A DNA stretch of 64,000 bases from Octopus sinensis (taxonomy: Eukaryota), in the NCBI RefSeq assembly GCF_006345805.1, contig NC_043003.1:84878001-84942000 (forward strand), written 5' to 3'. The position numbers and the translations under genes were made by a program. Shown piece after piece: positions 1 to 64,000 of this stretch (position 1 is the first letter of the stretch; each line of letters opens with the position of its first letter). Below the pieces are notes generated by a model that saw only the letters and a program-made list of their open reading frames with translations, searched no databases and had not been told where the DNA came from.

Positions 1-909
1 GAGACAATGTCCGTGAAGCACGTAATCGTCTGTTCCACGTAAATTTCCCAAAAGTTAAAACACTGATTTACAATAAGTTATACTTCAGTGTTTTAACAAA
101 GCAACAGGTAACAGTCTTTAAAGTATGTTACAAATATGTATCAATATATAGGGAATTACAACAAATTATTTTATAATATTTACAAAATATCAGAACATAA
201 ATATTTTCGTATTTTAATAATAGTTCGTAATGGACACATGAAGTGTTTCAAATATGAGCAGAGGTCGTGCTATTTTGTCGGAGACAAATTAAATCGATTA
301 CATTACATATGTTTTTATCAGATATTTCTAGATATTCATTTCCATATTGTGTGCTATTTATCATACAAAAGTTATTAATAATCCAACATTAGAGCACCCA
401 GATATAAAGAATGGTTTGATTCATAGCGATCATGTTGTCACTGAATGATACATTATTTCAACTGTTTCATATTCCTCCAAGCCAAGCATAACTATATCTA
501 TTTCTTTTACATTATGAAACTATATACTAAAACTATGTTTGCTAACTGTAATTTATAAACACTTAAGTTTCAATACTCTTTCAAAATGTGCGACGATATC
601 TACAATCTACACGTATATGCGTGCAACTTTCTAATTACTTAAAATTCATAATTTCTAACATTGTGATATTCATTAATATCACATCTCTTGAAAATGATAT
701 CATTGAGGATTTTTATATTTCATGTAATTCATATAATCACAGCATTTCAACGCATACCGAAGGGAACCAAATGACGAGCTGCTTAGGAATCTTATACCTA
801 TTAAACATTCTGTCATGTTTTTACATCAGGAAATTATGAATAAAAAGATGAATATTTCAATTATAAAACTTTTTGAGTGTTAACGTAATTATATATAAGA
901 ATCCCTTAG

Positions 910-939
910 CTGTTGAACTTGCTGAAGGATTGATTGCAG
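910..939 (-). pseudogene. 30-nt micro-exon with dead donor (AAINPSASST)
   Basis: tatttctag|CTGCAATCAATCCTTCAGCAAGTTCAACAG|ctaagg; the donor GT is replaced by CT. Confidence 0.7.
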
Positions 940-1874
940 CTAGAAATATATAAAATACATATTATTATACAAAGAATATCTGATGACAATATCATTTTCC
1001 GTAATAGATATTATGGATACACAACATATCTGTTTTATGTTTCCTCTAATAATAACATCAATAGCTCTCGATAAAATATACCTTTCACAAACTCCATCAG
1101 ATTTTTTCACTCAGAATGTTCCTGGAAATGTCTATATTTCATGTCATTCATATAATCGTAAATACTGCATCATTTTCAGAATCCTTTTTACATCCTACAC
1201 ATTTTCATTTCCTGCTCGGCTTAATTGACTAAACTCTATTATTATTTCTGGCTTTCTCTTCTGTTCATTATACTAACTACATTCGAAACCGAGACATCAT
1301 ATCCATGTCAGAAGCAAATATTTATTAGAGGTAATATTTGTAATGCATGTCATCTTTTGTTCTACATAGTTTTACCAAAGTTCAAACATTCATATACAAT
1401 GCCTCATTTTTCAGTGTTTCACCAAAGCAACAGGTAAAGTAAATTACAGATATGTATCAATATATAGCAACATACATCAATACTTATTGTTTAACATAAT
1501 TTTATAATATTTACAACGTTTCAAAACATAAATATTTTCGTATCTTTATAATAGTTCGTAACGAAAATATGAAGTGCTTCAAATATGGGCAGAGGTCGTG
1601 CAACTTTGTGGGTGATCAATTCAATCTTTTACATTAGGCCAAATTGTTGAGCGTGACTATATTTTTCCGTCTGGCACAGGAGCTAATGCATTGATAAACA
1701 TGCCGGCATTTCAATGCATACCGAAAAGGGACACATGATGGTCAACTCAGCATTTTGGCCACACGTTAAATATTCTGTCAGTTGCTTACCTCAGGAATCT
1801 ATCAATAAAGCGATGAATATTTTAATTGTAAAATTCATTGAAAATTAACTTATTTATATAAGAGCATCACTTAC

Positions 1875-24230
<22,356 letters not shown>

Positions 24231-24271
24231 GATGTTTACTTCAGAAAGTCAACGATCACAATAAAGCGGAG

Positions 24272-24343
24272 ACTAATTTTTTTATTATATATATATGTTC
24301 AGTGTTATCAAAGTGTTGATATAACTAAGATTATTGCTATTGG
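24272..24343 (-). promoter_or_regulatory. Candidate core promoter (CCAAT + TATA-like + TTAGTC Inr-like)
   Basis: CCAAT at 24339-24343 and a TATATATAA tract at ~24284-24296, 55-65 bp upstream of the ATG. Confidence 0.4.
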
Positions 24344-24419
24344 TTACGTAAGTTCTTCTGTACGAAATACTTTCCGGGGGATACAGAATTAGTTATAAAC
24401 AAACAAATAAATAGTGTTT

Positions 24420-24422
<3 letters not shown>

Positions 24423-24456
<34 letters not shown>

Positions 24457-24472
24457 GACTACTACTACTACG

Positions 24473-24550
<78 letters not shown>
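24423..24550. repeat. (TAC)n(TAA)n microsatellite
   Basis: Direct reading; expanded mirror at ~44650-44922. Confidence 0.97.
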
Positions 24551-26630
<2,080 letters not shown>

Positions 26631-26642
26631 TTATTTCATTAG

Positions 26643-28230
26643 GTGATTAATGAATAACTGGAATACAGACTTATGTGGACAATTTTTAGTGAAGGTTAAC
26701 TTTAAAATAGGCATATTTCAGGGAGAGGCTACCGTCATTGTTGTTTGCGATTTGCATAATACCCTTACACAGATACTACGGAAAGTGACATCGGAGTACA
26801 CCTTGAAAAGTGGAGAAAAATTAAATCACCTGTTATATATGGATGATTTAAAGATTTTTGGAAAGAACGAACGTGAAATAAATGGTCTAATTTCAACATT
26901 GCAAATATTCAGTCAGGATATCGAGATGGAATTTGGGATTAAAATGTGTGGTGTGCTTATCATAAAAAAGAGCAAAGTAGTGTCGTCCGATGGTGTAGGA
27001 CTACCCAACGGTGAGAGAATCAAGGACGTTGAAATTGTAGGATATAAGTATCTGGGTATTTTGAAGTATGACAAAATCAAGGAGAATGGGATAGTGAAAT
27101 AAAGGAAAGCTTTAGGCGAGAATATCTAAGAACCAAATTAATTATGGGAAGTAGACTCAATGGAAAGTACAAGATAAGGGTAATGAATACATGGGCTATT
27201 TCCTTAATGCGATACGGTGCAGGTGTTGTTAGGTGGACGAAGAATGAGCTTGAAGAGTGATGACAATGAACAAGGAACTGCACCCAATAAGTGATATCGA
27301 TAGATTTAATGTGCCTAGAAAGAAGGGAGGAAGAGGTCTCATAGGGTGCAAGATCTAGGTTGTCAACGAGAACAGTCTGGGGCGGTGCATCAAACAGCAG
27401 AGTAAATCCTTGCTTGCCGCAGCTAGAAATAGCAACATGATAACTACCAAAAATGTGACGCGCTGAAAATTATTTAAGAAACTAGATGAGGAAGAAAGAA
27501 CAACTGGAAATGAATGTAGAGACATTACCTCAGAGAAATCTAAGATTAAGACAAGACTAACACATGAAGATGGATAAGGAAAAGTGATCTGAAAGGATGA
27601 ACTGAGATATTGATATGCAACACCCAGGAACAAGCTCTGAGAACTAATAACACCAAGTTCCTAATAACTAACAGCAGTTAATCGCCCCCTTGTAGGATGT
27701 GTGGCAGTAAAAATGAAACAATCACACTTTGTGAGTTAAGGTAGCAAACTGGCACAGATTCACTTCAAAAGGCTGCACGATAACTGGCTAAGTTTGTTCA
27801 CTGAAGACTGTGTGAAAAGTATGGCCTAGGAAGAGCACGGAAATGGTACGAACATGAACTGGAGGGTGTCACTGAGAATAATAAGTATAAGATCTTGTGG
27901 AATTTTTAGTTCAATGTGATTCCCCAGCTGATGCTCGGAAACCAGAAATTGTTGTGGTAGATAAAAGGAAAAAGGAAACTAAGATCATAGATATTGCCAT
28001 ACATGAGGATGCACGCGTAGTTGAGAAAGAGTTGAAAAAGGTAGAGAAATACAAATTACTAAAAAAAAGGAGAATACAAAAATGTGAGCAATGAGGAAAG
28101 TAACCGTTATTCCAGTAGTTCGGAGCACTAACAACCAGATTCGAGAAATATGTCGGAGAAATTGGAATTGACATGAGGGTAGAGCAGGCCCAAAACCAAT
28201 TCTATTGGGGACAGCTAGGATTTTGAGATT
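26643..28230 (+). mobile_element. R4/Dong-like LINE, degenerate RT + zinc knuckle + REL endonuclease
   Basis: GIFQG, LNHLLYMDDLK, GYKYLGIL, CRMC..ETITH and RKPEIVVVDK..IIDIAI. Confidence 0.9.
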
Positions 28231-28329
28231 GATGCTTGAGTGTCTTCAATGATAAATTAACAACCAAGTGCCAAGTTTTATAATTTGCCGAAAGAGACCT
28301 TGTGAGGCCTCTGATAACAAGTTGCTGTA

Positions 28330-29230
28330 TACTTTCACATGATCAACCACAGAAAGTAAGACCGTGAGCTCCAAAGAGTATTGTAATAATACCAGGAAAC
28401 CCAAAAATGGCATAAATTCAAAAGATAGTGCTCATGGAAACTGCTCATGTCCTACGCAAAATACTTTCTATGTAATCTCAAGGTTTAAAACAAACATAAT
28501 TTTCGGTTTACAAAAAAAAAAAAAACTTTTTATAGACATTCATTAGTACAACCCCCCCCCCGCCAAATATATGGCACACTAGGCATAACAACAACATGAA
28601 CTTCCAACCCTGTTGTCTCTTGAGGTCTCTGGGTGAGACTTGGAGCCAACTTGTACAAATATAAAGCAAAAGTCAAACATAGAATAATAATAATAATATT
28701 TTCTCAAAAAGAAGTGGAGAAACTGTCAATGTACAAAGATTTCGAAACTGAAGTATTCAATATTTGGAGCATTAAGTCAAAAACAATACCAGTAATAGTT
28801 AGAGCATCTGGTATTATAAAAACATATCAAAAACGTAGACACCATATCTGGACCTTCAACAATGGACGCTATCAAAAGGAATAATACTGTTAGGAACAGC
28901 AAACATCCTACGCAAGACACTATCAAGTCAATAATGCAACCCAAACAAGACAATCCATGAGCACTAGACACTCTCTATAAAGTAAATGCCCAATAAAGCA
29001 AACATGTACTCTTCAAGTCGGATACCAAACAGGACATAACTCGCATTACTCACGAAACACAAAATACAAATACTAATGCAACAAAAGATTCAAGCCAAAC
29101 CCCATAAAAAATCAAATTGATGCAATAATGTGCTGGAAAGAGTCTGTTCTTCCCTAACTCCAACAAAACCAAGAACACCCCAAAATGCATACACTTCAAG
29201 TTGTTGAGCAGGTGATGCAGTAAAAGTTTA
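28330..29230 (+). mobile_element. Two further R4/Dong-like 3' ends
   Basis: LMETAHVLRKILSM and LLGTANILRKTLS termini with 3' UTRs, separated by a (TAA)n tract. Confidence 0.75.
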
Positions 29231-29518
29231 GTTGAAATTATTGAATATCTAAAATTAGTAATAATAATAGTAAATGGTTTTAAATTTTGGCACAAAACCA
29301 GAAATTTTGGGAAGGAGTTAAGTCAATTACATCGATTCCAGAACTTGACTGGTACTTAATTTATTGACCTCGAAAGGAGGAAAAACAAGTTGACCTGAGC
29401 GGAATTTGAATTCTGGATATAAGAAAGGACGAAACACTGCTAAGCCGGTAAGGCGTGCGAACGAATCTACTAGCTCCTAGCCTTACTGCTACTGCTTCTA
29501 TTGCTGCTGCTGCTTCTG

Positions 29519-29562
<44 letters not shown>

Positions 29563-29779
29563 GCACCTCTCTACCGTCATCTTCACAAATCGCTAATGCA
29601 ATTGAGCGATTTAGTGAAGGACGGTTTTGTCATCCTACATACATCTCAGATACACTCAGCATCTAGCGCTTCCATGCCTGAAGAGGTTGTCCCGAACAGG
29701 TTGTCGCGAACCAAACATCATTCTAGATGCAAAATGCTCAGTCTTGGTCTACGCTTGGCCCATGACTGAAGCTCAACCA

Positions 29780-30445
29780 ACGTGACGAGCAACAGAAAGA
29801 CATCTTGCACAAAAGACATGCATACTAGTTTGCCCTCGTTTTCAGCGTCGTAATCTAGATATTTCTACAGGTGCATCAACCTCAGCACAGCCGGCACGTC
29901 ATCAAGAACAGAAACCCGAGACCACCACAGAGTAAGTACTGACGACAGCTAGATTTTATGACTATTGCAACTTGACTCTTCCATAAGAATCGGAAAAGTA
30001 AGTGTTCTAATCTGGTTCGAGTTTTATTGGGACAAGCTACGACTGTCAAACGGAAGTACACCACCGAAGCAATATACGCATTCACTGCTTCAGCTCAGCC
30101 TTCAGATACAGTTTCCTCGCAGCCAATCTCTAAATGAGACTAGCCACCCTACTTGTAGCCGCATCCAAGTTCCTATCCACCTAGAGGTCTGGTCAGGACC
30201 AGACTCTGAGTACCTTCACCGGAACCTCGGCCCAGCAACGGAAATCGCTACTGGTCAACATGAACTTGCGTAATTGCAAACCCACCAACTTGTCCTAGTT
30301 TATGCATACTCCTGTACATAATTGGTATTCTCTGAGGATAGTGTCGATTACTTCTCTATCCGAAGACATACTTGACATCCGAAGACATATCTGACAGTGA
30401 TGTCTTTCGCGTATGTGGACAAGACTCTCCTGTAACCCAAAAATG
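29780..30445 (-). mobile_element. L1/Tx1-like LINE RT fragment
   Basis: TYAKDIT (YADD-like) and LFRFLW...GGLG motifs; mirror at ~39245-39905. Confidence 0.7.
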
Positions 30446-30449
30446 TATT

Positions 30450-30750
30450 AAGGCGCAGGCTGTGTGATAAGAAGCGTGTTTCCCAACTGCATGGTTTCGG
30501 GTTCAGTCCTACTGCGTGGCACCTTGGGCAAGTGTCAACCTCGGGCTGACCAAAGGCTTGTAAGTGGATTTGGTAGACGAAAAGTGTGTTTACGTCCCCG
30601 AAATTTAGCGATTCAGTAAAAGACACCGATAAAATAAGTACTAGATTTACAAAGAATAAGTCCTGGGATTGATTTGTTCGACTGAAGGCGGTGCTCTAGC
30701 ATGGTCGCAGTCAAATGACTGAAACAAGTAAAAGAATAAAAGAATAAATG
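30450..30750 (+). mobile_element. SINE (internally deleted); mirror at ~38935-39235
   Basis: Same family as 21267-21700. Confidence 0.85.
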
Positions 30751-31509
30751 AGTTTAATATAAAATAAAATAAAACAAAAAATAAACAAATAGTCAATTTG
30801 TATTTTATGCTATTAAAAAAAAGACTTTTCAGTGCACGAGTCATGTATCTACTTGTTTATTAGGAAACATGACATTTTAAAATACAGCATTTGATTAAAA
30901 GTGTTAAAACATCCTGGAGATTGGTTTATTAGTAAAATCACAAACGCCCCGCCACCACCACCACCACCACCAACAACAACAACAGCAACGACAACACTAC
31001 AACTACCACCATAACCAGTAGCATCATCACTATCATCATTATTATCGTCAACATCAGCTTCATCATCGGGTCATCGAGGTCATACTGAGACAGGGGTATT
31101 TCTCAGGTTAGCAGATAGACACAGTCGTATAAGGAATTGCCCGAACAAAATTGCAAAACTTTAAGAATTCTGGCGCAAAGCATCTATTAGATCAATGAAA
31201 AAAATAATGCATTAAATTATTCGCGTAAAATTACGTGCACTTTCTTGCCGCTTAATATACCGCGTTTAGTTCACTCTGTAAATGAATTACCTAAAAAAAT
31301 ATCTACCGTAAGTGGACTTTAAAGAACTCAAAGCATTCACAGAAAATATTTCTCAATATTCTTCAACCTTGCTAAAACTAAGAAATTCCATGAAATTAGA
31401 CCTTTCTAAGGATGAATATATTGCTTTTTATTTGCTAACTACTGTGTCAATAATGTTTTCTGTGTTTCTTTTTTTTTTTTTGTATTACTGAATCAATATA
31501 TTTTCCGTC

Positions 31510-31617
31510 AAAGGCGGCGAGCTGGCAGAGTCGTTAGCATGCCGGGCGAAATGCGTAGCCGTATTTCGTCTGCCGTTACGTTCTGAGTTCAAATTCCGCC
31601 GAGGTCGACTTTGCCTG
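31510..31617 (+). mobile_element. SINE 5' part, second family
   Basis: aaggcggcgagctggcagag...gagttcaaattccgccgaggtcgactttgcc. Confidence 0.85.
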
Positions 31618-32008
31618 AAAGGAGTAAAACATATGCTAATTTTTAACGTGGAACGTAGCTGATAGACTTCAATACTGCAAGCATTTCTGAAATATGAATC
31701 ATACTAAGATTAGAATAGCTGTATGAAGGGCGTAAAGACATAAATCCTGAAATCGCTCAGAACTTTCCAGTCCTCCATGTCACAACTACAACTTTGATCT
31801 TTATGAGCCCCAATGCTGTTCACTGTTCACCAATGCATCAAGCTGTTCCCGACAAAAAAGGAGACATAAAATCCCCAATGTTAACCCCGAACGCCCTGAA
31901 TATATGAAACGAAAATCATAATATGCACATTGAGTACTTTTCCAGTTAATGTTTTGGATCTCTTTATGTATCACTATACATAAAAACACGCATATACATA
32001 CTCAAATA

Positions 32009-32430
32009 GGCGCAGGAGTGTCTATGTGGTAAGTAGCTTGTTTACCAACCACATGGTTCCGGGTTTAGTCCCACTGCGTGGCACCTTGGGCAAGTATCTT
32101 CTACTATAGCCTCGGGCCGACCAAAGCCTTGTGAGTGGATTTGGTAGACGGAAACTGAAAGACACTCATCGTATATATGTATATATATATGTGTGTGTCT
32201 GTGTGTTTGTGTGTCTGTGTTTGTCCCCTAGCATTGCTTGACAACCGATGCTGGTGTGTTTGTGTCCCCGTTACTTAGCAGTTCGGCAAAAGAGACCGAT
32301 AGAATAAGTACTGGGCTTACAAAGAATAAGTCCCGGGGTCGATTTGCTCGACTAAAGGCGGTGCTCCAGCATGGCCGCAGTCAAATGACTGAAACAAGTA
32401 AAAGAGTAAAAGAGTAAAGAGTAAAGAGTA
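32009..32430 (+). mobile_element. Full-length SINE; mirror at ~38330-38750
   Basis: ggcgcaggagtg head and (aagagta)n tail. Confidence 0.9.
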
Positions 32431-33761
32431 AATACATATGCATACATATATTCCTACACACATATATATGCATACATACATGAATGTATGTATGTATAAT
32501 ACAATGTTCCACATAAACACTGAACAGTTTGCTTAGCACCAAATATAAACTAAACACGGATATTCGAAACTAAAGGATATCTAAATATATGTTAATATAA
32601 AATGACACTTAAATACAACTGTTCAAATGAATAAATATTTATTGTTGTTTTCCCCATGGTATTTTTGAGCTTAGCAAGTCAAGGAGTGCTTACTTCTCAC
32701 ACCTCACACGTATTTATTCCGTCATTTGCAATAAGTTTCAATTTCGTGTATAGATTTAACATCGATAAACACAGATTGCAATTGCTATTATCGCTTGATT
32801 TTTATTTGTGAGAAGAGAGCCTGGCTTATTGGATTAAATTTTGATAAAGCAATTCAAAATATATGTAGTGATTGAATCGTCTCCTATACCTACTCTAAAA
32901 CCTTGTAATATTGTGTTACTGCTCCTTATATCATACTATGTTATTGTTGGAATTTCTATTGAAAACTAGTTTAGTTTGTTGCAGCATTTAGATGGTTTTT
33001 ATATAATATATCGAGAAGTTTTCGCATTTTCTATCACCTATTTGAAACGTTTCGCCAAACTTTGGGGGGTAACTTTAACAGAGTCCACCCTGTTGTAATC
33101 ATTCAGAACTGGTCTCTGGCATAAAGAGCTCTCTTCCTTTCTTTACACCAGTCTCAGGAGTCTTGAAAACAATCTTGGCAATTGTACTTCTTCAGGAGAC
33201 TAAACCAAAATAAAAGAAAACTTCAGAAAAAGTTTGTGATGGAGCGAGGAAGAGGGGAATTCTGACATTTAGAAACTTTAGAAAATATGAATTTTCTGTT
33301 TAATTCCGAAATGGAATCGGCAGCTTATATTTGCTGCCGATAAATTTGGCGCGAGTACGATGATTTGAAAATGTTTAGGTTAGATATAGTCGAGGCAGTA
33401 GTGGTGCTGCCTCGTGAAAATATCTCTCCCGTCTGGCCTACTTTACTGATGAATCTGTTGGCTTATGGAAGATTAGCTTGATTTAATTTAATCAGGCTGA
33501 TTTACCATTAAAAAATAGATGAAACAATGCATTGTATAAAGTATAACAGGGTAAATGTTTTTTAAAATTTTCTCCTGGTTTACGGAATTAATACTTTTTT
33601 GCGGTTGAAGCCTTGGCTGCTATTTCTAGTGGGTTGAACGGCCTATTATGGCCGTTCCTTAATTTTGCTGTTGAATTTATTAATAGTCTCTGACTATTTC
33701 CTTTTTCCCACTAGACCGCCGGTGGCAAATAATTTCTGAATTTTTTGCTACCCTATATTGA

Positions 33762-33766
<5 letters not shown>

Positions 33767-33836
<70 letters not shown>
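33767..33836. repeat. (TA)n microsatellite at the left edge of the central insert
   Basis: Direct reading. Confidence 0.98.
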
Positions 33837-33839
<3 letters not shown>

Positions 33840-34003
33840 AATAAATCCAAATTTACAGGGAAAAAAAATCAGATTTAGGATTAAATCCAATTTTATAGTA
33901 AAATATTATAAAATATTATTAGAGACAAAACCACTATTTTGCAAAACAAACAAGGAAAGACTTAATCAATACATAAAATTTTAATAAATAGTCAAAAAAA
34001 CCG

Positions 34004-34046
34004 CCACTACAATCGTTTCTTGTCTTGATCGACAATCTTCAGGTGG
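34004..34046 (-). ncRNA. Minimal type I hammerhead ribozyme (Penelope-type)
   Basis: Exact reverse complement of 35432-35474. Confidence 0.8.
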
Positions 34047-34235
34047 ACTTCCAATCTTTCATATTTCTCTAACTCATTCCTCTTTTCTCTCCCTCTCTCT
34101 TTTTAATCCTAGGTGGTAGTTCAGGTACTGCTATGTAATGTTTTGAAGAATAATTGTGAAAATTTGTTTATATTACTCTTATTTGCTTTCCCATGGTTGC
34201 TTCACAGACACATATGAGCAATCTTGATCAGAATA

Positions 34236-34590
34236 TTAAGAAGTCAGCAAAAAGTTCAGTAAAGAATCATCATTTGAAACTGTAGATTCTTTGTTCAAAA
34301 GTGCTTTCATTTCACATTTCACCTGCCAGGATGGTTGTTTTTTGGTCTTTTTGTGTTTTGAATTGCGTTGCTTTTCCGAACTTATTGAAGATGCTTTCTT
34401 TTTGGAGGCCTTCTTTTTCTCAGATTTCATTTCTGACATAATTTCCATCACTAGCTGTTGTTTTTTCAACTTAGAATCTTCCACAGAATTGTCAGTGCTG
34501 TTTGAAGGAGTAGTCCACTTAATAGGTAACCGTTTCTTTCCTTTGTAACTATTTCTGCTATGGCACACTCGACATGTAAGGACCACTTTA
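34236..34590 (-). pseudogene. C18orf21: Inverted 3' partial copy of the C18orf21/RMP24-like frame
   Basis: Translation identical to the + strand copy from KVVLTCRVC to LLNFLLTS*. Confidence 0.8.
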
Positions 34591-34669
34591 CCACGTGTTT
34601 TAAATGAAAATAAATACGGCGGAATTTCTGGTCGACACAGCTGTGTACTGAAATTCAACGACAAATTAC

Positions 34670-35242
34670 AGGTTCAATGCTTTAAAGAACAATTCAAATG
34701 AAGAAAACAAATGTTGGTGCCAGACCTGTGGTACTTATTACTTTCCAAATAACTTAAGAGTAAGACTTTCACCCAAATTAACCCTGAATAAGCATATAAA
34801 GTCGTTGGTGAAACGATACATGCAGGATCCTGATTCACTAAAGACATGTCAACAATCTCTAGCACTTCACTATCTGAATGGAAGAAATAAAGTGGTCCTT
34901 ACATGTCGAGTGTGCCATAGCAGAAATAGTTACAAAGGAAAGAAACGGTTACCTATTAAGTGGACTACTCCTTCAAACAGCACTGACAATTCTGTGGAAG
35001 ATTCTAAGTTGAAAAAACAACAGCTAGTGATGGAAATTATGTCAGAAATGAAATCTGAGAAAAAGAAGGCCTCCAAAAAGAAAGCATCTTCAATAAGTTC
35101 GGAAAAGCAACGCAATTCAAAACACAAAAAGACCAAAAAACAACCATCCTGGCAGGTGAAATGTGAAATGAAAGCACTTTTGAACAAAGAATCTACAGTT
35201 TCAAATGATGATTCTTTACTGAACTTTTTGCTGACTTCTTAA
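34670..35242 (+). pseudogene. C18orf21: C18orf21/RMP24-like (UPF0711; Rpp21-like zinc protein) frame lacking its N-terminus; probable retrocopy
   Basis: Frame open from 34652: CQTC...NNLRVRLSPKLTLNKHIKSLVKR...KVVLTCRVC...MKALL...LNFL. This matches my recollection of human C18orf21 (CPYC..NSRVRLKPK..LLITCKTC..LKMLL..RNFL). There is no ATG before the first CxxC. Confidence 0.8.
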
Positions 35243-35431
35243 TATTCTGATCAAGATTGCTCATATGTGTCTGTGAAGCAACCATGGGAAAGCAAATAAG
35301 AGTAATATAAATAAATTTTCACAATTATTCTTCAAAACATTACATAGCAGTACCTGAACTACCACCTAGGATTAAAAAGAGAGAGGGAGAGAAAAGAGGA
35401 ATGAGTTAGAGAAATATGAAAGATTGGAAGT

Positions 35432-35474
35432 CCACCTGAAGATTGTCGATCAAGACAAGAAACGATTGTAGTGG
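35432..35474 (+). ncRNA. Minimal type I hammerhead ribozyme (Penelope-type)
   Basis: ccac-CTGAAGA-ttgtc/gatcaa/gacaa-GAAA-c/gatt/g-TA-gtgg: intact core, stems I and II, GUA cleavage triplet. Confidence 0.8.
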
Positions 35475-35847
35475 CGGTTTTTTTGACTATTTATTAAAAT
35501 TTTATGTATTGATTAAGTCTTTCCTTGTTTGTTTTGCAAAATAGTGGTTTTGTCTCTAATAATATTTTATATATATATATATATATACATATACAATGTA
35601 TATATATGTATATTATACACATATATACGTACATATGTTTCATTACTGAAAATCCTTCTCTTATTCCTTTAGTAACATAATTTTCTTGCGACACATTGTG
35701 ACGTAGCTAAGCAAGAAACATTAATAAATAAATAAAACCAGTCATATATTAATCCTACGAAAACAAACGGCTTTCTGAATCACGATAACTGATATTAATT
35801 GAAACAGCATGTTAGAACCTATTTCTTATAAGCAAAGACTCAACCAA

Positions 35848-36175
35848 AGCTTAGTGGTTAGAGCAGCGGGCTCACAATCAAGAAGTAGTGAGTTCGAATC
35901 TCGTCTGGGCTGTGAGTTGTGTTCTTGACACTTTTTTTCACGTTTCACCCGTTCACTGAGCTGTAGAAATGAGTTGCGACGTCACAGGTGTCAAGCTGTA
36001 TCGGCCTTTGCCTTTCCCTTGGATAACATCGGTGGCGTGGAGAGGGTAGGCAGGTATGCATGGGCGACTGTTGGTCTTTCATAAACAATCTTGCTTGGAC
36101 TTGTGCCTCGGATGGTGGTGGTGGGAACTTTCTAAGTGCACACCCATGGTCATCTATGACCGAAGGGGATCTTTA
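35848..36175 (+). mobile_element. SINE-like element, third family, followed by (ATCT)n
   Basis: A-box-like tagtggttagagc and B-box gagttcgaatctc; (ATCT)n at ~36179-36225. Confidence 0.7.
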
Positions 36176-36178
36176 TGC

Positions 36179-36236
<58 letters not shown>

Positions 36237-39200
36237 ATAAAATGCCAAAGTGCTCAATACGCATTTGTAGCAAGTCATCTACCTTGTCCAGTCGCGACCC
36301 TTTAAACTAAAGGCGAATATCTATTTGATAAACGTAAACCGACTTGAAGCCAGAAGGCGATGTTTCAGCATAATCGCAGTCCAAAACTGAAACAAGTAAA
36401 AATATGTATAAGTGCACAATACAGAAGATTGGATAAGGAAATAGTTGAGGTAAGGTAGAGAAAAGGCAGTGCATTAAAGAGAGATTTAAAGAAAAGAGCA
36501 AGGAATTTTAGGGAACCAATTTAGAAATACATTAAAGAAAGATCTAGGCATACATCATTTCGAATTAGAAGGAAAATCCTTCATTGCTACTAAATGCACC
36601 TTATTCTTATAATCGTGGTACCAAGTATAGAGATTAATAGCTTCACATAAGATCTGGGGTGTAAGTCGATACAACTGACCAAAAATTGGTCCACAGGAAA
36701 ATTTGAAGTATAGAGATGCTGGATCATGTATTTGAAGAATCCCCAGGTGCTATTTCAAGCATCAAAGAGGTTTTACCAGGTTCGGTCATGCTGTTTTGAT
36801 TATATACTGCACATAGCAATATAGTTATTGTTTAACACCAGATCAGCCATAATCAAACAGCCCTCTGTTCAAAGACATTCAAATCATGACTATTCCATCT
36901 TTCGTTTCTGTATCTTGAAATAAATCATCTAATGAGTGTTCTTCGATTTTTAAGACGGTTGTGTGATGTGGGCAAAATTTGTTCGTTATTTTTAGCAGAT
37001 GTTGAAGAATAACGTACAGCTGTTACTGTTCAGATCCAAGTTAGCCCAGATTGATCAAAAGTCATTCCAGCTATGACCATCCATCATTTCAAAGATTATT
37101 ATATCTAGAACTACATCATTATTCAATGTGTCCTTTGTTAAAACGTTTGGGCAAGGGTCAGAAACATCAGTTTCCTTACTGCTCATTGCAATATTCTCCT
37201 TTTCACTTACCGAACACTTTGAACTCTGCTGTGTTTAAATTCACACTTATGTGCATGTGTATATGCGTACATATGGTCGAACATATATGAAAACATTTAC
37301 TTGATCATTTTAACTATCTACCTTTTTCATTGTCTCCCACTGTTTTTGCTTTGCCTTTCTTACTAATTTATTTTTAGCGACAACCCACCTCCTACTGATA
37401 ATATTATTCCTTTTCATTGTCTATTAATAGTCATCCATCAATATTTATTAACCTTTCTAAAATTCATATTTTCTAAAGTTTCTAAATGTCAGAATTCCCC
37501 TCTTCCTCGCTCCATCACAAACTTTTTCTGAAGTTTTCTTTTATTTTGGTTTAGTCTCCTGAAGAAGTACAATTGCCAAGATTGTTTTCAAGACTCCTGA
37601 GACTGGTGTAAAGAAAGGAAGAGAGCTCTTTATGCCAGAGACCAGTTCTGAATGATTACAACAGGGTGGACTCTGTTAAAGTTACCCCCCAAAGTTTGGC
37701 GAAACGTTTCAAATAGGTGATAGAAAATGCGAAAACTTCTCGATATATTATATAAAAACCATCTAAATGCTGCAACAAACTAAACTAGTTTTCAATAGAA
37801 ATTCCAACAATAACATAGTATGATATAAGGAGCAGTAACACAATATTACAAGGTTTTAGAGTAGGTATAGGAGACGATTCAATCACTACATATATTTTGA
37901 ATTGCTTTATCAAAATTTAATCCAATAAGCCAGGCTCTCTTCTCACAAATAAAAATCAAGCGATAATAGCAATTGCAATCTGTGTTTATCGATGTTAAAT
38001 CTATACACGAAATTGAAACTTATTGCAAATGACGGAATACATACGTGTGAGGTGTGAGAAGTAAGCACTCCTTGACTTGCTAAGCTCAAAAATACCATGG
38101 GGAAAACAACAATAAATATTTATTCATTTGAACAGTTGTATTTAAGTGTCATTTTATATTAACATATATTTAGATATCCTTTAGTTTCGAATATCCGTGT
38201 TTAGTTTATATTTGGTGCTAAGCAAACTGTTCAGTGTTTATGTGGAACATTGTATTATACATACATACATTCATTCATGTATGTATGCATATATATGTGT
38301 GTAGGAATATATGTATGCATATGTATTTACTCTTTACTCTTTACTCTTTTACTCTTTTACTTGTTTCAGTCATTTGACTGCGGCCATGCTGGAGCACCGC
38401 CTTTAGTCGTGCAAATTGACCCCGGGACTTATTCTTTGTAAGCCCAGTACTTATTCTATCGGTCTCTTTTGCCGAACTGCTAAGTAACGGGGACACAAAC
38501 ACACCAGCATCGGTTGTCAAGCAATGCTAGGGGAAAAACACAGACACACAAGCACACAGACACACACATATATATATACATATATACGATGAGTGTCTTT
38601 CAGTTTCCGTTTACCAAATCCACTCACAAGGCTTTGGTCGGCCCGAGGCTATAGTAGAAGACACTTGCCCAAGGTGCCACGCAGTGGGACTGAACCCGGA
38701 ACCATGTGGTTGGTAAACAAGCTACTTACAACGCAGACACTCCTGCGCCTATTTGAGTATGTATATGCGTGTTTTTATGTATAGTGATACATAAAGAGAT
38801 CCAAAACATTAACTGGAAAATTACTCAAAGTGCATATTATGCTTTTCGTTTCATATATTCAGGGCGTTCGGGTTAGCATAAAATACAAATTGACTATTTG
38901 TTTATTTTTTGTTTTATTTTATTTTATATTAAACTCATTTATTCTTTTATTCTTTTACTTGTTTCAGTCATTTGACTGCGACCATGCTGGACCACCGCCT
39001 TTAGTCGAACAAATCAATCCCAGGACTTATTCTTTGTAAATCTAGTACTTATTTTATCAGTGTCTTTTACTGAATCGCTAAATTTCGGGGACGTAAACAC
39101 ACTTTTCGTCTACCAAATCCACTTACAAGCCCTTGGTCAGCCCGAGGTTGACACTTGCCCAAGGTGCCACGCAGTAGGACTGAACCCGAAACCATGCAGT

Positions 39201-40123
39201 TGGGAAACAAGTTTCTTATCACACAGCCTGCGCCTTAATAAATTTTTGGGTTACAGGAGAGTCTTGTCCACATACGCGAAATACATCACTGTCAGATATG
39301 TCTTCGGATGTCAAGTATGTCTTCGGATAGAGAAGTAATCGACACTATCCTCAGAGAATACCAATTATGTACAGGAGTACGCATAAACTAGGACAAGTTG
39401 GTGGGTTTGCAATTACGCAAGTTCATGTTGACCAGTAGCGATTTCCGTTGCTGGGCCGAGGTTCCGGTGAAGGTACTCGGAGTCTGGTCCTGACCAGACC
39501 TCTAGGTGGATAGGAACTTGGATGCGGCTACAAGTAGGGTGGCTAGTCTCATTTAGAGATTGGCTGCGAGGAAACTGTATCTGAAGGCTGAGCTGAAGCA
39601 GTGAATGCGTATATTGCTTCGGTGGTGTACTTCCGTTTGACAGTCGTAGCTTGTCCCAATAAAACTCGAACCAGATTAGAACACTTACTTTTCCGATTCT
39701 TATGGAAGAGTCAAGTTGCAATAGTCATAAAATCAAGCTGTCGTCAGTACTCACTCTGTGGTGGTCTCGGGTTTCTGTTCTTGATGACGTGCCGGCTGTG
39801 CTGAGGTTGATGCACCTGTAGAAATATCTAGATTACGACGCTGAAAACGAGGGCAAACTAGTATGCATTTCTTTTGTGCAAGATGTCTTTCTGTTGCTCG
39901 CCACATTGGTTGAGCTTCAATCATGGGCCAAGCGTAGACCAAGACTGAGCATTTTGCATCTAGAATGATGTTTGGTTCGCGACAACCTGTTCGGGACAAC
40001 CTCTTCAGGCATGGAAGCGCCAGATGCTGAGTGTATCTGAGATGTATGTAGGATGACAAAACCGTCCTTCACTAAATCGCTCAATTGCATTAGCGATTTG
40101 TGAAGATGACGGTAGAGAGGTGC

Positions 40124-40188
<65 letters not shown>

Positions 40189-41229
40189 AAGCAGCAGCAG
40201 CAATAGAAGCAGTAGCAGTAAGGCTAGGAGCTAGTAGATTCGTTCGCACGCCTTACCGGCTTAGCAGTGTTTCGTCCTTTCTTATATCCAGAATTCAAAT
40301 TCCGCTCAGGTCAACCTTGTTTTTCCTCCTTTCGAGGTCGATAAATTAAGTACCAGTCAAGTTCTGGAATCGATGTAATTGACTTAACCCTTCCCAAAAT
40401 TTCTGGTTTTGTGCCAAAATTTAAAACCATTTACTATTATTATTACTAATTTTAGATATTCAATAATTTTAACTAAACTTTTACTGCATCACCTGCTCAA
40501 CAACTTGAAGTATATGCATTTTGGGGTGTTCTTGGTTTTGTTGGAGTTAGGGAAGAACAGACTCTTTCCAGCACATTATTGCATCAATTTGATTTTTTAT
40601 GGGGTTTGGCTTGAATCTTTTGTTGCATTAGTATTTGTATTTTGTGTTTCGTGAGTAATGCGAGTTATGTCCTGTTTGGTATCCGACTTGAAGAGTACAT
40701 GTTTGCTTTATTGGGCATTTACTTTATAGAGAGTGTCTAGTGCTCATGGATTGTCTTGTTTGGGTTGCACTATTGACTTGATAGTGTCATGCGTAGGATG
40801 TTTGCTGTTCCTAACAGTATTATTCCTTTTGATAGCGTCCAGTGTTGAAGGTCCAGGTATGGTGTCTACGTTTTTGATATGTTTTTATCATACCAGATGC
40901 TCTAACTATTACTGGTATTGTTTTTGACTTAATGCTCCAAATATTGAATACTTCAGTTTCGAAATCTTTGTACATTGACAGTTTCTCCACTTCTTTTTGA
41001 GAAAATATTATTATTATTATTCTATGTTTGACTTTTGCTTTATATTTGTACAAGTTGGCTCCAAGTCTCACCCAGAGACCTCAAGAGACAACAGGGTTGG
41101 AAGTTCATGTTGTTGTTATGCCTAGTGTGCCATATATTTGGGGGGGGGGTTGTACTAATGAATGTCTAAAAAAAGGTCTCTTTCGGCAAATTATAAAACT
41201 TGGCACTTGGTTGTTAATTTATCATTGAA

Positions 41230-42748
41230 GACACTCAAGCATCAATCTCAATAGCTGTCCCCAATAGAATAGGTTTTGGGCCTGCTCTACCCTCATGTCA
41301 ATTCCAATTTCTCCGACATATTTCTCGAATCTGGTTGTTAGTGCTCCGAGGGCCCCTAGAACTACTGGAATAACGGTTACTTTCCTCATTGCTCACATTT
41401 TTGTATTTTCCTTTTTTTTAGTAATTTGTATTTCTCTACCTTTTTCAACTCTTTCTCAACTACGCGTGCATCCTCATGTATGGCAATATCTATGATCTTA
41501 GTTTCCTTTTTCCTTTTATCTACCACAACAATTTCTGGTTTCCGAGCATCAGCTGGGGAATCACATTGAACTAAAAATTCCACAAGATCTTATACTTATT
41601 GTTCTCAGTGACACCCTCCAGTTCATGTTCGTACCATTTCCGTGCTCTTCCTAGGCCATACTTTTCACACAGTCTTCAGTGAACAAACTTAGCCAGTTAT
41701 CGTGCAGCCTTTTGAAGTGAATCTGTGCCAGTTTGCTACCTTAACTCTCAAAGTGTGATTGTTTCGTTTTTACTGCCACACATCCTACAAGGGGGCGATT
41801 AACTGTTGTTATTTATTAGGAACTTGCTGTTATTAGTTCTCAGAGCTTGTTCCTGGGTGTTGCATATCAATATCTCAGTTCATCCTTTCAGATCACTTTT
41901 CCTTATCCATCTTCATGTGTTAGTCTTGTCTTAATCTTAGATTTCTCTGAGGTAATGTCTCTACATTCATTTCCAGTTGTTCTTTCTTCCTCATCTAGTT
42001 TCTTAAATAATTTTCAGCGCGTCACATTTTTGGTAGTTATCATGTTGCTATTTCTAGCTGCGGCAAGCAAGGATTTACTCTGCTGTTTGATGCACCGCCC
42101 CAGACTGTTCTCGTTGACAACCTAGATCTTGCACCCTATGAGGCTTCTTCCTCCCTTCTTTCTAGGCACATTAAATCTATCGATATCACATTAAATCTAT
42201 CGATATCCTTGTTCATTGTCATCACTCTTCAAGCTCATACTTCCCATAATTAATTTGGTTCTTAGATATTCTCGCCTAAAGCTTTCCTTTATTTCACTCT
42301 TCCATTCTCCTTGATTTTGTCATACTTCAAAATACCCAGATACTTATATCCTACAATTTCAACATCCTTGATTCTCTCACCGTTGGGTAGTCCTACACCA
42401 TCGGACGACACTACTTTGCTCTTTTTCATGATAAGCACACCACACATTTTAATCCCAAATTCTATCTCGATATCCTGACTGAATATTTGCACTGTTGAAA
42501 TTAGATCATTTATTTCACGTTCGTTCTTTCCAAAAATCTTTAAGTCATCCATATATAACAGGTGATTTAATTTTTCTCCACTTTTCAAGGTGTACTCCGA
42601 TGTCACTTTCCGTAGTATCTGTGTAAGGGTATTATGCAAATCGCAAACAACAATGACGGTAGTCTCTCCCTGAAATATGCCACTTTTAAAGTTAACCTTC
42701 ACTAAAATTTGTCCACATAAGTCTGTATTCCAGTTATTCATTAATCAC
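41230..42748 (-). mobile_element. R4/Dong-like LINE (mirror of 26643-28230)
   Basis: LNHLLYMDDLK ORF at 42289-42741. Confidence 0.9.
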
Positions 42749-43479
42749 CTAATGAAATAAATATAAGAAATAATTGATAATTGGAGCATTGGGCATGATA
42801 AAAAAACCTACGAAGAAAAACGTTGAAGCTATATCTGGACTCTCAATACTACACATTGTACAAAATAGAGCACTGCTAGGAACAGCCTGCATCCTACGCA
42901 AGACACTATCAATTTGATTACACAACCTAAACAAAACAATTCACAAACACAAGACACAGCAAATATCCAATGAAATAAACTGCAACCGATAGGCAATTTA
43001 ACCAACGCACTACACGCACAACATACAATACAGACATTAATGCAACAAAAGATTGCACTACATCCCATAACAAAGGAACTGACGCAATACAATACTTTGA
43101 AGAGTTTGCACACTCCGAACAACAACAACAACAATAACAAAATAGAACATACAATGCTGCACAGCCCAGCATCACAGAAGTGTAGCAGGTGATGCAGTAT
43201 AATTTGCTTGAAACTACCAAATGTTGAACGATGATAATAATAGTAATGGTTTCAAATTTTGGCACAAGGCCAGCAAGTTCGGTGGAGGGGGAAAGTCGAT
43301 TACATCGATCCCATGGTTTAACTGGTACCTATATCATGGACCATGAAAGAATGAAGGGCAAGGTAGACCTCGGCGGAATTTGGACTCTAGACGGACGAAA
43401 TGCAGCTAATCATTTTGCATGGCATACTAACGATTGTAGCAGCTCGCTGCATTAATAACAATGATGATGATGATGATGC

Positions 43480-43510
<31 letters not shown>

Positions 43511-43945
43511 ACTAATAATAATAATAATAATAATGTGTTCCCACTGATAAACTAAGAGATGTAAGTGTTTGGCAACTAAGTTAACGTAAGAACTTGGAAA
43601 TTGAAATACGAAAGAAGCGGCATCTTAAAGCGAGAACTGTTCCTGTTATTGTAGGTGCCCTAGGTATGATACAAAAGGGATGTCAGAAACATCTAGATAA
43701 GATCTCAGAAGAACCATGTCTCAGAGAAATCCATAAGTTTGTACTGACAAGTACTGTCCACATCCTTAGAAAAACCCTACGCATTTAAATGTCTCTGTTG
43801 CATTACCTGAATATGTTTCACTACTTCACCGCCCCACCAAGCTTTCAGTCATACTGTAACATGTAACATCTCTTATCTTTTACTCGCCCCATATTCTTCT
43901 TCTTCTTCTTCTTCTTCTTCTTCTTCTTCTTCTTCTTCTTCTTCT

Positions 43946-43992
<47 letters not shown>

Positions 43993-44002
43993 TTCGTCTT
44001 CT

Positions 44003-44087
<85 letters not shown>

Positions 44088-44333
44088 TTTGTTGTTGTTA
44101 TTAAAATTGGCGAGCTGGCAGAACAGCACGGCGGGAAAATGCTGAACGGCATTTCGTCCGTCCTTACGGTCTGAGTTCAAATTCTGTTGAGGTCAACTTT
44201 GCCTCTCGGGGTTGATAAATTAAGTATCTGTTACGTATTGGGGTCGATCTAATCGACTGCCCCTTCCCCTAAAATTTCAGGCTTTGTGCTTATAGTAGAA
44301 AGTATTATTATTATTATTATTATCATTATTATA

Positions 44334-44386
<53 letters not shown>

Positions 44387-44798
44387 TATGTTTGACTTTT
44401 GCTTTATATTTGTACAAGTTGGCTCCAAGTCTCACCCAGAGACCTCAAGAGACAACAGGTTGGAAGTTCATGTTGTTGTTATGCCTAGTGTGCCATATAT
44501 TTGGGGGTGGAGTTTTTGGTGTTGTTCTAATGAATGTCTAAAAAAAAAATTTTTTTTAAACCGAAAATTATGTTTGTTTTAAACATTGAGATTACATAGA
44601 AAGTATTTTGCGCAGGATATGAGGAGTTCCCATGAGCACTATATGAGTAGCACTAGTAGTAGTATATTATTTAGGAGGAGGGGAGTAGTAGTAGTAGGAG
44701 TAGTAGTAGTAGTAGTAGTTAGTAGTAGTAGTAGTAGTACTAGTAGTAGTAGTAGATAGTTAGTAGCAGTAGTAGTAGTAGTAGGAGGAGGAGGAGAG

Positions 44799-44924
<126 letters not shown>

Positions 44925-45000
44925 AAACATTATTTATTTGTTTGTTTATAACTAATTCTGTATCCCCCGGAAAGTATTTCCTACAGAAGAACTTATGTAA

Positions 45001-45073
45001 CCAATAGCAATAATCTTAGTTATATCAACACTTTGATAACACTGAACATATATATATAAGAAAAAAATTAGTC
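45001..45073 (+). promoter_or_regulatory. Candidate core promoter (CCAAT + TATA-like + TTAGTC)
   Basis: CCAAT at 45001, TATATATAA tract at ~45049-45059, ATG at 45114. Confidence 0.4.
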
Positions 45074-45113
45074 TCCGCTTTATTGTGATCGTTGACTTTC
45101 TTAAGTAAACATC

Positions 45114-45159
45114 ATGAAGACTATATATCTTCTCATCGTCGTTGTGGCCATAGTTTCAG
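45114..45159 (+). CDS. Signal-peptide first coding exon, right copy
   Basis: ATGAAGACT...GTTTCAG|gtgagt; consensus donor in phase 1. Confidence 0.88.
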
Positions 45160-46748
45160 GTGAGTATCGTGTGATATACTATTTTTTTTACTATTTCACT
45201 AAACTAGCACTTTCTATTACAGATATGGATGGATACATACATACATACATACATACATACATACATACATACATACATACATAACATACATACATACATA
45301 CATACATACATACATACATAACATACATACATACATATATTTATATATATAGGGAGAGAGAGAGAAGGAAAAAGAGAGATCGTGTTACCAGTTTAGCATA
45401 TACATGTATCTATATATGTACGTACATACATATATGTTTTTTTTTTCTCTCCTTCTTTCTGTGTTTTTTTTCTCTCTGTGTATCTTTCTGTTGAAGAGCG
45501 TAGGCTCGAAACGTTAAAGACTTGTTTTATTTATATTTCCTGAGCGCCATACTAATACAATTGTTTGTTTGTTTTCCACCTGCCTTCGTCTTTTGTCTAT
45601 TTTCATAAAGCTTCCCGTTACATAAATACATGCATACATACATCATGTATCCTTATCTGCTCACCTGAATTTCTCTCATAGCCACCCATTACTTCGTGGA
45701 CTCCGTCCCTGATAAAAATTTCGGAGTGTAAATTCAAATCATTTGAGTGCTAAGTATTTTCCATATTGAGAATGTATGTACGTATGCATGTATGCATGTA
45801 TGTATGTCTGTCTCTTCTATTTCTGAATTATCATAAATCTTCCATTGGGGAGGTCGCCGGTTTCCAACAAAGATACATGACTCCATCTTTGGGATGTAGT
45901 TAACACAGATAAATTCACATTTGTAACTTGAGAAAAGTTTGCATATTTTTACTCTTCCAGTCACAGGTTGCACTTGTAATGTACGAATTAGCCGGTCGAT
46001 TTCTCTTTCTGAAAATCCCTGTTTATTCAGATTCTCCTAGTGCTCCAATTATTATTGGTATGATTATGAATATAGAGCTAGATGATATATATGTCCATAT
46101 ATATCTTCTTTTCTTTTGATTTTCAGAGAGATATTTATATCTGCAGGGCAGCTGACCTATATGACGGTACATACCTTTGCCCCTTTATCCCAAACAACAA
46201 TATCTGACCTGTTAATGTTTACATTTGACAGAAGTTTTGATGGGAATATTCCACCAGTTTTCCTTAAGTTGTTGTTTGTGAATGTATTCCATAACAGAGG
46301 GATTTTCTAAGTTTATTTCAGGACATTCTTTTTTGCGGATGGCATTGTAAGTTGTTTTAGCAACATCGTGCTGCATAGGGAGGTAGTATCGTGATGACAT
46401 TTTAGGACAGCTGCTAATCACATGCGTGATGTCTTCCACAGAAACATGACATAGCTTACACATACAGTTGATCTTTGGGATTACAAGAGCGTCACTATCT
46501 CTCATGTTCACCAGATACTTTGTGGCAATATCCTGTTCCTGGATTGCAAACGCATAGCCTTCAAAGTGTGATGTGATGTTGAGGAGAGGACTGAACAACA
46601 ACCTTCTGGCATTCTCCTTGTTAAGGAACTGCTTCGCTATGCCGAAGCGCCATTACACCCTCCATAGTGTCCCTTGTTCCAGCCACGCCTACCTTCTCCC
46701 AGGTTTTGTTATATATGTTTGAATGTATGTGTGCGTATATATGTTTGC

Positions 46749-46789
<41 letters not shown>

Positions 46790-49700
46790 TGTGTGTGTGC
46801 TTGTGTGTGTGTGTGCTTGTGTGTGTGTGCTTGTGTGTGTGTGTGCTTGTGTGTGTGTGTGCTTGTGTGTGTGTGTGAGTGTATGTGTGTATATATTGTT
46901 GTATCTAGGAAGAGTCATTATGCTAATACTATTAACACACTCACTGGTTCAATTCCACTAGTTCAATTTATTATTAGTCAATTGGTTGCATATCCAACAA
47001 ACCAATCGATTGTTTGATTGATTTGGTTAAACATTGATACATTGGTTTTGTTTTTGTTTGTCAAAGTTCTTTCGTTGCCGATTGGAACCCTTTCAATATC
47101 TTTCTTCTTAGTCCATTACAGATGCTGTGCTTCTCTGCCTGAGACTTTGGGGTCAAACTATACACAAGCATAGGGTGACCCAAAATTAAGGCAACCAATT
47201 TTTTTTTCAATTTTGTCAAAGTAAAATATTGTTGTATTTCGCATCTAGCATTGCAGTACAATCATAAAGGAAACACAATTATGACAATACCACATTTATT
47301 CGATATGATCACCTCTGTTTCGAATCACGGCCTTAAATCGAAGTGCAAATGGTTCACATATGGTAAGCAGCTGTTCTTGCAGAATCGAAATCCATTCCTA
47401 GCGCAGTGTCGAGCATGAGCCAGACAGAAAAATCCAACGGATTGAGATCGGGGCTTTTTGAGGGCCATACATCCTTGCCTATGAACGACGGAATATTGTT
47501 GTGTCTGTTTGAAGCTGTGGGATGGTGCCGAGTCCTATTGGAGGCGCCAAGGTGCGTCTTGAAAGTGTACATTCACCCATGGAAGCTGTTCAGCTTCCAG
47601 AATATCCCCAATGAATCGCTAGTTGGTAATTTTAACCCACGATGGCACAAAAAACGAAGGAAGACCTTTTAGTGGCTGTCACAGTCGCCCAAACCATAAC
47701 TAACTTGATTTTGACGTCGATTTACGAGCCAGATAGATACACTCCAAAGTTCGACGGAACCAGATACACTCCAAAGTGTGAATTTATATAGTCTGAAACA
47801 CAAAGAAAACACACGAAGCTTTTATAATGATGTATAATTTTCATATCGTATCACATTTAAAGATAGCTATTGAAGCCTGAAACTTCTGTTGCCTTAATTT
47901 CGGAACACTGTATATTCTGCCCCTACCACATCTGAACGGGGAAGATCACCAATCATCATCCAGTACATAGCTAGCTCCATTCACCAAAGTATCAAGGTAA
48001 CTATAGATTGAACTATCTTGGAAATGGATGCGTGGCGCTTAATCATATAATAATATAAATAACATATATATGCATATATACATACATGTACATACTTACA
48101 TATATATGTATATACACATGCATAAGCCGTAAAAAAAAAACGTAAACAACATGAGATAGAATATGAAAAACAAAAACATGGAAAACGAAAGAAACAAATA
48201 GAAAAACAAGACAGGCAACATAAAGAACAATCCCTTCATCAGTTGTTCACTGCTTTTTCTACTTCGCATTCCGAGCATTAGGACAAGATGCGTCTTCGTC
48301 AAAACAGTTGCTCCCGCAAAGCAAATTTAATAAAATTTGGGATTTGCGAAGGGTCAAAATTGGTAACAAAAGCAGGACAGTGAAAACAAACGGTAAGGGC
48401 TGTTAAGCCATAATGAGGTAAAGTGATGAACGTTGGAGAAACAAGCTTTGACAGGTGACAGACAAAAATTCATGCTATCCCTGTAGCTGAACGAGAAGAA
48501 AGAAAGAAATTCGAGTTAGGAGAAGAAAGATGGCCGCTGGTCACGCGTGAGCAACGATAGAGTCAAGGAGGAAGAGTGAGGGAGAGACAGGGGTAGATAG
48601 AGAAAGGTGAAGGAGGAGGAGAAGAATTAGAGAAAGGATGAGAGAGAAAAAAGGAAAGATAAAAAGAATATAGAAAGAGGAAGAGCGAGAGAAATAGAGA
48701 TAGTGATAGAATAATGTTGCATCAGGATTATTAAGATAAAACTTACTTGGAAATAGATGCGTGGCGTTCACTCATATAATATAGATAATATACATATATG
48801 CGTACCCTAACAACAGACTCTCATACCTTAATACTGATCCTTGGTTAGCGACTGAAAAACAGCTAAGCACAGCTCCTCCACCCATAGCTTCAAAATATAT
48901 TGTTCACAGGAATCCAACCTTGTCACACAATATGAAAATTAGTATACTATTCGTAGACTTAGGATAAAGAATAATTTGTTCCCCCTATGCGAACCTTATG
49001 TAACAAAGAGACATGTACAGAACTTCATGCACAACATGCAATTCTCTGAATACAACCAGAAAGATGGGATTCGAATATACAGGGGAGTCAGTTAAGAAAT
49101 TAGATATATGTAATGATACCAGTGGTACCTGTCGTAGATACCGAAATAAAGACTGGAATAGTATACCGAGGATTTGTGACGAAGCAAACAGATTGAACAT
49201 ATTGTAAAAGGCTGATAAGTACAAAGTGTGATGTCTATAGAGGCTACACCTCATGGAGAATTAGCCCGTAGATTTAGGAAGGTTATGAAGGACACCAAAT
49301 TCAACATTAAATCACTCAGAAACTAGGGAGCTGCATCAGATCATATTTATGTAGGGCGTACACCTTCGAGAATACCACATGCACTAATGAAAATTGTGCA
49401 GTATGTAACCTTAACCCCAGTATTAACTATAAAACTAGGAACGTGGTCTACAACATAAGGTGCATGGAAAGAGTTTGTAAGGACAGAAACACGGCATACA
49501 TTGCGGAGACTTCTAGGAGTATAGCGGAGAGACTAAACATGCATTGGAGAGAGTATAACGACAAGACACTGTCATTCATACTCTATCAACATGACAAAGA
49601 CCAACACGGCGGCAACCTGGGCCGAATTGAAGTCCAGACACCCAAAGGACCAATCACTTATACAATTACAAGAATACGTCCTCATAAATGATGCATTACC

Positions 49701-51868
49701 TATACTTAACAGGAAATACACGTAGAAGGTAGGGATACCCCAATGCCACAGATATCACCCATACAGCGTAAATGCATAGGTACATTCGTAAGTAGGCAGT
49801 CAAGTTGGTAATTAGTTTGGTTGGTAGTTAGGTAGGTAGGTAAGTAGGTAGGTAGGTAGGTGTAGGTAGGTGGGCAGGTAAGTAGGTTGGTGGGTAGCAT
49901 GCACACACATCACGCAACAATATCTCAAGCAGAGAAAGGCCGCCTCCGTAACGGACTAAGAAAGTTATTGAAAAGTTTGAAAGTAGCAACGAAAAATCTT
50001 TGACAAACAAAAACAAATCAAGTTCCACAGTTTGTTTCACACTATCTGGGGACCATACTTAGGAGCAGTATTCCAAGCGGCTGAGAACGAAAGTCTTCCA
50101 TAGGTGTAGCAGGGCCTTCCTTTTCCTGGTTCTGAATGTCCTCAGAGTCCAGCCAGTCAGCCACTCGCCTGCACAGTGTTGCCATCTTGGTAATATGCAC
50201 ATAGAATGTTGCATAATTGCTCATGTGAAGCCGCACCGACTCTGACTCTGGGATCGTATTACCTTCTGGCCCAGTGTATTCCGGTATTGGACCGATAGTG
50301 GAGTGCCTGAAATTTCATAGCATTGAATTGCATACTATATTTGTTAGCCCATTTGTAGATTTCATTCAGGTATTTTTGAAGTTTTATGATGTCTTCTGGG
50401 TTCCTTATTACTTGCGATACTTTTGTGCCGTCAGCATAACCGGTCAGATTGGCTGATTGTACGGTGGAGAGTATGTCTGAGAGGGCTACCGTCAATAGTA
50501 GTGTCCCCAGTACAGTTCTCTGTGGGACTAAGCTGCAAATTGGCTACAACTGTCTGACTCCTGACTACAACTGTCTGACTCCTGCTCTTCAGAAAGTCAT
50601 GAAGTCACTCTCCCAGTTTCTCGGCAATACCAAGGATTCGCAGCTTGTGACATATCATCCCATGATCAACCTGGTCGAAGACCTTGGTAAAGTCGAGGTA
50701 TATCACGTCTAGAGCTAACTGGTTTAGCTATTGCTTCAGTATCCAGTCAAAGTGCTGCAGCAACTGTGTGAAACAGCTCCTCCCTGGACGGAAGCCATGT
50801 TACGTGTTTGTGAGAAGGTTGTTTTCTTCTAGGAATGTGATCAGCCTTTTTCTAACAATACGTTCCATTGTCTCGCTAACATGTGAGGACAAAGAGATGG
50901 GACTGTAGTTTTTAGCATCTGCTCTGCTCCCTACCTCATGGACAGGACATATTAAACCCTCTTTGTTCATGTTGGGAAGTTTACCATATGCAAGGAAACT
51001 CTGAAAGAGTATCTGTAGTAGCTTTGCAAGAGCCTTTTTACATGTCTTTAAGAGAACAGACGGGAGTCCATCTGGGCCTGTTGCTGAGTTTGATCTCATC
51101 TCATCAATGGCCGATATTACATACTCTTGTGTTATGTCGATGTAATCAATGGTTGCCTCTTTTCCGAATATATTCATTACATAGAAAACTCCTTCGGCTT
51201 GTTTATTTGCATATTTTCCAGTGGAGGAGTGAAAACACTTCGGAATTGTTTATTTAGTGCTTAACTCATTCTCTGGGTCTGCGGTTAGTGAACCGTTCTT
51301 AGCAAATTGTGGTCCTACCTTATATCGTGCTGAGTCAGACTACTTTGACAACGTGTAGAAGGCTTTAGGATTTCTTTTTATATTTTCGAATGTCCAGATA
51401 TGTCTTTCTTCTCTTTCTTTTTCATGGGAAATTTTGAGTTCATTTTCTATATCGAGGAGTTCCTCTGTCAAGTGAGATTTCACACGGTTATTAAGGTGTT
51501 TGTTTAAATGATTCGAGATCGTTATTCTCCGCCGCAGGTGTATTCTCCTGTTTCGGGGAATGATGTTTTTGTGTGTATTGGTTCCCCTCTCAGGGACATA
51601 TTTAATGCGTATGACTCGCATAATTGACATTAATTTATTGAGTTTCACATCTATGTCATGCATAGAGATGCTTTTAGTCCAGTCTTGCTGGAGTATTTGT
51701 TTTTCAACTTACTTCCAGTCAGCCTTATAGAAATTTAGGCTCGATAGGGTTTGAGCGCCATCTGTGCGGAGTTTATCTTTAGTTAATTCCGGGCCATACA
51801 TTGTCAGTTCTGTCCAGAGGTCCTGGACATTTTTGTGCCTGGTTGGACTGAGTATGATCTGCTTCATA

Positions 51869-51903
<35 letters not shown>

Positions 51904-54900
51904 AGCCAACTGGAGGTGTTCTCCTGGGGCTACAAGCTACAGTAGCATCCTCTCTAGTGGTTAGCCATTTTAAATGGCAAATATACTTCACATTGTCGTG
52001 TCGTTCAGAGATTTATTATGCTTATATATATATATGTTTTGAGAAAAAAGTCGTCAGAATTTTGAAAAACATCTTGTTCATAATTCTCGAACTTGTCAAA
52101 TAAAATTTATATTTAGAATATAAAATGTCCTGTTACTCCTTCAAACATTCATTTTTGGAGGGAATTCTTGATGAAATGTAGTTCTGCATTAAAAAATATT
52201 AATATAAATTTGCAAAAACAATTAAAAAATCAATCAACAAATAAAATATACTAAAAGAATACATACATACATATATATATATAGTTAATCCAAACAAGAA
52301 TTCACAAAAAAAAACACACAACAACGCGAGGACGTGGAACAAATATAGTATTATTGGACGCTCAGGAAAGAAGGAAAGAAGGAGGGTTTAACGTTTCGAG
52401 CGGAGCTCTTCGTCGGAAACATAGGAGAAGGAAAGATCCAGAGAAGGGAAGACAGAGGAAAAAAATTGCCAACGGTACACACGAGGTCACACACACACAC
52501 ATATATATATGAGAGTCCAAAGTGTACGCATGCCGCTATAGCTATATAAGAAATACAAAAAAATGGGACAAGAACGCAACCGGCGACAAAAAGACATCCA
52601 GACAGTTAGATGATACAAAAAGGGACAGAGAAAAAAAAAACAAAACGGTTCATTCGGAGTTTTCTTTCGTCAATCGAGTTCCAGATTATTTTCAGTTTCG
52701 GCTGGTATACTCGACGAAACTGCAAAAATAATCTGGAACTCGACTGAGGAATGACTCCTCCTTGTTTTTTCTTGTCTCTTTTTGTATCATCTAACTGTCT
52801 GGATGCCCCATTTTTGTATTCATATATATATATATATATTATATATTATATTTATATATATATATGAATGTATGTATATATACGTAAATAAAAACATCCC
52901 AATGCTACACACATATATCTGAACATTTGTAGAGATGTACCACATTTGGTATAAAGTATTCAAATTCTCGACTTTACCTTAAAACATTCATTTTGGAGAG
53001 AATTTTTGATGAAATCTAGTTCCATTGCTTTTCAGTAATGCAGATCGTCCCGTGCACATTTGTAAAAGGGAAAATGTTTAACTTTTGGAGGCTGCATATT
53101 TCCAGATGCTTACTTAATGGAATCTTGCGTAATTCCTCTTGTCGGATATGTTGCCTGTGGATTCTTGCACGTTGGCCAGAGGGAATTATTTGTTTCACCA
53201 ATGTAATTTCTTAGCAGTTTGGGCAGGTAATGCAGTATATGAGGTTTTGCCTTTTGCAGTTCATGTCTGCATTTTGAAAAGGATCCGCGTTTGAATTTTA
53301 TGTAAGAAACCCCTTTCCAAGTATTTGAAGTTGTTGATGTTGTTTGTGTTCCACATCTTCTAACTCCACATTCTTTTACTAAGAATTCAGATTCATTCTC
53401 TGATTTGAATTCTGCCCTTGTGAGGTGTTTTTTAAGATTTTTTGGTTGGCATCTGCTATTCCGTAAGGTGTTTTTTTTCAATCAGATTTTTCATTTTGGG
53501 TCTTTGTAGGAGTACAGGTAAGTTCGTGGAAGATGGTAATTCCAGGACTATGTGTGTTTATGAACGGAATCGTGTTTTCATTAACTTTTTCCTTAGGTAT
53601 TCGTAGATGTGTGATATTCAGTTCCATCGCTTTTTTAATTCCCTCATTAATTAATCCTAAGGGGTATTTCTGTGTTGTGGGGAAGCCTTTGATTTCGTTG
53701 AGTCGGATTTCACGTATTTTGGGGTCAGTCATTATAGCACAGATGCGTCTATGGCAAGAGTAGAAATTTAAATATTGGTTGGTGTCGGTGTTTTATAAAA
53801 TATGTTTGTTGTGACTGTGGAGTTCTGTATTTTTATATGGATATCCTGGAATGGTAGTTCATTGCAAATGGATTCTGTCGTGAATTTGAAGGATGGGTCA
53901 AGTGTGTTCAGTATATTGTTAAATATATTTAGATCTTCATTCGATTTGTCCCAGAAGATGAAGCAATCATCAAGGAAGCGTTTCCACTTTTTAATATATT
54001 TCTTGAACTCCTGATCAAAAGTTTTTTCTACTTCCTCATAAAGTTTTTCTTCCAAGTATCCCATTACTAAGTTTGCATATGAGATCGTAAACCGCGTACC
54101 CATGGCCGTGTCATTTTTTGTCGATATGTTTTATTGTCGAATCTAAAGGTATTTTCCTCTAGTACTAGGTGTGTGTGCCTTGGTGATGAAGTCAGTGTTT
54201 GAAACGTTCATTTATCCGTCTCTCTGTGTTCCTCTAACTACCCGGTATTTGATTGCTTCTAGGCCTAAAAAGTGTGATGTATATTAGTATAGAGATTGGT
54301 GCCATCACAAAAACAAGGTGCTGAGTATAGTAACCTTCTGCGACAGTGGAAGGGATTGTTGGATGAAATCTATACCATCATGTAAATATTGGGTATTAAA
54401 AGCTACAAGGTTTTAGGAGTATATCCAAAAAATGACTTAGTTGTTGTGTTTGGTGTTTTGATTTCCAGCAACTATTGGTCTTAGTTTGAGGTCAGAAGGG
54501 CCTATTATTTTTACGTATTGGTTCTTCTTATTTATGGCACATTGTATTTCGGAGCTTTTGTGGTTTTTGGTAATCCGTAGAAATTACTCTCTTTGATTAC
54601 AGAAGCTGCATATATAATATTTCTCCTTGTCTGTGAAGGAATTTGGAATTCATTGATTAGTCTCCTGATTTTATTCATTATTGTTTTTTTCTTTTAGGAT
54701 GACTGAGATGTCATTTTCATTCATTCTTGTGTTTGTAAGGCTTCCTTTTCTTCTTCACGAAGGTTTTGTTTGCATCTGTGGGTATTTAGGGGAAATTTTT
54801 TAAATCGTGCCTATATATACGTCTAAATATTTGTCCTTTCCCTTGTAGCGGATGAAGTGGGATTTATTTCTGACTATTATTCATCATTTAAATCTTTATT

Positions 54901-57900
54901 GCTGAAGAATTCTATAAGTCGGAGGTGGCGGTTGAAGTGTTCAGTATCAGATTCCAGTTCTATGAGATTAGGTGTAGGTGTCGGGGTAAACTTGAAACCT
55001 TTTAATAGGAGGATCATCTCATTCTCGTTTGACAAATTTATGATCTTCGGGTCTATATGTTGTGTGTGTGTTCATTTAAATTTTGTGTATTATCGGGTCT
55101 GGTGTGTGATTTTAGTATCTTCTCCATCAAAAAGGAATGTGTCACCATGTCTCCGTTTTCTGATCTCGGCGTTGTGGTTTCCATGTAAGTGGGAGGGATG
55201 GTTCATATCTTTTATATGAAGGACAAAGGAATTAAGTTTTGCACCCCACCCCAGCGTGCGGTAACTGGTACTTTTTATCGACCGAAAGGATGAAAGGTAA
55301 AGCCGACCACGGCGGAATTTGAACTCAGAACGTAACGGCAGACGAAATACGGCAACGCATTTCGCCCGGCGTGCTAACGTTTCTGCCAGCTCGCCGCATT
55401 GTAGAATATAGGTTTCTAGTCTGTACTTGGGGTGAGACAGGGGTCATTTCCGCGTATGTTCTTGGGTAATTAGAGGTTCGTTACCTCAGTTCGGTTCTTC
55501 TGGTGTTAGTGTCTAAGTTTGTTTTCGATTTCTTCGTATTTCTTCGTGTTGTTGTGGTTTCGTTTTCATTATGCATTTGTCTCCATGGTTTTCTTCATAG
55601 TTAGTGACTCACTCTTGTTGTTTTTCCTACATTTTTATGGATTTTTCTTCTTCCCGCTTTGTGGCTTCTTTCCATAGTTTTTGCAGTTTTCATGACATTG
55701 ATTGTCACTCCGCTCAGCAATTTCAGCAAACACACACAACGGGAGAAAGCACCCAGTACACACGCCAGAATCGTGTTGCAGAAGGTGAGACAAACTCCAA
55801 AGCGCTTGTGACAGGTAAAAAGTGTAATCTGTATCAGCTGCAAAATGTTCAAAGTTCGAGCAAAGACCATGCAGGGATGCGAGGACTTTTGAGGCATGAC
55901 TAAGACGAGGCAAACTATTACACTGGTGCCAAGAAAAATTGTGATAAAATGAATTAGTATACCCGATGGTGTTAGGAAGGGAATGAATCCATGGAAAAAA
56001 CTTTGTACAGAAACGCAGTAGCAAGGTGTGTTCCTTAAAACATTATGAGGATTAAGATAGCATACTCTTGCTAATATGAAATCTCAAAATATTCTAATGA
56101 TTCCTACAACACATAATGTACTATTTGGAACCGGATATTCGCACAGTGACATCTGTGAAGAAAGAACTTGCAGGAAAATGAAAAAAATGTTCGTTCTCTC
56201 ACAACATTAAAGTTATCCATTCAAACGAGCTCTATTTCTCTGTACTCTGTCTCACGTCGCTACCTCTCATTCTTCCTGACCTTGTACGGAATTATTTTAA
56301 GCAATACCAAACAATTAGTATCAACGTATGTTGCTATATATTAATACCTAGCTGAAAATTACTTTATTAGGGAAAACTACATGGAACAGTAAATTACGTA
56401 CATTACACACGTTGTCTTTAATAATATCTATTATTTACATTGACATCATGTCTCTGAAAGGAAGAAAAACTGCACTCTGTAAACACTGTCTATCCTTTGG
56501 TATTAAGAATGGCGTTTACGAATGCAAGCATTTCTATTTCTAGTACAGGAGCATGGCAGCAAGGTGTGTTCTCACACTCATTGGATATTAGTGAACAGTT
56601 TAAATATTTCTCATGAATCTAGCGTCGCACAATGTGTGGGAAGCAGTCATTCATTCAATGATATTTAAAAAAAAAAGAAAGAAAGAAAATCCTGCAGCAA
56701 TTTGAGAAAATATTTCTTGTGTCTTGAGTCTGATGGGCTGTGATATTTAAAGCAATTCTCAATTTCATTACGAACTATTATGCTAATACGAAAATATTTG
56801 TTTTAAAATGTAAATATTATGAAATATTGCCAACCAATAGGTATTGATGTCATGTCTTCCATATAATCCAAATTAAGTAATTACAAATCTAATAATATTT
56901 ATTCTATATTAAATAACTATAATATATTGCGTGTGTATTTTTTGCGATGTTTAAGATAAGGTAAATAACCTTAAAAAACCTATGTCCTTGCCATTGAAAT
57001 AGTGCTGGTAGGATCACTAATTCATTAAAAAGATTTTTATTGGAAACCAGATATTTTCTCATCTCGAGATGAAAGGAAAGCATGCCATTGAAGATGTTAT
57101 TAGAGCAAGCATTAAAGGATATATTGTATATTCATAATATCTATTATGAAAAATGACTTTGCAATCCGATATACTTTCTATAATAATATGTATTTTATAT
57201 ATTTCTAGGCGTAACCAGTACTAATGGAGTTCAAAACGGTAAATAATGCTTATATATAATTATGTTAATATTCAAAGATTCTTATAATTATAATATTCAT
57301 CGTTTTATTCATAGTTCTTAGGGCTAACAACCTGGCAGAATCTTTAACAGGTCTATCAAATTCTTAAGCAGGTCGTCATCTCTCCCCCTTCGGTATGCGT
57401 TGAAATGCTGCCGAGATTATCATTGCATTACCTCCTGTCGTAGACGTTAAAATATCTGAGTTCATGTAAACGATGGAGTAGATCCCCCACAAAATTGCTG
57501 TGACCATATTTGCAGCAATTTATAGTTTCATTACGAACTATTATAAAATACGAAATTATTTATGGTTTAAAATGTAAATATAATGAAATGTTGTCAGGCA
57601 ATAAATATTGATTTACGCTGCTATATATTGATACATATCTGAAAGTTATTTTAAAGAATGTTATATGTTGCTTTAGGGAAAACATTGATGTATAATTTAT
57701 TGTAAATCAATGATTGAACTTCGGGCTATAGAAGATTACATGCATCACAAACATAGCCTTCAAAAAATATTTATAACTGGCATGGATATACTGTCTTAGT
57801 TTCAGAAGTGGTTAGTATAATAAATAGAATAGAAAGCCGATAATGATAATATATTTACGATAATTAAGCAGAGGGAGAACTGAAAATTGTGGAAGAAGTA

Positions 57901-60900
57901 AGATTCAGGTGAATGATTGATTGAAATGCTGATGATAAAGCATTTACGGTTATATGAATGGCCTGAAATATAGAATTTTCTAGAAAGATTGTAAGTGAAG
58001 AAATCTCATCCAGTTTGTGAAAGATTTATTTCATCAAAAACTCTTATTGTAATCATCAATGAAATTATTTTCAAGAGAGTAAATAATAATAAAAATTACA
58101 AAGTTACAAAGTATGAATTTAAGTAGTTACAAAATTTCACGCACGTAAGTGTAGATTTTGCACATTGTCGCAAATATTAAAATAATATTGAAACTTGTGT
58201 TTATAGATTGCTTTTAGCAAACCTAGTTTTTATATTGGTTTTTAATTGAAAAGCAAATAATTATAGTTATGCATGGTTTTGGAGAATATGGAGCAGTTGA
58301 ACAAATCATACCATTCTGTGACAAGATTAAAGCTATGCCTCACAGTATTGTTATATGTCAGAGCTCTAATGTTGCATTATTAATAGCTATTATATGATGA
58401 ATAGTAACCAAACTGGCAATGAATTCCGAGATATATCTGATAAAGTCATTAAATGATAATTCTGTATAAAGTAAACTGGATGTTAGTGTTACTGGTATGT
58501 CCCAATACCGATCTGTCTTGTTTTATATGGTAAATTACTGAGAAAGCTTCATGATAAAACCGGATGTCGTGTTTTCTTATAATGCGAAATATGTAATTAA
58601 AAAACTAACTTTCATATAAACAGAAAAAAATAATTAAAAAAACTAACAAAATTTCTTCTATATAAAATAACAATCATATACATTCCTTAGTGCTTATAGA
58701 ATCAATTGCACATAAGAACAATTTTCATAGGAAACTACACAATTAAGATAACGTAAATAACATTATCATACCTAAGAGATTGCCATGGAAATATTGCTTA
58801 TAAAATCACTCGTTCATTATAACGATTTTCATTGGGAATTCCATATTTTCTCATCTTGAGAGATAGCCTTCCATGACAATGATATTATATAAATTCGTAT
58901 TGAATGAAATGATAGCATGCCATTGAAGATATTATTATAGTAAACATAAAATGATATATTGTATATTATAATATACGTTATCAAATATGTCTTTGCTATC
59001 AGATTTTCTTTCTGTGATAATATGTATTTTATATATTTCTAGAATTGCTGCTAATAAAACCTCTGCAAAAGATAAATTATGTTCTTATATAAATATGTTA
59101 ATAATCAAAGAAATTTATAATTAAAATCTTCATCGTTTAATTGATAAATTCTTGAGGTGACCACATGACGGAATATTGAACGCGTCGAACAAAATACTGA
59201 GCAGTTTGATATCTGTCACTTTTCTGTATGCCGCCGAGATTATCATTGCAATAACTCATGTCCCAGGGGGTAAAATAAAGTTACACTTAAATATATGGGC
59301 TAATGTAAACGACTGAACAGTATCTTCTACAACATTGTTGGACCTGTGCACATATTTGAAGCAATTCATATTTTCATTAAGACCTATTATAAAAATACGA
59401 AAATATTTATGTTTTGAAATGTTGTAAATATTATAAAATGGAGTCAAACAATAAGTATTGATGTATGTTGCTATATATTGATACAGATATGAAATTAACT
59501 ACAAAAAATGTTACGTGTTGATTTGGTGAAGACACTGAAGTATAAGTTATTATAAAACAGTTCTTTGAACTTTGGGAAAACTACGTGGAACAGATGACAT
59601 ATATCTAAAATATTGTCTCTAATGAATATTTATTACTGACATGAGAATCCTCATGATTTCTCAGTTTCGGAATTGGTCGGTGTTACGAATAGAATAGAAA
59701 GCCAATAATAATAGATTTAGGATAATTAAGCAGAGCGAGAACTGAAATTGTGTAAAGAGTAATAATACTCAGGTGAATGATTGATTGAAATGCTGATGAT
59801 AAAGTATTTACGGTCATGCGAATGGCATGAAATATAGAGTTTTCTAGAGAGATTGTAAGTGAAGTAATCTCATCCAGTATGTGAAAGATATATTTCATCA
59901 AGAACTCTTATTGTAATCATCAATGAATTATTTTCAAGTGAGGAGATAATAATGAAAATTACAAAGTTACTAAGTATGGATTTAAGTGAAGAAATCTCAT
60001 CCAGTTTGGTGTTGATATTGCTATTGCATTAAACGATTTTCATTGGAAACCACATATCTTTTCATCTTAATATATATCGTCCATGTCAATTATAATATAT
60101 AAAGTAGTACGGAAATAAGGGATAGCAATCGATTGAAGAAATTATTAGAGCAATCATAAAAAGATATATAGTATATTCCAAATTTATATTACGGAATATC
60201 AATTTGCAATCAGATATGTTTACGTAATAAAATGTATTTTAAATATTTCCAGACACTGGCCCAACTCCTGGAAGAGCAAGAGGTAAATGTTGCTCATATA
60301 TAAATAAGTTAATTTTCAATGAATTTTATAATTAAAATATTCATCGCAAAATACTGAGTTGAGTATATTGATACATATCTGTAATTTACTTTACCTGTTG
60401 CATTGGTGAAACACTTAAGTATAAATTATTGTGTAACAAAGTTTGAACTTTGGTAAAACTTTATGGAACAAAAGATGACATGCATTACCAATATTACCTC
60501 TAATAAATATTTGCTTCTGGCATGGATACGATGTCACAGTTTCAAATGTGGTTAGCATAATGAGCAGATGATAATGCCAGAAATAATAATAGAGTTTGGT
60601 CAATTAATCCGAGCAGAAACTGAAAATATGTAGGATGTAAAAAGGATTCAGGAAATGATGCAGTATTTATGGTTATATGAATTACATGAAATATAGAAAT
60701 TTCCAGAAACATTGTGAGTGATGAAATCTGATCGAGTTTGTGAAAGATATATTTTATCGAGGGCTCATAACAAATCATCAATAATATCATTTTTAGGTGA
60801 TGTGAAATTAATGAAAATTACAATGTTAGAAAGTATGAATTTTAAGTAATTAGAAAGTTGCACGCACATACGTGTAGATTGTGCATATCGTCGCACATTT

Positions 60901-63390
60901 TGAAATAGTATTGAAACTTAAGTGTTTAAGAAACTTAAGAAAAGTTGTAAATATTATAAAATTATGTGAAACAATAAGTATTGGTGTATTTTGCTAAATA
61001 TTGATACATAACTGTAATTTACTTTACCTGTTGCTTTGGTCAAACACTGAAGTATATGTTATTGTAAATCAATATTTGAACTTTGGCAAAACAACACTGA
61101 AAAACAGATGACATGCATTACAAATACTTCCTCTAATAAATATTTACTACTGACATGGATATGTTGTCTCAGTTTCGAATGTAGTTAGCATAATGAGCAG
61201 AAGATAATGCCAGAAATAACAATAGAGTTTAGTCAATTAAACCGAGCAGAATCTGAAAATGTGTAGGATGTGAAAAGGATTCAGGTAATGATGCAGTATT
61301 TACAGTTATATGAATGTCATGAAATATAGAAATTTCCAGAAAAATAGTGAGTGAAGAATCTGATCGAGTTTGTGAAAGATATATTTTATCGAGAGCTCTT
61401 ACCGTAATTATCAATGATATCATTTTCAAGAGATGTGATAATAATAAATATTACAATGTTAGAATGCTATGAATCAAAATATTCTTTATATCTGCGTGCT
61501 ATAATATAGGGCTTTTAATGACATTTGTATGATTAATAGCACAGAATATGGTCATGAATATCTAGAAATATCTGATAAATACATATGTGATGTAAACGAT
61601 TGAATTTATCTCCAACAAAATCACCCGACATCTGCCCATATTTGAAGCACTTCATATGTCCATTACGAACTATTATAAAAATACGAAAATATTTATGTTC
61701 TGAAATTTTGTAAATATTATGAAACGTATTGTTGTAGTTCGCTATATATTGATACAAATCTGTAACTTACTTTATAGAATATTACTCGTTGCTTTGTTCA
61801 AACACTGAAGTATAAGTAATTGTAAATAAGTGTTTTTTCTTTGAGAAAACTACGTTGAACAGAAAATTACGTGCTTCGCGGACGGTGTCTCTGAGAAATA
61901 TTTATTACTGACCTGGATATACTGTATTAGTTTCAGAAATGGTTAGAATGTTAAATGGAATAGAAAGCCGATAATGATAATATTTTTACGATAATGAAAC
62001 AGAGCTAGAACTGAAAATTGTGGAAGAAGTAAAACATTTCAGGTGAATGTTTGATTGAATTTACGGTCATATGAATGGCCTGAATATAGAATTTTCTAGA
62101 AAAATTGTAAGTGAAGAAATCTTATACAGTTCGTGAAACTTATATTTCATCAAGTACTCTTATTGTAATCATCAATGAAATCATTTTCAAGAATGGAGAA
62201 CATAATGAAAATTTCAAAATTACAAAATATAAATTTAAGTAGTCACAAAATTACACGCACGTAAGTGTAGATTCTGCACATTGTCGCAAATTGTAAAACT
62301 GTTTTGAAATTAAGTGTTTATAGATTGCTTTTTGTAAAGCTCGTTTTATTATATTGCTTTATAACTGAAAACAAATAGTTATAGTTATGCATGGTTTTGG
62401 AGAATATGTAGCAGTTGAACGAATCATACCATCATCTGACAACATTAAAGCTATGCACTACAGCTATATAGCTGTCCATGACATTGATATTACATGAATT
62501 AGTATTAAATGAAACGATGACATGCGATTGAATATATTATTAAGCATAAAAATGATACACTGTATATTCATAACATCTATTATGGAAAATGACCTTGTAA
62601 TTTGATTTTCTTTGTATACTAATACGTATTTTATGTATTTCTAGTCCCAGTCACTACTACTAACACTCCAAAAGGTAATTGATGCTTATATATAATTATG
62701 TAATTACTCAAAAAATGTTATAATTATAATATTCAATAATTTATTCATAATTTCTTGATGTAACCGCAAGGGAGAATCTTTAACAGGTATAACAAATTCT
62801 TAAGCAGCTCGTCATCTGTCTCCTTTCGGTATGTCTTGAAATGCCGCCTACATTATCATTGCATTACCTCCTGTTGTAGGCGGTAAAATAAATTTGCACT
62901 GAACTATTTGGTTTCATGTAAACTATTGAACAGATCCCCAAGAAAATTACTGGACCTCTGCCCATGTTTGCAGCACATAATTTAAAATATGTAATTAACA
63001 AAACGAATAATATTTATTTGATATTAAATACGGATATTATATGCCGTGTTCCTTTTTTCGATGTTGAAGGTGAGGTAAATATACTTATCATAGTTATGTC
63101 ATTGCATTTCAATTACTGTTGGTAGTGCTAATGCATTAAACGATTTTCATTGGAAAGCACATTTATTTTCATCTTAATATATAGTCGTCCATATAAATTA
63201 TATTATATAAAATAGTATGGAAACAAATTATAGCATGCGATTGCAGAAATTATTTGAGTAATCATAAAAAGTTATATAATATATTTCAAATATTTATTAC
63301 AGAATATGAATTTGCAATGAGATTTGTTTGTATAATAATATGTATTTTAAATATTTTCAGACAATAGATCAGCAGGTGGAGGTGTACCAA
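45114..63390 (+). CDS. Putative micro-exon gene, right copy (spliced, 3' end outside window): MKTIYLLIVVVAIVS-GVTSTNGVQN-DTGPTPGRAR-VPVTTTNTPK-DNRSAGGGVP...
   Basis: A phase-1 signal exon is followed by four AG/GT-bounded 30-nt exons open in phase 1. The joining is inferred. Confidence 0.8.
45433..45618 (+). mobile_element. 186-bp right-arm-only element with hammerhead-like motif (45483-45520)
   Basis: Flanked by TACATA direct repeats (single copy in the left arm); tcttt-CTGTTGA-a-gagc/gtag/gctc-GAAA-cgtt-aaaga. Confidence 0.7.
45920..46690 (-). mobile_element. R4/Dong-like 3' fragment (mirror of 23010-23640, ~150 bp longer)
   Basis: EGYAFAIQEQDIAT...CKLC ORF at 46212-46601. Confidence 0.82.
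47171..47912 (-). mobile_element. Tc1/mariner deletion derivative (mirror)
   Basis: WPSKSPDLNPLDFSVW motif, TIRs and TA ends. Confidence 0.88.
48950..49690 (+). mobile_element. Penelope-like GIY-YIG 3' fragment, right arm only
   Basis: VYNIRC..C...AYIAETSRSIAERLNMH. Confidence 0.75.
50240..51866 (-). mobile_element. CR1/L2-like LINE RT region, degenerate
   Basis: ATGPDGL, NYSPISLSS..TMERIV, HGFRPGRSC and YADGTK motifs. Confidence 0.88.
52386..52420 (-). ncRNA. Degenerate hammerhead-like motif (mirror of 19392-19426)
   Basis: Exact reverse complement. Confidence 0.55.
52990..55220 (-). mobile_element. Degenerate Penelope-like element (mirror)
   Basis: WKRFLDDCF, YIGETNNSL and CGVRRCGT motifs. 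Confidence 0.92.
55240..55397 (-). mobile_element. SINE (second family), right arm only
   Basis: Reverse complement of gcggcgagctggcagaaacgttagcacgccgggcgaaatg... Confidence 0.85.
57209..57238 (+). CDS. 30-nt micro-exon (GVTSTNGVQN)
   Basis: atttctag|GCGTAACCAGTACTAATGGAGTTCAAAACG|gtaaat. Confidence 0.8.
59043..59071 (+). pseudogene. Dead 29-nt micro-exon
   Basis: atttctag|AATTGCTGCTAATAAAACCTCTGCAAAAG|ataaat. Confidence 0.7.
60253..60282 (+). CDS. 30-nt micro-exon (DTGPTPGRAR)
   Basis: tatttccag|ACACTGGCCCAACTCCTGGAAGAGCAAGAG|gtaaat. Confidence 0.8.
62645..62674 (+). CDS. 30-nt micro-exon (VPVTTTNTPK)
   Basis: tatttctag|TCCCAGTCACTACTACTAACACTCCAAAAG|gtaatt. Confidence 0.8.
63361..63390 (+). 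CDS. 30-nt micro-exon (DNRSAGGGVP)
   Basis: tattttcag|ACAATAGATCAGCAGGTGGAGGTGTACCAA|gtaagt. Confidence 0.82.
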
Positions 63391-64000
63391 GTAAGTGATG
63401 CTCATATATAAATAAGTTAATTTTCAAAGAATTTTATAATTAAAATATTCATCGCCTTATTGTTAGATTCTTGAAGTAAGCAACTGACAGAATATTCAAC
63501 GTGTCGCCAAAATTTTGTGTTGATCATCTCTTTCTTTTCGGTTTACGTTGAAAACTAAGTGGAACAGAAGATTACGTGCTTCACGGACATTGTCTCTAAG
63601 AAATATTTATTACTGATTTGGATAGAAAGCCAAGAATGATAATAGATTTACGATAATTGATCAAAACTTGAAATGAAATTGTGTAAGAAAGAAAAAGTTT
63701 CAGGTGAACGATTGATTGAAATTTTGATGATAAAGTATTTACATTCATATGAATGGCGTAAAATATAGAATGTTCCGGAAAAACTTTGAAGAAATCTGAT
63801 CCAGTTTATGAACGATATATTGAATCAAAACTCTTACCGTAATCACCAATAAAATATTTTTCAAGAGAGGAGATTATTATGAAAATTGTAATGTTTCAAT
63901 GCATGAATTTTAAGCAGTTAGAAAATTACACGCATGTAAGTTTAGATATTGTTATGAATTTAAAAATAGTATTGAAACTTACGTGTTTTTAAAATTACAT

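What the first reader, a model, noticed from the sequence alone, without database searches (positions are those of the whole stretch)
33837..35571. Host C18orf21/RMP24 sequence packaged like a Penelope insertion, with hammerhead ribozymes at both ends
Seen in sequence: (TA)n, then an inverted [HHR tail + 3' UTR + 3' part of the ORF], then a 297-bp spacer holding the ORF's 5' part, then the ORF's 3' part + 3' UTR + HHR tail, then (TA)n. The frame is open for 196 codons with both CxxC pairs but lacks a start. The 684-bp arms are near-identical (young), and the left tail has a ~70-bp extension. Established knowledge: Penelope-like elements carry minimal hammerheads in their terminal repeats and often insert with an inverted 5'-truncated partial copy; C18orf21 has been reported as the RNase MRP subunit RMP24. 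Inference: a host transcript with a PLE tail was mobilised in trans by PLE machinery, a poly(A)-less route to retrogenes. Read-through transcription would form a ~680-bp hairpin able to yield siRNAs against the parent gene.
Basis: partly seen in the sequence, partly recalled or inferred. Interest (0 to 1): 0.75.

Follow-up and report, generated by a model that had tools for sequence, protein, structure and literature searches.

The report
Penelope element splice-captures host exons
A spliced, start-less copy of the RMP24 gene is joined exactly at a splice donor to the hammerhead-motif end of a Penelope-like retrotransposon, and about 28 other insertions carry foreign sequence at that same joint, so the element likely captures host exons by splicing and pastes them elsewhere without a poly(A) tail.

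Summary
The insert is an intron-less copy of seven exons of a C18orf21/RMP24 gene on another contig (9 differences in 832 nt), arranged as an inverted repeat (683/684 identical) in (TA)n. It is a pseudogene: the isoform copied skips the 555 nt holding the start codon. The tail is not the parent's 3' UTR. It is the terminal exon of a young Hydra-type Penelope-like element (2,823 exact copies of its first 29 nt). It normally follows the element's own 3'-UTR intron: 1,106 copies keep the acceptor, others are self-spliced. Here the last host exon's GT donor is joined to that acceptor. At least 29 insertions, this one included, carry foreign sequence at this base; 5 of 5 junctions with a located parent exon fall on GT donors, one with no microhomology. 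No acceptor-bearing copy lies downstream of three anchored parents (145-393 kb read), and one gene was captured three times on two tail subfamilies. Trans-splicing is therefore about as likely as cis trapping by a lost insertion. Ribozyme cleavage and siRNA output are untested. Precedents: SVA exon-trapping and L1-mRNA chimeras; my searches found none for Penelope-like elements.

The parts
33767..33836 (.). (TA)n target, left
   Evidence: sequence; 30 of 30 sampled copies of the tail also end in TA-rich runs
33837..34055 (-). element terminal exon, long form (219 nt), including the 70-nt extension 33837-33906
   Evidence: matches the segment between acceptor and ORF in full elements
34004..34046 (-). 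minimal type-I hammerhead motif, left copy
   Evidence: mirror of 35432-35474; activity untested
34056..34590 (-). left arm host part: exons 7, 6, 5, 4 and 7 nt of exon 3, inverted
34587..34591 (.). inversion junction with 4-nt microhomology (TTTA) to the parent just upstream of the copied part of exon 1
   Evidence: one contig of run X2 crosses it with 92 and 26 letters on the two sides, under the tool's 31-letter bar
34591..34671 (+). parent exon 1, cut at an upstream donor; holds a 15-codon uORF (34604-34651); skips the 555 nt with the true start codon
   Evidence: RNA-like contig X6 keeps about 550 extra letters here
34672..35341 (+). parent exons 2-6 spliced (32, 191, 103, 100, 244 nt): C18orf21/RMP24 coding part without its N-terminus, stop at 35240-35242
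35342..35422 (+). exon 7: 81-nt read-through exon, 16 kb downstream in the parent (C5:44196991-44197071), antisense to a cystathionine beta-synthase-like exon; followed by GTAAGA in the parent
   Evidence: the CBS name is my recall from the translated peptide
35422..35423 (+). host donor / element acceptor junction (mirror 34056/34055)
   Evidence: parent AAAG|gtaaga; element TTTTAG|ATTGG
35423..35571 (+). element terminal exon, short form (149 nt)
   Evidence: the family ends at two fixed points, near tail base 150 and near 230
35432..35474 (+). minimal type-I hammerhead motif, right copy; predicted cut after 35470
   Evidence: pairings; no Rfam hit; fold z 0.15
35568..35587 (.). (TA)n target, right
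   Evidence: sequence

Best explanation
This is a processed, start-less copy of the C18orf21/RMP24 gene whose last exon is joined at its splice donor to the acceptor position of a Penelope-like element's terminal exon, likely by spliceosomal splicing, and which was likely reverse-transcribed into (TA)n by that element's enzyme. Steps: (1) shown: the element has a long 3'-UTR intron whose acceptor lies 9 nt before the hammerhead motif, and both intron-keeping and self-spliced copies sit in the genome. (2) inferred: a read-through, non-coding isoform of the host gene left a donor with no acceptor of its own and was spliced to the element's acceptor. I slightly favour this happening between two RNAs (trans, about 50%) over cis trapping by a copy missing from this assembly (about 45%). 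(3) inferred: the 230-nt tail carries the two start points of reverse transcription, so the chimera became a substrate with no need for poly(A). (4) inferred: one cDNA was started at each point, on the two strands of a cut (TA)n, and the two were joined at a 4-nt microhomology, giving the inverted repeat. The confidence below is for splice capture plus Penelope-type insertion, whichever geometry.
For: Parent has seven exons with six GT-AG introns, all removed; 9 differences in 832 nt. Tail 29-mer: 2,823 copies, control 0; 1,106 preceded by TTAG. Of the first 30 loci, 17 keep the acceptor, 12 are self-spliced, 1 other, and the full element holds the matching donor GACTT|GTAAGT. The tail lies directly upstream of an RT ORF with a C-terminal GIY-YIG region. 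Patterns for V-AG and B-G before the tail gave 30 and 20 matches = 38 insertions, 28 with foreign and 10 with element-derived upstream sequence; one more, ending in GA, came. Parent exon located for 5 junctions, 5 of 5 at GT donors: AAAG|gtaaga, AAAG|gtattt, GAAG|gtaggg, ATGA|gtgagt and TGGG|gtgagt. ATGA shares no end with the acceptor's TAG. Three more, repeat-derived ends have homologues continuing with GT: 14 of 17 redundant hits for two of them, and GTAAGT in a 99.3% copy for the third. For trans: no acceptor-bearing copy in sense within 393 kb (C5), 312 kb past exon D (C14) or 145 kb (C4); one C14 gene was captured at three exon ends, on tails of two subfamilies.
Against: No chimeric RNA was seen. 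Parent searches were run for only 5 of the 29 cargoes and one (rhodanese) found no parent. The patterns select G before the tail, so exon-end bias cannot be measured. Element-internal deletions can also land on the acceptor without a donor (C2:66.80 Mb). Against trans: the copy differs from the assembled parent at 8 sites shared by or outside the arms, and at two of them RNA-like contigs X6 and X11 carry the copy's letter, so the source haplotype is not the assembled one and could have held a trap; two of the three C14 copies have tails one substitution apart, as one trap would give; two cargoes map to one unplaced 61-kb contig, where only 23 and 13 kb downstream could be read. Absence of a nearby acceptor is also the default (553 per strand in 2.72 Gb, about 3% per 150 kb).
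Confidence: 0.88

Rival explanations
1. Same splice capture, but in cis: an element copy sat in sense downstream of each parent on another or now-lost haplotype and trapped the splice (the SVA exon-trapping geometry). This competes only with the trans step of the best explanation.
For: Family is young with 1,106 acceptor-bearing copies; source haplotype differs from the assembled parent; C5 and C12 copies of one gene share near-identical tails; introns here reach 94 kb; cis splicing is generally far more efficient (established knowledge).
Against: 0 of 3 anchored parents have such a copy within 145-393 kb; the C7 copy of the C14 gene has a different tail subfamily, needing a second trap in the same gene; the C12 copy is 100% identical to the assembled C14 exons over 489 nt.
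Confidence: 0.42
2. Template switch of the element's reverse transcriptase from its own RNA to a host RNA at a short AG microhomology, no splicing involved.
For: Microhomology joins are common in this family and at this insert's own inversion point; 19 of the 28 foreign ends finish in AG.
Against: 5 of 5 located junctions are exact exon ends followed by GT, including ATGA and TGGG ends; a switch has no reason to pick both a host donor and the element's acceptor.
Confidence: 0.05
3. An ordinary LINE-made processed pseudogene next to which the element later inserted.
For: None specific; LINE-like ORFs occur in fetched flanks.
Against: No poly(A); the copy ends at an internal donor, not at the normal 3' end (RNA-like contigs stop past exon 6); host and tail are duplicated together in both arms.
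Confidence: 0.02
4. Assembly artefact (fold-back read) or the native locus.
For: The window is itself a large palindrome; runs X1 and X2 may be the assembly's own source.
Against: Arms differ at one base and in tail length; the parent exists on C5; short-read contigs cross exon 5/6 and 6/7 joins with no mismatch; other cargoes show the same layout.
Confidence: 0.02

Closest known systems
SVA exon-trapping / 5' transduction by splicing (SVA_F1-MAST2, pt_SVA_D6-STK40)
   Same: Host exon spliced onto an acceptor in a retroelement and carried by later retrotransposition (PMC6139936, passages; the 2009 original papers seen only as reference entries).
   Different: There L1 does the copying, with poly(A) and target duplications, and most of the element is kept. 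Here only a 150-230-nt terminal exon is kept, the acceptor is the element's own regularly used one, and inserts are poly(A)-less inverted repeats in (TA)n.
LINE-1/mRNA chimeras proposed to arise by trans-splicing (Law and Burns, PMC11838501)
   Same: Exons end at donors; 15 of 17 source loci lack an intronic element; long downstream introns; trans-splicing proposed, not shown (passages).
   Different: Different element class; L1 acceptors are cryptic or absent in several cases, whereas all cargoes here use one base; the same gene recurs on different tail subfamilies.
Penelope-mediated host gene mobilisation in Adineta vaga (PMC3846280)
   Same: Host sequence moved with pLTR ends by Penelope enzymes (passages).
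   Different: That gene kept all its introns, lay between two pLTRs and had a target duplication; the authors leaned to an antisense template. Here introns are removed and the join is a splice junction, which requires a sense, spliced template.
Hydra-clade Penelope-like elements (PMC8557442)
   Same: DKT motif, CxCx5C linker, CxxC and CxH in the endonuclease, hammerhead, (TA)n targets (section 11 read; motifs).
   Different: Described as under 3 kb; this family is about 7.3 kb with a repeat-rich 3' UTR intron and an Asn-rich linker. No exon capture is mentioned in the passages read.
Drosophila virilis Penelope intron ending at hammerhead helix I (PMC4209133) and two RT start sites of PAc (PMC11167929)
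   Same: Acceptor next to the hammerhead; optional tail between two start points; both strands extended (passages).
   Different: No host capture reported in those passages; intron here is 1.8-2.8 kb.

Membership tests
Processed pseudogene of C18orf21/RMP24 | Intron-containing parent elsewhere, introns precisely removed | tested here: met
Processed pseudogene of C18orf21/RMP24 | Protein family assignment | tested here: met
   PF15719 E 7.9e-13; human C18orf21 chain E 0.025, weak; C18orf21 = RMP24 (PMC12819141)
LINE-type retrocopy | Poly(A) tail and target-site duplication | tested here: not met
   none visible; both ends are element tail plus (TA)n; a duplication could hide in TA runs
Functional retrogene | Complete ORF with start codon | tested here: not met
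   start-bearing 555 nt skipped; in-frame uORF stop at 34649-34651
Hydra-clade PLE (donor element) | Single ORF, RT then C-terminal GIY-YIG | tested here: met
   read by eye from translations, 519 aa and 322 aa in two frames of one copy; Pfam gave no hit on the RT part
Hydra-clade PLE (donor element) | DKT, RWK, CxCx5C, CxxC and CxH motifs; no CCHH | tested here: met
   DKT, CxCx5C, CxxC, CxH present, KWK in place of RWK, no CCHH seen
Hydra-clade PLE (donor element) | Insertion into (TA)n, optional tail, inverted partial copies | tested here: met
Hydra-clade PLE (donor element) | Short length (<3 kb, described as general, not strict) | tested here: not met
   tail-to-tail 7.3 kb in L217
Hydra-clade PLE (donor element) | Placement in an RT phylogeny | not tested
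   no reference set fetched; clade call rests on motifs
Minimal type-I hammerhead | Core boxes with helices I and II and a 1-2 bp helix III | tested here: met
   intact in 24 of 30 copies, which were chosen on an exact match to its first half
Minimal type-I hammerhead | Self-cleavage | not testable with these tools
   no Rfam hit; fold not above shuffles
Exon-trapping in cis (SVA type) | Source element in sense downstream of the trapped exon | tested here: inconclusive
   absent in this haploid assembly for 3 anchored parents; other haplotypes not seen
Trans-splicing | Joined RNA made from two unlinked transcripts | not testable with these tools
   needs RNA and both haplotypes of one animal

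The most novel reading that the evidence does not exclude
This Penelope-like element makes an acceptor-only RNA that is trans-spliced onto unpaired donors of unlinked host pre-mRNAs: a 'spliced trailer' that labels any transcript for reverse transcription. It has copied tens of host exon sets into hairpin-shaped, poly(A)-less inserts, some with a start codon and a new C-terminus (Ig-domain, HAD phosphatase, rhodanese), which could yield new short proteins or double-stranded RNA against the parent genes.
Probability: 0.4. Interest if true: 0.85.

Novelty: new variant of a known kind. Interest (0 to 1): 0.66.

Why it matters
It gives a concrete, repeated route to retrocopies that needs neither poly(A) nor LINEs, and whose products standard retrocopy screens would misread. 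Self-spliced and host-spliced copies show that this Penelope-like element copies sense, spliced RNA, which bears on the open question of why these elements keep introns (PMC3846280 left antisense versus unspliced-sense templates undecided). One fixed junction base makes a genome-wide census and a clean cis-versus-trans test easy, something the L1 chimeras do not offer. The locus itself is probably a dead pseudogene.

Tried and rejected
Rfam: no hammerhead at gathering score or at E<=10. Free folding: not above shuffles. DNA search of the genome with the tail alone returned nothing because common words are skipped. Rhodanese cargo: no parent found; it may be unassembled, split into short exons, or this may be the only copy. 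Exon A of the C14 gene was not located within 58 kb upstream, so the C7 junction has no tested donor. No listed run is on record as RNA (no RNA holder listed); X6 and X11 are guessed RNA and lack cover of exon 7, which is no evidence on expression of the copy. Presence or absence of the insert in other individuals remains untested. Pfam did not recognise the element's RT. A 5'-truncated Penelope-like copy in parent intron 6 is a different family (57% over 95 aa) and lies upstream of exon 7, so it is not the tail's source. Earlier-findings look-ups were empty. Literature searches that found no report of splice capture by a Penelope-like element: (open-access library only). No supplementary files were read; those of PMC8557442 may list this family.

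Full report
What is in the window. The inverted repeat is as described: arms 33907-34590 and 34888-35571, a 297-nt spacer, (TA)n on both sides, and 70 extra nt on the left. The arms differ at one of 684 bases. The frame 34652-35242 is open for 196 codons, matches PF15719 at E 7.9e-13 and weakly matches human C18orf21 (E 0.025), which is the RNase MRP subunit RMP24 (PMC12819141, passages). The window lies on C7 of a 2.72-Gb genome; I take it for an octopus-type genome from recall, no call names it.

It is a processed copy and a pseudogene. The 832 host bases map to seven exons on C5:44,196,991-44,224,030 (minus), with six GT-AG introns removed and 9 differences. The copy uses an upstream donor in exon 1 and skips 555 nt that hold the true start and 51 codons; an in-frame uORF stops at 34649-34651. 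The last exon is an 81-nt piece 16 kb further on, antisense to another gene's exon. Two guessed-RNA contigs cover exons 2-6 and stop there, one running on into intron 6, so exon 7 is likely reached only by read-through. Short-read contigs of run X1 cross the exon 5/6 and 6/7 joins without mismatch, and one of X2 crosses the inversion point with 26 letters on the short side; these runs may be the assembly's source, so they argue against a misjoin but say nothing on other individuals.

The tail belongs to a Penelope-like element and starts at its splice acceptor. The tail's first 29 nt occur 2,823 times, control 0. [quoted passage not shown] DKT, CxCx5C, CxxC, CxH and (TA)n targets fit the Hydra clade (PMC8557442, section 11 and passages); no tree was built, the length exceeds the described 3 kb, and Pfam did not recognise the RT. 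Before the tail, 1,106 of 2,823 copies read TTAG. Of the first 30 loci, 17 keep this AT-rich acceptor, 12 instead carry the sequence that in the full element precedes a GTAAGT donor 1.8 or 2.8 kb upstream, and 1 is other. So the acceptor is used by the element itself and spliced RNA is copied into the genome. A minimal hammerhead can be laid out 9 nt after the acceptor, as the Penelope intron ends at helix I in D. virilis (PMC4209133, passages); Rfam and free folding give it no support. The two tail lengths match the two reverse-transcription start points shown for PAc (PMC11167929, passages).

Host exons use the same acceptor. In the parent, exon 7 is followed by GTAAGA; in the copy, by the first base of the tail. 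Patterns asking for A/C/G-AG or C/G/T-G before the tail gave 50 matches, or 38 insertions: 10 with element-derived and 28 with foreign upstream sequence, this one included. A 29th, ending in GA, turned up. Junctions ending in TAG or not in G were not enumerated, and two pairs share a cargo. I searched parents for 5 cargoes and found 4. They give five located junctions, all exact exon ends followed by GT: this one, a four-exon C4 transcript, exons C and D of a C14 transcript, and a four-exon HAD-phosphatase transcript. Exon D ends in ATGA, with no homology to the acceptor, which rules out an AG template switch there. Of 22 other ends compared with fetched DNA, 3 had informative homologues, all mostly continuing with GT. 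Against a clean picture: one element-internal deletion also lands on the acceptor with no donor, and one cargo has no parent found.

Cis or trans. No acceptor-bearing copy in sense was found within 393 kb downstream on C5, 312 kb past exon D on C14 or 145 kb on C4; the only hammerhead-bearing copy met is antisense and self-spliced. The C14 gene was captured three times at three exon ends; two tails are one substitution apart and the third carries another subfamily's marks. That favours trans. But the family is young, the copy here came from a haplotype other than the assembled one, a missing neighbour is the default at this density, and two cargoes come from one short unplaced contig whose surroundings cannot be read. 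I put trans at about 50% and cis at about 45%.

How the inverted repeat likely arose (inference). The element's protein cut (TA)n and started one cDNA at each of the two start points on opposite strands; the shorter cDNA (754 nt) met the longer (981 nt) at a 4-nt microhomology. Two other inserts have one arm from unspliced element RNA and the other from a chimera, which fits separate priming of the two arms.

Comparison with what is known. It works like SVA exon-trapping (PMC6139936, passages) and like the L1-mRNA chimeras for which trans-splicing was proposed (PMC11838501, passages). The one described case of host-gene movement by Penelope kept introns between two pLTRs (PMC3846280, passages). 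Retrozymes are pLTR-only derivatives (10.64898/2026.07.22.740005, passages). A repeat annotation of an octopus lists recently active Penelope families and has no word on splicing (PMC13282606, passages). Searches found no report of splice capture by a Penelope-like element; the library is open-access only and no supplements were read.

Verdict. Real feature; the locus is a pseudogene; the mechanism it exposes is a new variant of a known kind, with a fair chance of being trans-splicing. The siRNA proposal stays untested. Interest 0.66.

Noticed in passing
window 11335-33295 / 37459-60274: The window is a palindrome of about 49 kb with arms mostly 94-98% alike; the insert sits in its 4.2-kb unique spacer. 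The arms are more diverged than the insert's, so the insert is likely younger.
   Followed up: partly
window 445-12800 and 58000-64000: Tandem units of about 1,756 bp, 90-97% alike, inverted between the two sides; no frame of 170 codons or more.
   Followed up: no
L033 (G000:C5 about 44,200,400-44,201,900, minus): 5'-truncated Penelope-like copy of a second family, in sense in the parent's intron 6, 481 codons open.
   Followed up: partly
L029 (G000:C5:44,196,991-44,197,071): The captured exon 7 overlaps, antisense, the acceptor and start of a cystathionine beta-synthase-like exon (name recalled).
   Followed up: partly
L224/L225 (C7:88.90 Mb), L237 (C11115): Captured ORF of 220 codons that looks like a signal peptide plus Ig-like domains (by eye), ending at the tail; could encode a short secreted protein. 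Parent not searched.
   Followed up: no
L088 (C2:103,191,131-103,191,599): Rhodanese-domain ORF joined to the tail with no second copy found in the assembly.
   Followed up: partly
L109 (C22), L113 (C10642), C9443:12,681-13,366: Decayed Gypsy-like RT fragment captured twice, each time with an unspliced element arm opposite; its 99% match lies antisense in an intron of the HAD-phosphatase gene that was also captured.
   Followed up: partly
L086/L087, L131/L132, L141/L142, L144: Short tandem arrays made of the tail plus the ORF's first 60-190 nt, formed by internal deletions; retrozyme-like derivatives.
   Followed up: no
L093 first 138 nt (many loci, e.g. C7:75.73 Mb): First exon of the C4 cargo comes from a young 404-bp tandem repeat family with at least 80 matches.
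   Followed up: no
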